From positions 222 to 64,221 of the IMG/VR virus record IMGVR_UViG_3300029288_000175: DNA of 64,000 nt. The stretch is one strand, 5' to 3'. The translations under genes and the position numbers were made by a program. Below are positions 1 to 64,000 of this stretch, piece after piece. How positions within the stretch are numbered: the first letter of the stretch is position 1; every line of letters starts with the position of its first letter. The notes below the pieces were generated by a model. That model was not told the origin of the DNA and searched no databases. It saw only the letters and a list, made by a program, of their open reading frames with translations. The DNA comes from a virus. Its lineage: Duplodnaviria; Caudoviricetes.

Positions 1-11
1 ACGCGTATGGT

Positions 12-311
12 ATGCCGATCCCGGTGTGGGACCACCTGCACCGGACGCGCCGGATGGCGATGGTGACCGCCACGCTGGGGCAGTCGCGCGACGGCAACGC
101 CACGCTGTGGCGCGTCAAGGTTCACCCATTCTGCCGTGACGAGGTCACGACCACCATCGTGACCTACACCAGCACCGGCATGGTGTTCACGCTGGCCGAC
201 TGGCAGGGACCGCAGCCAGACGAGGCAGCTGACGTGCCGGAGTTCGCATGGGTTGACGACCGGGGGCGGCCGGCGATCATCATCGACGGCTGGCCCGTCA
301 CCATTCGCTGA
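12..311 (+). CDS. hypothetical phage protein
   Basis: ORF at the start of a co-directional + strand run. Confidence 0.6.
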   Translation: MPIPVWDHLHRTRRMAMVTATLGQSRDGNATLWRVKVHPFCRDEVTTTIVTYTSTGMVFTLADWQGPQPDEAADVPEFAWVDDRGRPAIIIDGWPVTIR

Positions 312-323
312 GGGGAGAGGCAC

Positions 324-629
324 GTGATGACGTTGGTGGACCTGCTCCCGGACGAACGAGTGGCACGACTGGACGCGGATAGCCAGGCGCGGCGCCAGGA
401 CAACCCGCTCCTGAGTGACGAGCACATGCGACTGGAGCGCCGCCTCGGCGACCTGGCCATCGGCCTGCACCCTGACGAGTTGCGGTGCCTGGTCGAGGCG
501 GCCACGGCGATGCTGGTGCAGCGTGGGGCACACGTACCAAGCGAGGATCGGTACGTGGTCCCCGACGGCGGGCCTGACGACCACGCCGGCCAGGCGGCCA
601 AGGCCCGGATCATGGCAAGGCGGCGATGA
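324..629 (+). CDS. hypothetical phage protein
   Basis: GGGGAGAGG RBS upstream; 101 aa. Confidence 0.65.
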   Translation: MMTLVDLLPDERVARLDADSQARRQDNPLLSDEHMRLERRLGDLAIGLHPDELRCLVEAATAMLVQRGAHVPSEDRYVVPDGGPDDHAGQAAKARIMARRR

Positions 630-655
630 CGGGCCACGTTGCCCGCACCTGCCTA

Positions 656-683
656 TTGCACGCGCGCAACATTGTGGTATGAT
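656..683 (+). promoter_or_regulatory. sigma70-like promoter with palindromic box over -35
   Basis: TTGCAC-16bp-TATGAT with extended TG; box TTGCACGCGCGCAA 656-669. Confidence 0.75.
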
Positions 684-716
684 GGGTGTAGCACGAACGT
701 CAGGGAGGTGATGGTG

Positions 717-932
717 ATGCCGCAGACCACGGAGAACACCCCGTCGGGGGATTGGTTGTTGGCGTGGCGCCGGTGGGCCAGTGAGCACGACGCCCGCGCC
801 ATGGACGAACTGCGGCGGCTCACGGCCGCCTGCCAGTACCCGTACTCGTGGCCGTCGTCCTGGTACGGGGTGGATGGGGGGCAGAGCGAGTACCTGCTGC
901 GCCAGGCGGCCGCGCAGCAGTGCCCGTTCTGA
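717..932 (+). CDS. hypothetical phage protein
   Basis: GGGAGG RBS at 703-708; follows promoter. Confidence 0.65.
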   Translation: MPQTTENTPSGDWLLAWRRWASEHDARAMDELRRLTAACQYPYSWPSSWYGVDGGQSEYLLRQAAAQQCPF

Positions 933-962
933 TCGCGCTAACTAGGACCATCAGGAGGTAAC

Positions 963-1172
963 GTGGGCAACCGAACGTGTGTAGGTGATGCGTGTGCCGA
1001 TCCCGAGGTGGAAGCCGTGCCTGCTCGCCAGTGTGCCAGGTGTGGCATCGGCGAACTCGGTGAGGTCGCGGACGGTGAGGACTACTGCTCCCAGGACTGC
1101 GCCTGGGACGCCGGCTACGATGCGGGATACGCCGACGGTGTCAAGGCAGCGAGAGGAGGCGAGCATGAGTAG
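963..1172 (+). CDS. small Cys-rich hypothetical protein
   Basis: AGGAGG RBS; CxxC...YCSxxC pattern. Confidence 0.65.
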   Translation: MGNRTCVGDACADPEVEAVPARQCARCGIGELGEVADGEDYCSQDCAWDAGYDAGYADGVKAARGGEHE

Positions 1173-2277
1173 GGTGCTGAACGTTGGCGGCGCGGTCCGG
1201 GCGATGTGCCGTTTCGGCAACGCCAAGGCGCCGATGCCAGAGTTGACCACCATGCAGTTCTCCCAGCGCGCCGGCGCACTGACGGTTCGCGCCACGGACC
1301 TGGCCCTGCGCGCCTGGGCCAGCGTGCCCAACGAGGGGTGCGCCGACTTCGACGCCTTCGTCGAGTTGGAGGAGTGCCGGTACCTCTCAGCCCGCGCCGC
1401 GACGGTCCGCCACGTGCCGGGTGCCGTGGGCGCCGACGCTCCGGGGTACTTGGAGTTCGGTTGGGGAGACGATGGCGGCGAGATCCGGCAACGTCTGCCG
1501 TGCTGGTCCGGTACCGGCGGGTCGGCGAAGCTCACCTGCGTCCCGGACACTACAGGGAGCGTCGCCCAGCCGTACACGCGCGAGTGGTTTGGCCACCTGC
1601 GGGCCGTCGCGCGCATCTCTCATGGTGCGTCCAGCCGCTATGAGTCCCGTCCGCTCCTGGAGTCGGTGTACCAGAATGAGGAGATGTTGGCGGCCACCGA
1701 CGGGTACCGACTGGTGACCACGAGCGCTGCCAGCGGCATGCCGCTGCTGATCCCGTGGCAGTTGGTGCGCGCCGCGTCCCGGCACCTCGGCAACGGCGAC
1801 GGTGTCCTCACCGCGACGCCGTCGCACGTCATCCTTAGCAGCCCCGACGGCTCGCTCGGTGTGGCGGTCGAGACTGTCTATGGGCAGTTCCCACCGGTCG
1901 CGCGGATCATGCGCCAGCAGTACACGTCAGAGTGGCAGGGCCCCACGGCAACCCTACGGGACGTGATGGCCACGATCGTGCACTCAGTTGCCCGTGGACA
2001 GTATGCGCGGTGCACGGTGCACATGGGCAGCAGCGGGGTACTCGACATATCGGATGCTGGCAGGCAGATCACGGCGATGGTCTGGGGCTCCACGGAGATA
2101 GAATCCGGCATCGCCGCGTCCGACTTCGACGTGGACGCGCGGTACGTCCTGGACGCGCTACTGCTGGCGGGGAACGAGGCGGCCGTGACCTGGCGGTGCG
2201 GCGGCGCGGCCTCCGCCTCGACGATCATCACGAGTCAGTACAGCAGCGTGATCATGCCATTGTACAGGGAGGAGTGA
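1165..2277 (+). CDS. DNA polymerase III beta sliding clamp-like protein
   Basis: About 370 aa; ATDLAL, LAATDGYRL, GQFPPVARI, VDARYVLDAL and SVIMPL are characteristic DnaN segments; AGGAGG RBS. Confidence 0.75.
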   Translation: MSRVLNVGGAVRAMCRFGNAKAPMPELTTMQFSQRAGALTVRATDLALRAWASVPNEGCADFDAFVELEECRYLSARAATVRHVPGAVGADAPGYLEFGWGDDGGEIRQRLPCWSGTGGSAKLTCVPDTTGSVAQPYTREWFGHLRAVARISHGASSRYESRPLLESVYQNEEMLAATDGYRLVTTSAASGMPLLIPWQLVRAASRHLGNGDGVLTATPSHVILSSPDGSLGVAVETVYGQFPPVARIMRQQYTSEWQGPTATLRDVMATIVHSVARGQYARCTVHMGSSGVLDISDAGRQITAMVWGSTEIESGIAASDFDVDARYVLDALLLAGNEAAVTWRCGGAASASTIITSQYSSVIMPLYREE

Positions 2278-2278
2278 A

Positions 2279-2533
2279 ATGCCCAGGGGGAAGGTGGCGG
2301 AACTGGTGGCTGAGGCCGAGCGTCGTGGCTGGGTCATCGCGATGTTGGAGCATGACCGCGCGGCCACCGTCGAGCATCGCCTGAGCGACGTGCACGTGGG
2401 GCGTCTGCTGATCACGCGCACGCGCGGGGTGTGCTTGGAGGTGCACGGCAACCTCGGCATGGCGTGGCAGAACATGGACGAGGTGCCGACGGTGGCCGCC
2501 GCGGCCACCGCGATGGCCGGAGCGGTGCTGTGA
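2279..2533 (+). CDS. hypothetical phage protein
   Basis: GGAGGAG RBS, tight packing. Confidence 0.7.
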   Translation: MPRGKVAELVAEAERRGWVIAMLEHDRAATVEHRLSDVHVGRLLITRTRGVCLEVHGNLGMAWQNMDEVPTVAAAATAMAGAVL

Positions 2534-3132
2534 ACGCTACCATGCCGCTCGACGTCATGTCCAGCATGGTCGCGTTCCTGCGCGGGGCCGACGACCCCGA
2601 CGGTAGCGCCGCGGTGGAGGTGATGAACATCACGTTCGCGGCGATAGAGGTGGCCGAGGAGGAGATAGCCGCGGCGAAGGTCGCCTACCCCGACCACGCC
2701 GACGCCATCGACAACGTGTTCGCCGTGGCGTATTCGCCGGCCATACCGGTACGAGCGCCGATAGGGCTGCACCGGACACACGTGCGGCAGTTGTGCCGCG
2801 CGGTTGCCCAGGGCAGCGACCTGGACGTGCCGACCCTCGTCGAGTGGGCCTGCATCGTCGGCATGGGCAGCATTGAGTTGGCCGTGGCGCCCAGCACCAA
2901 CATGTGCGTCCCGTTCATGCGGGATGCAGAGACGATGGCCGCGTTCGGCCAGGAGGCGCAGCCGTACCCCGATCACCTGGGTGCTGAGTTGGTGGAGGGC
3001 ATGAAGGCAGCCTACCGCCACGCCTACGCCGCTCAGCACTGGACCCACAAGCCACGGGCTGAGGCGTATCGGCAGTGCCGTCGCGAGAGAGAAGCGCAGA
3101 TAGCGCGACAGTCGCAGCCATCGCTGCTGTAG
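2530..3132 (+). CDS. hypothetical phage protein
   Basis: GTGA overlap with upstream stop. Confidence 0.65.
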   Translation: MNATMPLDVMSSMVAFLRGADDPDGSAAVEVMNITFAAIEVAEEEIAAAKVAYPDHADAIDNVFAVAYSPAIPVRAPIGLHRTHVRQLCRAVAQGSDLDVPTLVEWACIVGMGSIELAVAPSTNMCVPFMRDAETMAAFGQEAQPYPDHLGAELVEGMKAAYRHAYAAQHWTHKPRAEAYRQCRREREAQIARQSQPSLL

Positions 3133-3143
3133 GGAGGAACGAA

Positions 3144-4028
3144 GTGCAGACGACGAACATCCGCGGGCTGCCCGTGCCTCTGGCGCGGGCCATCGCCCAC
3201 AACGACTACGACCACTTGCCGGGCGCCTACTCGGTGACGAGCCTGGTTAGCCCGCCACGCATACGCATTCTGCGGGAGCGGCACGGTGACGAGATCGTAG
3301 AGGATGTGGCAGATCGCATCTGGCTGTTCCTCGGAACGGCCGTGCACCACGTGACGAACGAGTGGGGAGTGGTCGGGAACGCCCTGCAGGAAGAGCGCCT
3401 GTGCATGCTGCTCGACGGCGCGATGATCGCCGGCAAACCTGACCTGTACCAGGAGGACGGCACGGTGACCGACTTCAAGGTCACCAGCATGTGGTCGGTG
3501 GCGGGGGGGGAGGTCAAACCCGACTGGGTGGCGCAACTCAACTGCTACGCCGCGATCCTGCGTTGGACCGGGTTCCCTGTCCACAACCTACAGGTAGTCG
3601 CCATCCTCCGTGACTACTCGGCAAACCGAGCGCTCGGCAACAGCGACCTTCCCGACAAGGCGGTGATAGCGCTGCCGGTGCCGCTGTGGTCGCACGTGGA
3701 CGCTGAGGAGTACCTGCTGGCCCGCCTACGACTGCACCGGGGTTCTGAGGCACTGAAGGACGAGTACCTGCCAGAGTGCACGGCAGAGGAGCGGTACCAG
3801 GACCCCTCGTGGTGGGCGGTCATGAAGTCTGGCCGCAAGTCGGCCTTGAAGCGGTTCCCCGCCCACCAGCGGCTAGAGGCCGAGGCGATGGCGGAATCCG
3901 TCGTTGGCGGCTACGTTGAGGAGCGACCCAGCGAACCGAAGCGGTGCCTCTCGTACTGTGACGTCGCGCCGTGGTGCTCCTGGTTCCGCCAGTGGCAGGC
4001 GAACGCCGCGGCCGCGCCTGAGGAGTGA
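3144..4028 (+). CDS. PD-(D/E)XK exonuclease, Cas4-like phage nuclease
   Basis: GTAVH, GKPDL..DFKVT, QLNCYA and terminal CLSYCDVAPWC; GGAGG RBS. Confidence 0.8.
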   Translation: MQTTNIRGLPVPLARAIAHNDYDHLPGAYSVTSLVSPPRIRILRERHGDEIVEDVADRIWLFLGTAVHHVTNEWGVVGNALQEERLCMLLDGAMIAGKPDLYQEDGTVTDFKVTSMWSVAGGEVKPDWVAQLNCYAAILRWTGFPVHNLQVVAILRDYSANRALGNSDLPDKAVIALPVPLWSHVDAEEYLLARLRLHRGSEALKDEYLPECTAEERYQDPSWWAVMKSGRKSALKRFPAHQRLEAEAMAESVVGGYVEERPSEPKRCLSYCDVAPWCSWFRQWQANAAAAPEE

Positions 4029-4032
4029 TGAG

Positions 4033-4800
4033 GTGCCCGAGCCAACGCGCCTGAGCGACCTGATACCGCGCCGGCCGGCCGGGGGCGAGGAGGTGCCCCC
4101 GGTTGGACCGGCGTGGGTTGAGCGCGAGTGCCAGGCGTGTCACGGCGCCGGCGTGGTGCTGGTGGACGATGGCAGCGCGTCGCGCATCTATGGCGGCGGG
4201 CGGTTGGTGCCATGCCCACGGTGCGACGCGGGGCGTCAGGCCAGGGAGCGGCACCTGCGCTCCCTGGACGGCATGAACGACGAGCAACGCCTCATGTCGT
4301 TCGCGAACTTCGAGCCGGAGGAGAACGCTGCCGCCCTGCACGCCGTGCGGTGGGCCACGCAACTGAGGCACGGCGTGATCGTGCTGACCGGCACGTACGG
4401 TGTTGGCAAGACGCATCTGCTGAGCGCAGCGGTGAACGCCAGCCGCGATGACGCCCAGGGCACCGGCCTCGCGGTGTACGTGACCATGCCGGAGCTGATG
4501 AACCGGATCAGGAAGGGCATCGACCACCACGAGGACGTGGTGGCGCGGTACGTGTCGTTGCCGGTGCTGGCCCTGGACGAGTTCGGGCGCCAGCACATGA
4601 CCGACTGGGGCAGAGAGCAGATGTTTCGGATCGTGGATGGCCGCTACCTGGCGGCGCGGTCGAAACTGACGCTGGTGGCGAGCAACGACGAACCGGCTGA
4701 GTGGCCCGGCTACGTGCGGTCCCGGTTTACGGACCGCCGCTGCCAGGTGCTACGGATGGGCGGGGCGGACAACCGACCAAGGATGGAGTGGGGCAAGTGA
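4033..4800 (+). CDS. DnaC/IstB-like AAA+ ATPase (helicase loader)
   Basis: Two CxxC pairs, Walker A GTYGVGKT, Walker B LALDEFG, LVASN, RSRF. Confidence 0.85.
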   Translation: MPEPTRLSDLIPRRPAGGEEVPPVGPAWVERECQACHGAGVVLVDDGSASRIYGGGRLVPCPRCDAGRQARERHLRSLDGMNDEQRLMSFANFEPEENAAALHAVRWATQLRHGVIVLTGTYGVGKTHLLSAAVNASRDDAQGTGLAVYVTMPELMNRIRKGIDHHEDVVARYVSLPVLALDEFGRQHMTDWGREQMFRIVDGRYLAARSKLTLVASNDEPAEWPGYVRSRFTDRRCQVLRMGGADNRPRMEWGK

Positions 4801-4815
4801 GTAGAGGAGTGAGAC

Positions 4816-5259
4816 GTGACTGACGAGATGTCCAAGGACCTGCACGACCAGCTCAACGACCTGTTGGGCAACGTGGCGCCATCGCAGTCGGGAGATGAGG
4901 CAGAGATACGCGCGTGGGCGGACAACATCGCAGCCCTGCTGGTGTTGGTCGCACAGTCTAGCACGACGGCCCCGGAGCATTCGCAGTGGGCGGTCGCCAA
5001 GGCGCAGGACAATCCCCTGCTGTTCGTCAACGTGGCGAACATGGTCATGGAGGACGTGATGCGGGAGATGGAGGCGGTAGGAGCCAGCTACGCGACGGAT
5101 AGCGCCGATGCTGGCATTGAAGCGCTCATCAAGTTCTCCCACCGCGCCACCCTCGTGGTGCTCATGCTCAGCCTCGCGTTGACTCGTATGGGGTTGCTGG
5201 ACGGCCTGACCGACCTGTTCACGGCGATGCAGGTGCCTGGGGGGACGCAATGGAAGTGA
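4816..5259 (+). CDS. hypothetical phage protein
   Basis: GAGGAG RBS; helical 147 aa. Confidence 0.7.
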   Translation: MTDEMSKDLHDQLNDLLGNVAPSQSGDEAEIRAWADNIAALLVLVAQSSTTAPEHSQWAVAKAQDNPLLFVNVANMVMEDVMREMEAVGASYATDSADAGIEALIKFSHRATLVVLMLSLALTRMGLLDGLTDLFTAMQVPGGTQWK

Positions 5260-5314
5260 TGATGGAGGATGGGGGGACGCACCGGAGAGAGGGCGTGACG
5301 CGCGGGGGCGTCCG

Positions 5315-5611
5315 ATGAGTCCGCTCAACGCCCTGTTGGCTGGCTCGTTCCCGCGCGGCAACGACCGCGGCGGTTGGGTGCCGCGCGGTGACTACGGTGG
5401 CGGGGCGCCGCGCCGCCTGCCATGCGGGTGTCGTGCGGGCAAACGGTGCACGCAGGCGCAGGCCATGTGGCTGGCGATGAACGCAGCGGCGCGCACTGCC
5501 ACACGTACTGGCCGCTACAACCAGTACACGTACCTGAGGCAGGAGTTCATACGGCACTACACCGGCCAGGCGGTGACGCCCGGCGCGATACTCGCAACGA
5601 CATGGAGATGA
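5315..5611 (+). CDS. hypothetical phage protein
   Basis: ORF in co-directional run. Confidence 0.55.
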   Translation: MSPLNALLAGSFPRGNDRGGWVPRGDYGGGAPRRLPCGCRAGKRCTQAQAMWLAMNAAARTATRTGRYNQYTYLRQEFIRHYTGQAVTPGAILATTWR

Positions 5612-5625
5612 TGTGGAGGAACACG

Positions 5626-6069
5626 ATGCTGAGTGAGGAGCAGTTGACCGGCATCGAGACGCGGTGCGAGGCCGCGACTCCGCTCTACCAATACGCGTCG
5701 CACGTCGATGAGGACGGCGACCACTACAGCCGCGTGTTCGACCTCGAAACGCCCGGTCGGATTCTGCTTGTGACCTATGGCGGCAACCACCGTGCTAACG
5801 CCGATCTGGCAGCCGCCGCCCGTGACGACGTGCCCGCGCTGCTGGCCGAGGTGCGACGGCTGGCGGCGGTGGCGAGGGCGGTCATCGCAGAGCGCGAGGA
5901 GGAGCGGCGGTTTTTAGCGCATCGCTATGGGGTCATGGGGATAACACCGCCAGAGCGCCCGCAACGCCACGACCCTGGCTGTTCCAGCGACCTGGCGCGG
6001 TGGATCGAGGCCAGTTACGTCCTTGACGACGCCCTCGCCGCTGCCGGCTACGAGGTGAACGATGCCTAG
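5626..6069 (+). CDS. hypothetical phage early protein
   Basis: GGAGGA RBS; typical MLSEEQLxxIxxRCEAATP...DVPALLAEVRRL phage pattern. Confidence 0.7.
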   Translation: MLSEEQLTGIETRCEAATPLYQYASHVDEDGDHYSRVFDLETPGRILLVTYGGNHRANADLAAAARDDVPALLAEVRRLAAVARAVIAEREEERRFLAHRYGVMGITPPERPQRHDPGCSSDLARWIEASYVLDDALAAAGYEVNDA

Positions 6070-6445
6070 ACTGGCGCAGGGATGCGAGGAGTGCCCGCAT
6101 GTTAGCCGTCCGGTGACGATGATCCCACTCTACATCTGCAACCACCCAGGATGCCACGATGACGGCATCGTCCTGCCTGGTGGCATGCCGGACAGTTGCC
6201 CGTTGCCGGAGGTGGTCGCAACCGCCCAGAACCCCTGGGTACCATGCGGGCAGGCGCTTCCCACGCCGGTCGTAGAGGTGCTGTTGTACCGCTGCATCGG
6301 ATATGCCGAGGCCCCGTACGTGACGAGTGGGTGGTTCTTCGGCGGCCACTGGGAGACGGACGCGGGGCATAGGGAGCGACTCTACTTCGACTACTGGATG
6401 TTGTTGCCGCCCGTACCTAGAGCGAGGTATGCACATGAGCAGTGA
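6062..6445 (+). CDS. hypothetical Cys-rich phage protein
   Basis: Overlaps neighbours on both sides. Confidence 0.6.
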   Translation: MPRLAQGCEECPHVSRPVTMIPLYICNHPGCHDDGIVLPGGMPDSCPLPEVVATAQNPWVPCGQALPTPVVEVLLYRCIGYAEAPYVTSGWFFGGHWETDAGHRERLYFDYWMLLPPVPRARYAHEQ

Positions 6446-7106
6446 AGAGTTGGCCACGGTCCTGGCCGCCCACGCGGCGTGGCTGCGTGACGATCCTGCC
6501 GGAACTCGTGCTGACCTGAGTCACGCGGACCTGTACGGTTCTGATCTGGTAGGCGCCATCCTGCGCGGGGCCGACCTGAGTCACGCCGACATGCACCGCG
6601 CCGAACTGAGTCATGCCGATCTGAGCCGTGCCGACATGAGGAGCATCGACCTGGAGAGGGCCCACCTGTACATGGCCAAACTGGTCGGCGCCCACTTATG
6701 CGACGCTTGCTTGTGCGACGCCGACCTACACAGTGCCGACCTGAGCGGCGCCGACCTGCGCGACACCTGCCTGATGCGCGCCGAGCTGGGCAAAGCCAAC
6801 CTGAGCGGCGCCGACCTGCGCGGCGCCGACCTGCCCGATGCCAACCTGGACGGAGTCAAACTACTTGAGGCCCATGGCATCATCACCCTGGGGCCGATCG
6901 GCTCGCGCGGTGCTATGCTCTACGTCGTGGCGCATGAGCACTGCCGCATGTACCAGACCGGGTGCTTCTGGGGTGACGAGGTCGCGTTCCTGGCCCGTGT
7001 GCAGAACATCCACGGGGGCGACGAGCACGGGCGGGCGTACCGTGCGGCGGTCGAACTCGCACGGTTGCTGCTGCCAGTAGAGGTGGCGAAGGAGGAAGGG
7101 GAGTGA
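6435..7106 (+). CDS. pentapeptide repeat protein
   Basis: A(D/N)L(S/R)xA repeats followed by the GPIGSR...YQTGCFWG phage C-terminal domain. Confidence 0.9.
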   Translation: MSSEELATVLAAHAAWLRDDPAGTRADLSHADLYGSDLVGAILRGADLSHADMHRAELSHADLSRADMRSIDLERAHLYMAKLVGAHLCDACLCDADLHSADLSGADLRDTCLMRAELGKANLSGADLRGADLPDANLDGVKLLEAHGIITLGPIGSRGAMLYVVAHEHCRMYQTGCFWGDEVAFLARVQNIHGGDEHGRAYRAAVELARLLLPVEVAKEEGE

Positions 7107-7315
7107 GCGAGTGGGGTTACGGACATGATGGCGTGTCCGTGTGTATCACGTATCACGGGAAGTTCGTCCCCATCGAGACGGCGGCAAAGCGGTGGCGCAA
7201 GGCCGGCATCACTGCCAGTGCCATTGGTTCGCCCGATTCGATGGGGGAATACATGGATGCCAGGCAGGCTCTCGTGGCCTCCCTCGACGGGCAGGAGGCG
7301 CAGCATGGCGAGTAA
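7103..7315 (+). CDS. hypothetical phage protein
   Basis: GTGA overlap. Confidence 0.6.
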   Translation: MSEWGYGHDGVSVCITYHGKFVPIETAAKRWRKAGITASAIGSPDSMGEYMDARQALVASLDGQEAQHGE

Positions 7316-7793
7316 CCAGACACCGACGGTTCAGAACATCGTGGTCGCCTGGCTCCGCGAACATGAGTACGACGGACTGTACTGCGCCATCCCACACTCC
7401 TCCTGCGCTTGCCAACTGGAGAACATCATGCCGTGCAGTTGCTACATGGTCGTTTGCCGCCCCGGCTACTACCAGCCCTGCCCGCCTGAGTGCGGAGAAC
7501 ACGACTGGCACATCGGGCCGGAGAAGCCGGCAGGGGAGGCAGCGGCACGACCCCACAAGTGCCGCGACGCTGGAACAGCCGTGGAAACCGCCGTCCACGC
7601 CAACGGCCTAGACACGCTACGTACGGCGCTGGCTCGTACGCGTGATGACCCGGTGGAAGCCAGCGCGGCGTACCAGGCACTGGTGCGGGGACTGGAGACA
7701 TTCGCACGTCACATCATTGACCAGTGGAAGGCTAACTACGTCGCCGAGGCGCAGGCCGCCCTCGTCGGACAGGAGGCAGCGCATGGCGAGTGA
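7305..7793 (+). CDS. hypothetical Cys-rich phage protein
   Basis: AGGAGG RBS; GLY..CAC.L.NIMPC pattern. Confidence 0.65.
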   Translation: MASNQTPTVQNIVVAWLREHEYDGLYCAIPHSSCACQLENIMPCSCYMVVCRPGYYQPCPPECGEHDWHIGPEKPAGEAAARPHKCRDAGTAVETAVHANGLDTLRTALARTRDDPVEASAAYQALVRGLETFARHIIDQWKANYVAEAQAALVGQEAAHGE

Positions 7794-8106
7794 CGCGGGC
7801 TTCACCAACATCCTGGCCGTCTATGGTCAGGAGTACTGGCATAGAGACGTGATGGTCATTGGCGACCGGGGCGGTCTGACGGTGCTCCGCGACGTCATCG
7901 ACAGAGCGCTCGCCAAGGGCGCCGCTGAGGCCGACGTGCTCGTGCAGGACGGCGAGGGTTACACGGTCTACGTGGCCAGGGGCGACAGTTACGCTGAGTT
8001 GGCCGATTTGAGGGTGCCGTACAAGCACCCCGTGGCCCGGAGTGAGCACGGGGCGTCGGCCTGGTACTATGTGCTAGGCAAACTGGAGGCAGGACGTGGC
8101 GACTGA
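7783..8106 (+). CDS. hypothetical phage protein
   Basis: AGGAGG RBS. Confidence 0.65.
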   Translation: MASDAGFTNILAVYGQEYWHRDVMVIGDRGGLTVLRDVIDRALAKGAAEADVLVQDGEGYTVYVARGDSYAELADLRVPYKHPVARSEHGASAWYYVLGKLEAGRGD

Positions 8107-8899
8107 GACCGGCGCGATCATGGCCTACCTCATGGGGATGCACCAAGCTCCAGCGTGGGCCGGGTACCGGGAGTTGGCGACAACCACGGGCGCACGGGAA
8201 CTGCGAACTATCGACTACTACGCGATGTCATGCTGGCCGTCGACGGGCCAAACCGCCATCTCCTACGAGGTCAAGGTGTCGCGAGCCGACTTCATGCGCG
8301 AACTAGAGGACCCGGCCAAACGGGCGCCCGCTGAGGACGTGTCCACCGAGTGCTGGTTTGTCATGCCCCCTGGCCTCGTTCGGCCAGATGAAGTGCCGGC
8401 CAGGTGGGGCCTCATGACGTACGCCGACGGCAAGGTCCGCCGCGTCAAGATGGCTGAGCAGCGCCGGCTCACAGCGCTGCCGTTCTGGTTCGTCGCCAGC
8501 CTGGCCCGGCGCAGCCAGGACCCGCCACTGCCACCACCCGCCCCGTTATGGCGGTACGCCGGCCGGGAGTTGACGCGGGAGCAGGTCATCGCTATGGGTG
8601 AGGGCGAACGAGCCGAGACCGTGACGCGGGAGGTTGACCGCCTCGTGCGGCAGGCGCTGGCCGATCAGCAGCAGCGGCAGACTGATGCCGAGGCCATGGC
8701 CGCAGCAGTCCGGGCGCAGTGCGGGTGGACCGTTACCACCCCTGAGGCGTTCCGGCACTGGTGCGAACCCCTCATGCGCGGCCGCCAGGTGACCAGCCGC
8801 ATGGTCGCCTTGTCGGAGCATCTAGCCGACCTGGCGGCGCTCATAGACCAGTGCCTGGCTGAGGGCGACGTGACTGGCGAGGTGAAACATGGCGAGTGA
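8096..8899 (+). CDS. MmcB-like PD-(D/E)XK nuclease family protein
   Basis: RTIDYYAM...YEVKVSRADF...WFVMPPGLV..DEVP..WGL. Confidence 0.7.
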   Translation: MATETGAIMAYLMGMHQAPAWAGYRELATTTGARELRTIDYYAMSCWPSTGQTAISYEVKVSRADFMRELEDPAKRAPAEDVSTECWFVMPPGLVRPDEVPARWGLMTYADGKVRRVKMAEQRRLTALPFWFVASLARRSQDPPLPPPAPLWRYAGRELTREQVIAMGEGERAETVTREVDRLVRQALADQQQRQTDAEAMAAAVRAQCGWTVTTPEAFRHWCEPLMRGRQVTSRMVALSEHLADLAALIDQCLAEGDVTGEVKHGE

Positions 8900-9101
8900 T
8901 GTGTGCCCTTGTTGCTCCGGCAGCGACTTCGTCCAGCGGCGGATCACGAGGCCGCTGGCAGTGGACCTGCGCGTGATGTGCCCGCGTTGCCAGGGTTCCA
9001 GCCGCGTCCGCAGAGGCCGGACCTTTGGCCGTGGCCCGCTGGTTGGCTTGACAGACTGGCAACCCGACGTGCCGTTCCGGGAGTCGGAGATGCAGCAGTG
9101 A
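8889..9101 (+). CDS. small zinc-ribbon protein
   Basis: CPCC...CPRC. Confidence 0.55.
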   Translation: MASDVCPCCSGSDFVQRRITRPLAVDLRVMCPRCQGSSRVRRGRTFGRGPLVGLTDWQPDVPFRESEMQQ

Positions 9102-9289
9102 GTGATATCCACATAGGCGACCGCGTCCGCGTCACCGACTTTGACGGGACGGAGTACAGGACCGGCATAGTGCACTGCATCATACCGATAGCCGACGCCT
9201 GCATGGTGATGACTGACGACGGGAAACTGTGGCGCTGCTGGCTGCCGAGGAAGGGCGAACGGATCGAGGGAAAGGAGCCGACGCCGTGA
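9098..9289 (+). CDS. hypothetical small protein (SH3-like)
   Basis: GTGA overlap; IGDRVRV motif. Confidence 0.55.
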   Translation: MSDIHIGDRVRVTDFDGTEYRTGIVHCIIPIADACMVMTDDGKLWRCWLPRKGERIEGKEPTP

Positions 9290-9435
9290 CGTGGCTGCGG
9301 CGCTTGCTCTGCCTTGCCGGCTTGCATCGGTGGTCGGGCTGGTGGCTCTACGGCTACTGGGACTACCGCGACTGGCAGCAGGCAGCGGTCTACAGGCGGT
9401 GCTACGACTGCGGGCAGTGGGAGTGGCGGGGATGA
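9286..9435 (+). CDS. hypothetical small protein
   Basis: LLCLAGLH.W...C..CG pattern; overlaps neighbours. Confidence 0.55.
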   Translation: MTWLRRLLCLAGLHRWSGWWLYGYWDYRDWQQAAVYRRCYDCGQWEWRG

Positions 9436-9638
9436 CCGCACGCGAAGGACCGCGCCGGCCTCAGGAGCGGCTTGACGATGACGACGGCCCGTACGCGGCA
9501 GGCTACGATGACGGTTGGTGCGCCTGCGAGGACCAGTGGTGGCCGGTGATCCAGGCCGTACTAGACCTGCAAGAGGCTTTTACCGGTGATCGCGATGCCG
9601 ACGCGAACGCCATCGCGGAGAGGATGGGGGGACGGTGA
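9432..9638 (+). CDS. hypothetical small protein
   Basis: ATGA overlap. Confidence 0.5.
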   Translation: MTAREGPRRPQERLDDDDGPYAAGYDDGWCACEDQWWPVIQAVLDLQEAFTGDRDADANAIAERMGGR

Positions 9639-9886
9639 CAGACAGGATGGTGATCATCAGCAGTTGTTGGTCGTGTCGTCATTTCGCGGCCTGGCGCGAG
9701 GCCAGGCCCGGAGAACCTGGAGCAGATGGCCGCTGCGCCCTGGCCAACCGCACCATGCGTCAGGATCGCGACTCGGAGGCGGCGCGCGTGACACCTGAGT
9801 GGTGCCCACTGCCACGGGTGCATGGCGATCGTGACGAACAGTCCGCAGGATGGACACGAACCCCAGAACCCAGGAGGTATGGATGA
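9635..9886 (+). CDS. hypothetical Cys-rich protein
   Basis: SC..C..F...C...PEWCPL pattern. Confidence 0.6.
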   Translation: MTDRMVIISSCWSCRHFAAWREARPGEPGADGRCALANRTMRQDRDSEAARVTPEWCPLPRVHGDRDEQSAGWTRTPEPRRYG

Positions 9887-10329
9887 ACAGGACTAGCGTG
9901 ATCGTCTGTCTCTGCGTCGTGCTGCTGGCGTTGTCGCCCATGGCCGCTGCGGCGCAACCGCACCACACTGAGACGTACATCCCCATCGTCCTGGCCCCCA
10001 CGGCCACGGTCACCGGAACCATCACGGGCCGGCCAGAGGAATGGCCGCCTCACGCGGTGACCGTGGTGTGGCTGGCGCAGTACGTTGCCTCGCCAGTGGA
10101 CGCCAACGCTGGCATATGGGTGCTCGATCCAGCCACCGCCCCTCAGGCGCGAGTAGACGCGCACGGGCGGTTCACCATCCGCGACGTGCCAGGCGGGATG
10201 TACTGCGTCCTGATCGGCTGGGACCCGATGGGCGGACTCTGGACCATCACCAACGACGACGGCCGCGCCCGCGTGTACGACATGCGCGAGGGCGGCGCCG
10301 TCGACCTCGGCGAGATCATCATGGGGTGA
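9883..10329 (+). CDS. secreted protein with transthyretin/carboxypeptidase-regulatory-like Ig fold
   Basis: Signal peptide, TYIPIVL motif, VDAHGRFTIRDVPGGMY. Confidence 0.65.
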   Translation: MNRTSVIVCLCVVLLALSPMAAAAQPHHTETYIPIVLAPTATVTGTITGRPEEWPPHAVTVVWLAQYVASPVDANAGIWVLDPATAPQARVDAHGRFTIRDVPGGMYCVLIGWDPMGGLWTITNDDGRARVYDMREGGAVDLGEIIMG

Positions 10330-10679
10330 CTGACGTGAACCTGATCATGGTACTGGCGGTGATCATAGCAGGAGAGTGCGGCACCATCGGCGGCACGTGC
10401 GAGGTCGAGGTGGCGCGCACGATGGCGAACCGCTACGTCGTCGCCGGCGACTGGGCAGAGGTTGTCGGCGCGTACTACGGCCGCGGTGAGCCGACCGTGG
10501 CCTCGTGGGTTGCTGCCAGCGCTGCCCTGAGCGCTCCGGCCGCGATGGCGGACGGGCGCTACGTCTACGTGTACAGCGACCAGGACCGCGAGGTGATGGG
10601 GTGGCGCCGCGGTGACACGGTCATGTGCGGCCCACCGGGGTGCCTGCACTTCGCGGCCGACTGGCCCGGCCCGCCATGA
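10326..10679 (+). CDS. small SleB/Hydrolase_2-like cell wall hydrolase
   Basis: LAVIIAGEC...VARTMANR resembles the SleB catalytic-Glu motif. Confidence 0.5.
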   Translation: MTDVNLIMVLAVIIAGECGTIGGTCEVEVARTMANRYVVAGDWAEVVGAYYGRGEPTVASWVAASAALSAPAAMADGRYVYVYSDQDREVMGWRRGDTVMCGPPGCLHFAADWPGPP

Positions 10680-11098
10680 GGCGCTACCGCTCGCACCTGC
10701 TGCCGAACGAGCCGAGCGAGGCCGCCTCGCAGGCGGCGCTGATAGCCTGGCGGGACATGCTGGCGCCACGCTACCCGAACCTCGGTATGTTGTTTGCCAT
10801 TCCCAACGGCGGACTGAGGTCCAAGCGCGAGGCCGCGCGGCTGGTGGCGGAGGGCGTTCGCGCCGGGGTGCCCGACCTGATACTCCTGGTGCCCAGGAGA
10901 GGCTACCATGCGCTGCTGATCGAGATGAAAACATCGCGCGGGGTGCTGAGCCCAGAGCAACGGGCGTTCCTCTCCGAGGCGGCCAATCGTGGCTATCTGG
11001 TCACGGTGTGTCGGTCCTGGCCGGAGGCGGCCGCTGTGCTGTGCTCCTACCTCGACCTGCCACCGGAGTTGGCACCCCCGGTCCAGGATGAACCTTGA
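10676..11098 (+). CDS. VRR-NUC domain nuclease
   Basis: FAIPNGG, GVRAGVPDL, LLIEMKT..G.LS.EQ..F. Confidence 0.9.
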   Translation: MRRYRSHLLPNEPSEAASQAALIAWRDMLAPRYPNLGMLFAIPNGGLRSKREAARLVAEGVRAGVPDLILLVPRRGYHALLIEMKTSRGVLSPEQRAFLSEAANRGYLVTVCRSWPEAAAVLCSYLDLPPELAPPVQDEP

Positions 11099-11107
11099 CG
11101 CCAAAAC

Positions 11108-11135
11108 GAGGGGGAGGGCCGCCAGCCTCCCCCTC
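11108..11135. terminator. intrinsic terminator between convergent genes
   Basis: 10-bp stem GAGGGGGAGG/CCTCCCCCTC; T-tract on the minus strand. Confidence 0.8.
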
Positions 11136-11158
11136 TTGCCGTACTGGAACCTGTGTTG

Positions 11159-12217
11159 TTACTGGCCCGTCGTCTCCTTTCGGACCATCTCGGCCAGCGT
11201 GCTGAGCACAGACTCGACGTTGGTGGAGTACAGGTCGTTGATCGTGCTGATCTGTAGCAGCTCCTTTGCGGTGTCGGCGCTCAGGCCGAGGTCGTGCAGG
11301 CCAGCGTAGTAGCGCCGGCGCCACTTCTCCTCGTGCAGCGCCTCGATCGCTTCGTCTACCCCCTCACGGTCTAGGCCAGCGGCGAACCACTCGGCGATCT
11401 TGCTCTCTGGGTCCTTGCAGAGCCGGTTGCTCTCCAGATACGTCCGCACGCGGTTGCGGGCCTCGTTGTCGGCGAGGTAGCCACCCCCGCTAGCCGCCGT
11501 GGCCGGTGCCGGTGACGGCGTGGTGGTCGGGGCCGGTGTCGCTTGCCTGGTTGAGGCCGCGGCCTCGGCAATCGCCACCCGCAGTTCGTCGCTGAGCGTC
11601 CTTCCCTGCGCCACGGTGAGATTAGTGACTCCAGTGCCGAACCGATCACCACTCAGGGTCTCCAGGCCGGCGAAGCTCTCGGCGCGGCCAGCGATCCCAT
11701 ACGCCCGCGCGTACGTGGCACGCAGGTACTCGATCTGCTTCGCCGAGATGCTGTCGTTACCTGCCGCGTGCTCTCGCTGGACCCGCTGCATGTCCTCAGC
11801 ACTGGTCAAGCCCGAGCCTGGCAGGACACCATAGCCGAGCATGCGGAGGCCACGCCCCAGGGCCGAGGTCTCTGCCACCTCCAGGGGCCTATCTCCCTCG
11901 GCCCCCCGCGCGTCCTTGCGCGACTCGGCATACGCGGTCACCGTGCCGTACACCTCGCTGGTGATACGCACGTGCAGTCGGATACTCGCCTCCGACTCCC
12001 CGTCAACGACGGTCTCGAAGTCCAACCGCTTCCCCTGGTTCGCATGGTCACGCCTGGCCATGGCCAGGGAGCCATCGACGCTCATGTACGGGTGTTCAAC
12101 TGGCCCCCGTGGCGACTTGCGCTCGATGGCGGTGACGTATGCCTCGTAGTCGATGTGGGCCACCGTTCCCACGGTGCCGGCTATGTCCAGGTACCTCCGA
12201 ATCTCTGCTGACTGCAT
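11159..12217 (-). CDS. single-strand annealing protein (Sak3/Rad52-like recombinase)
   Basis: TAYAES...PLEVAETSALGRGL...G motif plus long C-terminal tail. Confidence 0.7.
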   Translation of the reverse strand: MQSAEIRRYLDIAGTVGTVAHIDYEAYVTAIERKSPRGPVEHPYMSVDGSLAMARRDHANQGKRLDFETVVDGESEASIRLHVRITSEVYGTVTAYAESRKDARGAEGDRPLEVAETSALGRGLRMLGYGVLPGSGLTSAEDMQRVQREHAAGNDSISAKQIEYLRATYARAYGIAGRAESFAGLETLSGDRFGTGVTNLTVAQGRTLSDELRVAIAEAAASTRQATPAPTTTPSPAPATAASGGGYLADNEARNRVRTYLESNRLCKDPESKIAEWFAAGLDREGVDEAIEALHEEKWRRRYYAGLHDLGLSADTAKELLQISTINDLYSTNVESVLSTLAEMVRKETTGQ

Positions 12218-12250
12218 CCTAGACCTCCCTAGCGGTCAACTCTGCGTGGG

Positions 12251-12751
12251 TCATTCTTCCTCCTCATAGGTGATGACTACGAACCCCTGTATCCGCGCCC
12301 CCGCGGCGTCCATGTCGGCCAGGTTGTACTCCTGGCCACGTGGCGGCTGGCCGGCGAACGTGATCGCGTAGACCACGCACGCCTGCGCCGCGAGGTCCAA
12401 TGGCAGGTTGCCGGCCACGCAGGCGCCAGCAACGTCCGCCGCAGTCACCGACGCCATGACTGGCGCGTCGGCGAACTGCGGGAGTGCGCGGCGGACGAAC
12501 TCGATCCCGTCAGCGGTTGGGCACCGCAGCGCCCGGCGCACGGCCCTGCGCCACTGACGTTTGAGCGCCAGGCCGGCCTGTCTGTACGGACTGTCAGCCT
12601 GCGTCAGCGCCGCGAGGTACGCCTCAACATCGTCAACAGGGTTGCCAAGGACTGCATCCAGTACGTCGTGGTTCGCCACGAACCGCTCTGCCGCCTCCAC
12701 CAGGCGGTCCCAATCCTCCCGCGTCGCCTCCCGAATCGTTGACCACTCCAT
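12251..12751 (-). CDS. hypothetical phage protein
   Basis: GGAGG RBS downstream of promoter. Confidence 0.65.
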   Translation of the reverse strand: MEWSTIREATREDWDRLVEAAERFVANHDVLDAVLGNPVDDVEAYLAALTQADSPYRQAGLALKRQWRRAVRRALRCPTADGIEFVRRALPQFADAPVMASVTAADVAGACVAGNLPLDLAAQACVVYAITFAGQPPRGQEYNLADMDAAGARIQGFVVITYEEEE

Positions 12752-12772
12752 CCTGCACCTCCATCTGGCTCC

Positions 12773-12801
12773 ATCATAGCACATTTGTTGCGCGCGCGCA
12801 A
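12773..12801 (-). promoter_or_regulatory. promoter with palindromic box
   Basis: TTGCGC-17bp-TATGAT with extended TG; TTGCGCGCGCGCAA 12788-12801. Confidence 0.75.
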
Positions 12802-12818
12802 CCCCCAAGCGACGTGAA

Positions 12819-12845
12819 AGGGGGCCACCAGAGCGGTGGCCCCCT
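12819..12845 (-). terminator. terminator ending the late/lysis transcript
   Basis: 11-bp stem AGGGGGCCACC/GGTGGCCCCCT just after the holin stop. Confidence 0.8.
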
Positions 12846-12849
12846 CGCG

Positions 12850-13191
12850 CTACTTCTTACCGATGGTGATGCCGAGGCCGGCGACTGACCGCCCGATGCT
12901 CGCAACAAGCTGTGCTATACCAGCACCCCACAGGAGCGTCACCAACGCCTGGCCTACCCAGGCACTCTCGTCGCCCAGCAGGTCCACGGCGATGTACGGT
13001 GCGGCCAGGCGCACGACCGCGTAGCCGAGGAACAGCGGCAACACGGTGGTGCGGTAGAAACGCGCCACCTCCGCCCACGCGAACGTGCCGGCTCGCAGCG
13101 CCGCCGCGATGCCGAGTACGAGGTCCACCACGATCAGCGCCAACAGCGTCTGCAACCTGGCATCGGCCGCCAACATCACGAGCCAGTCCAT
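12850..13191 (-). CDS. phage holin
   Basis: 3 hydrophobic segments; LIVVDLVLGIAAA motif; basic C-terminus. Confidence 0.75.
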   Translation of the reverse strand: MDWLVMLAADARLQTLLALIVVDLVLGIAAALRAGTFAWAEVARFYRTTVLPLFLGYAVVRLAAPYIAVDLLGDESAWVGQALVTLLWGAGIAQLVASIGRSVAGLGITIGKK

Positions 13192-13409
13192 ACCGCCTCC
13201 TCTGGCACGTCATCCATGACGCACCCGCTGTCCGCGTCCACGACCATCGCCCGCACCTCCCACGTGCTGGGGTTCCACGCCAGCACGAGGTCCGCCGTGT
13301 TCGTCCGCGTCACGCTGAGCACCACGTAGCCACGGCGCAGGGCAGCGACGTGCCCCTGCGGGAGTCGCTCCCGCATCCGCCGCAGCGTGGCGCGCTCAGC
13401 GTCGGTCAT
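13176..13409 (-). CDS. hypothetical protein
   Basis: Fills gap between endolysin and holin. Confidence 0.55.
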   Translation of the reverse strand: MTDAERATLRRMRERLPQGHVAALRRGYVVLSVTRTNTADLVLAWNPSTWEVRAMVVDADSGCVMDDVPEEAVWTGS

Positions 13410-15565
13410 GGGCTGTACCGATACGTCCTCACGCGCGCCAGGGCCGCCTCGGTCCAGTCGCCGGTCTTCGCGCGCACGGTGACCAGCGCCCCGGTGCCCG
13501 GCTCGATGCCCCATGTGTACGTGTAGTACCCGCGCTCCCACTCGACGTTCGTCGGCATGAGCCCCTTGGCCCCGCAGGCGCGGGCCATGAACGGCACATC
13601 ACCCGCGTGTGCCTTGATGGTGGCTATCTCGGCTGTGGTGAACAAGCCGGTGAACACAACATCATCCTCTCCGTCATCATCCTCGCCCTGCGTGACCAGC
13701 GTCCACTCCAGGTTGACGTGATAGTGGTTGGTCTGGGTGAGCATCCCCAGCCCCCCGACGATGTCCGACGGCGCCGACGGGTCGGCCACCCACATGGCGT
13801 GGGGTCCCGGCTTGCCGGCAGCGTGGTAGGCGCCCATGCCCATGCCGGGCGCCGTCTGCCCGTCGGCCCCGGTCGGATTGAGTAGTTGGTAGTTGGTGTG
13901 CCACTGGCCGGGTATGCTCTGCGGCGGCTCGTCGGCGATGGAGCCGCCCTCCCAGTACCAGGCGAACCGCACGCCTGATGCCGGCTTCCTGTCGGCACCA
14001 ACCGCGACACCCACCTGCGCCGCATCGCCCCACCGCTCACGGATGGCCGTCAAGCGCCAGACTTTCTGCCCCGCCGCGACAACAGCGCGCTTATACACGA
14101 ACGAGTACGTCGTCAGTAGCGCCGCCACGGACGTAGGGCTGCCGTCGTTCCGGTACGCCTTGATTTCCGGGTACGCCTCGCTCACCGTTCCCCCTCCCCC
14201 TGCCTCAGGCACGTCGTCTTCCGACTCTCCGTAGTACAGCCGCAGTATCTCGTGATAGTCCTTGCCACTTGCCGCCATGTCCCTCGCCCCGTACTGGCAC
14301 AGCCGGCCGGGGAAGTGCGCGCCGTTAGTGCCCGCCTTGCCCTGGCAGTGCGGGCAGTCGTCGCGCCCGCACAGGGCCACGTATGACCCGTCGGCACCCC
14401 ACGTCTCACCGGCCGTGGCCGACACTGCCGCGTCCGCACGCGCGTGCGTTTTCGTGGACCACGCCTCACAATCGGTCTCCGTACATAGGTCGGCGCCCTT
14501 CGCCGCGTGCCTGGGCTTGGCGATGGCCGCCAGCGTGTACGTGCGTGCCGCCACGGCCTGCGCCTTGAGGGCCTCCTCTCCCCAGGTGACGAACATCTCT
14601 GCCGGCACCACGCCACGCAGGTACTCCTCTACCGGCACCACGGTCACCTCGCCGGTGGCGCGATGCCAGAGTCTCACGGTGGCCACCTCCGTCTCGTCAC
14701 CTGCCGGCAGGGCCGCGATGCCCTCAGCAACCTTCGCCACCGTGACCTCGTCCTGCTCGTACGAACCCCACGGCGACTGGGGCGCGGCGGTGAACAGCGC
14801 CGCGAACGCCATCTGCGGGATGCGACGCAGCGCCCGCTCCCCCTCGACCACCTGCGCCACGTAGTCGTCCTGGCTCAGGAGGTCGCGCCATCCGTGCACG
14901 GGTGGGTTGCCGGCGATGCCGCCGTCCACTCCCCACTCGGTGAGCGCCACCCGCAAGGATGACACGTCGACCCCGGCCTCGTCCCACCAGTCGATCATGT
15001 CGATGCACCGTAGTGCGTGGTAGCGCCCCGTCAGGTCCTCGACGCCCGGACGTCCGTATCCATGCAGCCCCACCAGGTGCCCGCCGGCCACCGCCGCCCG
15101 CACCGCGCCGGCGAGCTGCTGCACCTTCCACGCCGTCACGCCGGCGTCGCCGGTGCCATTGTCGTGCGGGTTCCCCTCGGCCAGGTTGAGCACGATCAGC
15201 CGCAACCTAGTGTAGTTTGCCAGCGTGATGCAGCGCATGGTGAAGGCGTCCAGGTTCGCCAGTTCCTCGTTGCCGTTACACGGTGGCTCGTTGGGCAGCT
15301 CGAACGCCACGTTCGCCCACCCCCGGTATGGTGCCCACAGTGGCGCCATGCGCGCCATGTAGGCGTCCGCCCCCTCTGCCCCGCGCGCGATGCACTCCCG
15401 GTCCCACTCGTCTGTCCAGACGCGCACGTCCTTGTGCAGCGTCGGGAAGCGGTCCACGTCGGTGGGCGGCGACATGAGCTTCACCCAGCCCGCCCCCAGG
15501 TTCGCCACCGCGGTCGGTGCCCAGGCGGGATACCCCTGGCAGTGTATGGTCGTCTTCGTCGTCAC
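13406..15565 (-). CDS. multidomain endolysin-like protein (glycoside hydrolase-like barrel + SpoIID/LytB domain)
   Basis: FELPNEP and ALTEWG acid/base and nucleophile-like motifs; VEEYLRGVVPAEM..EALKAQAVAARTY and LCQYGA..MA..G..Y.EIL..YY SpoIID signature. Confidence 0.75.
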   Translation of the reverse strand: MTTKTTIHCQGYPAWAPTAVANLGAGWVKLMSPPTDVDRFPTLHKDVRVWTDEWDRECIARGAEGADAYMARMAPLWAPYRGWANVAFELPNEPPCNGNEELANLDAFTMRCITLANYTRLRLIVLNLAEGNPHDNGTGDAGVTAWKVQQLAGAVRAAVAGGHLVGLHGYGRPGVEDLTGRYHALRCIDMIDWWDEAGVDVSSLRVALTEWGVDGGIAGNPPVHGWRDLLSQDDYVAQVVEGERALRRIPQMAFAALFTAAPQSPWGSYEQDEVTVAKVAEGIAALPAGDETEVATVRLWHRATGEVTVVPVEEYLRGVVPAEMFVTWGEEALKAQAVAARTYTLAAIAKPRHAAKGADLCTETDCEAWSTKTHARADAAVSATAGETWGADGSYVALCGRDDCPHCQGKAGTNGAHFPGRLCQYGARDMAASGKDYHEILRLYYGESEDDVPEAGGGGTVSEAYPEIKAYRNDGSPTSVAALLTTYSFVYKRAVVAAGQKVWRLTAIRERWGDAAQVGVAVGADRKPASGVRFAWYWEGGSIADEPPQSIPGQWHTNYQLLNPTGADGQTAPGMGMGAYHAAGKPGPHAMWVADPSAPSDIVGGLGMLTQTNHYHVNLEWTLVTQGEDDDGEDDVVFTGLFTTAEIATIKAHAGDVPFMARACGAKGLMPTNVEWERGYYTYTWGIEPGTGALVTVRAKTGDWTEAALARVRTYRYSP

Positions 15566-16212
15566 GCTCCCCCTCCGTTCGCAGTGCGGCCAAACAGCGC
15601 CGCTACGAGGCCCGCCACGGTGTAGTACTGGTCGGCGGGCGAGTTGATCCAGACGCCATCGACCAACGGCGCGAACGTCCTGACCCACGCCAGGGCCGCC
15701 CTGAGCGTGACCGGCGTGCCCCTCGGGGCGGTGGACACCTCGCCCCACAACTGTGTGCCACACGGGCGCCTGTCGCGGACCATCACGAGGTGTTCCAGGT
15801 ACGCGGTCGAGTCGCCGATTGCCTGGAGGCCGTTGCAGCGCGGGGTGAACATCTTGCAGTAGGGCAGCATCACGTCCCAGTGCGACAGACTGCGGGAGAA
15901 CGATGGGAACACCGCGAACATGCGGCGCGCCGCTCGCGCCAGGTCGGCGCCCTCAATGCACGCCAGGTTCACGTCGTCTAGTTCCTCGGCCGGCGTGGCG
16001 TCATCATCGACAGAGTAGCCCAGCCACGCGCCGGGCAGCCTCTCTACCGCTACCGCGTCCAGGTTCACCGTTGGGGAGACCAACATCCGCCGCGTGGGGG
16101 GAAACGTCGCGAGCGCGGCGCGCCCACCGGCGGTGTTTGGCGCCCATCCGAGGCCAACCGTCTGCACGAACTGCCGCGTCTGCCTACCAATGCAGTTGAT
16201 CCCCAGTCTCAT
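15562..16212 (-). CDS. hypothetical protein (possible barrel fold)
   Basis: GTGA overlap with the endolysin. Confidence 0.6.
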   Translation of the reverse strand: MRLGINCIGRQTRQFVQTVGLGWAPNTAGGRAALATFPPTRRMLVSPTVNLDAVAVERLPGAWLGYSVDDDATPAEELDDVNLACIEGADLARAARRMFAVFPSFSRSLSHWDVMLPYCKMFTPRCNGLQAIGDSTAYLEHLVMVRDRRPCGTQLWGEVSTAPRGTPVTLRAALAWVRTFAPLVDGVWINSPADQYYTVAGLVAALFGRTANGGGA

Positions 16213-16215
16213 GGG

Positions 16216-16515
16216 CTACCGTCTCCCCCTCCCTCGCTGCCCCATGGCGAGGTATAGCGCCATGTTGCCCACAGCGCCGAACATGATGACGTTCGATACG
16301 AGGTTGACGAGCACCCACGTGGCGGTCGCCGCCCCGTACCAGACCGCCACGGCCTGCATGATCGACCTCGCCCCTATGCCAACCATGAGCCAGAGCAGCG
16401 CGCCCCGTTGCCTGCCGTCAGGCACTGCCGCGAACACGACGCCCGTCAGGAGCGCCAACACGCCGGTAATCGCCGCCAGCAACCCGATGCACGATTGCAT
16501 CACCTCCATTCTCAC
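16216..16515 (-). CDS. membrane protein (3 TM)
   Basis: Hydrophobic; lysis region. Confidence 0.65.
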   Translation of the reverse strand: MRMEVMQSCIGLLAAITGVLALLTGVVFAAVPDGRQRGALLWLMVGIGARSIMQAVAVWYGAATATWVLVNLVSNVIMFGAVGNMALYLAMGQRGRGRR

Positions 16516-16700
16516 CCCCTGGGCAGCATGTCCGCAAGTGCCGCCTCGGCCCGTGTCAGTACGTCACGGATGCAGTACACACGCTGCCCCAACTCGGTCA
16601 GCCACCGTGCCTGCTCACCCTGGGCACGCGCTATGGCCGCCTCAAGCTCTGCCATCCGGCGCTCCTGCGCCGCCAGCTCCAACTCCTGCCCCCTCGTCAT
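16512..16700 (-). CDS. small coiled-coil protein
   Basis: ATGA overlaps. Confidence 0.6.
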   Translation of the reverse strand: MTRGQELELAAQERRMAELEAAIARAQGEQARWLTELGQRVYCIRDVLTRAEAALADMLPRG

Positions 16701-17056
16701 CCTCCACTGCTCCCACGCGGCAATCGGTCTAGGGCTGCCGCAACCTTCACGCTGACGTCGGCTACGCGGTCCTCCAACCGCAACGCCTCCCGGAGCGCAT
16801 CCAGCGCTTCGGTCATGCGCTTCTGCCCGTCGTTCTGCCCCGCCTGCCCGTCCAGGACGGTCTGCAACAGCCCGATGTAGCGCTCGTTCGCGGCCAGCTC
16901 ACGCGCGGCCACCTGGTCGCGTGCGAGCCTGACATCGGCCTCAAGCGTACCGCACTTGCGCCACAGCACCACGATGATGGCCGTGGCAGCGGCCAGCACG
17001 GTGGCCATCACCGGCCCCCAGGCGTCCCACAACGTGGCAAATGTCGTCGCGTCCAT
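16697..17056 (-). CDS. membrane-anchored coiled-coil protein
   Basis: N-terminal TM followed by coiled coil; lysis region. Confidence 0.65.
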   Translation of the reverse strand: MDATTFATLWDAWGPVMATVLAAATAIIVVLWRKCGTLEADVRLARDQVAARELAANERYIGLLQTVLDGQAGQNDGQKRMTEALDALREALRLEDRVADVSVKVAAALDRLPRGSSGG

Positions 17057-17070
17057 GCGAGCACCTCACG

Positions 17071-17586
17071 TCATGCGTTGTTGCTGCGACACAGTTCGCG
17101 CCAGTCGGCGCCCACGCTCAGGAGCGTGATCGTGTCCTGTGACGAGTTGGCCACGAAGTCTCCTGATAGCAACAGGTTCCCCGTTCCGTCCTTGAACGTG
17201 ACGGTGCGGCCCCCGCCGATGCCGCACATAACCAGCACGGCAAAGTCGCTGTTACCGTTCACCGTGTCGAGGTCGTCTGCCGCTGCCCCGCCTTCGGTGC
17301 TAATCACGTGGAACGACCCGACGGCCGTCACCACGCCACCGGCGATGGTCAACGTAGTCCCCGGCCTCAGGCGGAAGAAGCCGTTCGCCATCACGTCGCC
17401 CTCGCCCGCGCCGGTGCAGTTGCCGAACTCGGCATGATCGAGCCGCAGGCCGCCGTCCGCGTCCGTGACGACCACCTTGGGCACCGTGTCGTTGTACGTG
17501 TCGCTGTCGCGCGCCAGCAGGTTGTCCATGAAGTGCGGCCGGAGGAGCGCCACCAACTCCGCGTTGACCTTCTGTATCGGCATCAC
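17071..17586 (-). CDS. tail-associated protein
   Basis: TEGGAAADDLDTVNG..TVTFKDGTGNL tail-fibre-type motif. Confidence 0.65.
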   Translation of the reverse strand: MMPIQKVNAELVALLRPHFMDNLLARDSDTYNDTVPKVVVTDADGGLRLDHAEFGNCTGAGEGDVMANGFFRLRPGTTLTIAGGVVTAVGSFHVISTEGGAAADDLDTVNGNSDFAVLVMCGIGGGRTVTFKDGTGNLLLSGDFVANSSQDTITLLSVGADWRELCRSNNA

Positions 17587-18764
17587 GGCCCCCCTATGCT
17601 GGCCAGACCCATGCGCGCCATCCGCTGCGTGATCGTGTCCGCGCGGCCCCCGGCAACGCTGACCGTGCGCGGCGCCTCGTAGTCCACCGACTCGATGTAC
17701 AGCGCTCGCGGGTCGTCACGCAGCGGCGTGCCCGGTGGCACCCGCCCGATGAACCAGTCGGTGACGAGCAGCCAACGCCCCGCCTCAACCCGCCACGGTG
17801 GCACCTCCGTCCCGGCGACCGTCGTGATTGGCTGGTGCGGGTCGCGCAGGAGCAACTGGTAGTCCACCGTGGTCGGGATTGCGGCGTAGGTGAACGCGCG
17901 GCCGGCACTGACGCTAGCCACGTACCTGTTGTAGCTGGCATCGCCGTACTCGCAGCCTGTGCTGATGACCGACCAGCCCTCGTTGTCCTCGTCCTCTGCC
18001 GCCTCAACGGCCGTGGCGTTGGTGGCGATGCTCTGTGGCGTGCCGGTGAACAGGCCGTTCGGCTCTGCCGCCAGCACGAGCGGAATCTTCGCGTCCACGG
18101 TCGTGTTGCCCGCCAACCCGTTGTTGTACGGGAAGTCCAGCATCCTCACGTAGCCGTACACGGTGAGTGAGACCGCCGGCGGGGCGGCCTTCCCCAGCGT
18201 GAGTTTGCGGTCCACCGCCGGGTATGCCGCCTCTGCAAGGTACGAGTCGCGCAGTTGCAGACTACTGGCCGCCAGTATGTCGCCGCCACTGACCACGCGG
18301 TAGTGGATGCCGTACCTCTCCTGGCTAGCCGTCACGTTAGCCACCCCGGTACGCGCTCTGGAACCGGCGCGTGGTGGGGTGTACGTCGTATCCAGGGCCG
18401 TGAACACCAGAGCGCCACGGTTGGCCAGGTCGGACAGGGGCCCGCGCGTGATGCTGTAGCCGCCGACTGACACCTGCACCTCGTTGACGTAACCCTCGAA
18501 CGCCAGCACGTGCGCCTCGTCAAAGCACTGGACGTGCCGCGCCAGACCGGAGTCGAGCCAATCCTCTGCCTGGTCGACGCGGCACCCGAACTCCAGCGAC
18601 GCCTCCCAGTAGCCGCCGTGCGCCCTCAGCGTGTGCCGGTACGAGGCGATCTTCTCGTCCACACTGCCAAGCCACCATCTCGCCGGCGTCCACGTGCCAC
18701 CGGAGAATGATGGCTGCCACACGTGCATGTTGACCGTGCCCGGCCTCAGGTAACTGGCGGTCAT
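17583..18764 (-). CDS. tail tip/hub-like protein
   Basis: Position after distal tail genes; GYWEASLEF and FEGYVNEV beta-rich pattern. Confidence 0.65.
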   Translation of the reverse strand: MTASYLRPGTVNMHVWQPSFSGGTWTPARWWLGSVDEKIASYRHTLRAHGGYWEASLEFGCRVDQAEDWLDSGLARHVQCFDEAHVLAFEGYVNEVQVSVGGYSITRGPLSDLANRGALVFTALDTTYTPPRAGSRARTGVANVTASQERYGIHYRVVSGGDILAASSLQLRDSYLAEAAYPAVDRKLTLGKAAPPAVSLTVYGYVRMLDFPYNNGLAGNTTVDAKIPLVLAAEPNGLFTGTPQSIATNATAVEAAEDEDNEGWSVISTGCEYGDASYNRYVASVSAGRAFTYAAIPTTVDYQLLLRDPHQPITTVAGTEVPPWRVEAGRWLLVTDWFIGRVPPGTPLRDDPRALYIESVDYEAPRTVSVAGGRADTITQRMARMGLASIGGP

Positions 18765-21259
18765 CGCCCACCCCGACTGCCAAGGTAGCGCGACACGCCA
18801 AACAACCGCACCACCGCGAGCGTGCTGTCGTAGGCGTAGCGGTACGGACTGTTCCCACCCTGGAAGAGGAACCACAACCGCTGTGCCGCGTTAGCCTGCA
18901 ACTGCACCGCGCCGTTCACGATCGGCTGGAGTGGCGCGATGACGTTCTCGCTGGCCACCCCGCGCACGGCGGCGTGCACCGGCAACCGGGGGTTGGTCAC
19001 GCTGTCTATGTCCGCGTAGTACCCCTCGGTCACCCCGGCTGCGGTCGGGTAGAACGTGCCGGACCACTCGTCAACCGGCATGAGGATCAGGTCGCTCACC
19101 CACACGGTGACGTTGCCGGCGTCCGTGTTCTGTACGTTCAGCCGGACGTCGATAAGGTTGTACCCCATACCAGGATGCCCCGGCGGCAGGGTGATACGCC
19201 CCAGGTCGATCAGGTTGTGGTTGCCGGCGGTGACGAGGTTCGGCGTCAGGTAAGCGCTAAAACTACCTAGCCACAGGGCCGTGAACGTGGCGGTGGCGTC
19301 GCGCGTGCCCGTGCTGAGGTAGAGTCGCACCTTGCTGGTGGCGCCGGCGGACTGCCAGCAGCGCGCGAACGCGTGGTACGTGCCGTCCCACTGCGGGCAC
19401 AGGTCGCTGTCGAGCGAGAACGTGACGAAGTCGGTGGTGGCGCCAGGGATGTTCTGGAACCGCACCGCCCGGCCGGGCGGTGTGTCCACCTGCGTCTGGA
19501 ACGTCCCGACGCCGGCAGCGTTCGGCACCACGGTCACGCCAGCCGGGTTCTGTTCGTCTGCCGCCAGCAGGTACGGGGTGAAGTCCTCTCCCCTGCTGAG
19601 CGAACGCGCGGACACGTGCATCACGGACCACGCCCAGTCGTCGTGGGCACACTCAGCCTGGATGCGTGCCAGGAGCGGCACGTCACCGCCAACGTCGCCG
19701 GCCACCACGTCGACGCAGGGCCACACGACCGAGTACGGCGAGCGGTGCTGCTGTACCGGCGGCGTCATGGTGCCGGCCCCTCCGGGGGTGTCAAACCGCG
19801 CCCGCACCCAGTACGCTGTGACGCCGTTCAACGTCCCTGTGATCCAGTCGGTGGGCGCATGCCACGAGACCGCCGCCGTGTTCGGCACAGTCAACATCGA
19901 CGTATTGTCGTCAATGAGATCTGGCGCCGCTCCCAGGTCGGTCCAGGCGCCGTTCCAGTACTGCCAGTGGAGCGTGCCATCACCGCCATACGCTGCCGGG
20001 GGGAGCAAGTCGAAAACCAGCGAGTCGAACGGGCCGGAGTCCGTCACGGTGGTGTCGCACCCGAAGTAGCAGGCATCCTCGTCACCCACGGTCGATGGGA
20101 ACAGACTCGCAGTGAGTGGGGCCAGCGGTGCCCCGGCCGTGTACACGGTCTCTATCTCGGTGGCGGTGAGTACCTCGCCAAACACAGCGGCATCGTCTAT
20201 GCGCGCGTTCGCCTGTAGGCCGACCACCAAAGGGGAGAATCCTATGCCCATCGACGCCGTCGGGCCGACGTAACCGGCGTCGAGCCCGCTGCCAACAAGA
20301 ACACCATCCAGGTACAGCAGCACCGTGGTGCCGTCATACGTCATGGCCACGTGGTGCCAGGCGTACGAGACTACTACCACGCCGCTATCGAGCCCGCCGA
20401 TGCCCCACATGCCGGCCAGTGTGCTAGTGACGGTGCGGTAGAACTGGACCCAACCTGCGGCGCCAACCGCCTCGGCGATGAACTGGGGCGCAGCCGGGTT
20501 AGAGTCTGTGAACCACACCCATGCCATGATCGTGCCGGTAGCAAGCGCGGGAGGGTTGGCATATGTGAGTCTAGCCGCAGTCCTGGTGCTGGTGCTGGCG
20601 TTGGCCGCGCCGGTCCACGCGTGCCCGGTGCCGAGCGACCCGTCCAAGTAGTTGGTGCGGTAGGCGCGCTGCTCCACCTGGGCACAGTCCACGTACCACG
20701 TCCGCGCCGTGGCATCTGTCTGGCGCATCCGCAGCAACGTCGAGCCCACGCACTGCGCCGCTGGGAACGAGACGCCGTACAGCGACCAGCCGTTCTCGGT
20801 GCCGCGCAGCGTCGGCGCGGTCCACGTGATCCCGTCGACGCTCCACTTCATCGTGGCCGCCGACACCGTGCCATAGAGCCATGCCGAGGCGTAGTGCGTG
20901 GCGTTCGCCAGCGCGGACAACGTCGCCGTGCATCCGTCGTTTACCGCCGCGGTGGTGACCACCTTCGACGCCTTGGCGCCGAGGTACGAGTACGTGGCGT
21001 CGTTCGGCGTCACCGCCGCCGCGCCCAGCACGCCCCAGTTACCCGCCGCCTCGGAGGACGGGTTGAGTACGAGGTTGGTCGCCGCCTCGGCCATCTGGAC
21101 GGCCTTGCACAGCGTGCCCTGCCGGTGGATCACGCCCCCGGCAACGAGCGTGGCCAGTTGGCCCGTCCAACTGTCAACGGAACCGGTGAAGTTGGTCTTG
21201 TACGGCGTGGGGCCGTCGTATGGTAGGTACCAACTGGGCTCGTACGAGAGTATCGGCAC
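18761..21259 (-). CDS. tail protein with carbohydrate-binding and LamG-like domains
   Basis: TNLVLNPSSE, CAQVEQRAYRTNY.DG, WHHVAMTYDGTTVLLYLDG...IDDAAVF. Confidence 0.8.
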   Translation of the reverse strand: MPILSYEPSWYLPYDGPTPYKTNFTGSVDSWTGQLATLVAGGVIHRQGTLCKAVQMAEAATNLVLNPSSEAAGNWGVLGAAAVTPNDATYSYLGAKASKVVTTAAVNDGCTATLSALANATHYASAWLYGTVSAATMKWSVDGITWTAPTLRGTENGWSLYGVSFPAAQCVGSTLLRMRQTDATARTWYVDCAQVEQRAYRTNYLDGSLGTGHAWTGAANASTSTRTAARLTYANPPALATGTIMAWVWFTDSNPAAPQFIAEAVGAAGWVQFYRTVTSTLAGMWGIGGLDSGVVVVSYAWHHVAMTYDGTTVLLYLDGVLVGSGLDAGYVGPTASMGIGFSPLVVGLQANARIDDAAVFGEVLTATEIETVYTAGAPLAPLTASLFPSTVGDEDACYFGCDTTVTDSGPFDSLVFDLLPPAAYGGDGTLHWQYWNGAWTDLGAAPDLIDDNTSMLTVPNTAAVSWHAPTDWITGTLNGVTAYWVRARFDTPGGAGTMTPPVQQHRSPYSVVWPCVDVVAGDVGGDVPLLARIQAECAHDDWAWSVMHVSARSLSRGEDFTPYLLAADEQNPAGVTVVPNAAGVGTFQTQVDTPPGRAVRFQNIPGATTDFVTFSLDSDLCPQWDGTYHAFARCWQSAGATSKVRLYLSTGTRDATATFTALWLGSFSAYLTPNLVTAGNHNLIDLGRITLPPGHPGMGYNLIDVRLNVQNTDAGNVTVWVSDLILMPVDEWSGTFYPTAAGVTEGYYADIDSVTNPRLPVHAAVRGVASENVIAPLQPIVNGAVQLQANAAQRLWFLFQGGNSPYRYAYDSTLAVVRLFGVSRYLGSRGGR

Positions 21260-21272
21260 TCAGTTCCTCCGG

Positions 21273-22148
21273 TCACAGCAACGACAAGTACATCGACTCC
21301 TCAGGCACCGACAGGTCCAGGCAGTGCGTGCAGCTCGCGGCGGCTACCGTCGGCGCGGTGGCCATGGCGCACGAACACGACAGTAGGTTCGGCCCGAACC
21401 GCGCCGTGCTGGCGTCGTACCAGAACACGTGCGTCAGGTTGGCCTTGTTGTGCTTGTTGGCCACGTACACGTCCAGCAGCACCGGCTCCAACATGATCTT
21501 GCTGGACCCGTCCTCCTGGAGGATGTAGGACACACCGTCCTCCTGGAGGAGGAACCCAGTGCTGCCACCGACGGTGTCACACGTGCCCTCAGCCTCGCGC
21601 CCGAGCCAGCAGTCGTTGTACTCCTGGCCGGCGCTGACCTCGATGCAGTCGGCGGCGCCCGGCACACACTCCTGCCACAGGCCGTGCTCGATGATCAGGT
21701 CCAACTCCGTCCAGCCGTTGCGCACCATGGTCGTGGTCGTCGGTTGGTTGTACGGGTCGCCCTCCTGGGCGAACGAGTACGAGTGGATGACGGCGTAGCG
21801 CGTCCGGGTCTCGTCAGTGCCGCGCGCTTCCAGGTACACGGGCGTGGTCTGCCAGTCGCTGGTCCAGAATGCCACGGCCCTGAGGAGCAGCCGGTCGAGG
21901 TCCTGGGCGGCCTGCGCCAGGTGGTCCTGGGAGTAGGCCAGGACGCTGACCGTGAACGTGTCGATCACGTTGTCGTAGTTGGTCTGGACCAGGCGCCGGC
22001 CGTCGGCCAGGGGCGACTGCTGCCACACACCCTCGTCACGGAACTGCGGGCGCTGCGGCTGCCACCGGGCGAGGCGGAACCCTGACCGCGTCGCCAGCAG
22101 GTTGACGGCGGTCGCCCCGTCGGTGATCCTCAGCAGCGCGTTGCCCAT
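21273..22148 (-). CDS. distal tail-like protein
   Basis: Second gene after the tape measure; LLQEDG repeats. Confidence 0.65.
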   Translation of the reverse strand: MGNALLRITDGATAVNLLATRSGFRLARWQPQRPQFRDEGVWQQSPLADGRRLVQTNYDNVIDTFTVSVLAYSQDHLAQAAQDLDRLLLRAVAFWTSDWQTTPVYLEARGTDETRTRYAVIHSYSFAQEGDPYNQPTTTTMVRNGWTELDLIIEHGLWQECVPGAADCIEVSAGQEYNDCWLGREAEGTCDTVGGSTGFLLQEDGVSYILQEDGSSKIMLEPVLLDVYVANKHNKANLTHVFWYDASTARFGPNLLSCSCAMATAPTVAAASCTHCLDLSVPEESMYLSLL

Positions 22149-22151
22149 GGC

Positions 22152-23258
22152 TCAGCCGCCGTGGTTCGCGGTGTAGATGAAGTAGATCATCGGTGTTAGA
22201 CCTGCGGCAAGCGTGTCCAGTGGGTCATTACCATCCCGCCGGAACGGACATTCAACGTTGTCGCCAGCGCTTAACCACGCGTCGATAGGCACAATCACCA
22301 GTTGCTCCCAAATGCCGTTCACCACCGGTATAGCCGCAGGTGCTACAGCAGTGGTGTGCGTGTTGTACGCCTCTCCGGTAGCACCCATGTGTACTGACAT
22401 GGTGCAATACGCATTGCCCGTGTTGAGAGCAAAGCCAACAAAGACAACGCTACCACCGCTAACGTAGTCCTGAGGGCACCGGAACACTGCAACTCCTGAG
22501 GTTTGCACCCCGGCAGCCATGTCAAACGCCACTCCAACTCCACCGGAGTAAAGCGTGTGCGGCACCGTGATGACCTCGGTGCCGTTAGCCAAATTGGCTA
22601 CACCGAGCGCGGCCCCGTCGCCACCCACATGGTCGTGCGTGTCGCCGTTCGTGACCAGTTGGGCCTGGACCGCCGCTGCTAACCCTGCCTCAGGTATGCT
22701 CGCCCCGTCGCCACCCACATGGTCGTGCGTGTCGCCGTTCGTGACCAGTTGGGCCTGGACCGCCGCATCGAGCCATGCCTCCACCACCTTGCCAAACGCC
22801 GTCCCTCTGGCAGCGGTACAGGCCAACACGGTGTCGAATCCTGCTGGCGAGATGGCGCCTGACACTCCCACACCAGCACCGGCACGGCCATGCACGGAGT
22901 ACTGTGGCATGTCCTGGAACATGGCGTACTGGACCGCCTGAAACGCCGTTCCTCCGGCAGCACAGGCCAACACGGTGTTGAACGCTGCTGGCGAGATGGC
23001 GCCTGGCACTCCCGCGCCAACACCGGCACGCCCGAATACGGAGTACTGTGGCATGTCCTGGAACATGGCGTACTGGATGCTCTTGTTCGCGTGCGTGGCC
23101 GGGATCGCCCTCATGTGGGCTGCGAGGGCGTTCGTCACCGTCGACACCACCTGGCCCCGCGTCTCTTTCTTGGTGACGCCAGCCTGGTTGACGGCAATCT
23201 CGTCCGTATCGGACGGCGCCACCACCGCCGTCAGTCCACTGATCGGGTTATCAGGCAT
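22152..23258 (-). CDS. tail fibre-like protein with internal duplications
   Basis: MPDNPISGL..APSDTD N-terminus; 48-aa and 30-aa duplicated units. Confidence 0.7.
   Translation of the reverse strand: MPDNPISGLTAVVAPSDTDEIAVNQAGVTKKETRGQVVSTVTNALAAHMRAIPATHANKSIQYAMFQDMPQYSVFGRAGVGAGVPGAISPAAFNTVLACAAGGTAFQAVQYAMFQDMPQYSVHGRAGAGVGVSGAISPAGFDTVLACTAARGTAFGKVVEAWLDAAVQAQLVTNGDTHDHVGGDGASIPEAGLAAAVQAQLVTNGDTHDHVGGDGAALGVANLANGTEVITVPHTLYSGGVGVAFDMAAGVQTSGVAVFRCPQDYVSGGSVVFVGFALNTGNAYCTMSVHMGATGEAYNTHTTAVAPAAIPVVNGIWEQLVIVPIDAWLSAGDNVECPFRRDGNDPLDTLAAGLTPMIYFIYTANHGG
22615..23079. repeat. two tandem intragenic duplications (90-bp and 144-bp periods)
   Basis: 62 identical bp at 22615-22676 and 22705-22766; atggcgtactgga at 22921 and 23065. 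Confidence 0.9.
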
Positions 23259-23273
23259 CGTATCCTCCCATCA

Positions 23274-26200
23274 TCACAGCGCGTCAGCCACGGCGCGCCG
23301 CACCATGGCCGTGAACCGCGCCTCGTCCATGCCGTTTGCCACCGTCACCGGCCCCACGTTGACCACCACCCCGCCGGCGCGTGATGCACCGCCAGTGCCG
23401 GGTGCGACACTCGTCTGTACCACCCCAGTATACGCCAAAGCCTGGCCGGCGCTATCGAGCAACAGTCCGGCCATCCGCGCAGGCAGGGAGTTGAGAAACT
23501 CACCGAGCACGCCGGCGCTCTCCTGCGTGCTGAACACGCGCGCGCCGGCCGGGAACTGCACCAGCTCGGGCCCCCACTCGCCGACGACCGCCACTCCCGC
23601 GCGCGTTTGTGGCGTGCCGGTGGCGTAGGTTCCGCTGCCCCCCTCCTCTCCACCGCCACCCTCGTATGGTGTGGGGCTAGGAACGCCGGGAATCTTGTTC
23701 AGGATATCCATGATCGCGTCGTAGGCCGCCTGGAACGGTCCCACCATCGCGTCGATCAGCCCCTGTTTGGCGTCGTTGAATCCCTTGGTAATGGCGCCCC
23801 AAGTGTTACCCAGGAAGTCCTTCAGGGCATTTACTCTGCCGGCACTGTCGTTCACGGCACCGTCCATGGCGCTGTAGATGCCGGCGCGTATCTCGTTCCA
23901 GCGCGTCGTGACGGTCAGCCAGACGTTTGACGCCCACATGCTCAACTCACCCCACCACGTGTTTGCGGCGCCCATCACGCTGTCCTTTGTGTTCGTCCAG
24001 GCTAGAGTCAGGTCGTTCTTGATGGCCGTCCACACGCCTGTTAGGTCCGTCCAGACGTTATCGGCCCAGGTCTTAAGTTGCTGCCACCACGCCGCCGCCT
24101 TGGCCGTCACATCGTCTTTGGCCTGCGTCCAGGTTAGTGTCACGTCATTCTTGATGGCCGACCACGTGCTAGTTAGGTCAGTCCAGACATTGTCGCCCCA
24201 CGTGCTGAGTTGCTGCCACCACGTGTTAGCGGTAGCTATCACGCCGTCTCGTGTCTGCGTCCAGGCGAGTGTTAGGTCGTTCTTGATGGCCGTCCACGTG
24301 CTCGTCAGGTCCGTCCAGACGCTGTCACCCCAAACTACTATGCCAGTGTACCAGGTAGTAGCCGTGGTACTTACCGCTGCCCATGCCTGGGACCAGTACA
24401 GAGACACATCGTTCTTGATGGCTGCCCACGTATCCGTCACATCCTGCCACGTGAGATCATCCCACTGGAGCATGTAGGCAAACCACGTGACACATGTGGC
24501 ACTAACACCCTCCCATGCCTGAGTCCAGTACAGCGACACATCATCCTTGATGGTCTCCCACGTGCTGGTCACATCTAGCCAGGTGTCATCGGCCCACTGA
24601 CTGATGTCGGCATACCACTCGGATGATGTGATCCCAACACCACTGTGCGCGTCGTTCCATGATGTGGTAACACTGTCCCTGATCTTCGCCCAGCCGGTGG
24701 TTATGATCAACCATATGTCGTCGGCGTTGATGCCCATGTCGGCCAGCCAGGCCACGGCCGTGGCCTGGACATCAGCATAGGCGTCGTTCCACGTGATGAT
24801 GACCCTAGATGCTCCCTCGCTCCATGCCGTCCCAATGCGTGTCCAGAGGTCCACGAGCCCAGTCTCGTCGAGCACGTCTTGCCATTTCACCGGTTCCCAC
24901 TGCTGCGATTCCGAGTTGAAAATGGGGGGGAGCCCGCTGATGATGCCTGGCAACTCGTTGGAGAACCATCCCTGAATGGGCTGCGCGATGTGCTCGTTAC
25001 ACCAGAGATACGCGGCGTCGACTAGATTGGTGGTCTCCTCCGGGAATATCACTGGCAACAATGTTGCCAACGTCAGGCCGGTGAGTGTCGCCCCCAGCCC
25101 GGCCATACCCGTGCCAAACGCACTCTCCAACGCCGTCCCAACGTTGAGCCAGAGCCAGTTAGCCAACCCCGTGGTGGCGCCCTTGATCAGCCCGGCACCG
25201 CCTATGACGGCGTAGCCAACGGCCTTGGCCAGCAGACCGCCAATGGCCGTACCAAGGAGGTGGCTCACCAACGGGCTGTTGGCGATCAACGTGGTAACGA
25301 GGATTGCGATCCAGTTATCGCCCATCAACCGTGCCAATGTCGGGTCTATCCCTAGTGACACCATCACATCAGTGAGCGTGTTGCTGATGCGCTCCCCAAT
25401 CTCATTCCGTATCTCCGTCCACGACGCATCGTTGCCGACATACACCTGCTCCGGTATCCACTCGCCAGGCGACACCTGTTGCAACTGGGTGACGGTCTCC
25501 GGCCCGAACAGGGCAGTCGCGATAGCGGTGCGGAACCCATCGCCGAGGAACTTGGCGAGGTTACCGCCGCTGGACTCGAATATCGGCTTCAGGGTGGTGG
25601 TGATCGACGTCCGTATGGTCTCCGCCTGCTCCTTGATCTTCTTTGGGTCGAACATGGCCGCGATGCGACCGGCGAGGTCGAGCTTCTCGACACCTTCCCC
25701 TGCGGTCTCTAGGTCCTCGCCCAGTCCCAGCACCGCCTCGCCGGCGCCACCCGCGCCCTTCGCCAGCGCCTCCTCTGCCTGCGCCAGTTGGGTGGCCGTG
25801 TTGAACCACTCGACCGTGCCGGGTTCCAGGGTGGCCAACCTCGCCCGCAGCAGGTCCACCTTCTCGGCTGCGCTGGCGGTGGAGAGTTGGTAGCGGAACT
25901 GCGCGTCCGCCAGTTGCTCGGCAGCGCGGGCCGCCGCCTTGGCTGCCGCCTCGGAGTTGCGCATGGACGCCGCGGCGCGGTCGGTTGCCCCGGTGGTGCG
26001 TTCCTGCTCTGCCAGCAACTGCTGTTCCAGTTCGTAAATGGCGGTCTTGGTCTGAAAGTACTCGACGCTGGTCGTGTCGAGCGCCGCGAGTTTGTCTCGC
26101 TGCATCTGAAGTTTGGTGGGCGTGTCGGCGATGGCGTACTGGTACGCCCACTCGGCGTCCTCCAGGTCGGCCTTGGCATCTACCTGCTCCTTCGCCGCCG

Positions 26201-28277
26201 CCGCCTGTTCGTCCGCTAATGCTGCCTGTTCATCCGCCAACGCCTGCAACTCGGCTGTCCGCCGCTGTTCCAGTTCGTAAATGGTTGCCTGCGTCTGATA
26301 GTACTCGACGCTGGTCGAGTCAAGCGCCGTAAGCCGGTCCTTTTGCATCTGGAGTTTGCCGGCCGTATTTGCGATGGCGTATTGATAGTCCCACTCGGCA
26401 TCAGCCAATTCTGTACTAGCATCTATTTGTTTCTTGGCTGCCGCTGCCTGTTCATCCGCCAACGCCTGCAACTCGGCTGTCCGCCGCTGTTCCAGTTCGT
26501 AGATGGCGGCCTGCGTACGGTAATACTCGGCACTGCTATCATCGAGATCAGCAAGCCGGTCTTTCTGCATCAGGAGCTTGTCGGCAGTGTCCGCCATGGC
26601 GTACTGGTAGTCCCACTCGGCATCGGCGGCTTCCTGCTGCGTCCGCTGTCTATCCTCCTCGGCCTTCGCCGCATCCTCTGTTGCGCGTGCCGCCTCCTCT
26701 GCCGCCGCCGCTGCCGCACGCGCCGCCTCTTCTTCCGCACGCGCCGCCTCTTCTTCCGCACGCGCCTGCGCATCCGCCATTTCATCTTGCCGTTTTTGCT
26801 CTGCGCGTGCCGCCTCCTCTGCCGCACGCGCCTGCGCATCCGCCATCGCCTGCTGTTCGGCCGCGTAGTCCTGTTCGAGCCCGTACAGCTCGCTAAGCTT
26901 GGTGTAGTAGTCGTCGGTGCCCACGGCGAGCGCGGCCAACTCCGACTCGACCATGGTGATCTTCTCGGGCGTGCTCGCCATCTGCATGACGAGGTTCCGT
27001 TGTGCCTTGGCCGCAGAGTTGAACGAGGCGTCGTCGAGGTCGGTGCCGATGGGGGCAACGTTGAACGCGGCCGCCAGGGCCGTCTGCACGTCGCTGACCG
27101 CCGACCGGACCACGTCGCTGTCCGCCGCGCTGCTGATGCCGTCGGCGTAGATGTACACCAGCTCGGCGCCCCACTCGTCAACGTCTGGTGCCACCTCAGG
27201 GGGTGATGCCGGCTCCAGCCACCAACTGATCACGTCGCCGATGGCCTGGATGGCGCCGATCACGTAAGGCAGCGCCGAGGAGATGCCCTCCGCTATGCCA
27301 GCACCGATGGCAGCACCGCCGCTGTATGCAGTGTCCGCCATGCTGTCGGTGCTCCAACCCAGTGAGTCAGCTATGTCTGACAGCGCGACGCCAATCTGCC
27401 GCCGCGACTCGTCAAATGCTGCCCCGAGGCTACTGCTGATAGCGTCAACCGCTGGCAGCAGCGAGGTCACCAGGTCGGCAATGCCGCTCTTGGCTGCTGC
27501 GATGGCCCCGAGGAACGGGGAGCCGAGCGATTCCTTGACGTTGCCGAAAGCCACGTCCATGCGCTCGCCGGCACCTGCTGCCGTGTTCCCCATCGCCTCG
27601 GCTTGCCCGGCGAACTTCTCGGAGACGAGGCGCAAAGCCTCGGTTGCCGAGGTGTTTTCGTCCACGACCACGCCGTAGCGGCGCAGGATACTAACGTTGC
27701 CCTCGGCCACACGTCCCAGCACCATGGCGGTGCTCGACAGCGACTGGCCGCGCGCGGCGCTCATGTCCATGGCGGTCGATAGCAGTGACAGCGAGGTCTC
27801 ATAGTTGCCGGTGATGGTGACGAGTTGCACGAGGGCGTCGCGTGCCTCGCCGTCGTCTAGGGCAGTGCGGCGCTGCTGCGTGCTGATGTACTGCTCGATC
27901 TGGCCGCCAGCGACCTCCCAGTCGGCGCCAGACGCGATGACGGCGGCGCGGAGACGGGCAATCCCCGTCTCCTCTTCCGCCGCCGCGTCCGTGAAGTTCC
28001 AGATCGACTTGATGGCGTTCTCAAGCACCGGCAGAAGCTTCTCGCCGATGGCGGCACCGAGGCCGGCGCTGAACGCTACTCCGAGGCTGTTGACGCCGGT
28101 GCTAGCTGTCTCGGCCACGTCGCCGGCTTCGTTGATGCGGTCGGCAGCGTTGGCAGTGGCGTCGGTCGCGGAATCTAGGGCGGCCTGGTACGCGGCCAGT
28201 GATCGCTCAAACTGGTCGATCCTCAGTTCAGCGTCTAGACCTATAACCGGTTCGTCCACCATGCCGTACCTGCTCAC
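23274..28277 (-). CDS. tape measure protein
   Basis: 1667 aa, Ala-rich helical, Trp-periodic C-terminal repeats, downstream of tail chaperones. Confidence 0.92.
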   Translation of the reverse strand: MSRYGMVDEPVIGLDAELRIDQFERSLAAYQAALDSATDATANAADRINEAGDVAETASTGVNSLGVAFSAGLGAAIGEKLLPVLENAIKSIWNFTDAAAEEETGIARLRAAVIASGADWEVAGGQIEQYISTQQRRTALDDGEARDALVQLVTITGNYETSLSLLSTAMDMSAARGQSLSSTAMVLGRVAEGNVSILRRYGVVVDENTSATEALRLVSEKFAGQAEAMGNTAAGAGERMDVAFGNVKESLGSPFLGAIAAAKSGIADLVTSLLPAVDAISSSLGAAFDESRRQIGVALSDIADSLGWSTDSMADTAYSGGAAIGAGIAEGISSALPYVIGAIQAIGDVISWWLEPASPPEVAPDVDEWGAELVYIYADGISSAADSDVVRSAVSDVQTALAAAFNVAPIGTDLDDASFNSAAKAQRNLVMQMASTPEKITMVESELAALAVGTDDYYTKLSELYGLEQDYAAEQQAMADAQARAAEEAARAEQKRQDEMADAQARAEEEAARAEEEAARAAAAAAEEAARATEDAAKAEEDRQRTQQEAADAEWDYQYAMADTADKLLMQKDRLADLDDSSAEYYRTQAAIYELEQRRTAELQALADEQAAAAKKQIDASTELADAEWDYQYAIANTAGKLQMQKDRLTALDSTSVEYYQTQATIYELEQRRTAELQALADEQAALADEQAAAAKEQVDAKADLEDAEWAYQYAIADTPTKLQMQRDKLAALDTTSVEYFQTKTAIYELEQQLLAEQERTTGATDRAAASMRNSEAAAKAAARAAEQLADAQFRYQLSTASAAEKVDLLRARLATLEPGTVEWFNTATQLAQAEEALAKGAGGAGEAVLGLGEDLETAGEGVEKLDLAGRIAAMFDPKKIKEQAETIRTSITTTLKPIFESSGGNLAKFLGDGFRTAIATALFGPETVTQLQQVSPGEWIPEQVYVGNDASWTEIRNEIGERISNTLTDVMVSLGIDPTLARLMGDNWIAILVTTLIANSPLVSHLLGTAIGGLLAKAVGYAVIGGAGLIKGATTGLANWLWLNVGTALESAFGTGMAGLGATLTGLTLATLLPVIFPEETTNLVDAAYLWCNEHIAQPIQGWFSNELPGIISGLPPIFNSESQQWEPVKWQDVLDETGLVDLWTRIGTAWSEGASRVIITWNDAYADVQATAVAWLADMGINADDIWLIITTGWAKIRDSVTTSWNDAHSGVGITSSEWYADISQWADDTWLDVTSTWETIKDDVSLYWTQAWEGVSATCVTWFAYMLQWDDLTWQDVTDTWAAIKNDVSLYWSQAWAAVSTTATTWYTGIVVWGDSVWTDLTSTWTAIKNDLTLAWTQTRDGVIATANTWWQQLSTWGDNVWTDLTSTWSAIKNDVTLTWTQAKDDVTAKAAAWWQQLKTWADNVWTDLTGVWTAIKNDLTLAWTNTKDSVMGAANTWWGELSMWASNVWLTVTTRWNEIRAGIYSAMDGAVNDSAGRVNALKDFLGNTWGAITKGFNDAKQGLIDAMVGPFQAAYDAIMDILNKIPGVPSPTPYEGGGGEEGGSGTYATGTPQTRAGVAVVGEWGPELVQFPAGARVFSTQESAGVLGEFLNSLPARMAGLLLDSAGQALAYTGVVQTSVAPGTGGASRAGGVVVNVGPVTVANGMDEARFTAMVRRAVADAL

Positions 28278-28500
28278 GCCGTTCGCGGCGTCTCGATTCC
28301 TCGCGCTCTGCCGCTGCTATGCGGCTCTGTGCCCGCTCCGTCGCCACCATCAGCGCCCGCGCGTCCGGGCTGGCCGCCGCCCACTGGTCAGGGCTCATGC
28401 CCCATGCCTTGGCGGTGCACATCTCCTCAAACAGGCTGCTGTGTTGCCACGGCCCCCGCGGTACGTCCAGCAGCGCCAGCGGTATCCCGCTTCGCTCCAC
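28228..28500 (-). CDS. tail assembly chaperone, second (GT-like) ORF
   Basis: FEE..TAKAWGMSPDQW; overlaps end of upstream chaperone. Confidence 0.6.
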   Translation of the reverse strand: MERSGIPLALLDVPRGPWQHSSLFEEMCTAKAWGMSPDQWAAASPDARALMVATERAQSRIAAAEREESRRRERREQVRHGGRTGYRSRR

Positions 28501-29074
28501 GGCGAAACAACGACTCCGCTGCCTTCACGCGCGACTCGTCGACCTTGCCAACGGTGGCTAGGTCCATGAGCATGGCCAGCAGCCGCGTCGTCTCATCTCC
28601 GCCCGGCACGAGCGCGGTCATCACATAGTGCACGTATCGCAGTACCTCGTCTTCGGGTACCGTGACGCCGAGTGACTGGTGCCGTTTCGCCCACGCACCA
28701 GCCTCGTACCGCTCCAACTCGTCTCCCTGGAGCACGACGCCGTCGGCTACCAGGAGGTTGGCGATCATCTGTGCCCTCAGCGCGCCGAGACGTTTCAGGT
28801 CGTGCTGATACTGGTCCCATGCCGCTCGCGCCGCCTGCCGCACATCCGGGTCGGGCTCCTCAGCGATGGTATCCTCGCCCTTGGCCTGGTCAACGTTGTG
28901 GGTGTACTCCGCCACGGCGTCGCCGACGCCAACGACGGTGTACGTCGGAGGGTCTAACCTAGCGCCCTGCTCAATCAGTTGCTGGCGGGCAGACTCTTCG
29001 ACGGCAGACAGCAGCAGCACGCTGACGGGTTGCAGCCAGATGGTGTGTCCGTTGTCCGTGCGATACTCGTGCAT
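28427..29074 (-). CDS. tail assembly chaperone
   Basis: Between the tail tube and tape measure genes. Confidence 0.7.
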   Translation of the reverse strand: MHEYRTDNGHTIWLQPVSVLLLSAVEESARQQLIEQGARLDPPTYTVVGVGDAVAEYTHNVDQAKGEDTIAEEPDPDVRQAARAAWDQYQHDLKRLGALRAQMIANLLVADGVVLQGDELERYEAGAWAKRHQSLGVTVPEDEVLRYVHYVMTALVPGGDETTRLLAMLMDLATVGKVDESRVKAAESLFRRGAKRDTAGAAGRTAGAVATQQPV

Positions 29075-29165
29075 CACTCTCCCCCTTTTTGATGGCCTCG
29101 GCACCCGCCAGACGGGGGAGTGTTTGGCAGGTACCGAGGCCAACCCATCATCTCAGGTTACCCGA

Positions 29166-30677
29166 TCACGGAGCCGGTGCCGCAACGGTGTAGATCGTTC
29201 CCACCGCGCCAGTCATGTCTCCGGCCATGATGGCCTTGTTCTGATCGCAGGCATGGACAGACGCCATGCCGATCGCGCCGGCAGCCAACTGTGCCGTCAG
29301 GTGCAGTTCCCAGTCGTTGCCGCCGTTCACCGTGCGCCACAGGGCGCCGTATACGTTGCCGCCGACGGTGATCTTGCCGACGGCGAAGCCGAAGTGAGAG
29401 TTGACGAACGATAGATCGTTCACCCGGTTGATCGTGCCGCCCCCGTTGGGCAGGACGTACTCATCCCACGTGTCGCCACCATCGTTGGTGTAGTGCAGGT
29501 GGCCAGTGATGTAGCCGACAAACCACCGCTTGGTATCGAACGCCCAGCAGCAGCCCGCCTCGTCTGCGGCGCGTGCCGCCGGCCCGGTGACCGTGACGAA
29601 GTGCTCGCCATGGTCGGCGCTCCACAGGATCAGGTTGTTCTCACCGACCACGAGCAGATAGTTTTCGTCCAGTGGGAAGATATCGTAGATGTCCGTCGCG
29701 GCCGGGCAGTTCAGGTCGGCCCAGGTCGCGCCCCCATCATCGCTGAAGAACAAATTCCCCATCTCGGTGCCGGCCCAGATGTGGTACTGGTCCAGCGCGG
29801 CCAGCGCGTTTGGCTGCGAGATGAACTCTGCATTGGTCGTGCCGATGTTTACGTCTGTCCACGTGTCGCCCCAGTCGTCACTGTAGGCGATCTCTGCCGG
29901 GTTACCGGCATCAGTCGTGCCGCGCCCGGTGATCAGGCGGTAACCGCTGGACCCGTAGGGGAACACCACGCACCCGCGCAGGTCCTCACTCACGGCGAAC
30001 GGGTCAGCGCCGGTAGCCGCCCACGTGATGCCGCCGTCGATGCTCTCCAGCACGTTCGCGGACACCGCGCCCGTCCGGTTGCAGGCGATGAACAGGTGAT
30101 CGCACGCCTCGGTGTACGGCCCACAGTTGCCCTGGCACAGGGGAGGCGTCACACCAGCCATGCCGCCAAGCAGGTCGTTCGGCTCGGTCGTCGTCTGCAC
30201 CGTGGCCAGGAGCTTGTAGAACGTCACCCAATCACGGGCGCTGTAGCCGAACGTCTCCATGGCGTCGTCGTTGGCCTCGGACAGGGTGGTGATGTTGCTG
30301 AGGCCGTGATCGGTGCGCCGCGAGAACAGGAGGGCCTCGCCGCGGTCGTAGTCGAACGCCCGGCGGGAGCCGCACTTTTTCGACAGCACGTAGAAATCGA
30401 GCGGGCACCGCGTGCGTGCCATCCACGTCTGGACATTGCGGACCTTGCTCTCGACCGAGAACGTCACTCGCCCAGGAGGCCCCTGGGTCTCGTTGGCAAC
30501 GTCGTACGAGTCGTGCGTGCTCATGCTCGGCAGGTACGTCTCGGACACGTCACCCTCAGAGCGCGACAAGTCGCCCACGCGGGCACATGCGAGTAGTCGG
30601 GGCACGTTGCCGGGGCCGCCAACCACCACCCACGAGGTGCCGTCGTTCTGCGCGTAGATATCGTTTAGCATAACCAT
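29166..30677 (-). CDS. major tail (tube) protein fused to a BNR/beta-propeller domain
   Basis: Tube-like N-terminal ~200 aa, then repeated SxDGGxTW Asp-box motifs. Confidence 0.7.
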   Translation of the reverse strand: MVMLNDIYAQNDGTSWVVVGGPGNVPRLLACARVGDLSRSEGDVSETYLPSMSTHDSYDVANETQGPPGRVTFSVESKVRNVQTWMARTRCPLDFYVLSKKCGSRRAFDYDRGEALLFSRRTDHGLSNITTLSEANDDAMETFGYSARDWVTFYKLLATVQTTTEPNDLLGGMAGVTPPLCQGNCGPYTEACDHLFIACNRTGAVSANVLESIDGGITWAATGADPFAVSEDLRGCVVFPYGSSGYRLITGRGTTDAGNPAEIAYSDDWGDTWTDVNIGTTNAEFISQPNALAALDQYHIWAGTEMGNLFFSDDGGATWADLNCPAATDIYDIFPLDENYLLVVGENNLILWSADHGEHFVTVTGPAARAADEAGCCWAFDTKRWFVGYITGHLHYTNDGGDTWDEYVLPNGGGTINRVNDLSFVNSHFGFAVGKITVGGNVYGALWRTVNGGNDWELHLTAQLAAGAIGMASVHACDQNKAIMAGDMTGAVGTIYTVAAPAP

Positions 30678-30678
30678 C

Positions 30679-31047
30679 TCAGCCTCCCAGTCTCCTCAGC
30701 ATGTCGTACAGGCTCTCAACCGCCACTCTGGTCACGGCCCTCTGCGCCTTGAGCGCGTTGAGTCGCAGGTCGTCTGCCGTCCAGATGTCGAGTGCGGCCA
30801 TCTCGGCAGCTACCCGCTCGCCGGTGAGTGTCGGCTGATACTCCGCTGCCCAGTCAACGCTCGCTGCCATGCCGGCCCGCAGGTCCACGGCGCTGACCGC
30901 GCCATCGGCGACCACGTCTGCCGGCACGATGGTACGGCACAGGGTAGCGCCCCCATCGCGGGCCCGCCGCTCCCACTGCACCACGACTGAGGGCCCGCGC
31001 TGTTCCACCACCGCCACGGGCACCGTCGACTTGTTGCGCATCGTCAT
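30679..31047 (-). CDS. hypothetical neck/tail region protein
   Basis: Position; GGGAG RBS. Confidence 0.6.
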   Translation of the reverse strand: MTMRNKSTVPVAVVEQRGPSVVVQWERRARDGGATLCRTIVPADVVADGAVSAVDLRAGMAASVDWAAEYQPTLTGERVAAEMAALDIWTADDLRLNALKAQRAVTRVAVESLYDMLRRLGG

Positions 31048-31574
31048 CTCCCGTGGCCAGACTTGCTGGCCCCCTCGCGCATGGCGTCTTCCATGTGCTG
31101 GCGGAACAGCGGCTCCCATCTCTCCTGCAGCACGTCTGTGAACCGGCGCGCCTCGGTGCCGGGGTGCGACACGTGCGTCCTATACAGCGTCTCCCCGCCA
31201 CTCGCACCGGCGCTGCTGCCGATCACCCCCGGCTGCGTCTTCGGCGTGAAGTTCGATGGGAACGCCAACCATTTTTTCGCGCTCTTGCCGGTCCACCAGC
31301 CAGCCCATATCTCGTGGGGCCTGGTGCCCTTGTCGACGTACTGGAAGATGCGGTTGCCCTCACCCTCGCCGGTCAGCGCCATGTAGAGCGCCGGCCCGCC
31401 ACGGACCGTGATCTGCGTCTCCCACGTTGGCTTGTGCTCCCACGTCTCGGTGCAGGAGTCCAGGTCCGCCTTCATCAGCCGGGCGACGCGGTGCAACTCG
31501 CTCAGGAACGCGAGCCGGAAGGCGTCCTGCTTCAACTTCGCCGGCTTGATCGCCTTGGCGACGAAGATGCCCAT
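31044..31574 (-). CDS. neck/tail-completion protein (HK97 gp10-like position)
   Basis: IFQYVDKGTRPH...VSHPGT.ARRF motif. Confidence 0.7.
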   Translation of the reverse strand: MGIFVAKAIKPAKLKQDAFRLAFLSELHRVARLMKADLDSCTETWEHKPTWETQITVRGGPALYMALTGEGEGNRIFQYVDKGTRPHEIWAGWWTGKSAKKWLAFPSNFTPKTQPGVIGSSAGASGGETLYRTHVSHPGTEARRFTDVLQERWEPLFRQHMEDAMREGASKSGHGR

Positions 31575-31843
31575 CAGGTCACCGCCTCGAACAGCGCCGC
31601 GTCGTTCAGCGTCAACTCCAGGAACCCGGCCAGGTCGCGCTTGTCGACCCAGGCGTACAACTCGCCAGGGAGGAACAGGTAGCGGTGGTCCGTCTCGGCA
31701 CCCACGATGACGCCCCGCCCCTCGCCGAGATACCGCACCTGCGCCAGTCCGTACTGGCCCACGATGACCTTCGGCGCGGCAGTCACGTGGCCCGTGGCCG
31801 CTGCCTGTAACCGTCGCCGCCTACCACAATACGCACATGCCAT
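31574..31843 (-). CDS. hypothetical protein
   Basis: Neck region; tight overlap. Confidence 0.65.
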   Translation of the reverse strand: MACAYCGRRRRLQAAATGHVTAAPKVIVGQYGLAQVRYLGEGRGVIVGAETDHRYLFLPGELYAWVDKRDLAGFLELTLNDAALFEAVT

Positions 31844-31846
31844 CAG

Positions 31847-32290
31847 TTACGCTCCGTACCTGTTGATCCTGTTGATCACGATCTGGGCCGCTGCCCAGTC
31901 GGTCAGGCTGTGTTCTGCCCACGTCACGTACGGGAACGACGTCCCGGTCTCGCCCTGGCAAAGTTCCAACGTGCCATCCCGGATCGCTTCCAGTTGCGAC
32001 TGCGCCCACTGGAGCCACGACGCCTTCTCTGCGTCGGTGAGCCGCGCCGTCCCGCACGGGCACCGGTTGATCACCGCGGCGATCCACACGTTGAGGATCG
32101 CCAGGTACGTGTCTACCCCGGCAGCCACGGTGCAGTTGCACGCCGCCTGCGTCGACCTGGCGACGTGAATGAACCCCGCCGCCAGGTCCAGGAACCGCTC
32201 GATGGTCGTCTGCTCTGACGGCGTCATGCTGTCCAGGCAGAGCAGCGTCGCGTACTGTTGCGCTGTGGCATACCTACCAGTGCAGGCCAC
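31847..32290 (-). CDS. head-tail connector/adaptor protein
   Basis: YAT..QY...A..WL.AIRDGTLEL pattern (Mu gp36-like). Confidence 0.7.
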   Translation of the reverse strand: MACTGRYATAQQYATLLCLDSMTPSEQTTIERFLDLAAGFIHVARSTQAACNCTVAAGVDTYLAILNVWIAAVINRCPCGTARLTDAEKASWLQWAQSQLEAIRDGTLELCQGETGTSFPYVTWAEHSLTDWAAAQIVINRINRYGA

Positions 32291-32291
32291 G

Positions 32292-32465
32292 TCAGTCCCT
32301 GTCGTGCAGCACGCGGCGCGCTACCGCCTGGTAGCACTCCGCGCCGCGGCGCTGCTGCTCGGTGTCGTGTTGTTCCTTCGGCGTCTCGTTCACGGCCGTC
32401 ACCGTTGCCGTCTCGACGATGGCCACCAGCTCCGCCTCTGCCACCTGCGCTCTGCGCTTCGTCAT
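32292..32465 (-). CDS. small hypothetical protein (57 aa, below ORF track cutoff)
   Basis: Hand translation MTKRRAQVAEAEL...VLHDRD; GGGGGAG RBS. Confidence 0.55.
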   Translation of the reverse strand: MTKRRAQVAEAELVAIVETATVTAVNETPKEQHDTEQQRRGAECYQAVARRVLHDRD

Positions 32466-32480
32466 GATGTTGCTCCCCCC

Positions 32481-32672
32481 CTACTGCGGCCGGCGGGCCA
32501 GGCGTGTGGCCACCGCGCCCTCAAGACCGGACCACGGCGCGCGCTGCGCCGTGGTGGCGTCAACCACCCGGCCCACCGACACGAGGCCGGCGGCGATCAG
32601 CTCGGCCGCCGTCTTGTCTGAGACGCTCAGCGCCCGCTTCAGTTCCGTTACCTGCCGCTGTTGGTTGGTCAT
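32481..32672 (-). CDS. small HhH-like protein
   Basis: LSVSDKTAAELIAAGLVSV. Confidence 0.55.
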   Translation of the reverse strand: MTNQQRQVTELKRALSVSDKTAAELIAAGLVSVGRVVDATTAQRAPWSGLEGAVATRLARRPQ

Positions 32673-32685
32673 CTGCCGCTCCTCA

Positions 32686-33678
32686 TCACGTCGGGTTGGT
32701 GACGGCAAGGCCGTTCATCAGGTGGTTGCCCACCCACGCATCCGTCGCGCTGGCGCTGTTGCAGTTGTCCCAGTCACCCACGCCTGCCAGCGGCAGGATA
32801 CAGCTCTGCCAGTTCTCCGTCACGAGGTTGTCATCACCGTGCGCCAAGTTGATGAAGCAGTTTGGCGCGGCACCCCCGCCTGCGGCCGTGCCGTTGAAGA
32901 AGCGGTTGCCATGTATGGCCATATGGCTGGCCTCGTCCAGTTCGATGGCCGTCGTGCCGACATCATCGAACACGTTGTCGTGAACCATTCCGTACCCCGG
33001 AGCGCTCTTCGCCGGGTCGGCGTAGATGCCGTAGTTGTCGACGTGCGAGAACACGTTGTGGTGCACGTCGGCGTAGTAGACGAACTCCAGGTTGATGCCG
33101 ATGTTCACGTTGCTGTCGAAGTGGCACTGGCGCACCGTCAAACCGTCACCCCACTCGGCAGAGCCGGGACCGACCCAGCGCGAGTACACCGCGTTGGCCA
33201 TGGCCAGCGTGCCGGTGAACGCGAACCCCTCGATCACCACGTCCGTGGCCAGCACGGTGATGGCCGTTCCCAGCGCCACCGGCACCCGCCACGGCACGCC
33301 GATGCTGGACGACGGGCACACCCCGACGATGCGGACGCCCGGCACCGTGACCGCCACCGACTCGACCACGGCAGCGACACGGCCCTCCGCTGGGTCATTG
33401 TACTGCCAGGAGTTGTTCGCCATCACGAGGATGGTGTCACCCCTATACGGTTGGCAGAGCGCCAGCGCCGCGGCCACGGTAGCCAGCGGCGCCTCGGTGT
33501 CGGTGCCATCCCGGAGGTCGCTCACGCCGACGGCGTTGGGGTCGACGTAGAAGACGGCCCCCTCGCACGTCTGCCTCAGCCCCGTCTTGTTGGCCGTGCC
33601 TGGCACCCCGAACTGGCCGGGGAACCACGGGTTGGCCCTGGTCAACGGGAGCGGCAGTGCTATGTCGCTAGCGGGCAT
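32686..33678 (-). CDS. right-handed beta-helix virion protein
   Basis: YVDP....D..DGT...PL.T..AA followed by N/G-rich beta-helix repeats. Confidence 0.8.
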   Translation of the reverse strand: MPASDIALPLPLTRANPWFPGQFGVPGTANKTGLRQTCEGAVFYVDPNAVGVSDLRDGTDTEAPLATVAAALALCQPYRGDTILVMANNSWQYNDPAEGRVAAVVESVAVTVPGVRIVGVCPSSSIGVPWRVPVALGTAITVLATDVVIEGFAFTGTLAMANAVYSRWVGPGSAEWGDGLTVRQCHFDSNVNIGINLEFVYYADVHHNVFSHVDNYGIYADPAKSAPGYGMVHDNVFDDVGTTAIELDEASHMAIHGNRFFNGTAAGGGAAPNCFINLAHGDDNLVTENWQSCILPLAGVGDWDNCNSASATDAWVGNHLMNGLAVTNPT

Positions 33679-33687
33679 GTCTGCCTC

Positions 33688-34716
33688 CTACGCGGCCGGC
33701 GGCGCGATGGTGATGCAGTCGGGGCCGATGGTCGTGCCGGGAGCCGCCTCGGTCGCCCGGTTGGCGAAGTTCCCGAGCCAGAAGTCGTTCGTGCCACCCC
33801 GGTACTCGCCGGCCGCCGGCAGGCGGTAGATGCCGCCAAGGCGGTTGCCGCTGACGAAGTTACCGTTGCCGCCGTTCAGGTCGATGGCCACCGACGTCAC
33901 CTGGTTGGTGAGCGAGGCGCCCGGCTGGGCCGCGCGGCCGCTGAACGTGCAGTTCAGGATCTCGGACGAGTTGAACCCGCGCGCCGTGCCGCCAGGGTTG
34001 GCGTCGATGTGCTCGATATTCTCCGCGAACAGGCAGTTGACGATGTGCTGCCGGTACGGGTTGGCGAACGAGGAGTCCGTGACGCAGATGGCCCCGCCGC
34101 CCGCGCGCGCGAAAAACTCGAACGTGCAGTTGCGGATGGTCACCTCGTAGGCGCCGCCGTACAGGTCCACGCCATACAAGCCGTCGCCGGCCCCGTCGTT
34201 GGCACCGTAGAAGTAGCAGTCCTCGATGGTGGTGAACACTGGGATGGCGTTGGCGTCCGCCAGGGGCGCGCCGACCATCGGCAACTGCACGCCACTGCCG
34301 CCGTTGTCGGGGCCGAACCGGAACCCCTTGACCGTCCAACCCGGCGCGTTGAGTTGCAGGCACGGCAGGCCGGCAGCCCCCTCCCAGTAGGGCGTCCTGA
34401 GTCCCGGTGCCGGCTGACCGACGATACGAACGTACTGGACGTCGTCGGCGTAGGTCGGCGTCACGACCGACTCGACGCCCATGGCGCGCACGATGATGAC
34501 GTCCCAGGACGACACCGCGTTGACGGCTCCTTGCACCGTCAGTTTGGGCGCGTCCGGGTTGGTGCCATCGTTGGCGTCGTTGGCGTTCCCATGGCCGCTG
34601 TCGGCGTAGATGATCTTGCCACGGCTGATGTTGCGTAGCCCCAACTCGTTATCGCTGCCCGGCACACCGAGTTGGCCGGGGTAGAATATCGGCAGTCGCG
34701 TGAGCGGGTAGTCCAT
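33688..34716 (-). CDS. right-handed beta-helix virion protein (paralog of 32686-33678)
   Basis: Shares N-terminal PLTR..xPGQxGVPG..N..GLR motif; beta-helix repeats. Confidence 0.8.
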   Translation of the reverse strand: MDYPLTRLPIFYPGQLGVPGSDNELGLRNISRGKIIYADSGHGNANDANDGTNPDAPKLTVQGAVNAVSSWDVIIVRAMGVESVVTPTYADDVQYVRIVGQPAPGLRTPYWEGAAGLPCLQLNAPGWTVKGFRFGPDNGGSGVQLPMVGAPLADANAIPVFTTIEDCYFYGANDGAGDGLYGVDLYGGAYEVTIRNCTFEFFARAGGGAICVTDSSFANPYRQHIVNCLFAENIEHIDANPGGTARGFNSSEILNCTFSGRAAQPGASLTNQVTSVAIDLNGGNGNFVSGNRLGGIYRLPAAGEYRGGTNDFWLGNFANRATEAAPGTTIGPDCITIAPPAA

Positions 34717-34745
34717 GCTGTCCTCCTCGTGGTAGGGCGGGGCGG

Positions 34746-35087
34746 CTATCGACCGCCGCCCCTTCTCACCCAGCCATCGAATATCTCGTCACCCTCATAG
34801 TGCCGCGTCCGTGCCTCGTAGTTGCCAGGCTGGACCGGCACCTTCTCCACTTCCTCCGGCTGCACCTGCGCCTCAGGGTTGGCGTGCAGGGCTTTCTCCA
34901 GGTCCGCCTTGCGCTCGGGCGTAGTGCTGGGGTCGTCGATGCCCAGCAGGTGCCGGTGCTCGTCTGAGCCCCACTTGATGATGCGCGCTCGCTTGGTGGC
35001 CTCGCGGGCGCGACGGCGGTCCTGCTGCGCGTCGCGCCCCTTCGTCTCTTCCACGTGCGCCGCTAGGGCGCCCTTGCCAGTCACCAT
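34746..35087 (-). CDS. hypothetical head-associated protein
   Basis: Immediately after the major capsid gene. Confidence 0.6.
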   Translation of the reverse strand: MVTGKGALAAHVEETKGRDAQQDRRRAREATKRARIIKWGSDEHRHLLGIDDPSTTPERKADLEKALHANPEAQVQPEEVEKVPVQPGNYEARTRHYEGDEIFDGWVRRGGGR

Positions 35088-35124
35088 CTCGCCTCTCTCC
35101 CCCATCAGGTCTGAGCCGGCACGC

Positions 35125-36240
35125 TTACGGCGTGGTGCCGGACGAGTAGTAGATGCCGTTCGGGTCACTGACGCCCACCAGGGTGGCCGGCGTGTTCACG
35201 CGCCAGCCGATGGTCGTCTCGACCTCAAGTTCGATGTCGCCGGTGAGGAACGATCCGGTGCGCCAGTCGGCAGAGCCCAGGGCCCCGGAGGCCGTCATTG
35301 GCACCTTGTCCGGTGCGAGCGCATACAGGCGGACACCGGGCCGGTTGGCCATGCGGGCCACGGTAACACCGGGCACGCGGGCCGGGTCGGCCATGAGGTA
35401 CCACGGAATGTTCGGCGCAACGTATGCGATATACGGGTCCTCAACGACGACCAGGGAGCCACGGAGCGGGTTGATCGAGTTAGTCGCCAGTTCGGCGATC
35501 CGCTCCGACTGGAGGATCGTCATGGCAGTCAGCCGCAGGATCGGCGGGATCACGAGGTACCGCGGCGCGATCTTGATGGGCTTGCCGCGCGCGTCTGTGC
35601 GCTGTGCAAAGGCACTGTACGCGATGGCCAGGTTCGCCGTCGTCAGGCGCCCCGTGCCCCAGTAGAGAGCACCGAGCGCGACCAGCGCCGCCTGTGTGAG
35701 CGGGTTGTCGTACAGGGCCGAGACGGCCCACGACTCGAACTCCGTGCCGCTGTCGCCCATCTTGAGCATGATGTCGTTGAAGGCGCCGATGTCGTCGTTG
35801 ACGAGGATGCGGTTCGAGAAATCGAGCTGCTTGGCGTAGTCCTCGACCTGGAGCTGCACGACGGTCTGCTCGAAGATGTAGTCGGCGTATGCCTCCTCTT
35901 TCTCGCGACGGCGGACGGGCCGGCCGAACTCACTGAAACGGTACCGCTCAGCGATGGAGTAGTCGGGCACCGTGTCAGCCTTGACGAACTGCTTCCACTC
36001 CATCGTGTTGGCGTCGTAGCGGTCGTACACGCCACGGCTCAGCACGCGGTTGAAGTAGTTCGGGAAGTCGGCGACGGTCAGGGCCTCGGTCAGCCGCGCC
36101 GGGCTGGCCAGGTCGTCGCGACGTGCCTGGATGTTCGCATCCAGGAACGGATACACCTCGTTGAGGATGGCCACGCGCGCGTTGTCCTGCGCGTTCTCCG
36201 CGAGCGCCAGCTCCATTATCGTCCTCATTATCCCACGCAT
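35125..36240 (-). CDS. major capsid protein (Mu-like prophage gpT family)
   Basis: TVADFPNYF, DYAKQLDFSNRILVNDD, IAPRYLVIPP.L...A..IL.S, WYLMADP. Confidence 0.85.
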   Translation of the reverse strand: MRGIMRTIMELALAENAQDNARVAILNEVYPFLDANIQARRDDLASPARLTEALTVADFPNYFNRVLSRGVYDRYDANTMEWKQFVKADTVPDYSIAERYRFSEFGRPVRRREKEEAYADYIFEQTVVQLQVEDYAKQLDFSNRILVNDDIGAFNDIMLKMGDSGTEFESWAVSALYDNPLTQAALVALGALYWGTGRLTTANLAIAYSAFAQRTDARGKPIKIAPRYLVIPPILRLTAMTILQSERIAELATNSINPLRGSLVVVEDPYIAYVAPNIPWYLMADPARVPGVTVARMANRPGVRLYALAPDKVPMTASGALGSADWRTGSFLTGDIELEVETTIGWRVNTPATLVGVSDPNGIYYSSGTTP

Positions 36241-36273
36241 CAGATACCCCTCCCAAGCGCCACTCCGGCGCGG

Positions 36274-36777
36274 TTACTGGATCTGCCGCACGGCGAACGC
36301 GTCGGTAACGCCGGCGATGGCGGAACCACGCGGGAAGTCGCTGCCGTTGTCCGCCTCGTCCTGGAGCATCACCACGACGCCGAAAATCGGGTTCGCCGCG
36401 CCACTCGTGTTCAACGGTGAGGTGCTAAGCTTGCACGTCGCCGGCATGCTGGCCGATGGGTCGTAGTACACGGGGTCGCCGATGTTGATCAGGCCCCACG
36501 TCAACTCGGCAACGCCGGGGTTGTACGTGAGGACGTTGCGGACGTTGTGGCGGTACACTGCGCCATCCGCCGTGTTGAGTACCGCGATCGAGTTGGTAGC
36601 GTCCAGCGTGATCACCGTGCCGATCAGTTCCGCACCGGGCAGCAGTGACGTCACCGCGGCCGGATCGTGCAGGGTCGGGGTGGTGTCTACCAGGCGCGCA
36701 TAGGGTATGCGCACCATGCGCTCACGCCCGCCCTCACTCGACTGCTCATAGTTGTATGTCGTCGTACGCGCAACCAT
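36274..36777 (-). CDS. head decoration/cement protein
   Basis: Upstream of MCP; IGDPVYYD pattern (DUF2190-like). Confidence 0.65.
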   Translation of the reverse strand: MVARTTTYNYEQSSEGGRERMVRIPYARLVDTTPTLHDPAAVTSLLPGAELIGTVITLDATNSIAVLNTADGAVYRHNVRNVLTYNPGVAELTWGLINIGDPVYYDPSASMPATCKLSTSPLNTSGAANPIFGVVVMLQDEADNGSDFPRGSAIAGVTDAFAVRQIQ

Positions 36778-36786
36778 CGTAACCTC

Positions 36787-38508
36787 CTACTGTTGCCTGT
36801 TGATGCCGAGCCGCTGGAGTGCGGCCCGCTCTCTGTCCGCCGCCGTGCTCTCCGGTTGGGGCACCCCGGCCGTCCTCGCACCGAGGCCGAACGGCGCCCC
36901 CGCCCCGGCTCCGGCCATGGCCGCCTTCATGCTGGTCGCCGCCTCGGCCACGGCCGCCTCGTCCTTGTACGTCGCCGCCAGTAGCGGCAGGCGGAACCCT
37001 TCCGTCAGGCCCGCCTCGGCCAGGATCGCCTCCACACGCTCGCGTGCTACCGGTGGCGGCGCGGCCGTGGTCGTCTCGACTGGGGGCTCCTCTGCCACCA
37101 CGTCTGCCGGCGGCGCTCCCGCGCTCGACTCAGCCAACGCCAGTGCCTGCCCGCCAGCTCCGGCCTCCACCACCCAGTCAACCGAGTGGACCCGGCCGAT
37201 TGACTCGACAACTTTGGTCTTCTGGCCATCCACCTCCCCTTCGCGCGCCACGCCACTGGCGTAGATGCTCGCGGCCATCATCGGCAGTTGGTTGAGTGAC
37301 GCCAGGTTACGCGCCCGCTCGGCAAAGTCCCCGTCATGCACGGTGACGCGGCCGACCAACGACCCGTCCTCGGCCACCTTGGTCCCGGTGATAGTGCTGA
37401 CCCAGTTGTCGTTGCGGCGGTCCTCGGGACGGTGCTCGGACTCGAACATCTTGGCCCCGACGAAGGCCGTGCTGTACTTCGCCAGCAGCTCAGGCGAGTA
37501 GTAGTGCCCGTCACGCGCGTTGCCGAAGCCGGGTTTGATGATCACTATGTCCATGCTCAGGGGCGCGCGCGGGTTGGCTGCCGCTGCCGTCTCGGCCAAC
37601 GCGACCACGTGACCAGACGCGCTCTCTGTAAGTACCTCGCCGCCATCAGGCTCGGGCGCCGCGCCCTCTGCCTTGTCACCGCGCCACGACGTGCTGCCGG
37701 TAGCCTCGCCCTTGATCCACGCGCACAGTGCCGCCGCGTCGTCGATGCCCTCCTTGCCGGTCAGGGCCGTGATGCACTTCGCCACCGAGCCGCCGGCCCA
37801 GTCGCCGAACGTGTCGATCAGCGTCTCGACGTTGCCCGGCTTGCCGAACTCCTCAAGCGCCACGAGGCCGGCGGCAGTGGCGATGAAGGCGTCCTGCCGC
37901 GCCTCCTTCTGGCGCTTGAAGTACTGAATCTGCCGCTCGCGCTCCTGCGCCTTCTCCTCGGTGTCGAACTCATCCAGTTTCTTCGAGCCGTCGGCGCTGT
38001 ACAGCACCCACTTGTCGCCCTCGTGCTTGATCTTCTCCGTGACGGGCACGTAGGTCGTGACCTGCTGCACCTTGACCGGAACATCACCGAGCGTGACCTT
38101 GATGGGCGGGCCAACTTCCCAGGTCACTGCGAGGCGCCAGTAGTCATCACCAAGGTGGAACACGATGTGGTCGGACCACGTGTCCACGACCCACGGGTAC
38201 GGCCCCTCACCCCACGGTGCCGACGCTGGGTAGCGCGCCAGCAGCGCCCTCTCAATGGCGGCCTGCAACTCCTGGTAGCTCACGCCATCAGGCATCGGGT
38301 CTGCCTCAGCCACGGCTTCGTCCTCTATCTCGCCGGCCTCCGCCGCCTCGCCATCCGCCTGCGACTTGAGGTCGGACCACGTCGCCTTCAGGGCCGCCGG
38401 CACGTCTGCTAACGCCTGCCGCACGGATGCCGGCAGCGCCTTGTCAGCCAGCAGTGCCGAGGCGTCCCGATACAGGCGCTTGACCTGGTTTTTGATCGTC
38501 ACTGCCAT
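36787..38508 (-). CDS. prohead protease/scaffold fusion
   Basis: IIKPGFGN...YYS...VDWVVEAGAGG protease core with scaffold-like C-terminus. Confidence 0.75.
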   Translation of the reverse strand: MAVTIKNQVKRLYRDASALLADKALPASVRQALADVPAALKATWSDLKSQADGEAAEAGEIEDEAVAEADPMPDGVSYQELQAAIERALLARYPASAPWGEGPYPWVVDTWSDHIVFHLGDDYWRLAVTWEVGPPIKVTLGDVPVKVQQVTTYVPVTEKIKHEGDKWVLYSADGSKKLDEFDTEEKAQERERQIQYFKRQKEARQDAFIATAAGLVALEEFGKPGNVETLIDTFGDWAGGSVAKCITALTGKEGIDDAAALCAWIKGEATGSTSWRGDKAEGAAPEPDGGEVLTESASGHVVALAETAAAANPRAPLSMDIVIIKPGFGNARDGHYYSPELLAKYSTAFVGAKMFESEHRPEDRRNDNWVSTITGTKVAEDGSLVGRVTVHDGDFAERARNLASLNQLPMMAASIYASGVAREGEVDGQKTKVVESIGRVHSVDWVVEAGAGGQALALAESSAGAPPADVVAEEPPVETTTAAPPPVARERVEAILAEAGLTEGFRLPLLAATYKDEAAVAEAATSMKAAMAGAGAGAPFGLGARTAGVPQPESTAADRERAALQRLGINRQQ

Positions 38509-38523
38509 CTCACTCTCCTACGG

Positions 38524-39879
38524 TCACACGTACTCGTATGCGCCTATGTCAACGGCAACACCACGAGGCACGCCATCGTAGTCGCGCATCAACCCCACCG
38601 CCGTGTCACCGATGCCACGCAGGCCCGAGGCGGCCTGGAGGTGGAAGTTACTCCAGTTGGTCACGAATACGGGGGCGACGCCGGTACCGTGCACCTCGGG
38701 GCTCCCACCCAGCGCCTGCCACTGCACCAAGGTGTAGGTGACCACCCCGATCTGGCACAGCGTAGCGTTACCGGCCCACGACGATATGTACACCAGGTCG
38801 TTGTAGTCCCACGTGTTGTTGACCAGGTTGGTCGAGCCGGCCGCCATGTTCACGCAGAAACTCGACCAGGCGTTGACGCCGTCGTTTTTGTCCTGGTACA
38901 GCACGTTGCTGGAGAACACCCAGCCCGTAACGTCGTTGTACATGTCGATGGCCTTGCCGACGTTGTCCACCACGGTGTTGCCGGCGAACGTCATGCCGTT
39001 CGCGTTCGCCAGGGTTTGGAACCCGTCCACGGCGTTGTGGTCTAGCACGTTGTTGACCACGCGACACGCGCACGTCGCGGCATACTCGGCACTGGCGACC
39101 ATGCCGTGCTTGTTGCTGTAGCAGTGGTTGCCCTCAACCAGCAGCCCGGTGCACGTATTGAGCTTGATGCCGGCTCCCACCGGGTTGGAGTACGCTGAGT
39201 TGCCTAGCACGACCCCACTCGTGCACTCACGTAGGTACATGCCGTGGTCGGCGTCGGCGGCGGTCCCGTTGGAGTACACGGTGTTGTGCAGCACGGCGAT
39301 CTCGGCCGGCCCACGTAATGGCAGAGCAACACCATTGTACTGCACCGCCAACCCGGTAGCGTGGTTGCCGTGGACTGTGCAGTCCTCAACCACCGGCCGG
39401 AGCGTCTTGCCCACGCCGGTGTCGTTGACGTAGATGCCGAAGTAGACGTGAGCGTCGCGCGCCGTAACCCGCGTGAGCGTCACGTCTCGGCAGTCCTGCA
39501 ACCTGATGGCAAAGTTACTGTTAGCCGAACCGGCGATGTCCAGGTCACGAAACGCGAGGTAACCCTGCCCATCCGCCGCCAGCGTCTCAGCCGCGTGGTT
39601 CTGCCCTGTGATCGCCGGCAGAGCGCCGGCGCCGTAGGCGCCAAACGTGATCGGCGCCCCTGCCTTGCCCGATACCGCCACGACCCAGTCCGTGCCAGAC
39701 CACGCCTCGCCCCTCTTGAACAGCACGCGGTCGCGCGGCCTTAGCGCCTTGGCGTTCAGGCCGGCGACGGTCTGGAGGGGCGCATCCTCGCCACTACCGC
39801 GCGCCGCGTCGTTGCCGGCGGTCGCGTCGTAGTAGTAGGTATGCCCTGGGGTCGGGTAGCGCCGAACGTGGCTCCTCAT
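38524..39879 (-). CDS. right-handed parallel beta-helix protein
   Basis: YYYDAT.GND...G.....PL.T, F..GE.W, YGAG..P.I, terminal DIGAYEY. Confidence 0.85.
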   Translation of the reverse strand: MRSHVRRYPTPGHTYYYDATAGNDAARGSGEDAPLQTVAGLNAKALRPRDRVLFKRGEAWSGTDWVVAVSGKAGAPITFGAYGAGALPAITGQNHAAETLAADGQGYLAFRDLDIAGSANSNFAIRLQDCRDVTLTRVTARDAHVYFGIYVNDTGVGKTLRPVVEDCTVHGNHATGLAVQYNGVALPLRGPAEIAVLHNTVYSNGTAADADHGMYLRECTSGVVLGNSAYSNPVGAGIKLNTCTGLLVEGNHCYSNKHGMVASAEYAATCACRVVNNVLDHNAVDGFQTLANANGMTFAGNTVVDNVGKAIDMYNDVTGWVFSSNVLYQDKNDGVNAWSSFCVNMAAGSTNLVNNTWDYNDLVYISSWAGNATLCQIGVVTYTLVQWQALGGSPEVHGTGVAPVFVTNWSNFHLQAASGLRGIGDTAVGLMRDYDGVPRGVAVDIGAYEYV

Positions 39880-39884
39880 GTCGC

Positions 39885-40486
39885 TCAGTCCAACCGCTCG
39901 ACGTCGATGGCCAGGTAGATGGTCGTCGTGCCAGGGGATGTGACCGCCAGGGTCTTGACGTAGGCGTAGATCGTGGTCGTGGCCGCCCCCGCCTCCAACT
40001 CTAGGCCCACCCCGCGCACCGTGGCGTTCTGGAACACCGTGCCGCCGGTCGAGGCGGAGTAGTCCGCCGCCGCAATCGGCACCGACCCCAGGAACTTGGG
40101 GCAGTCAGCCGCCACCAGGGTCAGCACGCCGTTGTCCGCGACGGGAGTGGCCAGGTCGGCGTGAAGAACCACACCTCGACCGGGATGGCCGTCGTCACCA
40201 CCCCCAGCAGCTTCACGGAGTTGACGACGACGTGCCCGCCGATGGCCCGCGCAGCGCCGGCGAACGTGACGAGTCCGCCCATTGCGTCGCCGATGGTGTA
40301 TGCGCCGTTGGTCACGGTCAGGGTGGCTAGGATGGTGTCAGCGTTGCCCGAGGTCACGATCGGATTGGTGCCGTTCGTGACGGTCACGTTCTCGTTCGGG
40401 ATGAACGGGTCGATGATCGTCCCGGTGCCGCTGGCCGACAAGTACCGTTGAAGGCAGGCCCCGTCTTTGATCTCTATGTTAGCCAC
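39885..40486 (-). pseudogene. structural/carbohydrate-binding-like protein split by a 1-nt frameshift
   Basis: ORFs 40121-40486 and 39885-40172 join as VEVWFF-HADLATPV if one C is restored near 40163. Confidence 0.6.
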
Positions 40487-40504
40487 GCGCTATCCTCCAC
40501 ACCA

Positions 40505-40954
40505 TCACAGTGCCATCTCCGCCACGGCGCTGAACACGCCAGGCGCCCCAACGGCACCAGACTCAGCGCACTGCACGCGGAACGCCTCTACCCCGTCGAG
40601 CCCGATGACCATGGGGTGGCGCCACCGTTCGGTGGCCGTGCCCACAGGGGTATACACGAAATGCCGCCGCTGTAGGTGCTCGACGGTGTCAGCACCGGCA
40701 GCAACGGCAGCGGTGGTCCACGAGGGGTCGGCATACCAGACCGTGCTGCCGGCCGGCCGCAGTTCCACGAAGTAGGTCACAGCGCCGGCAGCGGTGGCGG
40801 GGTCCTCGTCGTACGAGAGGTACAGGCTCAGCCAACGGTAGCCGGCACAGGGCACCTCGGCCGACGCCTCGTACGCCCCGGCGGCCGGCAGGGCCGCGGC
40901 GGCCCGGACAGTGACGACGGCCGGGATCATGTTGGGGTTGCCGCTGAACTCCAC
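40505..40954 (-). CDS. hypothetical beta-rich virion protein
   Basis: GGGAGG RBS before GTG 40954. Confidence 0.6.
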   Translation of the reverse strand: MEFSGNPNMIPAVVTVRAAAALPAAGAYEASAEVPCAGYRWLSLYLSYDEDPATAAGAVTYFVELRPAGSTVWYADPSWTTAAVAAGADTVEHLQRRHFVYTPVGTATERWRHPMVIGLDGVEAFRVQCAESGAVGAPGVFSAVAEMAL

Positions 40955-40986
40955 CTGGTCACCCTCCCTACCACGAAACGCAAAAC

Positions 40987-41022
40987 GGCCGCCGGCGGGG
41001 CTCGTCACCCGCGCCGGCGGCC
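40987..41022 (-). terminator. intrinsic terminator in the leader of the head operon
   Basis: 11-bp stem GGCCGCCGGCG/CGCCGGCGGCC followed by GTTTTGCGTTT on the minus strand. Confidence 0.75.
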
Positions 41023-41071
41023 TTGCGCCGGTATCACGCGCGCGTTGCGCGCTATGGTCTCATCTCGTGTC

Positions 41072-41101
41072 AGTCTACATCCGCACTTGCATACGTGTCA
41101 A
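41072..41101 (-). promoter_or_regulatory. sigma70-like promoter
   Basis: TTGACA-18bp-TAGACT on the minus strand. Confidence 0.55.
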
Positions 41102-41107
41102 GCGCTG

Positions 41108-41434
41108 CTAGACGATCTCCTGGATGCTCACGCCGAACGTGTCGGTCGCCTCTACCGTGCCGCCCGGCCACGTGACCTGGCACTGCCCGTACCAGTCGCC
41201 CACGTTCTGCGTCTGCGGCGCCGTGAACGAGTAGGTCACCTGGCCCGGCAACCCCGTCTTCGTCATGGCGGCGCCGTTCACGATGCGCCCCATCGCCTGG
41301 CCGAGGCCGACGTACAGGCGTACCGTCGTCGCCACGTTCGATATGTCCACCGCCACGCCAGCGCGCGTGATGTTCACCACCAGCGCCGGCGCGGTCATCC
41401 CCCGCCAGGTGCCGTACGTCACGTTCACGGCCAC
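41108..41434 (-). CDS. BppU N-terminal-like Ig domain protein
   Basis: VDIS......GQVTY.F...T..VG.WYGQ.QVTW.GG. Confidence 0.7.
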   Translation of the reverse strand: MAVNVTYGTWRGMTAPALVVNITRAGVAVDISNVATTVRLYVGLGQAMGRIVNGAAMTKTGLPGQVTYSFTAPQTQNVGDWYGQCQVTWPGGTVEATDTFGVSIQEIV

Positions 41435-41547
41435 AGCACGCCCTCCACCTCGCCACCATGCAGTTCCAGGTCCACCGTCACCGTCGCCTCCGGCAGCGCC
41501 ACGTCGATCACCACCGTGTCTTCCAGGGCCAGCGCCACGTCAGTCAC
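41425..41547 (-). CDS. small acidic protein (40 aa)
   Basis: Hand translation VTDVALALEDTVVIDV...; overlaps both neighbours. Confidence 0.5.
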   Translation of the reverse strand: MTDVALALEDTVVIDVALPEATVTVDLELHGGEVEGVLWP

Positions 41548-41761
41548 CGCCGAACTCCTTCAGGATAGTCTCCAGGGCCGTGAGGGCCGTGGCCTTGGGC
41601 TCCAGCGGCACCACCTCGGGCCGCGACCAGGCTACCGGCGTGCCGTCGGCTCGCACCAGCACGCGCAACGTCACGATGCGCGGGGCGCCGTGCGGGTCAG
41701 CGCCGCACGAGGCCAGGCGCGCCAGGACCGGCTGCCAGCACTCAAGAGTCGCGCCGTTCAT
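41540..41761 (-). CDS. hypothetical protein
   Basis: Co-directional, tight packing. Confidence 0.55.
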   Translation of the reverse strand: MNGATLECWQPVLARLASCGADPHGAPRIVTLRVLVRADGTPVAWSRPEVVPLEPKATALTALETILKEFGGD

Positions 41762-41770
41762 TGGCGTACC

Positions 41771-41968
41771 CTACCCCGTCTTCCCGAACGGAGCGAACAC
41801 GTATGGCTTGCCGTCAGCGCTCTTTGCCTCATCATTACGTGCCTTGCGGTGATCGTCCTGCCCCTGGCAAATAGCGTCGGGGATGCCGTTAGGATAGGCT
41901 CGACATTTCGGGTAGTTGAGCAACTGGATGCAGCCGAAGCAAGGCGTTTCTACGACCGTGCCACTCAC
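41771..41968 (-). CDS. small Cys-rich protein of the type that follows MuF cargo genes
   Basis: C..C......C.A(Y/F)P.GIP..I..G..DH motif. Confidence 0.7.
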   Translation of the reverse strand: MSGTVVETPCFGCIQLLNYPKCRAYPNGIPDAICQGQDDHRKARNDEAKSADGKPYVFAPFGKTG

Positions 41969-42957
41969 TGGTCACCTCCGCCAAACATGGCGCGCTCGAA
42001 GGCGCGAGAAATCCGCGCGTCCACTTCGCCGCGCCCGCTCACCAGGATGGTGAACACCTCAGCCTCCCACTCCTGCGAGTTGTCGCGTGCTCGTGCTGTG
42101 GGTGCGGCACCCTGATAGGCTGGCCTCAGACTGCCCGACCCAAATTCATCACGCAATGCACGCGTGAAGGGGCCGTCCGAGGAGTCCGCCTGTTGGCCGT
42201 ACTTGAAACCCCACTGGTGACCCATCTCGTGCAGCGTCGTCGCCTCGTACAGGTCCTCGAAACGGTACAGACTGTGTTCCTGCGCCGTAGCGCTGGTGTA
42301 GTCGTCGTGCACGGCCATGGCTCTGGCCCGCTCAGCATACTGCAACGACTCGGCGGCCAACGTATCGGCGGCCTTGATGTAGGCCCTCTGCTCTGACTCC
42401 GAGCCCTCACCCTGCCTGAACCGCATGTGGGCCACCATCGTGGCGGCTTCCTCCGCCTTGGCCTCCACTTCAGCAATGCGCTCGTCCCACGGCGTCTGAG
42501 CCCCTATGAACACCGCCCCGTCCTGACGATTGGCTCCACCGTTGTTCTTCACGTTGCCGAACCTGATGGAGGTGACGTTATCCAGCCCGTACTCGGAGAT
42601 GACATACTTAGCCGTTCCCAACGCCCGCTCTGCGTCATCGACGGTGCCGCCATCCAACTTGAACTCATCGCCGATATCAACTTGCACAGGGCCAGCGCCG
42701 AGGTCACGCGTGCACGTGTCACACGACCTCTCGGCGTCCCGATGGAACAGGTCCGCCCGCTCGGTGCCACCGGTACTGCCACCCGCGTCGCTGAACCGCC
42801 CAGCCTCATCGCGCGGGTGCAAGTCAGGGTCCCAGTCCGCCTCGGCATACCCTGCCGAGGCTGTAAACACACCACTTTTAGGTTCCAGCGCTATCAGCTC
42901 ATTTAGCCACTCAGCTCTCTTGTCCATAGTACCTCTGAGCGAACTCGTGAGCGCCAT
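41965..42957 (-). CDS. HPR-repeat protein with zincin-like metallopeptidase domain
   Basis: WDPDLHPRDEAGRF repeat; TLHEMGHQWG (HExxH) and downstream EWEAE. Confidence 0.7.
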   Translation of the reverse strand: MALTSSLRGTMDKRAEWLNELIALEPKSGVFTASAGYAEADWDPDLHPRDEAGRFSDAGGSTGGTERADLFHRDAERSCDTCTRDLGAGPVQVDIGDEFKLDGGTVDDAERALGTAKYVISEYGLDNVTSIRFGNVKNNGGANRQDGAVFIGAQTPWDERIAEVEAKAEEAATMVAHMRFRQGEGSESEQRAYIKAADTLAAESLQYAERARAMAVHDDYTSATAQEHSLYRFEDLYEATTLHEMGHQWGFKYGQQADSSDGPFTRALRDEFGSGSLRPAYQGAAPTARARDNSQEWEAEVFTILVSGRGEVDARISRAFERAMFGGGDQ

Positions 42958-45900
42958 CGGCCGTGAACATGTAATCGTTCATCCAGGACTGCTCGTACAC
43001 TCGCGTCATGCCCAACTTCTCGTAGAATCCCACGGCATCCGGGTCAGCGTCTAGCGTAACCCCTCGGCCTTCAGCTCCTGCTATGCGGCATATGTAGGCC
43101 ATCATCGCTGTGCCCTGGCCCGGTTGACTGCGTGTGCTGGCGAGCGCTCGCACTTCCAGGTCGTTGCCCTTGATGCGCACGGAAGCCATGGCCTCCAGTT
43201 GGCCACTGTTACCAGGCTGCCGTAACCCGTATGCCTGGTACTTGTCTGGGTCGTTGCGGGTATCCCCCATGATCAGCCACGCTATCTGGGAAGCCATGCC
43301 ACTTTCGCCAAACCCCCCCAGTTCAGCAGCAGACACACGGTCTAGACGCGCCACCTCCAGGCCAGTACCGATATCAGTCCCCAGCACACGGTGCCCTTGG
43401 CCCTTGATCGGTTTCGACGTATCATCTACACCCGGTCCGCCTCCAGCATCGCTAAACCGCCCCGCCTCATCGCGCGGGTGTAGGTCGGGATCCCAACCAT
43501 CTTCCGTCAGTATCCCAAGTTCCTTGGCCGTATCAGCATAGGCATCGGAGTATGCAATCGTCACCGCAATGCCGCGCGCCTGTAGCGTCTTCGCTAGGGC
43601 CTCGGTCTTCTGTACGTAGTACTGCCTGTCGTCCTCGTACTCCCCGTAGCCTCCTTCCATGACCATGGCCACGCCGGTGATCGCGTTTGGTGTCAGACTG
43701 AGTCCTGTATAGCGCACCTCGCGCTCCCACTGCTCGTTACTGGCCATGGGATACTGCACCGCTTCCCAGTCACCGTTGAGTTGGCCCCGATCAAATGCCA
43801 ACACCGCCACACCGCTATCCCCGCCGAACGTGCTGGCGACGCGAGGCGATATCGTCAGACCTACCGTTGACTCTAACTGCCCACGAGTGCGTTCACCTGT
43901 GACCCAACCAGCCCCGTATAGCCGTCCGTCCTGGTCTATCTGACTCAGCACCTGCGGGAGGTCCCGCAACCCTACACCACGATACAGGGTATCAGCATCC
44001 GCTGCGGCCGTGTTGAACGTTGCCTGCCACCGCTCATGCTCCTCTGGCGAACGTGCGGCGTCACCCTCTGGCACCCCCCGCGGGTAACCAGGGAGGCCAG
44101 GTTCAGGGCACGCCGCCTGTCGGGAGGATGTGCGCGTGATCGCCTGCTTGGTGGCGCCAGCGCGCATCCCTTGGCCACCGGTACCACCACCCGCATCCGT
44201 GAACCTACCCGCCTCGTCGCGCGGCTGGTCGTCCGAGTACTCGGCATACCCCGCGTCCGCCATCTCGTCACCGGGGCCACCACGGTGCCCGATCCACCCA
44301 TCCGCCTGGTTCGCCGGCACTTCCCTACGACGCAGTTCGCAGCGGCAATTGCCACCACAGCTACATTCCTCAGTCGGCAGTGGCAGGTCACCGGAATGTT
44401 GCCAGCCACGAGCGTGGTAGCCCAGGCAATTGTGCACAACAAACCCGTTGGCGATATAATGATGAGCGTCCGCCACTTCGAGATTGTATACAGGAGTTGC
44501 CTCGCCATGGCTTGTGTACGTTGCGGAGTCAACTGCAAGACCTTGTTCTGTAGGCATTGCGGTAAGGCCCATGATCTTTGTGCGTGTGGCGCCGTCAAGT
44601 TGCGCAAAGTCACTCTGTGTCCTGCATGCCGGCCTAAACAGGCTAAACCAACATGCGAACAATGCGGCCGTCCTGTCTACAACAAACATTCCCGGCTCTG
44701 TCGCACATGTTATGGTTACCGTAATTGGACAGAGGTTGAGGACATGTTTCTGCGGCACGAATATGCGGCACATGGCGCCGCGTACTGCGCTGATCATCTT
44801 GACCGTTCGGTCGAGAAGGTGCGAAGCCGTGCCTCGCGCCTTCGCATTGCCGTTGTTCCTGACACTTATGACCGTCTTGTCCACGGTGGCGCTTCCCGCG
44901 CTAACAAGGGACGCAAGTTCTCTGCCGAGACGCGACAGGCGATGCGCGAACGGGCATTGCTTCGACGTGACGAATATGCTGGTTACCTTCTGAAGGGTCG
45001 CCTCGTATGCCAAGTTCAACGCCGCAGCAAGGCCGAACAACGGCTGTGCGACATGCTCGACACGATGACTGTCCCCTACGTTTCCCAGTGCGTCGTCAAC
45101 CAGAAGTTTATCTGCGACGTTGTCGTAGGCAACCTGGTCATTGAGGTTGACGGTGACTACTGGCATGGGCACCCGCGTTTCGAGCCGCTCGACGCGCGTC
45201 AACTTGCACAACACAAACGTGACGCCAGCAAGACGGCCTACTTGACCGCGTGCGGATACGTCGTCGAGCGCATCTGGGAGAGCGACCTGACCGTGGAACG
45301 AGTCCGCAGTGTCCTTACTCAGCACAACTTGCTGGCCGGTGGCGAGTAGATGTGCTGGCCACCATTCACCACTTGGCAAGAGGAACGGGTGGTTACCTGT
45401 GCAGGTGACCGCAAAAGAATCGCTCTCAACGCGCCATAACTCAGTTTCCAATCGGTGCATAGTGTCTATCACGGGCCTAGGCCCCATCGTCGTTATGGCC
45501 ATATCCCCGACACGCACATCTTGAATTGGCGCCCACCTTTTCGTCAGCCGAATTAGCGTATCGGCAGGGAAACACTCGGGGCAGTGCTTGTACGGTTCTC
45601 CCAGGTCGCGGATTTCGATGGTGACGTTCCCCTCAGCCGCTGCGGGGAGACGCGCACGCTCCACCTGGTAGTACTCCGCTCGCGCTTCACCCACGTACAT
45701 GTCCATGCGCGCCTGGGCCTGGGCACTGGATGCCTCTCCCTTGGTCATGTCGGCGCCCAACTGCCGTAGGTGGGTGAACTGGTCCGCCAGGCGCGTGGTG
45801 ATGCCCGCACGGTCGGCGTCGGTGAGGCGATCCCAGCCGCCGGCGGCGAGGGCGGCGTTCTGCACGTACTCGCGCTGTAGCATCGAGGATGCGCGGGCGA

Positions 45901-46111
45901 ACCACGTGTTCTCGCTGATGCGCCCATCCAGCATCGCCTGCACGCCGGCACGGAGGCGCCCCTCACGTTCGGTGGTGCTGCGCTCCAACAGGTCCATGAT
46001 TCTGGTGCGCGCCACGAAGCGCCCGGTCTCGTCCGAACGGTACCGACTGGCGCTGGCATCCCACTCGTAGCCCTGGAGAACGTAGGGGCCGGCCTCGACG
46101 AGAACGTTCAT
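42911..46111 (-). CDS. MuF-like head morphogenesis protein containing an intein, with C-terminal ART-like and GNAT domains
   Basis: Y+RS.ETGRFV, GG...T..D, HCPE/C...PLP..EC.C..NCRC; intein; LYRG..LTISPRVA..F..EREV; GQGTAMM..AVGFYEKLGM. Confidence 0.85.
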   Translation of the reverse strand: MNVLVEAGPYVLQGYEWDASASRYRSDETGRFVARTRIMDLLERSTTEREGRLRAGVQAMLDGRISENTWFARASSMLQREYVQNAALAAGGWDRLTDADRAGITTRLADQFTHLRQLGADMTKGEASSAQAQARMDMYVGEARAEYYQVERARLPAAAEGNVTIEIRDLGEPYKHCPECFPADTLIRLTKRWAPIQDVRVGDMAITTMGPRPVIDTMHRLETELWRVESDSFAVTCTGNHPFLLPSGEWWPAHLLATGQQVVLSKDTADSFHGQVALPDALDDVSARGQVGRLAGVTFVLCKLTRVERLETRVPMPVVTVNLNDQVAYDNVADKLLVDDALGNVGDSHRVEHVAQPLFGLAAALNLAYEATLQKVTSIFVTSKQCPFAHRLSRLGRELASLVSAGSATVDKTVISVRNNGNAKARGTASHLLDRTVKMISAVRGAMCRIFVPQKHVLNLCPITVTITCATEPGMFVVDRTAALFACWFSLFRPACRTQSDFAQLDGATRTKIMGLTAMPTEQGLAVDSATYTSHGEATPVYNLEVADAHHYIANGFVVHNCLGYHARGWQHSGDLPLPTEECSCGGNCRCELRRREVPANQADGWIGHRGGPGDEMADAGYAEYSDDQPRDEAGRFTDAGGGTGGQGMRAGATKQAITRTSSRQAACPEPGLPGYPRGVPEGDAARSPEEHERWQATFNTAAADADTLYRGVGLRDLPQVLSQIDQDGRLYGAGWVTGERTRGQLESTVGLTISPRVASTFGGDSGVAVLAFDRGQLNGDWEAVQYPMASNEQWEREVRYTGLSLTPNAITGVAMVMEGGYGEYEDDRQYYVQKTEALAKTLQARGIAVTIAYSDAYADTAKELGILTEDGWDPDLHPRDEAGRFSDAGGGPGVDDTSKPIKGQGHRVLGTDIGTGLEVARLDRVSAAELGGFGESGMASQIAWLIMGDTRNDPDKYQAYGLRQPGNSGQLEAMASVRIKGNDLEVRALASTRSQPGQGTAMMAYICRIAGAEGRGVTLDADPDAVGFYEKLGMTRVYEQSWMNDYMFTADGAHEFAQRYYGQES
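44432..44496 (+). promoter_or_regulatory. putative promoter and RBS of the antisense endonuclease
   Basis: GTGCAC-17bp-TATAAT (44455-44460); AGGAG 44492-44496; ATG 44507. Confidence 0.6.
44507..45349 (+). CDS. Zn-finger/NUMOD3/DUF559(Vsr-like) putative homing endonuclease, antisense within the intein
   Basis: Multiple CxxC, WTEVED.FL helical repeat, NKGRKFSAETRQAMRE, CDVVVGNLVIEVDGDYWHG..RDASK..YL..CGY.V.RIWE. Confidence 0.88.
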   Translation: MACVRCGVNCKTLFCRHCGKAHDLCACGAVKLRKVTLCPACRPKQAKPTCEQCGRPVYNKHSRLCRTCYGYRNWTEVEDMFLRHEYAAHGAAYCADHLDRSVEKVRSRASRLRIAVVPDTYDRLVHGGASRANKGRKFSAETRQAMRERALLRRDEYAGYLLKGRLVCQVQRRSKAEQRLCDMLDTMTVPYVSQCVVNQKFICDVVVGNLVIEVDGDYWHGHPRFEPLDARQLAQHKRDASKTAYLTACGYVVERIWESDLTVERVRSVLTQHNLLAGGE

Positions 46112-46383
46112 GGCGCCGCCTTCACCCGCGCGTCCAGCAGGCGCTTGTACCTAGCGGGCACCCAGTCAGCGGCAAACCATTCGACACGTGCCGCCTGCAC
46201 TGCTGCTGCGTCCACTCGGGCCATCGCCGCTATGTCGTCGTCGGTCAACTGGTACGTGGCCGGGTCCGCGTCCTCTGGCACCAGCGCCAGCAGGCGCGCC
46301 ACCCACTCCTCGGCGTCCATCGCGTCGTCGCCCAGGCGCACGAGGGCATCCACCTGGCGCCGGCCCCACTCCTCTCTGTTCAC
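46108..46383 (-). CDS. hypothetical protein
   Basis: ATGA overlap with MuF. Confidence 0.6.
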   Translation of the reverse strand: MNREEWGRRQVDALVRLGDDAMDAEEWVARLLALVPEDADPATYQLTDDDIAAMARVDAAAVQAARVEWFAADWVPARYKRLLDARVKAAP

Positions 46384-46390
46384 CGCCGCC

Positions 46391-46603
46391 TCACAGGTCC
46401 ACGTCGTGACTGCGCTTCACGGCCGCATGCAGGTCGCGGATGGTCTTGCCGACCGCGTCCAGTTGCTCGCACAGAGTGAGGACGTCGTCGGCATGGGAAC
46501 CATGCAACTGGCCCTTGGTTCCCCGCAAGCTGTCCATGCAGAGACTCAGGCCCAACAGTGCCACCAGTCTGTTGTGCTCGGTCAACACCAGCGGCAACGG
46601 CAT
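46391..46603 (-). CDS. hypothetical protein
   Basis: GAGGGG RBS. Confidence 0.55.
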   Translation of the reverse strand: MPLPLVLTEHNRLVALLGLSLCMDSLRGTKGQLHGSHADDVLTLCEQLDAVGKTIRDLHAAVKRSHDVDL

Positions 46604-46607
46604 CTGC

Positions 46608-49538
46608 TCACCCCCTCATCAGCACGCGCGAGGCGGCTGCCAGCATGGCCGACAACTCCTCTGGACTCAGGTGACCTAACTCTGCCAGGCCAACCCGCGC
46701 CTCTTCCACCGACCGCGCAGGTGGCTCCTTGTCGGCGTCTGGCTCCTGCGGTGGCACCTCATCAGTTTGTGCAGACGCCTGCCTTTCCTCGCCATCCTGG
46801 CCCGGTGCCTCGCCCTTGGCGATCTGCTGCGCCAGCCGTCTGTTCTCCTCGGCCTGCTGCTTCGCGGCGTCCAGCGCCTGCACCACCATGTCAGCACTGA
46901 TCACGTCCTCTACGTCCTGCACCCCCACCGCCTGGAGCGACGCCTGCACGATGGAGGCGATGATCGGCGGGATGGACGCGTCGGGCAGCATGGCAGCCTG
47001 CATCAGCGGCAACACGACCTGCGCCGTCACGTTGACGATGTTCTGCACCTGCGCCGCCGTGTCCGTCTCAAGCAACTTGTCAAGGTTGACCGTCACGTTC
47101 TTGGCGTCTATGCGGTCTTTCCCGTACCTGTTCGCCATGTCAAACACGATCCGGGCCACGTCACGCCACACCGAGGCCCAGAACGACTGGTACGCGCCGA
47201 ATGACAGCTGGATCGGACGCTCCATCGCCGTGGCAGTGTTGCCGGCGATCAGCGGGGCCCCATGGCGCCGCGTGACGAACATGCCGTCTGGTGGGACCTC
47301 AAAGCACCACACCAGGCCGCGATATTCCTCGACGGTCACGTTGATGTGCCGCCGCAGATGCAAACGTTCGCGTCGGTTGCGGTACAACCGCCAACCATCG
47401 CGTTGCATCCACCGGCTGGCTGCATCTCCGTGATGTGGCCCGGCCGATCGTATCTGCGTCAGTTTGCCCCACTCGCCATGATGCAGCATGAGACGTTGCA
47501 CGTCGTCCAACAGCAGGCGAGAGGTGCTGTCAAACCCGCCAACCTGTGTCACGGGGTGGCCGTCCATGCGCTCATGCCCATCACCCGCCATGTACGCGTC
47601 CAACAGTAGCGTTGCCTGTTCATGGGGCAGTGCGAACACGAACGCCGGCAGGCGCCGATTCCACTGGTAGTGGCCTACGTTATCACGCAACCACGCATGC
47701 AAACTGGCATCGCTGCACCGCCATCGCCAGTACGCGCCCTTCATCGGTTTGCGACTAAATGCGAATGGGAGGCGCTCCAGACACGCATCTATGGCCGCGA
47801 CTTCGGCGGTCGCATTCATGCGCTGGCAGAGACTCACCACATGGCGATCCTCCAGGCTGCCCTCAGCGATCCACCAACCCAAAAACGTCAACCAGGCGTC
47901 AGCATCCAGTGGCCGTTCCACGGGCTCGTTGCCCAGGTAGAACTGTTCCAGTCGCTCATGGGACGTGATGCGTGCCATTGACGGTAAACCGAACGCTACC
48001 GGGAGGGCATCAGCACGCACGACGGTAAACGGTCGCACGTGTTGCCGATTCTCGTGTGTCTCGTCGCTGACAAGCATCCGATGGTTGGGCGTCACCAGGG
48101 CGTCGACCTGCGCACCACACAACCGCACCATCGGTCCCGCATACGCGTATACGTGTAGTGCAGACGGTTCGCGGTATGTCAGAACCCCATCACCTGCCGA
48201 GTAACTCGCTATGCGCTGCCCCGGCACCCACTGATGCCATGCACACCAACCATCCTCGGTCAACACCTCGGTCTGGTTGTCATAACACGCGAGTCGATAT
48301 GCATCACCGATGCCTGCGTAGTGCGGGAAGATACGCGCGCTGAGGAGCGCGTACCACGCCAGCGACTCCCCGTCCGCCTTGGCGTCAGAGGCGCCGGTGT
48401 CGAGGTTGAGCTGCCGCAGGCTCTGCGCCTCGTTGCCGAGGTACGTTGACCCCGACACCGGCGGTGGGTTCTGCTCCCAGTCGCCGGTGCTGCCGGCACG
48501 TTGGAGCGTCGAGGCGATCTGTGCCTGCACCGCGTCCACACCACGAGAGCCCGACTTCGTCTTCAGTTCGTTCACGAACATGGACCGGGCCTCAGCGACG
48601 TTGGCCCGGTTGACGCGGAACTGCTCGTGCTCCTTCACCCAGCCGTGGCCGGTGGTCATCAGTGGCCAACCGCGGCCATTCTCGTCCGCCTTGTGCGCCA
48701 CGCACACGACGCAGACGAACGTCATCGACGACGCCTCGTCTGCCCTGATAGCGCCCTGTGGCAACAGGTCACGCGCCTCGATCTTCTTCCCATCGAGATC
48801 CCACCCCAGCCAGTTGGGATCGTTGCCCCTGGTATTGCCGAGCGGCGCCTCACCACCGGCGCGCGGACCGCCGCTCAGGAACGCCAGGTAGTCCGGGTAG
48901 TAGGCATCGTGGAGCTGGCCGTACGGGTGGCCAGGGTCAACCTCGGACCACTGGCGATGCCACCAGACTGTCGTGGTCGCGTCACCCGGCGCCATGATCC
49001 GGTCGACAAACTCCAGACTGTTCAGCGACCGGATGGTGCATTTGCCGGTCGCCTTGGACGCGTACATGGCGAGGAACCGCTCCCCGTCGTGCAGCACGTT
49101 GTTGCTGAGGTCCTGTAGGTAGCGGGCACCCAACACCATGGCGTTCCGGTCAGCCGCCCAGAACTCATTCCAGACCTCGGCCGCCGTCTCGTCGTCTGCC
49201 ACCACGTCGACGTTCTGGCCGTGGCCATACGCGGTCCACAGCCACATGGCATACTCGGCAAGGGGGCTGGATCGTACCAGGTAGCGCGACTCGAAAACGG
49301 CACGGCGCCGGTCTGCCTCGTTAGGCTCGCCGACGCCGAGTTGTAGGTACCCCACCTCGCGGATCAGGTTGGTCAACGTGTGGGAGTCCAGCTCCATCAG
49401 GTCACGCGCGAGGTCTCGCGGCTGGTACGAGTAGGGGCCGCGTACGTATCCCTCGCGCATGATGACGAACGCCTCGCGTATCGCCTGCACCTCCGGTCCC
49501 AGGAGGAACCCGGCCAGGCGTTGCCGTATGCTAGGCAT
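46608..49538 (-). CDS. portal protein containing an intein
   Basis: Follows terminase block; DGE.FL, AH+...RG.PL portal motifs; GAGGAG RBS. Confidence 0.85.
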   Translation of the reverse strand: MPSIRQRLAGFLLGPEVQAIREAFVIMREGYVRGPYSYQPRDLARDLMELDSHTLTNLIREVGYLQLGVGEPNEADRRRAVFESRYLVRSSPLAEYAMWLWTAYGHGQNVDVVADDETAAEVWNEFWAADRNAMVLGARYLQDLSNNVLHDGERFLAMYASKATGKCTIRSLNSLEFVDRIMAPGDATTTVWWHRQWSEVDPGHPYGQLHDAYYPDYLAFLSGGPRAGGEAPLGNTRGNDPNWLGWDLDGKKIEARDLLPQGAIRADEASSMTFVCVVCVAHKADENGRGWPLMTTGHGWVKEHEQFRVNRANVAEARSMFVNELKTKSGSRGVDAVQAQIASTLQRAGSTGDWEQNPPPVSGSTYLGNEAQSLRQLNLDTGASDAKADGESLAWYALLSARIFPHYAGIGDAYRLACYDNQTEVLTEDGWCAWHQWVPGQRIASYSAGDGVLTYREPSALHVYAYAGPMVRLCGAQVDALVTPNHRMLVSDETHENRQHVRPFTVVRADALPVAFGLPSMARITSHERLEQFYLGNEPVERPLDADAWLTFLGWWIAEGSLEDRHVVSLCQRMNATAEVAAIDACLERLPFAFSRKPMKGAYWRWRCSDASLHAWLRDNVGHYQWNRRLPAFVFALPHEQATLLLDAYMAGDGHERMDGHPVTQVGGFDSTSRLLLDDVQRLMLHHGEWGKLTQIRSAGPHHGDAASRWMQRDGWRLYRNRRERLHLRRHINVTVEEYRGLVWCFEVPPDGMFVTRRHGAPLIAGNTATAMERPIQLSFGAYQSFWASVWRDVARIVFDMANRYGKDRIDAKNVTVNLDKLLETDTAAQVQNIVNVTAQVVLPLMQAAMLPDASIPPIIASIVQASLQAVGVQDVEDVISADMVVQALDAAKQQAEENRRLAQQIAKGEAPGQDGEERQASAQTDEVPPQEPDADKEPPARSVEEARVGLAELGHLSPEELSAMLAAASRVLMRG
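47238..48287 (-). mobile_element. intein (350 aa) with in-frame LAGLIDADG endonuclease
   Basis: CYDNQTEVLT, TPNHRM, FLGWWIAEGS, LLDAYMAGDG, VWCFEVPPDGMFVTRRHGAPLIAGN, +1 Thr. Confidence 0.92.
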
Positions 49539-49882
49539 CTGCCCCACTCCTCAACTAGCACCTCCCCCGTCGCTACCATCATACACTCAGGCAAGGACGC
49601 AACGCGAACGCGGGGCAGGGTTCACCCCTTGCATGAGGCGGCGCAAGACGAACGGCGGAGCTGCCAGGTCCGGTACTGGAGGGACTACAAGCCACCAATT
49701 GCGCGGCGCCACCGCGTCGCTCTCAACGATCCTGATCGTCATGCCACACACGGTGATGTGGCGCTCACGGATTGCATTTCGCTCGTTCGCGCTGGCAGGA
49801 TCGAGGTTGATCACAGCAACCCTCCTAGAACTGCACCGGCTGGCACCGCGCCAGGCCGGTATGCCGAACAGTCCGGACGACG

Positions 49883-50332
49883 TCACAGCAGCCCCCCTAT
49901 CGGCGCGCCGGCCATCCGCTCGGCGCACTCGGTTGACACCACGTCCATGGTCACCCCGGCCAGGTCGCACCAGAACTCCAGCGTGCGGTCCTGCCCGCAT
50001 ATCCACGCCCACGCGTCCTCGCTGTCCGGGGTCCAGGGCGAGCGAAGCACCGCCCTGGACGACGTGTTCGGCTCCACCCACGCAATGTCGTTCAGGGTAC
50101 GCGCCAGCACCCCCAACGCGATCAGTCGCCCGGCCTCGGCATCCTCGTCGTCGGCGCCCAGGGCGTGGTAGATGACGCCCTGAGCCTCCTCGACGAGCAC
50201 CGTGACGTCACACCGACGGCCCTTGGTCGTATCGTTGATCAGGCTGAGCACGCCGATGAGGGTGCGCATGGCGCTCTCCATCACGCCAAGTCTGGCCTCA
50301 TCGGTGACGTTGATGCTCTCGTTTTGCGCCAT
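49883..50332 (-). CDS. hypothetical protein (possible late regulator-like helical protein)
   Basis: DAWAWI...F..WCDLAG pattern. Confidence 0.55.
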   Translation of the reverse strand: MAQNESINVTDEARLGVMESAMRTLIGVLSLINDTTKGRRCDVTVLVEEAQGVIYHALGADDEDAEAGRLIALGVLARTLNDIAWVEPNTSSRAVLRSPWTPDSEDAWAWICGQDRTLEFWCDLAGVTMDVVSTECAERMAGAPIGGLL

Positions 50333-50336
50333 GGCG

Positions 50337-51032
50337 CTACTCCCCCGCCATGTCCTCGCCCCCAGCAACCCACGCCAGCGGCGCGATGACGTATGCCGTC
50401 TCGTCGTCGGAGAGAGCAACAGTGGCCATACCCCACCCGCCCTCAGAATCTAGCGAGAACCCGTCGACACGGGAGAACTCCAGCACGTCAGGGGAGAGCG
50501 CGTACCCCGGAATCGTGGTGGTGCCGCCGCCTGGCGTGGGCGTTACGTGCACCTCCGTGCCATCTGCCATGTGCGCCGGCGTGCCGAACAGTCGGTCTAT
50601 CCCCTCGGTGACGCTCCGCAAGATGTCGCCAAACGCACCCACAAGCGTGCCGGCGCAGTCAGCATCCGTCTCATCCGTGTCGTCTGGAACGTGGACGAAC
50701 ACGCAGGTTGCGTCTGGAGCATGGACGAACACGCAGGTTGCGTCATGGTTGAACACGAGGTAGTCCCACCCGCGATGGTGGGGGCAGGTACGATGGAGGT
50801 AGCCACCGAGTAGTGTGCCTTCATCGGTATCGTACTCAGGCCGCCACAAGCTCACTATCATCAGCGCCCCGCACCGGCTACAGTGGCGCTCTTCGTTAGC
50901 CCAGTCCGGCACCTCTTGCGCGGCGCGGCGCCGGCGCAGGTACTGCCACACGTCCGTGACCGCGACGAACACAAGCAAGCATAGCGCGACGGCAATCGCG
51001 ATCACAGAGACGATGCTAGCAACTCCTTCCAC
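50337..51032 (-). CDS. membrane-anchored Cys-containing protein
   Basis: N-terminal TM, CSRCG, 10-aa tandem duplication ATCVFVHxPD. Confidence 0.6.
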   Translation of the reverse strand: MEGVASIVSVIAIAVALCLLVFVAVTDVWQYLRRRRAAQEVPDWANEERHCSRCGALMIVSLWRPEYDTDEGTLLGGYLHRTCPHHRGWDYLVFNHDATCVFVHAPDATCVFVHVPDDTDETDADCAGTLVGAFGDILRSVTEGIDRLFGTPAHMADGTEVHVTPTPGGGTTTIPGYALSPDVLEFSRVDGFSLDSEGGWGMATVALSDDETAYVIAPLAWVAGGEDMAGE

Positions 51033-51033
51033 T

Positions 51034-51213
51034 TCACTTCCCCCCTCGCTGCGAGTCGTCGATGCTGTACAGCACGAACACGACCACGGCCACCCCGATC
51101 GTCAGCGCCCACCAGACGCCGCTCCGTGTGTTCACCCCCATGGCCATCCCTATCACGGCCGTCATCGCCACGAACACCAGCGCGGCCAGTCCTCCGTGCC
51201 ACACGTGTCTCAT
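51034..51213 (-). CDS. small 2-TM membrane protein (59 aa)
   Basis: Hand translation MRHVWHGGLAALVFVAM...SQRGGK. Confidence 0.55.
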   Translation of the reverse strand: MRHVWHGGLAALVFVAMTAVIGMAMGVNTRSGVWWALTIGVAVVVFVLYSIDDSQRGGK

Positions 51214-51521
51214 ATGGTGCCCTCATCCTCGTCTGCGTCATCGACCGCGTACCCCCGCGCCCTCAGGTCGTCCAGCCATAGGTGCCTCGTGTCGTGTGTG
51301 CCAACCTGCACGACGGCCACACCCCCGTACCCGAGATTGTCGCGTTCACCGGCCAGGTACTGATCCAGCATTGTGCGGGACACGCCCACGGTGAACCTTA
51401 CGGAGTCGTTCGGGTTGGCCGACAACGCCTGTTGCAGCCAGTCGAGCGTCTGTTGACGGTATTCTGCCGTCGGAACGAGTGCCACCTCTGCCAGCAGTTG
51501 GAGCACCTTCCCCTCAACCAT
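51210..51521 (-). CDS. hypothetical protein
   Basis: GGAGG RBS downstream of boxed promoter. Confidence 0.6.
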   Translation of the reverse strand: MVEGKVLQLLAEVALVPTAEYRQQTLDWLQQALSANPNDSVRFTVGVSRTMLDQYLAGERDNLGYGGVAVVQVGTHDTRHLWLDDLRARGYAVDDADEDEGTI

Positions 51522-51540
51522 CGAGCACCTCCACATCCTC

Positions 51541-51568
51541 AACGTAGCACCGCCTTGCAGGCGCGCAA
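51541..51568 (-). promoter_or_regulatory. promoter with palindromic box
   Basis: TTGCGC-16bp-TACGTT with extended TG; TTGCAGGCGCGCAA 51555-51568. Confidence 0.65.
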
Positions 51569-53149
51569 CTACGCCGTTCGCCCCCAGCGCTCGCCCGGTT
51601 GCCGCTCCTGGTACGTCAACTGCACCGCGCCCGCCATCTGCGCCTCGCGCCACAGCGTCGGCCCGATCAGCGCCTGGAGCACGGCGTCGGCACAGTTGGT
51701 GGACCGCTGCCGCTTCAGGCGTTTCCGTATCTGCTCCTTGCCCTCCACCCGGTAGCTGTGCGACGTGCCCTCCGTCACCCGGTCCACCACGTCCGCCCGT
51801 GGCGTCACCAGTTCCTCGGTCAGGTCGTCGTCGGGCGGCAGGGCCAGGCCGATGCCAGTGTTGGGGTCCAGCATCTCACGCATGAGCCACCACATCGCCG
51901 TGCGCCAGTTGACGAAGCCGAGTTCGCCTGAGGCGTCGGTCAGGTCCGTCCGGTTGCCGGCGTGGAACGGGATGGCGTCGCCGTAACCCATTTGGCGCAG
52001 GCGCTGCACCACGCCGGCGCCGATGCCGATGCAGTCGATGAACACCGGCGCCGGCTCGTGCGACAACTGGCGCTGGATGATGGTCACCACGTCCATCAAC
52101 TCGGTGCCCTGCGCCAGACGCGCGTGCTGGTCCAGGCGCTCAACCACCGTGCCGTCGCGCACCACCGCTAGCACCGTCGGGTCGCCCTCCGGGCCGCCCA
52201 TGCCAACGTCCACCCCCACGCTCGTCACTCGGCCAGGCTCCCCACCGTCCTGCACCCGGCGCGTCCAGGCGTACCAGCGCTCGTGCGCCGCCTCCACCCA
52301 CTCCAGCGGGATGATGCCGTCCGACACCTCGCTGCCGAAGTCAGCCAGGACGTGCATGTGGTAGAGCGCGCTGTCCTTGCCCCACAGGAGCCCCATGTCC
52401 TCCACCCACTGGGCGCTGACGCGGTGCGCCGCCACCGCGCGTTGGAGGTCCACCTTCATCACGTGCCAGCGCTCCAACCCCGGCAGGCGCTTGAACATCT
52501 GGTAGAAGCGGCCGCGGCGCCGGCCCGGAGTGCTCGTGGCGATGGCCAGGGTTTCGCCACCGTCTGCCTCACCGGCAGAGAGCGAGCCCTCGGCGCTGTC
52601 GAATATCTCGTCAGGCACGCTCTTGGCCTCGTCGAAGACGTACAGCAGATGGTCGGCGTGCGCGCCCTCCAGGTTACCGGGGCGGTCGCTGGCGGCGCCG
52701 AACGCGGCGCCGTTCGGCAGTTTCAGGGAACTGAGCAGCAACTCCTCGCGCGTGAACGGGGCGCGGCCAATTACGTCCCAACGCAGGCGCTTCGCCCACT
52801 TGTGTACCTCGGGCCACAGGTAGCGCAGCAGTTGCGCCCACACGGCCGCCGTTGTGACGATCTTCCAGTCCACGCCAGCCGCGTCGCGCGTGGTGGCGAA
52901 CCACAGGATGATGAGCGCGTTCCAGGCGGTCTTGCCGGAACCGCGCGAGGCGCGTTCGGCGAACCGTTTGTGCTCCCACAGGGCCTCGGCCGCCTCGATC
53001 TGGTAGTCGGTCGCCCCCTTGCCCTCGGGCCAGCGCACGCAGTCGCGCAGCCACCCGGCCGGGTCGCCCCAGTAACGTTCGGCGTAGTCGGCGCTACCGC
53101 TCCGGTTGGTGGTCAACCCCGCCTTGAACTGGGCTGCCAAGGAGCCCAT
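51569..53149 (-). CDS. terminase large subunit
   Basis: RASRGSGKT Walker A, YVFDEAK Walker B, TSTPG, GVDVGMGG..D.T nuclease, DCIGIGAGV, STNCADA. Confidence 0.92.
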   Translation of the reverse strand: MGSLAAQFKAGLTTNRSGSADYAERYWGDPAGWLRDCVRWPEGKGATDYQIEAAEALWEHKRFAERASRGSGKTAWNALIILWFATTRDAAGVDWKIVTTAAVWAQLLRYLWPEVHKWAKRLRWDVIGRAPFTREELLLSSLKLPNGAAFGAASDRPGNLEGAHADHLLYVFDEAKSVPDEIFDSAEGSLSAGEADGGETLAIATSTPGRRRGRFYQMFKRLPGLERWHVMKVDLQRAVAAHRVSAQWVEDMGLLWGKDSALYHMHVLADFGSEVSDGIIPLEWVEAAHERWYAWTRRVQDGGEPGRVTSVGVDVGMGGPEGDPTVLAVVRDGTVVERLDQHARLAQGTELMDVVTIIQRQLSHEPAPVFIDCIGIGAGVVQRLRQMGYGDAIPFHAGNRTDLTDASGELGFVNWRTAMWWLMREMLDPNTGIGLALPPDDDLTEELVTPRADVVDRVTEGTSHSYRVEGKEQIRKRLKRQRSTNCADAVLQALIGPTLWREAQMAGAVQLTYQERQPGERWGRTA

Positions 53150-53780
53150 CAACCCCCTGTGCAACTTCGGCCAGGATGGTAGCCCGCGTCCTCCGGTCTG
53201 CAACGTGCGCCTCCACCGCTACACTCAGCATGTCCTGCACGACGCCGACGAACAGCATGGCCTGTTTGGCGGTCAGCATCTGCTCTGCCTGGGCCAGGCG
53301 CTCGCGTTCGCTCTCCACCAGCACGCGCCGCCGATCTATCGTCGTCAGCAGTTCCCGCCACCGCTCGGCCTCCGTGGCACCCCGCTGTATCAGGTTGTCG
53401 ACCTCGTTCAGGCAGACGGCGAGCGTCTTGGTGTCCCCAGCAATCCTCGCCTCCTCCATCTCCTGGCGTGTCCGGCCCAGTTGCAGCCACAAAGTGCCGG
53501 CCTCACCCCTGTCCAGCCCGGCGATCAGTTCGCTGACGCGCGCGTCCACGACCGCCACGTCGTCCCGCAGGCTCAGCAGTTCGGGGTCTGCCAGCGCCGC
53601 AGCGTAGCGCGCGGCCAGGCGCGTCGGCAGGTCCTTGGCGTAGCGGCCATGCTTGTAGTTGGGGTGCGCCGGACCACGCAGGCTGGCGCCTCCGTGATGG
53701 TAGCACACCTCGCGCCCGGCCATCGCCGGCGCCCGACACCGCTCTCCTGTCCGCTTACTGTGCGCCGTGCACTGGGACAC
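53094..53780 (-). CDS. terminase small subunit (HGG motif)
   Basis: CTAHSKRTGERC...CYHHGG...NYKHGRY. Confidence 0.8.
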   Translation of the reverse strand: MSQCTAHSKRTGERCRAPAMAGREVCYHHGGASLRGPAHPNYKHGRYAKDLPTRLAARYAAALADPELLSLRDDVAVVDARVSELIAGLDRGEAGTLWLQLGRTRQEMEEARIAGDTKTLAVCLNEVDNLIQRGATEAERWRELLTTIDRRRVLVESERERLAQAEQMLTAKQAMLFVGVVQDMLSVAVEAHVADRRTRATILAEVAQGVDGLLGSPVQGGVDHQPER

Positions 53781-53818
53781 GAGGTTACCGTCCTGTCATG
53801 CGGACTACTGCCGCAGCG

Positions 53819-53847
53819 TTGCGCGCGCGCACGTCACGGTGTATGCT
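53819..53847 (+). promoter_or_regulatory. boxed promoter, probably giving a leaderless mRNA
   Basis: TTGCGC-17bp-TATGCT; ATG 53854 lies 6 nt after the -10 with no RBS. Confidence 0.6.
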
Positions 53848-53853
53848 ACTCGC

Positions 53854-54264
53854 ATGAACAACACGCTGTTCGTAGGTGAGATGCCGAGTACCGAGAACCC
53901 AGGGCCACCGCTCGGAGGACGCTGCGGTGAGCGTCTTGGGAGTCTGCTGGGGGTGTCGTGCAGAGACTTCCTCACGCACTACAGGCGCGTAAACCTCATA
54001 GCAGTCAAGCACGACTCGTTCCCTCGCGCCGCCGCCGCGCTGACCGCAGCAACGCTGCCGCTGGACGACGTGACGGGTCTCGTGCTGTGCGGCCGCAACG
54101 TCGCGCGCGCGTTCGGCATAGTCGACGCCACGTTCCTGGCAGTGGTCACGGTTCGTCAACTGCCTGCCCTGCTGCTTCCTCACCCGTCGACCCGCTGCCG
54201 GTGGTGGAACGACCGCCGCAACGTCGCCGCGGCGGCGGCAGCACTCCAGGCGTTCGTGACGTGA
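53854..54264 (+). CDS. uracil-DNA glycosylase-like superfamily protein
   Basis: LFVGEMP, G..L..LLG, LVLCGRNVA.AFG, LPHPS..WWN. Confidence 0.7.
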   Translation: MNNTLFVGEMPSTENPGPPLGGRCGERLGSLLGVSCRDFLTHYRRVNLIAVKHDSFPRAAAALTAATLPLDDVTGLVLCGRNVARAFGIVDATFLAVVTVRQLPALLLPHPSTRCRWWNDRRNVAAAAAALQAFVT

Positions 54265-54274
54265 ACTCATCGCG

Positions 54275-55183
54275 TCACCCCCTATCACCGTCTAGCCTGT
54301 CTGCAACTAGCTCAAGCAAGTCCGGGGTGATCGCCTCGTCAGTGACGTGCACCAGCCGCATACCGTACTCGTTGACCAAGGGCATGGTCTCATCACGTGC
54401 TCCAGGTTTCAGGCGCAGCGGAGTGTCGAACTCTTTGCCCCAGCCTTGAACGTAGTGCTGCGGTCTTTGCCAGCGTCGTATCACCCGCACCACCCCAGGC
54501 CACTGACGCTCCAAACTCCGCGCCATCCTCAAGCGCCCGTCACCGTGATACAGAGTATCGGTGTTTCCACCCTTCATCACCATCGTTCGCACCTTGTCCA
54601 CGGTGAACGCCTGCACGAGTACCGTGCACCAGCCACCGGCAAGGGCTTGCAGGCAGATGTCAGTATCCTCGTTGTAGCGACCTCGCCACCGAAACGGCAT
54701 CGCGTTGTCAAACAGGCAGCACGAGTATACGTGGGCGTTCAGGACGAACGGGGGCTCCTTCCTGCCGTCTGGCACGAACATGGTATAGGCCAACCCGCTG
54801 ATGGCCACGTTCTCGTAGCGGTCCGTGAAGTCCTCCACGACCCGCAGCGCTACACCAGCATTGCAGGGGATGCGCTTTCCTCGCCAGCGCCTGCGGACCT
54901 TGTTTATGTTGTCGTCGAGTTGCCAGTGCCGCCCGTGGCCCTCGGCTATCGCGTGGTCCATGATCCAGTTGCGGGCCGGCACCACGCTCCCGGCGTCGCG
55001 GAACGGGAGTACCAGCACGCACTCTGGCCCGAACACGCCGACGTAGCGGTTGGCCTCCTGAGACTCAACCACCAGTCGAAACGGTACCCCGTCACGCAGG
55101 AAACACTGCGCCGTGAGAGATGCGTCCCACCTGCCCTTAGACGGGATGTACACCGGGTAGCGCGGCATGACCTGATCGTCCAT
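54275..55183 (-). CDS. GREB1/TAGT-like GT-A glycosyltransferase
   Basis: YIPSKGR, ARNWI, WQLDDNI (DxD), YNEDTDICL, KGGNT. Confidence 0.75.
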   Translation of the reverse strand: MDDQVMPRYPVYIPSKGRWDASLTAQCFLRDGVPFRLVVESQEANRYVGVFGPECVLVLPFRDAGSVVPARNWIMDHAIAEGHGRHWQLDDNINKVRRRWRGKRIPCNAGVALRVVEDFTDRYENVAISGLAYTMFVPDGRKEPPFVLNAHVYSCCLFDNAMPFRWRGRYNEDTDICLQALAGGWCTVLVQAFTVDKVRTMVMKGGNTDTLYHGDGRLRMARSLERQWPGVVRVIRRWQRPQHYVQGWGKEFDTPLRLKPGARDETMPLVNEYGMRLVHVTDEAITPDLLELVADRLDGDRG

Positions 55184-55185
55184 GG

Positions 55186-55839
55186 CTACCCCGTCCTGAA
55201 CTGCATGGCAGACAGGTTCTGCCGCCCCTCTACTGGCGGCCACCACATCGACTTGCTCTTCACGCTCACCGCTGTCAGGCCCAGTTTAGTGAAGAAGGCG
55301 TTGCGGTCCTCGACGGACCGGAAACTGACCGTGACTTTGAGCACGTCTTCCTGCGGATCATACTCCGGCATCCCCACCCACTCAGCAGCCTCGTTGAAAC
55401 CGCTGATCTCGTCGCCAGTCCTGGTCACCATCACCAGGGCGGCCAGCATCGCATCGTCGTACCCCGTGCCACGCAAGCCTCCTGGGTTCTTGTCCTTGAC
55501 CTCCTTCAACAGTTCGGATAGCAGCCTGTCGTCTATCTCGGCTAGGTGCCTCACCTCGTTGTCGCCGGTCAGCACGGCCAGGGCCTGCGGAGAATCGGCA
55601 TCCACAGGCAGGCGTACGACCGGCACGCGCTGTACCCCAATCCGGCGCAGCGCCGCCACGACGCCGTGCCCGGCCAGTATTGTGCCGTCGCGCGCTACCA
55701 CCACGTTCCGGTACAGGCCGTATTTCTGGATACTGGCCGTGATGTGCTCAAGCTGGTCGTCAGGGTGCGCCCGGTAGTTGCGGGGATGAGGCCGCAGGTC
55801 CTCTATGCCAACCATCTCAACAGCTAACTCGTCTTCCAT
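55186..55839 (-). CDS. ParB N-terminal domain protein (DNA-modification-associated type)
   Basis: L.PHPRNYR.H....I..SI..YG...VV..DGTILAGHG...A...G...VPV..DN. Confidence 0.85.
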   Translation of the reverse strand: MEDELAVEMVGIEDLRPHPRNYRAHPDDQLEHITASIQKYGLYRNVVVARDGTILAGHGVVAALRRIGVQRVPVVRLPVDADSPQALAVLTGDNEVRHLAEIDDRLLSELLKEVKDKNPGGLRGTGYDDAMLAALVMVTRTGDEISGFNEAAEWVGMPEYDPQEDVLKVTVSFRSVEDRNAFFTKLGLTAVSVKSKSMWWPPVEGRQNLSAMQFRTG

Positions 55840-55854
55840 CACATCCCTCCTGCT

Positions 55855-55902
55855 CCAATCATAGCACGCAGTTGCACCCGTGCAAGGCTGTGCTATGATT
55901 GG
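55855..55902. promoter_or_regulatory. symmetric divergent promoter pair sharing one palindromic box
   Basis: CCAATCATAGCAC...TTGCACCCGTGCAA...GTGCTATGATTGG; TTGCAC-16-TATGAT on both strands. Confidence 0.85.
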
Positions 55903-55919
55903 GACAGGAGGGCCTTCGG

Positions 55920-56126
55920 ATGGCAGCTTGGCAGGTAGTGATGCCGCAGGTGGTAGCGACGCTCGTTGAGCGGTTCGGTAGCGCGCGCGCCGCGGCCGAG
56001 GCGTTGGACGTGGACCCGGCGCAGTTGTCGCGCTGGAAGGGCGGCCAGGAGCCGCGCGTCGCGGTGCTCCAGCGCGTCGTCGCCGGCTGCCCCGACGTCA
56101 GACCGTTAATCAGGAGCATGTTCTAG
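55920..56126 (+). CDS. Cro/Xre-like HTH transcriptional regulator
   Basis: SARAAAEALDVDPAQLSRWKGG.EP; AGGAGGG RBS. Confidence 0.8.
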   Translation: MAAWQVVMPQVVATLVERFGSARAAAEALDVDPAQLSRWKGGQEPRVAVLQRVVAGCPDVRPLIRSMF

Positions 56127-56173
56127 CGTTCTATCCCACCCGCCTGGGCAACGAGTGGTAGACGGAGAGGATC

Positions 56174-56359
56174 GTGCCAGAGGACCATGAACAACTTAAT
56201 ATGACCACCGACAATCGCCCTCGAGCGGGGGCGCCGATCCGATGGCAGGTTGCCCACCCTGCCTACATGGTCCCGGATCAGCGCCGCCTCGCGAGGGCGA
56301 TTTCGCGTCCCCAGGAGGGCAACAGTGTCAGGGTATCCTCGTTCCCCGCGCCACCGTGA
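56174..56359 (+). CDS. hypothetical small protein
   Basis: GGAGAGG RBS. Confidence 0.4.
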   Translation: MPEDHEQLNMTTDNRPRAGAPIRWQVAHPAYMVPDQRRLARAISRPQEGNSVRVSSFPAPP

Positions 56360-56714
56360 CGGCGCATCACACCGGTGCTGGTACTGCGGCGACGTGCTCC
56401 AGTCAGGCACCACGACCATCGACCACGTGATCCCCAAGAGTCGCGGGGGCCTCGGCCTCCAGGGCAACACCGTGTATGCCTGCCGGCGCTGCAACGCCAC
56501 CAAGGACGACCTGCTGCTGGACGAGTTCCGCGAGTGGATAACCGACGGCGTTGCAGCGCCGTTGCGGGACGCCATGGAGCACCTGGACGTCGTCCGCCGC
56601 CTGCTGCCACCTGAGACGGCGCGGACCGTCACAGCGCGGATCAACGAGGCCATGGCGGAGTTGTACGGGGCCCCGATCGTGTTCTACGGCGAGCGAAACG
56701 CGAGACGGAGGTAG
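56325..56714 (+). CDS. HNH endonuclease
   Basis: CWYCG...TIDHVIPKSRGG....N...ACRRCN..K; AGGAGG before GTG 56325. Confidence 0.85.
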   Translation: MSGYPRSPRHRDGASHRCWYCGDVLQSGTTTIDHVIPKSRGGLGLQGNTVYACRRCNATKDDLLLDEFREWITDGVAAPLRDAMEHLDVVRRLLPPETARTVTARINEAMAELYGAPIVFYGERNARRR

Positions 56715-56718
56715 AGGC

Positions 56719-57624
56719 ATGAGCATCAGGGCCATGCAGGCCGTGTTCGACTCCAGTCAGCAGAAGGCCGGCCACCGGTTGGTGTTGCTCACCATCGCCA
56801 ACTGCGCCAACGACGACGGCGTGGCGTGGCCGTCCCTAGACCACCTGGCCGCCATGTGCAACGCCACGCGCGGGTACGTCAAGGACGCCATCAAGGCGCT
56901 GTGCAGCGCCGGCGAGTTGGAGGTGATCACCCGCACGGCCGTGTCCGGTGCCAGCCGCAGCAACTACTACCACATCCTCGTCCCCGGAGCCGCCAGCTCC
57001 ACCTACGACCCGGCGGACTACACCTCACCGGCCACCGCATCCCCTGCCACTCCCGCCCAGACACGGCCACCTGCTCAGACCCCTCCCCCGGCCGCGACTC
57101 AGCCTGCCGACTCGCTCCGGGAGGGGGGTGCAGGGACACCCCTGGGAGGGGGGTGCAGGGACACCCCTGGGAGGGGGGTGCAGGGACACCCCGGAGGGGG
57201 GTGCAGGGACACCCCATATCCCACATTAGATCCAAGAGAGAGAGCCACGCCCCTATCGGGGCGTGCGCCGGCGCCCCAGTCCCCACCGGCGTATGCCTGC
57301 CAGCAATGCCAGAGGGTGTTCCGCACGCGGGGGGCGCTCACGTTGCACCTGCGCCGGGACCACGATGGCGGGCACGACAGCGACGCCGTGACGGCGTACA
57401 GGCGCCACACCAAATGCGCGCCCAACCAGGAGCAACGAGCCGCGATCACGGCAGCCGTTGCCGACCTGCCCCTGTGGGAGGAGGTCCTCACCGAGTGGAT
57501 GGTGCACCGGTGGCGGCCCACTAACGTCGCCAACATCATCGACCGCTACCAGCGGCTGGCCAAGGAGCGCGCCACGAGCATCTCGCCCACGGCGGTGACG
57601 GCCGACATGATCATACGCCGGTGA
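56719..57624 (+). CDS. phage replication initiator (N-terminal wHTH, C2H2 finger, DnaD-like C-terminus)
   Basis: LVLLTIANCANDDGVAWPSLDHLA; CQQCQRVF....L..H...H; internal iterons. Confidence 0.8.
   Translation: MSIRAMQAVFDSSQQKAGHRLVLLTIANCANDDGVAWPSLDHLAAMCNATRGYVKDAIKALCSAGELEVITRTAVSGASRSNYYHILVPGAASSTYDPADYTSPATASPATPAQTRPPAQTPPPAATQPADSLREGGAGTPLGGGCRDTPGRGVQGHPGGGCRDTPYPTLDPRERATPLSGRAPAPQSPPAYACQQCQRVFRTRGALTLHLRRDHDGGHDSDAVTAYRRHTKCAPNQEQRAAITAAVADLPLWEEVLTEWMVHRWRPTNVANIIDRYQRLAKERATSISPTAVTADMIIRR
57121..57215 (+). repeat. four 22-bp iterons, putative replication origin
   Basis: GAGGGGGGTGCAGGGACACCCC at 57121, 57146, 57171 and 57194. Confidence 0.85.
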
Positions 57625-57667
57625 TAGTGCACGCGCGTGCACGACTTGGGGACACGGGAGAACAACG

Positions 57668-58090
57668 ATGCGTGAAGCCGATGTGCTGGACCACATATGG
57701 GCACGGCCGCCATATCGCGAGATACGGTGGATAGAGCGGCGTGATGATGCCATCGTTGATGGCGGCGTGATCCGCCACTGCTTGGGAACCATGAGGTTTT
57801 ATACCGCGTGCGGGCTGGTCCTGCGTCAAGCGCCATTCCCGGACGGGCCAGTCCTCGACGACATGTTCTGGTACCCGAAAAACGGTCTGTCAACCTCGTT
57901 CGCGTGCCCTCGCGGCTACCAGAACATGGTGTACCACTGCTACGTGGCGCCAGATGGGACTGCGGAGGTGACATACAGTCGTTCCACCCGGTGGCCGATG
58001 GCTCCGGTGACGCGGTGGTGGACAGATGATGACTGGTACGCGCGGTTCTGCCCTGACGTTTGCGCGCGTGCGTGCACGACCAGGAGGTAA
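57668..58090 (+). CDS. hypothetical protein
   Basis: GGGAGA RBS. Confidence 0.6.
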   Translation: MREADVLDHIWARPPYREIRWIERRDDAIVDGGVIRHCLGTMRFYTACGLVLRQAPFPDGPVLDDMFWYPKNGLSTSFACPRGYQNMVYHCYVAPDGTAEVTYSRSTRWPMAPVTRWWTDDDWYARFCPDVCARACTTRR

Positions 58091-58093
58091 CAC

Positions 58094-58744
58094 GTGGACC
58101 AGAACGTGAGTGACGCCACGGTGCGTGACTGCGCCGTGTCCGAGTTGGTCGTCGCCGTAGCGGCCATCGACCGCGCCCTGGACACAGAGGCGATGGAGCA
58201 GCACCTCAAGGGCGTGCCTGATGACGACCTGCCGGTGCTGTACGAGACGTTCCGCTCCGTCCATGAGCGGTCCTGGCAGTGCCAGTGCCTCGTGGTGACC
58301 GAGATGATGCGCCGGGTGCGGTGGGGGGAGGGGCGGGCTGAGTCGGTACGTGAGGCGCTGGGCATGGGCAGCGTCAGGACGGTGCAGTACCGCGCCGCCG
58401 TTGGCGCGATGCTCACCGATCCGGAGGTGCAGTCCGCCGTGCCCGTGCTCGGTGGCGAGACGTGGTTTCGCATCGCCACCGACTCCCCCGACCCTAAGGC
58501 CGCCATCGTCATGGCAGCCGACCGTAAGGCCGCCGACCCCGGCTACAGCACGCGCCAGTTCGCCGCCGAGGTGCGCGGCCAGGACCCACCGACCATCGAA
58601 CGGATCGTGCTGGTGGGGGAGGATACGGGAGCCAATGTGCGGCTAGCGGAGCGGTTGGCCCGCAGCTACAACGTGCGCGTGGAGATACGCGAGGTGCTGA
58701 GCGCACCACCTCTAGGAGCGTATGGGCCGGTGGCGCCGGCCTAG
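58094..58744 (+). CDS. hypothetical phage protein
   Basis: AGGAGG RBS. Confidence 0.7.
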   Translation: MDQNVSDATVRDCAVSELVVAVAAIDRALDTEAMEQHLKGVPDDDLPVLYETFRSVHERSWQCQCLVVTEMMRRVRWGEGRAESVREALGMGSVRTVQYRAAVGAMLTDPEVQSAVPVLGGETWFRIATDSPDPKAAIVMAADRKAADPGYSTRQFAAEVRGQDPPTIERIVLVGEDTGANVRLAERLARSYNVRVEIREVLSAPPLGAYGPVAPA

Positions 58745-58897
58745 TTGTGCTTGTCCACACGGCGTGCTACGCTGGTAGCACACGTTTCCATCCACACAGG
58801 CGGCCAGGACCCCGCGCCAACACCGGCGCAACCTGGCCGCCGACCTGTTTTCCACCACCGCGCCGAAACTCGCCCCCATTTTGGTCCCATCACCCTA

Positions 58898-58926
58898 TTG
58901 CGCGCGCGCAACGGATGTTGTACAAT
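58898..58926 (+). promoter_or_regulatory. boxed early promoter
   Basis: TTGCGC-17bp-TACAAT; TTGCGCGCGCGCAA 58898-58911. Confidence 0.75.
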
Positions 58927-58952
58927 GGACTCAGAACGATGGAGGTGCGGTG

Positions 58953-59582
58953 ATGAACCAGGGGAAGCTGAGCGTGAAGAAGGGTGACACGGTGATCTGG
59001 GACAGGTTTGGCGACTGCGGCGTCTATCGCGGCACCGCGCACCTGAGCGCACAGAAGATCGCCATGGTCAGGAAGGACGGCATCATCGTCCTGGAGAACG
59101 GAGGATGGTTCACGGTCCAGGGGTTCGCTCGCGGTAAGGCGAGCGGCCGGATCATGGAGGCCACGCCGGAACTCCTGGCCGAGGCCGAGCGGCAAGCCGC
59201 CGAGAGACTGGAGGAGCGCCGCCGTCTGGAGAAGCAGAATGACGAGGTGCGAGCGCAGATTGCGAATGCGGCGGCCGAGCGCCACGAGGAAGCCCGCCGT
59301 ATCTTCGGGGAGCAGGTAGAGGCGGCCACCGAACCCATGCCCGGTATCCATCAGACGGTCATCACCTGGCCCGACGGCACGAAGCGGTTCCTGGTAGCAA
59401 CCGTGCACCAGGTGCGGCACTTCAACTATGGCGAGTGCCGCGAGTACACCGCCGTGTCGGTGGGCGTGACGCTGTTCCAGGAGACGGAGTACCGCTGGGC
59501 ACGCGTGGACATGGAGCGTGAGGCGGATACCTGGCAGGAGGCGGTCTACGAGGCGCTGGGCGGCGAACTGCCCAACAAGTGA
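58953..59582 (+). CDS. hypothetical early protein
   Basis: GGAGG RBS. Confidence 0.7.
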   Translation: MNQGKLSVKKGDTVIWDRFGDCGVYRGTAHLSAQKIAMVRKDGIIVLENGGWFTVQGFARGKASGRIMEATPELLAEAERQAAERLEERRRLEKQNDEVRAQIANAAAERHEEARRIFGEQVEAATEPMPGIHQTVITWPDGTKRFLVATVHQVRHFNYGECREYTAVSVGVTLFQETEYRWARVDMEREADTWQEAVYEALGGELPNK

Positions 59583-59587
59583 TCGTA

Positions 59588-59653
59588 GCCGAAAGCCCCC
59601 CAGCGCGGGGGGTTCCGCCGGGGCTGGCCGCCCGACGCTGATGAGGCAGGCTG
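59588..59653 (+). ncRNA. type II hammerhead ribozyme
   Basis: GCC-GAAA-stem III-UUC-stem I-CUGAUGA-GGC with possible loop I/3' pseudoknot. Confidence 0.8.
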
Positions 59654-59665
59654 AGGAGAGGTGCA

Positions 59666-60256
59666 GTGATGGGTGTGAAGATGACGAGGAATGATGCGGG
59701 GGAGATCGAGCTGTCTACGCCGTTTCACCCGAGCGTCCCGCCAGCCGCGCGTGATCTGGGAGGGAAGTGGATCGCATCGCGCGAGGTATGGACGTTCGAC
59801 CCACGTGACGAGTCGAACGTACGCGAGATGGTGCGGCGCATCTTCGGCACTGACGGCAGCGATCAGCCGCGGCTGGTCACGGTCATGCACCGCGTGACCT
59901 CTCGGGAGAGTCAGAACTCGACGCTCTGGTTCTGCGGGCGCGAGGTGGCGCAGCGCCCCGTGCGCGATGCGCGGGTGCGGCTCGGTACCGGGGTCCGGTA
60001 CGCTGGCGATGCTCAGTTCCCCGGTTCTGGTGGCAGCGCGAAGTACCCTGCGCTGAACGCCACTGGTCTGGTGCTCGAGATCCGCGACGTGCCAGTGGAG
60101 TTGGCAGTCGCAGCAGTGAACGACGACACGTGGATCGTTGATGATGTGGGCCCGGTCGAGCCCGTGGGGGAGTCCGACGACCCGCTCGCCGGCACCGACG
60201 ACGCTGTGCTCGTGGCGGAGATGGAGCGTCGCGGGTACGTCGTAAGCCGCAGGTGA
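59666..60256 (+). CDS. hypothetical early protein (HARP-like N-terminus)
   Basis: TPFHP....ARDLGGKW....WTF; GAGGAG RBS. Confidence 0.7.
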   Translation: MMGVKMTRNDAGEIELSTPFHPSVPPAARDLGGKWIASREVWTFDPRDESNVREMVRRIFGTDGSDQPRLVTVMHRVTSRESQNSTLWFCGREVAQRPVRDARVRLGTGVRYAGDAQFPGSGGSAKYPALNATGLVLEIRDVPVELAVAAVNDDTWIVDDVGPVEPVGESDDPLAGTDDAVLVAEMERRGYVVSRR

Positions 60257-60325
60257 GCCGAAACGCCCGCGTGTAGGCGCGGGCATTCGCCGGGGCTGGC
60301 CGCCCGGCGCTGACGAGGCAGGCCA
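60257..60325 (+). ncRNA. type II hammerhead ribozyme (second copy)
   Basis: GCC-GAAA-stem III-AUU-7-bp stem I-CUGACGA-GGC; UGGCC/GGCCA pseudoknot; C-A mismatch next to the core. Confidence 0.65.
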
Positions 60326-60339
60326 CTGGGGAGGGCACG

Positions 60340-60534
60340 ATGGCAACAGTGACAGAGCAGCGCACCACGCTTCGCGTCATCTGCGCCTGGTGCGGGCGCG
60401 TGCTCGGCACCAAGGACGGCAAGGGCATCAGTGGCGACAGCCATACCTGCTGCCACGAGTGCCTCACCAAGATGCTCGCCGGCGTGTGCGAAGTGCCGGA
60501 CACGGACGATGATGCGGAGGTGGCGTCATGCTGA
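60340..60534 (+). CDS. small zinc-finger protein
   Basis: VICAWCGR.LG.KDG...SH.CC.EC. Confidence 0.75.
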   Translation: MATVTEQRTTLRVICAWCGRVLGTKDGKGISGDSHTCCHECLTKMLAGVCEVPDTDDDAEVASC

Positions 60535-60761
60535 CCGCAGAGCAGGTACGTGAGAAGCGCGCTGAGGCGCAGGGAGAGGTGGTACGGTACGCGGCAATCC
60601 GCGCCGATGCCATGAGACGCTGGAGCGAGGCACTGCAACGCCTAGACCACGACCAGATGCGTACAGCGAACCGTGAGATCGAGGACGCCGGGCGCACGAT
60701 GATGGCGTGGCGGTGGACCAGCGACGCTTTCACAGTGGTACTGGACGGGGAGCCGGAGTGA
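60528..60761 (+). CDS. hypothetical helical protein
   Basis: GGAGG RBS; stop abuts helicase ATG. Confidence 0.65.
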   Translation: MLTAEQVREKRAEAQGEVVRYAAIRADAMRRWSEALQRLDHDQMRTANREIEDAGRTMMAWRWTSDAFTVVLDGEPE

Positions 60762-63700
60762 TGGGCGCTGAATCACGGTTGCTGCTGAGTCGGGCGCTCC
60801 GTCACCTGGCGAGCCGGTGTGACGGGGCGGTCTCGCACGACGATCAGGGATTCGCCGCCCCCGATGTGAGCGACGGCCACCGCTTGGCGCGTGCCGACCA
60901 CGAGTCGTGGACGCTCGCAGAGGCCCAGCGGGCCTGGGAGATTGTCCGGCGCTACTCCGGCCAGCTCGCAGAGGTGGGCATCTCCCCGGCAACGATCCCA
61001 GCCCCGATACCGGAGACGCAGCAGGTCGCCGCCCCAGCCGCCACCAACGGCCACGCCCGCAGGGCCACCCGCGTGGTGACCGTCGAGCAGGGGGTGGTGG
61101 TGATCGCGTTCCCCTACGACGCCGACCTCGTGGCGGCCGTGAAGAGCATCCCCGGCCGGCGGTTCGATTCGGGCCACAAGCACTGGACGGCACCCCTGTC
61201 GTCGCTGGCGGCGGTGCGCGCGTTTGCCGAGAAGCACAGGTTCGTCGTGACCGAGTCGGCCGCGAACGCCCCGGTCACCGAGGCAGCGGCCGCGCCGGCC
61301 CCGCCTAGCAGGACCGTGCGGCTGGACGGCGACCGCCTGGTGGTGCGGTTCGACTATGACGCCGACCTGGTGGCACAGGTGCGGGAGTTGGCCGGCGCCC
61401 GTTGGGACAAGACCGGGCGCCACTGGAGCGTTCCCGTGTCTAGCGCGAGCGTGGCCGCGCTGCGGCGGCTCGGCTTCGTGCCCACGGACCCGAAGGCCCT
61501 CGACGCGGCCGTGGACGGCCTCGCGCGCAACGAGGAGGCCAGCCGCGCTGCCACGTCCACCCTGGAGGTCCCCGGCCTCGGCGGCACGCTGCGGCCGTTC
61601 CAGGCGGCCGGGGTGGCGTACGCTATGAAGCAACGACGATTGTTCATAGCTGATGAGATGGGAACCGGGAAAACTGTGCAGGCGCTGGCAACCGTCCAGG
61701 CCACCAACGCATACCCCGCCCTGGTCGTCTGCCCCGCCTCGCTCAAGCTCAACTGGCAGCGTGAGGCGCGCAAGTGGCTACCCGGCCGGTCGGTCGCCGT
61801 CCTGAACGGGACGATGGACCTGACCGCCGACGTGTGCATCATCAACTACGACGTGCTGGCGCGGCGGTTGGACGCACTGAAGGCGGTCCGCTGGCAGGCG
61901 GTGGTCCTGGACGAGTCACACTACATCAAGAGCGCCAAGGCTCAGCGAACGAAGGCGGCGCAGGAACTGTGCCAGGCGGCACCGCTCCGGCTCCTACTCT
62001 CCGGCACGCCGCTGCTGAACCGGCCCGTCGAGCTGGTGACGCAGTTGCAGGCGCTGGGGCGCCTGGACGAGTTCGGCGGCTCCTGGAAGTTCATCAGCCG
62101 CTACTGTGGGGCCACGCGGACGAAGTACGGCGTTGACATGAGCGGCGCCACCAACCTGGACGAGCTGCACACCCTGCTGCGCCAGCGGTGCCTTCGGGGC
62201 GAAGTTGTGGTAGAATGCGAACATGGACCACTAACTATTGCGGAGATTGTTGAAAGCGAGTTGCCGGTTTCCGTATGGTCGGTGGCAAAGGATGGATGCA
62301 TTGAACTCAGACGAACGGTTGGTTACAGCAAGCGCCATCATCAAGGCGCGTTGGTGCGAGTACGAACAGAGGATGGAAGGTCGTTTGATTGCACCCCCGA
62401 TCATCGGGTTTGGACATCGTGTGGCTACAAACGGGCCGCCGCCCTTACTGGTAGCGATTACGTGTTGGTACTGTGGCAAACGAGTTGTCCGCCGGTGGCA
62501 CGGATTGCAAACCGCCCTAAAGTACTGCTCTCAGAAGTGCGCGGGCAAAGCGGCGGCACAGGACCATGTAAGGGGCCAGCGTATGATGGAAACCAGAGCA
62601 CGCAATCGTGGCCCGGATGTTACGAAGACATGCGAGTGGTGTGGCAAGACGTTCACCGGGCGCAATGTGAAGCAACTGCGGCAACGACGCTTTTGCAGTC
62701 TGTCCTGCTCAAATGCGTGGAAACAAACACTGCCGCATGCACAGAAGACGTTAGCAGCGATGTGGGCGGCACCCAGTCACAAAGGCAAGCGATACCCGGC
62801 AATCAGCGCGGCGTTGAAAGGACGCCGCCGCAGTCAGGAATCAATAGAAAAGGGGCGCGTTACCGCACGAGCAAGGCATCGGCTTCCGGGCCGCAGCGAT
62901 CGCATATCACCCTGTGCACGAAAACTATGCGCGGCGCTAGGGTGGCAGGAACAGTGGTTAGAGTACATGTTGGAGATCAAAAAGCCCCAAGGCAAGTTCA
63001 TAACCGGGGTTCGGAACTTCCTGTATCTAGACTTAGCAAACCCGCAATACAAGTTAGCGGTAGAAGTAGACGGTACTACTCATCGTCTTCTCAGGCAACA
63101 GCAACTAGATGCATGGAAGACGAGAGTACTTCTGTCGTTAGGGTGGCGAGTATTGAGGTACTCCAATCAGCAGGTGACGGACGAGTTGACGGCAGTAGTT
63201 GTGGAGGTGCAGTCGTTTATGACATCGAGGTAGAAGGGAACCACAACTTCTTTGCCAACGGAGTGCTTGTTTCTAACTGCTACGTGCGCCGCACGAAGGC
63301 GCAGGTCCTCGCTGAACTGCCGGCGAAGCAGCGCGTGGCGGTTCCTCTCGAACTCAGCAACGAGGCTGAGTACCGCCGGGCAGAGCGCGACGTGGCCGGC
63401 TACCTGCGTGACCGGGCCGCGGAGCACGCCCGCGAGGATGCCGTGCGCGACGGCGCGGACCTGTTCGCGGCTGAGGCTCGCGCCCGCGCCGCCGGGAACC
63501 GCGCGAGCAGCGCGGCGGAGACGGCGCAGCAGTTGGTGCGGATCGAGGCCCTGAAACGCCTGGCGGCCGAGGGGAAACTGAGGGCAGCGATCGGGTGGGC
63601 GCAGGACTTCCTCGACGCGGCCGAGGGCGAGAAACTCGTGCTGTTCGCCCACCACGTTGACGTACAGCAGCGCCTGTACGACGCGTTCCCCGGCGCGGCG

Positions 63701-64000
63701 CGCCTGATGGCTGAGGACTCAGTGCAGGAGCGCCAGGCCAACGTGGATCGGTTCCAGACCGACCCGGCCTGCCGGCTGATCGTGTGCAGCCTGACCGCTG
63801 GTGGCGTGGGCATCACACTCACCGCCGCCAGTAACGTGGCGTTCCTGGAACTCGCTTGGACACCTGCATCAATGAGCCAGGCAGAGGATCGCGTGCATCG
63901 CATCGGCCAGCGCGACGCCGTGACGGCGTGGTACCTGCTGGCCGCCGGCACGATTGACGAGGACATCGAGGCGCTACTGGAGGCGAAACGTGCCGTGATG
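60761..64000 (+). CDS. HARP/SMARCAL1-like SNF2 helicase containing an intein (truncated by window end; absent from ORF track)
   Basis: Hand translation: two HARP domains (FPYDADLV..VK.IPGRRFD), LRPFQ..GV, ADEMGTGKT, DESH, SGTP, AGGVGITL, QAEDRVHRIGQ. Confidence 0.9.
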   Translation, partial: MGAESRLLLSRALRHLASRCDGAVSHDDQGFAAPDVSDGHRLARADHESWTLAEAQRAWEIVRRYSGQLAEVGISPATIPAPIPETQQVAAPAATNGHARRATRVVTVEQGVVVIAFPYDADLVAAVKSIPGRRFDSGHKHWTAPLSSLAAVRAFAEKHRFVVTESAANAPVTEAAAAPAPPSRTVRLDGDRLVVRFDYDADLVAQVRELAGARWDKTGRHWSVPVSSASVAALRRLGFVPTDPKALDAAVDGLARNEEASRAATSTLEVPGLGGTLRPFQAAGVAYAMKQRRLFIADEMGTGKTVQALATVQATNAYPALVVCPASLKLNWQREARKWLPGRSVAVLNGTMDLTADVCIINYDVLARRLDALKAVRWQAVVLDESHYIKSAKAQRTKAAQELCQAAPLRLLLSGTPLLNRPVELVTQLQALGRLDEFGGSWKFISRYCGATRTKYGVDMSGATNLDELHTLLRQRCLRGEVVVECEHGPLTIAEIVESELPVSVWSVAKDGCIELRRTVGYSKRHHQGALVRVRTEDGRSFDCTPDHRVWTSCGYKRAAALTGSDYVLVLWQTSCPPVARIANRPKVLLSEVRGQSGGTGPCKGPAYDGNQSTQSWPGCYEDMRVVWQDVHRAQCEATAATTLLQSVLLKCVETNTAACTEDVSSDVGGTQSQRQAIPGNQRGVERTPPQSGINRKGARYRTSKASASGPQRSHITLCTKTMRGARVAGTVVRVHVGDQKAPRQVHNRGSELPVSRLSKPAIQVSGRSRRYYSSSSQATATRCMEDESTSVVRVASIEVLQSAGDGRVDGSSCGGAVVYDIEVEGNHNFFANGVLVSNCYVRRTKAQVLAELPAKQRVAVPLELSNEAEYRRAERDVAGYLRDRAAEHAREDAVRDGADLFAAEARARAAGNRASSAAETAQQLVRIEALKRLAAEGKLRAAIGWAQDFLDAAEGEKLVLFAHHVDVQQRLYDAFPGAARLMAEDSVQERQANVDRFQTDPACRLIVCSLTAGGVGITLTAASNVAFLELAWTPASMSQAEDRVHRIGQRDAVTAWYLLAAGTIDEDIEALLEAKRAVM
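62189..63277 (+). mobile_element. intein (363 aa) in the helicase, no in-frame endonuclease
   Basis: LRQR/CLRGEVVV, block B TPDHRV, VYDIEVEGNHNFFANGVLVSN/CYVRRTK; frame open throughout on hand translation. Confidence 0.9.
62238..63233 (+). CDS. Zn-finger/NUMOD3/DUF559 putative homing endonuclease in the +1 frame inside the intein (start uncertain: 62292, 62373 or 62421)
   Basis: CWYCGK..KYCSQKC, CEWCGKTF..RFCSLSC, KGRRRSQESIEK, LDLA...KLAVEVDG..H....D..K...L..LGWRVLRY.N. Confidence 0.88.
   Translation: MRRLLKASCRFPYGRWQRMDALNSDERLVTASAIIKARWCEYEQRMEGRLIAPPIIGFGHRVATNGPPPLLVAITCWYCGKRVVRRWHGLQTALKYCSQKCAGKAAAQDHVRGQRMMETRARNRGPDVTKTCEWCGKTFTGRNVKQLRQRRFCSLSCSNAWKQTLPHAQKTLAAMWAAPSHKGKRYPAISAALKGRRRSQESIEKGRVTARARHRLPGRSDRISPCARKLCAALGWQEQWLEYMLEIKKPQGKFITGVRNFLYLDLANPQYKLAVEVDGTTHRLLRQQQLDAWKTRVLLSLGWRVLRYSNQQVTDELTAVVVEVQSFMTSR

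Follow-up and report, generated by a model that had tools for sequence, protein, structure and literature searches.

The window that we analysed is a stretch of 64,000 nt with a G+C content of 66%, taken from an IMG/VR record of 64,221 bases (linear class, completeness estimated at 79%) that represents an uncultivated, high-GC phage, probably an actinophage. On the + strand, a replication-initiator (O-like) gene is followed by several small ORFs, an ORF for a protein of 233 aa, a first hammerhead ribozyme motif (copy 1), an ORF of 196 aa, referred to here as the bracketed gene, and a second hammerhead motif (copy 2), with which this report is mainly concerned. Downstream of copy 2 lie ORFs of 64 and 77 aa, and then a gene for an SNF2 helicase that is interrupted by an intein. 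The two ribozyme copies share strand and orientation with the phage replication genes that surround them, and no convincing terminator was found between them. The positions of these features, and of the structural elements of copy 2, are collected in Table 1.

Table 1. Positions of genes, ribozymes and ribozyme elements in the 64,000-nt window
Feature	Position	Strand	Remarks
Upstream gene, 233 aa	58881..59582	+	Stop codon 4 nt before copy 1
Copy 1, type II hammerhead	59587..59655	+	Rfam 47.4 bits; triplet UUC
Copy 1, predicted cut	59615/59616		
Direct repeat, 37 bp	59616-59652 and 60288-60324		35 matches
Bracketed gene	59666..60256	+	196 aa from GTG 59666 or 195 aa from ATG 59669; PHROG 18108
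Bracketed gene, stop codon TGA	60254-60256	+	Abuts copy 2; ends at the first base of the motif
Copy 2, whole motif, type II hammerhead	60256..60327	+	RF02276, 47.6 bits; own model R1, 98.8 bits
Copy 2, stem II	60257-60259 with 60317-60319	+	5' strand GCC with GGC; script-checked
Copy 2, core G12 A13 A14	60260-60262	+	
Copy 2, stem III hairpin	60263..60286	+	Loop UGUAGG
Copy 2, stem III pair 15.1/16.1	A60263-U60286		
Copy 2, stem III mismatch 15.2/16.2	C60264.A60285		
Copy 2, stem III, seven Watson-Crick pairs	60265-60271 with 60278-60284		
Copy 2, U17	60287	+	Triplet A-U-U at 60285-60287; from the Rfam alignment and the alignment with copy 1 and relatives
Copy 2, predicted cut	60287/60288		
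Copy 2, stem I hairpin	60288..60309	+	Bulged G, no mismatch
Copy 2, core C3-A9, CUGACGA	60310..60316	+	
Copy 2, pseudoknot, 5 bp	60297-60301 with 60321-60325	+	Loop I UGGCC with 3' tail GGCCA
RBS and start codon of next gene	60328..60342	+	RBS GGGGAGGG at 60328-60335, ATG at 60340; directly after the pseudoknot tail
Downstream gene, 64 aa, Cys-rich	60340..60534	+	

The product of the bracketed gene has 41 metagenome homologues besides its own entry, a few of which carry an HTH domain (HTH_17/MerR-type), and relatives occur in Mycobacterium, Streptomyces, Frankia and Anaerolineaceae assemblies. Its AlphaFold model, for which 31 homologues served as input, is confident, with a mean pLDDT of 92; searches of Pfam and of PDB sequences gave no match for this protein, and comparison of its fold with the PDB gave no clear one. 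Only residues 1-63 showed a weak likeness to small alpha/beta nucleic-acid-binding modules, such as the N-terminal domains of XPB and T4 UvsW, at Z values of 5-6.4, which is a range common for unrelated folds. The 64-aa ORF downstream of copy 2 contains a CxxC ... CCHEC pattern, possibly a zinc ribbon, and matched nothing in Pfam or PHROG. The collections searched contained no close relative of this phage. A comparison of the 3-kb region with 50,697 phage records by DNA similarity returned no match, the 233-aa upstream protein had no relatives in IMG/VR, and the 3' half that the two ribozymes share, used as an exact pattern, was found in no other IMG/VR contig.

The defining trait of type II hammerheads is an open stem II, and stem II of copy 2 is open. 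In an Rfam scan (cmscan), the segment was assigned to Hammerhead_II (RF02276) with E = 1.2e-6 and a score of 47.6 bits, above the gathering score of that family, 37 bits, and the alignment covered the full model (positions 1-66). Only two RNA family matches in the window exceeded the Rfam cut-offs, both of them to Hammerhead_II, and the scan revealed no further hammerheads in the window or in the whole 64.2-kb record, even at E <= 1. Every invariant base of the core (C3 U4 G5 A6 N7 G8 A9; G12 A13 A14) is present in copy 2; N7 is C, as it is in 31 of the 138 unique copies from other contigs that are described below. The pairs that border the core are likewise intact, namely 1.1-2.1 (C60288-G60309), 10.1-11.1 (C60259-G60317) and 15.1-16.1 (A60263-U60286), and these are the three pairs required by Perreault et al. 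for a candidate to be accepted (PMC3088659). The triplet of copy 2 conforms to the N-U-H rule with A15.1-U16.1, and its five pseudoknot pairs exceed the minimum of at least 4 pairs between loop I and the 3' tail. A Watson-Crick pair at 15.2/16.2, which is a typical but non-defining trait of the family, is lacking from copy 2, where C60264 faces A60285.

By motif, family membership and position, then, copy 2 is a genuine type II hammerhead. The preliminary description had placed a second hammerhead, like copy 1, between a stop codon and an RBS, and both the Rfam score and the coordinates agree with that placement; the CUGACGA core and the perfect UGGCC/GGCCA pseudoknot that it listed are both present, and the AUU triplet with a C-A mismatch next to the core was found again at the positions given in Table 1. 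We also considered an alternative register of copy 2 with a UUC cleavage site, and rejected it because the 1.1-2.1 pair is lost, an extra base is introduced before C3 and stem III is shifted.

When the fold of copy 2 was constrained, both hairpins, stems I and III, were obtained. The folding energy of the copies was not distinct from that of shuffled sequences (z from -0.9 to +0.1), a comparison that is uninformative for a sequence of 77% G+C. The folds of copy 2 contained neither an extended stem II that masked the RBS nor a 3' tail that masked the core. There was one additional observation in these predictions. The minimum-free-energy fold contained an alternative helix of 7 pairs with one bulged A, in which 60252-60259 (GGUGAGCC) pairs with 60321-60327 (GGCCACU), and which would compete with stem II and the pseudoknot; its equivalent in copy 1 has 5 pairs (UAGCC with GGCUG). 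This helix was without statistical support (z = 0.1) and may be a simple consequence of a GGC-A-GGC repeat.

Comparison of the two copies showed that differences in sequence are accompanied by the retention, or improvement, of pairing. Two pairs of stem III are swapped on both sides in copy 2 relative to copy 1 (C-G to G-C), and the stem is one pair longer in copy 2; where stem I of copy 1 has a C.A mismatch, copy 2 has C-G; and two G.U wobbles in the copy 1 pseudoknot are Watson-Crick pairs in copy 2. Two earlier statements, that stem III differs in sequence and still pairs (GCCCGCG/CGCGGGC) and that the stem I mismatch of copy 1 is repaired by an A to G change, are thus confirmed by the alignment. 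The similarity between the copies is distributed unevenly. The 37-bp direct repeat comprises their 3' halves (stem I, core, stem II strand and start of the tail), and identity falls to 57% in the paired columns of stem III. Other arrays exhibited the opposite trend, with 69% identity in stem III and 57% in stem I, and the pattern seen for copies 1 and 2 recurred in 2 of 102 within-array pairs. In general, hammerheads resembled each other more within one phage than between phages. The pattern seen here would fit a 3' half that was recently duplicated or subjected to gene conversion. With such a possible event, and with 35 of 37 positions identical between the 3' halves, the intact core becomes a weaker sign of long-term selection on copy 2 itself.

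As 2 sequences carry little statistical power by themselves, the decisive evidence on RNA structure comes from the family. A covariance model that we built from copies 1 and 2 was searched against 120 IMG/VR loci (L065-L184) that had been fetched with a loose core pattern; a first search gave 148 matches in those contigs, and a second search added 35. We aligned 140 distinct ribozymes, made up of 138 unique ones from other IMG/VR contigs and the 2 from the window. On these sequences the structure was 92.8% paired, and the covariation score was 0.63, compared with 0.16 for shuffled sequences and 0.04-0.09 when pairing partners were slid. The pseudoknot, which had been left out of the model used for the alignment, was 85.5% paired and displayed many swaps between G-C and A-U. 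The stems and the pseudoknot of the family are clearly under selection at the RNA level, and copy 2 is compatible with the family structure, to which it conforms throughout except at one pair. The proposal that covariation between the two copies reflects selection on RNA structure is therefore upheld for the family, and carries modest power when based on the two copies by themselves.

The 140 aligned ribozymes also revealed a common layout. Where an upstream ORF was present (118 cases), its stop codon ended within -1 to +2 nt of the start of the ribozyme in 88 (TAG 34, TAA 31, TGA 23); a start codon followed within 45 nt of the motif in 125 of 140. Because the stop codon overlaps or abuts the first bases of the hammerhead, a terminating ribosome would sit on the 5' strand of stem II. 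At least 2 copies on the same strand were present in 33 of 116 loci, with up to eight in a few kb, and copies on both strands of one locus were never observed in these 116 loci. The median spacing between copies was 709 nt in the family, as compared with 669 nt here. The order of stop codon, ribozyme and RBS is, in summary, a rule of the family, and copies 1 and 2 fit the clustered type, being on the same strand, in intergenic gaps of a phage replication module, and flanking ORF 59666-60256.

Arrangements of this type have precedents. Multiple hammerheads that flank individual genes, with the flanked genes not constant, were described in prophages by Perreault et al. in 2011, who found that the clustered prophage copies cleave in vitro and in vivo, and who proposed that they process long phage transcripts into single-gene mRNAs (PMC3088659). 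Copy 2 resembles the type II hammerheads of that study (RF02276) in its core, in its three-stem topology with open stem II and in its pseudoknot between loop I and 3' tail, and the pair resembles the clusters of that study in being intergenic within a phage operon, with several copies flanking single genes (PMC3088659). It differs from the RF02276 phage copies in the combination of AUU with C.A at 15.2/16.2, which was absent from the 138 that we sampled. In Desulfovibrio vulgaris, two neighbouring type II hammerheads (loc 2 and loc 3) were shown by Olzog et al. in 2021 to cut both in vitro and in living cells (PMC8782182); these copies, too, are a few hundred nt apart and near phage-like genes, although they belong to a host of another phylum, lie in a chromosomal prophage-like region and flank other genes (PMC8782182).

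Among cultured phages, the Streptomyces phages BartholomewSD (MK460245.1) and Spernnie (MT701594.1) contain 6 and 7 copies, respectively, above the Rfam cut-off, in arrays that occupy gaps between small genes (positions 1485-5129 and 3977-7083), and none of these hammerheads is annotated in the GenBank records. The high-GC actinophage setting and the location of copies in gaps between small genes are shared with the window, and one copy in each of the two phages has the U17 of copy 2 and a very similar stem I. Unlike copy 2, these U17 copies have a GUU triplet with a normal C-G at 15.2/16.2; the genes that flank the arrays are unrelated to those around copy 2, and the arrays are larger, with 6 to 7 copies. 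Each of the two phages also has a back-to-back tandem, with 1-2 nt between copies, in which the first copy is GUU (U17) and the second is GUC. The layout has been known from phages since 2011 and is shown by many phage contigs, and copy 2 is a clean but ordinary example of it.

We then asked about linkage between the ribozymes and the genes beside them through homologues of those genes. Loci that encode relatives of the bracketed gene were fetched with a 10-sequence alignment, which yielded 60 loci. In these, and in one related IMG/VR record, no Rfam family scored above its cut-off within 3 kb, and our own hammerhead model had no match in any of them; since none of the 60 has a hammerhead, the bracketed gene and the ribozymes are not linked. 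Loci of distant SNF2 relatives (37-48% identity) were also free of hammerheads by Rfam and by our own model. In the loci searched, neither the ribozymes nor their occurrence as a pair was conserved beside homologues of the flanking genes. A separate observation concerns contig L181 of IMG/VR, which had been found by the core pattern. It encodes an SNF2 homologue 40% identical to that of the window, and two type II hammerheads precede this gene by a few kb on its own strand (coordinates 6096-8106 and 1275-2594, both on the - strand); the arrangement of the module is similar and the phage is otherwise unrelated.

The one respect in which copy 2 departs from its family is at the cleavage site. 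Among the 138 unique other copies the triplet was GUC in 114, GUA in 10, GUU in 5, UUC in 4, and CUC, AUC and AUA in 1 each, with a gap at 16.2 in 2; AUU was found in 0. U17 was present in 5 of the 138. The 15.2/16.2 pair was C-G in 128 of the 138 and mismatched in 2, both of which were C.U and neither C.A; in all, 3 of the 140 distinct sequences lack a standard pair at this position, namely copy 2 and the copies in contigs L163 and L075. The combination of AUU with C.A is thus unique to copy 2 in this comparison. In minimal hammerheads, the chemical step is slowed by mismatches in the innermost pairs of helix III. A literature search on the effect of a mismatch at 15.2/16.2 yielded nothing usable. 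In a published ranking of triplets, AUU falls in the same tier as UUC and above GUU, as determined with trans-cleaving minimal ribozymes in which 16.2 was paired (PMC8879150). The closest BartholomewSD and Spernnie copies, from phages of different genera, both have U17, which argues that U17 is maintained in this sub-lineage, and copy 2 resembles a hammerhead of the GUU type in which the G at 16.2 has become A. Owing to U17 and C15.2.A16.2 together, cleavage by copy 2 may be slower than that by a GUC copy, and the uniqueness of that combination among 138 others makes a lower rate plausible.

The same deviation could be taken to mean that copy 2 is a crippled or decaying duplicate, essentially inactive, so that only copy 1 cuts. 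The absence of AUU with C.A from 138 natural copies, 128 of which have C-G at 15.2/16.2, speaks for such a view, and since the 3' half is nearly identical to that of copy 1 there may have been little time for decay of the core to show. Yet the Rfam score of copy 2 equals that of copy 1, its core bases and the three core-adjacent pairs are intact, and it has the longer stem III and the better-paired stem I and pseudoknot, which is the opposite of what decay predicts. Moreover, AUU shares one tier of published activity with the UUC of copy 1 (PMC8879150), U17 persists in the most similar copies from two genera of cultured phages, and the nearest metagenomic relative of copy 2, which lies in L163 and scores 70.6 bits, shares its stem III sequence and is likewise mismatched, with C.U, at 15.2/16.2. 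We consider an inactive copy 2 unlikely, and the deviation at its cleavage site as unusual yet probably tolerated. The earlier suggestion that copy 2 is slower or decaying is accordingly kept in its first half, as a plausible expectation; U17 in other copies, the triplet tier and the L163 mismatch give no indication of the second.

We favour the reading, with a probability of roughly three in four (0.77), that copy 2 functions as a type II hammerhead that cuts the long, rightward message of the replication module into single-gene mRNAs. From the motif, the family, the position and the generality of the layout, all of which were observed, we infer cleavage, co-transcription of the genes and an effect on the fate of the mRNA. 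Each ribozyme would fold during transcription, with stems I and III forming as local hairpins; the 3-bp stem II would close the junction, and stem I would be docked against stem II by the pseudoknot that loop I forms with the 3' tail. Each would then cut itself after position 17, so as to convert the polycistronic message to single-gene mRNAs. The upstream piece would retain its stop codon, with the stem III hairpin and a 2',3'-cyclic phosphate at its 3' end, and the downstream piece would begin with a 5'-OH and the stem I hairpin, with the RBS directly after it. As an outcome, the stability and the yield of neighbouring genes would be uncoupled. The effect of a 5'-OH end on mRNA decay varies between bacteria, so that it could act in either direction here.

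It has also been proposed that the copies serve as recombination points, which would make them mainly direct repeats at the DNA level that bound exchangeable cassettes, with recombination moving or deleting the gene between them. The 37-bp repeat formed by the 3' halves, the greater likeness of copies within a phage than between phages, and the inconstancy of flanked genes reported by Perreault et al. (PMC3088659) are all compatible with such a role. We regard it as very improbable: the 60 other loci that contain a member of the bracketed gene family are free of hammerheads within 3 kb, our searches found no related phage in which equivalent copies enclose a different gene, and the strong covariation, which includes the pseudoknot, reflects selection on RNA. 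The repeat could support deletion of the gene by recombination, and any such recombination would be a side effect of the repeat; the cassette claim of the preliminary description is not supported.

Processing of the message by both copies would, from the chemistry of hammerheads, release an RNA of 672 nt (59616-60287) with a 5'-OH and a 2',3'-cyclic phosphate, and to that extent the suggestion that the bracketed ORF is excised as a discrete RNA is retained, on condition that both copies cut. The further step, in which the 672-nt RNA is closed into a stable circular mRNA by reverse hammerhead ligation or by a host ligase of the RtcB type, is hardly credible, even though the predicted ends are chemically right for ligation, the joined ends would rebuild a complete hammerhead from the shared stem II and stem I sequences, and Perreault et al. 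named the possibility: those authors looked for splicing or circularisation of RNAs from comparable arrangements without detecting either (PMC3088659), the open stem II has only 3 bp and would hold the cleaved ends weakly, our literature search returned no report of phage circular RNAs formed in such a way, and the fragment is an ordinary unit of RBS, ORF and stop codon. With the 3-bp stem II as the only contact between the ends, self-ligation is expected to be poor and a host ligase would be needed; closure of the RtcB type, which would produce an exonuclease-resistant, translatable circular mRNA of 672 nt, is scarcely to be expected. If it did occur, a circular mRNA would be a means for the phage to keep the product of one early gene high. 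Retrozymes and viroid-like RNAs (PMC7761336) resemble the present pair in having two hammerheads in direct orientation, several hundred nt apart, that would release a ligatable unit. Their hammerheads are of type I or III, the RNAs are non-coding or RNA-replicating, and their circles have been demonstrated (PMC7761336); the unit here, unlike theirs, is a gene with RBS, ORF and stop codon in the operon of a dsDNA phage. Circularisation, as put forward in the preliminary description, accordingly finds no support.

In the aggregate, copy 2 is a further member of a class known since 2011, and one that Rfam detects at default settings. The stereotyped layout of these ribozymes makes their role in phage gene expression easy to pose as an experimental question. 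Copy 2 itself, with its AUU triplet and C15.2.A16.2, could reveal how much deviation next to the cleavage site is tolerated by full-length hammerheads that are stabilised by a pseudoknot.

What the first reader, a model, noticed from the sequence alone, without database searches (positions are those of the whole stretch)
62189..63277. Second dual-coding intein: same nuclease family in the +1 frame inside the SNF2 helicase intein
Hand translation shows the helicase frame (from ATG 60761) running without a stop through a 363-aa intein (CLRGEVVV...TPDH...VYDIEVEGNHNFFANGVLVSN/C) with a featureless middle. The +1 frame (to TAG 63231-63233) encodes Zn fingers, NUMOD3-like and DUF559-type nuclease motifs. 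An extended -10 (TGgTAGAAT, 62208-62216) sits in block A codons and could drive it. The intein ends in Ser-Asn rather than His-Asn. Automated annotation would miss the intein or call a broken helicase.
Basis: partly seen in the sequence, partly recalled or inferred. Interest (0 to 1): 0.86.

Follow-up and report, generated by a model that had tools for sequence, protein, structure and literature searches.

The report
Helicase intein with overprinted homing endonuclease
A phage helicase gene carries a self-splicing protein insert (intein) whose DNA also encodes, one base out of step, a separate DNA-cutting "homing" enzyme; the double coding is real and non-random, but this kind of layout has already been described, so it is a new variant and not a new kind.

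Summary
The SNF2/HARP helicase frame is stop-free through a 363-codon intein (62189-63277). The +1 frame holds a 331-codon ORF (62238-63233) with two Cys4 zinc fingers and a DUF559/Vsr-fold nuclease. Neither frame stayed open in 20,000 synonymous shuffles of the other.

In the helicase frame only the two HINT lobes fold; the 212 residues between them are predicted disordered. The nearest helicase relative (P0153) lacks the intein and reads exactly LRQRCYVRRTK.

The nuclease family is almost always overprinted. In 77 of 80 viral loci, and in the isolated phages CP-T1 and phi673, it sits +1 inside an intein-bearing ORF. In relatives the nuclease frame is under purifying selection (dN/dS 0.12-0.27) while the host frame is not (1.1-1.6).

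Two points are specific to this locus:
- The insertion site is the SNF2 "LRRxK" block, not the Walker-B "DE|C" site used by nearly all relatives. Only one allelic intein was found (P0208).
- The Ser-Asn ending is a clade trait, not a defect.

Out-of-frame intein endonucleases are published (Gorbalenya 1998; Gosselin et al. 2025; Phillips et al. 2026). This scan has also noted the same layout on at least 21 other genomes. Splicing, expression and cleavage are untested.

The parts
60761..62188 (+). N-extein of the SNF2/HARP (SMARCAL1-like) helicase. The start is ATG 60761 or GTG 60707. It includes two HARP repeats, Walker A (GTGKT) and an intact motif II (DESHYIKS...QRTK) near 61905-61965.
   Evidence: ORF list and translation. 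Pfam SNF2-rel_dom 2.6e-29, HARP 2.9e-7, ResIII. Homologues.
62189..63277 (+). Intein of 363 codons in the helicase frame: Cys1 ... TPDH (block B) ... VYDIEVEGNHNFFANGVLVSN, followed by Cys+1.
   Evidence: Pfam PF14890, 44.3 bits. The AF2 model matches the Mtu RecA intein splicing domain at Foldseek E 9e-8. The intein-less allele P0153 reads LRQRCYVRRTK.
62189..62482 (+). HINT N-lobe (intein residues 1-98), confidently folded.
   Evidence: pLDDT 91-97. Blocks A and B are conserved in alignment A3.
62483..63118 (+). Intein residues 99-310 in the helicase frame: a stop-free linker predicted to be disordered. It is the out-of-frame reading of the nuclease gene.
   Evidence: pLDDT below 50 throughout. 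This stretch is poorly conserved in A3. In relatives the host frame has dN/dS 1.1-1.6.
63119..63277 (+). HINT C-lobe (residues 311-363, blocks F and G, Ser-Asn end). Its first 112 nt are also the 3' end of the nuclease gene: RVASIEVLQS in the helicase frame is GWRVLRYSNQ in the +1 frame.
   Evidence: pLDDT 80-95 except residues 330-336. Two-frame read-out.
62238..63233 (+). +1-frame ORF, 331 codons from the first possible start TTG 62238 to TAG 63231-63233: the putative free-standing homing endonuclease. The true start is unresolved. Candidates are TTG 62250 (GGAG at 62242-62245), ATG 62292, ATG 62373 and GTG 62421.
   Evidence: 1550 homologous clusters. AF2 confidence is low for residues 1-70 and high from about 71 on.
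62463..62540 (+). Zinc finger 1 of the nuclease (C76, C79, C97, C101).
   Evidence: Translation. Alignment A1.
62631..62708 (+). Zinc finger 2 of the nuclease (C132, C135, C153, C157; invariant in 26 relatives).
   Evidence: A1 invariant columns. Pfam zf-FCS_1 at E 7e-4, below its cut-off.
62889..63230 (+). DUF559/Vsr-fold catalytic domain (residues about 218-331) with E276, D278, H282, D291 and K294.
   Evidence: Pfam DUF559 1.1e-10. Profile against PDB: 3hrl 6e-13, I-Bth0305I 3r3p 2e-4. VIA-align Z 11.1 (3hrl), 10.1 (Vsr 1cw0), 9.7 (3r3p).
63278..64000 (+). C-extein, CYVRRTKAQV... through Helicase_C and motif VI (QAEDRVHRIGQ). It runs off the window end.
   Evidence: P0152 is the full 1109-aa gene call.
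62208..62216 (+). It is present but not statistically supported.

Best explanation
This is a bona fide class-1 intein inserted in the SNF2 'LRRxK' block of a phage HARP/SNF2 annealing-type helicase. Its DNA also carries a complete, separately translated homing-endonuclease gene in the +1 frame.

Proposed mechanism:
1. The helicase is translated straight through the intein.
2. Intein residues 1-98 and 311-363 assemble into a HINT domain, joined by a disordered linker of about 210 residues. The intein then splices out and leaves LRQR-CYVRRTK.
3. Ribosomes that start independently inside the intein, in the +1 frame, make a protein of about 270-330 aa. It has two Cys4 zinc fingers, a helical linker and a DUF559/Vsr-fold nuclease domain.
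4. That nuclease is expected to cut intein-less helicase alleles of co-infecting relatives. Repair then copies the intein and nuclease together (homing).
5. Selection acts on the nuclease frame. The helicase frame over the same DNA only has to stay free of stops.

Shown here: both frames are open non-randomly; both folds are predicted; an empty allele and one allelic intein exist; the element's base composition is foreign to its genome. In relatives, frame-specific selection and their own ribosome-binding sites are also shown.

Inferred only: splicing, expression, start codon, cleavage and target site.
For: - Frames: both are open, and 0 of 20,000 synonymous shuffles reproduced this in either direction. 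T is depleted at nuclease codon position 3 (14%), as expected from avoiding stops in the host frame.
- Intein: PF14890 scores above its cut-off. AF2 gives a HINT fold in two lobes with a disordered middle, matching solved inteins at E 9e-8. Cys1, TxxH, the terminal Asn and Cys+1 are all present.
- Empty and filled alleles: P0153, the best-scoring helicase homologue (67% and 86% identical over the flanking exteins), has LRQRCYVRRTK. L164 and L165 are also empty. P0208 carries an allelic intein at the same site.
- Nuclease: DUF559 at 1.1e-10, 1550 homologous clusters, all family-invariant residues kept, Vsr/DUF559/I-Bth0305I fold at Z 9.7-11.1.
- Family context: 77 of 80 IMG/VR loci, plus Vibrio phage CP-T1 gp10 and Corynebacterium phage phi673 gp43, have the nuclease +1 inside a longer ORF. 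That ORF shows intein blocks F and G at the nuclease stop.
- Selection in relatives: nuclease-frame dN/dS is 0.12-0.27 against 1.1-1.6 for the host frame, and differences pile up at nuclease codon position 3.
- Independent translation in relatives: a Shine-Dalgarno core lies before the ATG nearest the first zinc finger in 27 of 66 loci, against 13.6% of random positions.
- Foreign composition: extein GC3 is 0.89, while the intein is 0.50-0.59 at every codon position.
Against: - No close relative of this particular intein could be fetched, so frame-specific selection is shown only for cousins, not for this locus.
- The start codon is unresolved. There is no strong Shine-Dalgarno sequence with good spacing before ATG 62292 or GTG 62421. 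The first 70 residues of the ORF fold poorly.
- The promoter-like string is at chance level.
- The penultimate residue is Ser, not the usual His, although the clade shares this.
- Intein and extein identities between the window and P0208 are similar (46-47% against 51-53%). There is therefore no direct signal of recent horizontal transfer.
- The genome is an uncultivated viral contig, so no expression or splicing data exist.
Confidence: 0.84

Rival explanations
1. The +1 nuclease gene is a silent or recently inactivated passenger in this phage. The intein still splices, but the ORF is no longer expressed and the element is now inherited only vertically.
For: No convincing promoter or ribosome-binding site at this locus. 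The intein is rare at this site: 2 of about 120 helicase clusters. There is no excess of intein identity over extein identity against P0208.
Against: A 331-codon ORF with every family-invariant residue intact. 0 of 20,000 shuffles kept it open. The composition is still far from the host genome, which argues for recent arrival. Relatives are under strong purifying selection.
Confidence: 0.08
2. The nuclease is real and expressed but has been domesticated. It serves the phage, for example by degrading host or competitor DNA or excluding superinfection, and does not home the intein.
For: Vsr/DUF559-fold nucleases have many roles. Cleavage specificity is unknown. The family persists over long evolutionary distances.
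Against: It is found almost only inside inteins, in one fixed register. Empty and filled alleles coexist. The nearest characterised relative by fold and profile is a homing endonuclease, I-Bth0305I.
Confidence: 0.05
3. The nuclease is made not from its own start but by programmed +1 ribosomal frameshifting out of the helicase/intein frame. That would give an N-extein/HINT-N/nuclease fusion.
For: The +1 ORF opens only 46 nt after the intein start, and its first 70 codons have no clear role.
Against: Relatives start at an ATG just before the first zinc finger, often with a strong Shine-Dalgarno sequence. No slippery site was looked for or seen. A TAA closes the +1 frame at 62232-62234, so any shift would have to occur after it.
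Confidence: 0.02
4. Assembly or sequencing artefact: an ordinary in-frame endonuclease domain thrown out of frame by two compensating indel errors.
For: The source is a metagenome-assembled viral contig.
Against: The helicase frame would then be expected to hit stops (about 11). The same +1 register occurs in 77 of 80 independent contigs and in two isolated, sequenced phages.
Confidence: 0.01

Closest known systems
Non-canonical actinobacteriophage inteins whose homing endonuclease lies in a separate frame or strand (Gosselin, Arsenault and Gogarten, bioRxiv 10.1101/2025.01.02.630785)
   Same: A HINT splicing domain in the extein frame. The usual endonuclease region gives no recognisable structure in that frame. 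A complete endonuclease ORF lies in another frame or strand. A Vsr-like nuclease is among the types reported. The proposed origin is a free-standing endonuclease gene invading a mini-intein.
   Different: That paper reports Vsr-like endonucleases only on the antisense strand, and same-strand out-of-frame only for endonuclease VII-like enzymes. Its hosts are DNA polymerase, minor capsid, terminase and thymidylate synthase. Here the Vsr/DUF559 nuclease is same-strand +1, has two zinc fingers, and sits in an SNF2 helicase.
[quoted passage not shown]
   Same: A same-strand overlapping endonuclease ORF inside a contiguous intein. dN/dS is low in the endonuclease frame and raised in the extein frame over the overlap. 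Secondary invasion of a mini-intein is proposed.
   Different: That endonuclease is LAGLIDADG in a +2 ORF in bacterial dnaX. This one is DUF559/Vsr-fold, +1, in a phage helicase.
'Fractured genes': split inteins flanking a free-standing Vsr-like endonuclease gene (Dassa et al. 2009, PMC2677866), and I-Bth0305I (PDB 3r3p)
   Same: A Vsr-fold homing endonuclease associated with phage inteins in DNA-metabolism genes. It has its own expression signals, and its 3' end overlaps the C-terminal intein half (6-69 bp there, 112 nt here). Fold Z is 9.7 and profile E is 2e-4 to 3r3p.
   Different: In fractured genes the host frame is interrupted and the intein is split and trans-splicing. Here the host frame stays open and the intein is contiguous. 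By sequence this nuclease is closer to DUF559 (3hrl, 6e-13) than to I-Bth0305I.
The same overprinted helicase-intein family noted earlier in this scan on other genomes (for example e1-4197980, e1-5664071, e1-3897962)
   Same: The same nuclease family, the same +1 register, and the same pattern of selection (and re-derived independently).
   Different: Nearly all of those, and all but two of the 41 inteins placed on my HINT tree, sit at or just after the Walker-B motif ('DE|C', a few 'DEAH|C' or 'HY|C') of SNF2, DExH or DnaX-like proteins. The two exceptions are the window and P0208. The window's intein sits in the SNF2 'LRRxK' block, with motif II intact, and P0208 is its only allelic partner found.

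Membership tests
Intein (HINT domain, class 1) | Nucleophile (Cys or Ser) at intein position 1 | tested here: met
   TGC at 62189. C1 is invariant in A3.
Intein (HINT domain, class 1) | Block B TxxH | tested here: met
   TPDH at residues 69-72. T69 is invariant and H72 nearly invariant in A3.
Intein (HINT domain, class 1) | C-terminal Asn followed by Cys, Ser or Thr at +1 | tested here: met
   N363 followed by Cys (63278-63280). This Cys is native in intein-less homologues (LRxxCYVRRxK).
Intein (HINT domain, class 1) | Penultimate His (block G) | tested here: not met
   The residue is Ser362. The same Ser occurs in 17 of 25 aligned relatives. From my own knowledge (Chen, Benner and Perler 2000), splicing-competent inteins without this His are known, so it is usual but not obligatory.
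Intein (HINT domain, class 1) | HINT fold | tested here: met
   PF14890 at 44.3 bits against a cut-off of 35.8. AF2 plus Foldseek matches the Mtu RecA, Ssp DnaE and Ssp DnaB inteins, E down to 9e-8, rmsd 1.3-2.6 A.
Intein (HINT domain, class 1) | In-frame insertion at a conserved host site, with uninterrupted homologues | tested here: met
   P0153, L164, L165 and most of 120 homologues are uninterrupted at LRxxC|YVRRxK.
Intein (HINT domain, class 1) | Protein splicing activity | not testable with these tools
   Needs an expression assay.
DUF559 / Vsr-like endonuclease (PF04480) | Profile match above the curated threshold | tested here: met
   41.8 bits against 20.6. The family profile hits the DUF559 structure 3hrl at 6e-13.
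DUF559 / Vsr-like endonuclease (PF04480) | Vsr-type restriction-endonuclease-like fold | tested here: met
   Z 11.1 (3hrl, rmsd 2.1 over 87 residues), 10.1 (Vsr 1cw0), 9.7 (I-Bth0305I).
DUF559 / Vsr-like endonuclease (PF04480) | Conserved active-site residues (E.D..H ... D..K) | tested here: met
   E276, D278, H282 and D291 are invariant and K294 nearly invariant in A1, and all are present in the window.
Homing endonuclease (functional class) | Encoded within a self-splicing element, with sporadic filled and empty alleles | tested here: met
Homing endonuclease (functional class) | Purifying selection on the endonuclease frame | tested here: inconclusive
   Shown for related inteins (omega 0.12-0.27). 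No close relative of this locus could be fetched.
Homing endonuclease (functional class) | Cleaves the empty allele at or near the insertion site | not testable with these tools
   Needs an enzyme assay.
Non-canonical intein with the endonuclease in a separate frame | Extein frame open through the endonuclease region, with no in-frame endonuclease domain | tested here: met
Non-canonical intein with the endonuclease in a separate frame | Complete endonuclease ORF in another frame or strand over that region | tested here: met
Fractured gene / split intein with a free-standing Vsr-like endonuclease gene (Dassa 2009) | Host gene broken into two ORFs, each carrying a split-intein half | tested here: not met
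   The helicase frame is continuous.
NUMOD3 DNA-binding motif | Match to Pfam NUMOD3 | tested here: inconclusive
   No hit at E <= 0.1. A conserved helical 'NP...R.K' region exists between the fingers and the nuclease domain.

The most novel reading that the evidence does not exclude
The overprinted intein-nuclease unit normally lives at the Walker-B 'DE|C' site of P-loop NTPases. Here it has colonised a new target, the SNF2 'LRRxK' block, which means a natural re-targeting of the nuclease. The fixed +1 register of the whole family may be forced by a motif-on-motif fit: the nuclease's GW.VLRF.N motif is the same DNA as the intein's RV.S.E.L strand. If so, the family would be a long-lived, obligately dual-coded gene pair, and a natural test case for how a homing endonuclease changes target.
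Probability: 0.35. Interest if true: 0.65.

Novelty: new variant of a known kind. Interest (0 to 1): 0.5.

Why it matters
- It adds a well-documented case to the small published set of inteins whose endonuclease is a separate overlapping gene. The combination is not in those papers: same-strand +1, DUF559/Vsr fold with two zinc fingers, in a helicase host.
- The nuclease gene is left unannotated even in GenBank records of isolated phages (CP-T1, phi673). Intein surveys that look only in frame will misclassify this family as inteins with a middle of unknown function.
- About 112 nt encode structured parts of two proteins at once. That makes the locus a compact natural example of constrained dual coding.
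- The unusual insertion site offers a way to study how a homing element acquires a new target.
- It does not open a new category.

Tried and rejected
- Megablast of the helicase region against phage genomes gave no match.
- tblastn of the +1 ORF and the intein against the window found no significant second copy. The antisense nuclease of the other intein is detectable only by profile comparison.
- The word-based protein search found one weak relative. The full HMMER search was needed.
The genomic contexts of the best nuclease relatives (P0002, P0003, P0006) and of P0208 therefore could not be read.
- P0002 in genome contigs gave nothing.
- An IMG/VR scan for inteins at the same junction returned only inteins in other genes and intein-less helicases.
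- A metagenome scan for close helicase relatives gave at most 58% identity (71% over one 90-residue fragment), and the two loci that reach the insertion site (L164, L165) are intein-less there.
- Promoter evidence: a consensus scan and pattern counts were both at chance level.
- NUMOD3 was not detected by Pfam.
- A HINT-domain tree pairs the window with P0208 (SH-aLRT 84) but cannot place the pair. The direction of any site switch is unresolved.
- Intein and extein identity against P0208 are about equal, so there is no transfer signal.
- I considered that the new site might resemble the motif II site (both have ...RTKA...). The resemblance is not collinear, so I dropped it.
Full report
**Setting.** The window is almost the whole of a 64,221-base IMG/VR viral contig. 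It is linear, and CheckV rates it about 79% complete. It is high-GC (about 67%) and phage-like, with portal, tail and replication genes. Megablast found no near relative in the phage collection.

**Observation.**
- The ORF that starts at GTG 60707 or ATG 60761 runs to the window end without a stop.
- Pfam reads it as an SNF2 helicase with HARP repeats and Helicase_C. An Intein_splicing match (PF14890) is split into an N part and a C part around a long unmatched middle.
- The intein is 62189-63277, 363 codons. It has Cys1, block B TPDH, block F/G VYDIEVEGNHNFFANGVLVSN, and then Cys+1.
- The +1 frame is open from the TAA at 62232-62234 to the TAG at 63231-63233. That is 331 codons counted from TTG 62238.
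- The +1 ORF scores as DUF559 (1.1e-10, above the curated cut-off), with weak zf-FCS hits.
- GC drops from about 70% to 50-58% exactly over the intein. Extein GC3 is 0.89, while the intein is 0.50-0.59 at all three codon positions. The element is therefore compositionally foreign.

**Is the double openness chance?** No.
- I kept the +1 protein and shuffled its synonymous codons. The helicase frame then carried 11 stops on average and was open in 0 of 20,000 trials.
- The reverse test gave 9.3 stops on average and also 0 of 20,000.
- T is the rarest base at nuclease codon position 3 (14%). Avoidance of T|AA, T|AG and T|GA in the helicase frame predicts this.

**What each frame makes.**
- Helicase frame: AlphaFold2, using 25 related inteins as the alignment, folds residues 1-98 and 311-363 with pLDDT mostly of 88-97. 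Residues 99-310 stay below 50. The folded part matches solved intein splicing domains: Mtu RecA at E 9e-8, and Ssp DnaE and DnaB.
- +1 frame: AlphaFold2, with 25 homologues, is confident from about residue 71 to the end. It gives two Cys4 fingers (C76/C79/C97/C101 and the invariant C132/C135/C153/C157), a helical region, and a C-terminal domain.
- That C-terminal domain matches the DUF559 protein 3hrl (Z 11.1), Vsr (Z 10.1) and the homing endonuclease I-Bth0305I (Z 9.7).
- The family profile hits 3hrl at 6e-13 and 3r3p at 2e-4.
- All family-invariant residues, including E276, D278, H282 and D291, are present.
- The last 112 nt of the nuclease gene overlap the structured HINT C-lobe. One stretch of DNA reads RVASIEVLQS in the helicase frame and GWRVLRYSNQ in the +1 frame. 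Each of these matches a conserved motif of its own family.

**Insertion site and alleles.**
- The best-scoring helicase homologue, P0153, is 67% and 86% identical over the flanking exteins. It is uninterrupted and reads LRQRCYVRRTK, exactly the predicted spliced junction.
- Other relatives (L164, L165 and most of the 120 best hits) are also empty at this site.
- One more distant helicase, P0208, has an allelic intein at the same position (MRAM|CLRYDT...VHN|CFIRRTKAQV). It is also the closest HINT relative of the window's intein.
- The Cys at +1 is a native, conserved residue of this helicase subfamily.
- The helicase's own motif II (DESHYIKS) is intact.

**The family.**
- The +1 protein has 1550 homologous clusters at E <= 1e-3.
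- tblastn against sequenced phages places its relatives inside annotated helicases of Vibrio phage CP-T1, Corynebacterium phage phi673 and others. In both records I opened, the match is +1 relative to the annotated CDS and is not annotated as a gene.
- In 80 IMG/VR loci fetched with the family alignment, 77 have the nuclease inside a longer ORF, always in the same register. The host frame shows intein blocks F and G at the nuclease stop.
- The hosts are SNF2 helicases, DExH helicases, DnaX-like clamp loaders and giant ORFs. The intein almost always follows the Walker-B 'DE'.
- Ser-Asn endings are common in the SNF2 clade: 17 of 25 in alignment A3.
- In a gapless group of five related loci, differences concentrate at nuclease codon position 3. 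dN/dS is 0.12-0.27 in the nuclease frame and 1.1-1.6 in the host frame.
- A Shine-Dalgarno core precedes the ATG nearest the first zinc finger in 27 of 66 loci, against 13.6% of random positions. The nuclease is therefore a separately initiated gene in the family.

**What stays open at this locus.**
- The start codon is unresolved. Candidates are TTG 62250 with GGAG four bases upstream, ATG 62292, ATG 62373 and GTG 62421. Most homologues begin at the position matching GTG 62421.
Selection on this exact lineage is inferred from cousins.
- Intein and extein divergence from P0208 are similar. The tree cannot say where the LRRxK lineage came from.

**Prior art.**
- Gosselin, Arsenault and Gogarten (bioRxiv 10.1101/2025.01.02.630785) describe actinophage inteins with endonucleases in a separate frame or strand: antisense LAGLIDADG, antisense Vsr-like, and frame-3 endonuclease VII-like. 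The hosts are DNA polymerase, minor capsid, terminase and thymidylate synthase. They cite Gorbalenya 1998 for earlier cases.
- Phillips et al. (bioRxiv 10.64898/2026.09.14.751524) show a +2-frame LAGLIDADG endonuclease in the cyanobacterial dnaX intein, with the same dN/dS asymmetry.
- Dassa et al. 2009 (PMC2677866) describe free-standing Vsr-like endonuclease genes between split-intein halves, overlapping the downstream half.
- I found no paper describing a same-strand +1 DUF559/Vsr endonuclease in helicase inteins.
- This scan has already noted that layout in at least 21 other genomes.

**Verdict.** This is a real, well-supported dual-coding intein. It is a new variant of a known kind. Its own points of interest are the atypical SNF2 LRRxK insertion site, the Ser-Asn clade trait, and the motif-on-motif overlap at the HINT C-lobe.

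Noticed in passing
window 42911-46111 (-) and 44036-45349 (+): A 1066-aa ORF, MuF-like by its HCPE|C motif and with a GNAT tail, carries another intein (CFPADT...VVHN|CLGY). The intein's middle holds a zinc-finger plus Vsr-like ORF on the opposite strand. This matches the published antisense Vsr-like architecture.
   Followed up: partly
window 46608-49547 (-): The portal gene carries a third intein, a canonical one with in-frame LAGLIDADG motifs (AYRLA|CYDNQTE ... LGWWIAEGS ... LLLDAYMAGDG ... LIAGN|T). The genome therefore has three inteins with three endonuclease geometries.
   Followed up: partly
L002 (Vibrio phage CP-T1, locus 2953-3702) and L003 (Corynebacterium phage phi673, locus 2599-3237): In both isolated phages the helicase CDS contains an intein with an unannotated +1-frame nuclease ORF of the same family (249 and 212 codons). 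GenBank lists only 'helicase'.
   Followed up: yes
L005, L006, L010, L012, L013, L037, L051 (IMG/VR loci): The same intein-nuclease unit sits in ORFs that stay open across the whole 8.6-8.8 kb locus (over 2800 codons). These are giant phage proteins of unknown type with a DE|C or DEAH|C site.
   Followed up: no
P0187, P0204, P0206, P0242, P0265 (helicase homologues): Phage SNF2 helicases related to this one carry inteins at three or more other sites: after Walker A (LAGLIDADG type), at motif II, and at motif VI (VVHN|CHRIGQ).
   Followed up: partly
L025-L028, L033, L041, L050, L056, L058, L062, L068 (IMG/VR loci): The same +1 nuclease family also occurs in inteins of DnaX/clamp-loader-like genes (DE|CH.LS..A..LLK.LEEPP). 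This is the same site class as the cyanobacterial dnaX intein, but with a different endonuclease family.
   Followed up: no
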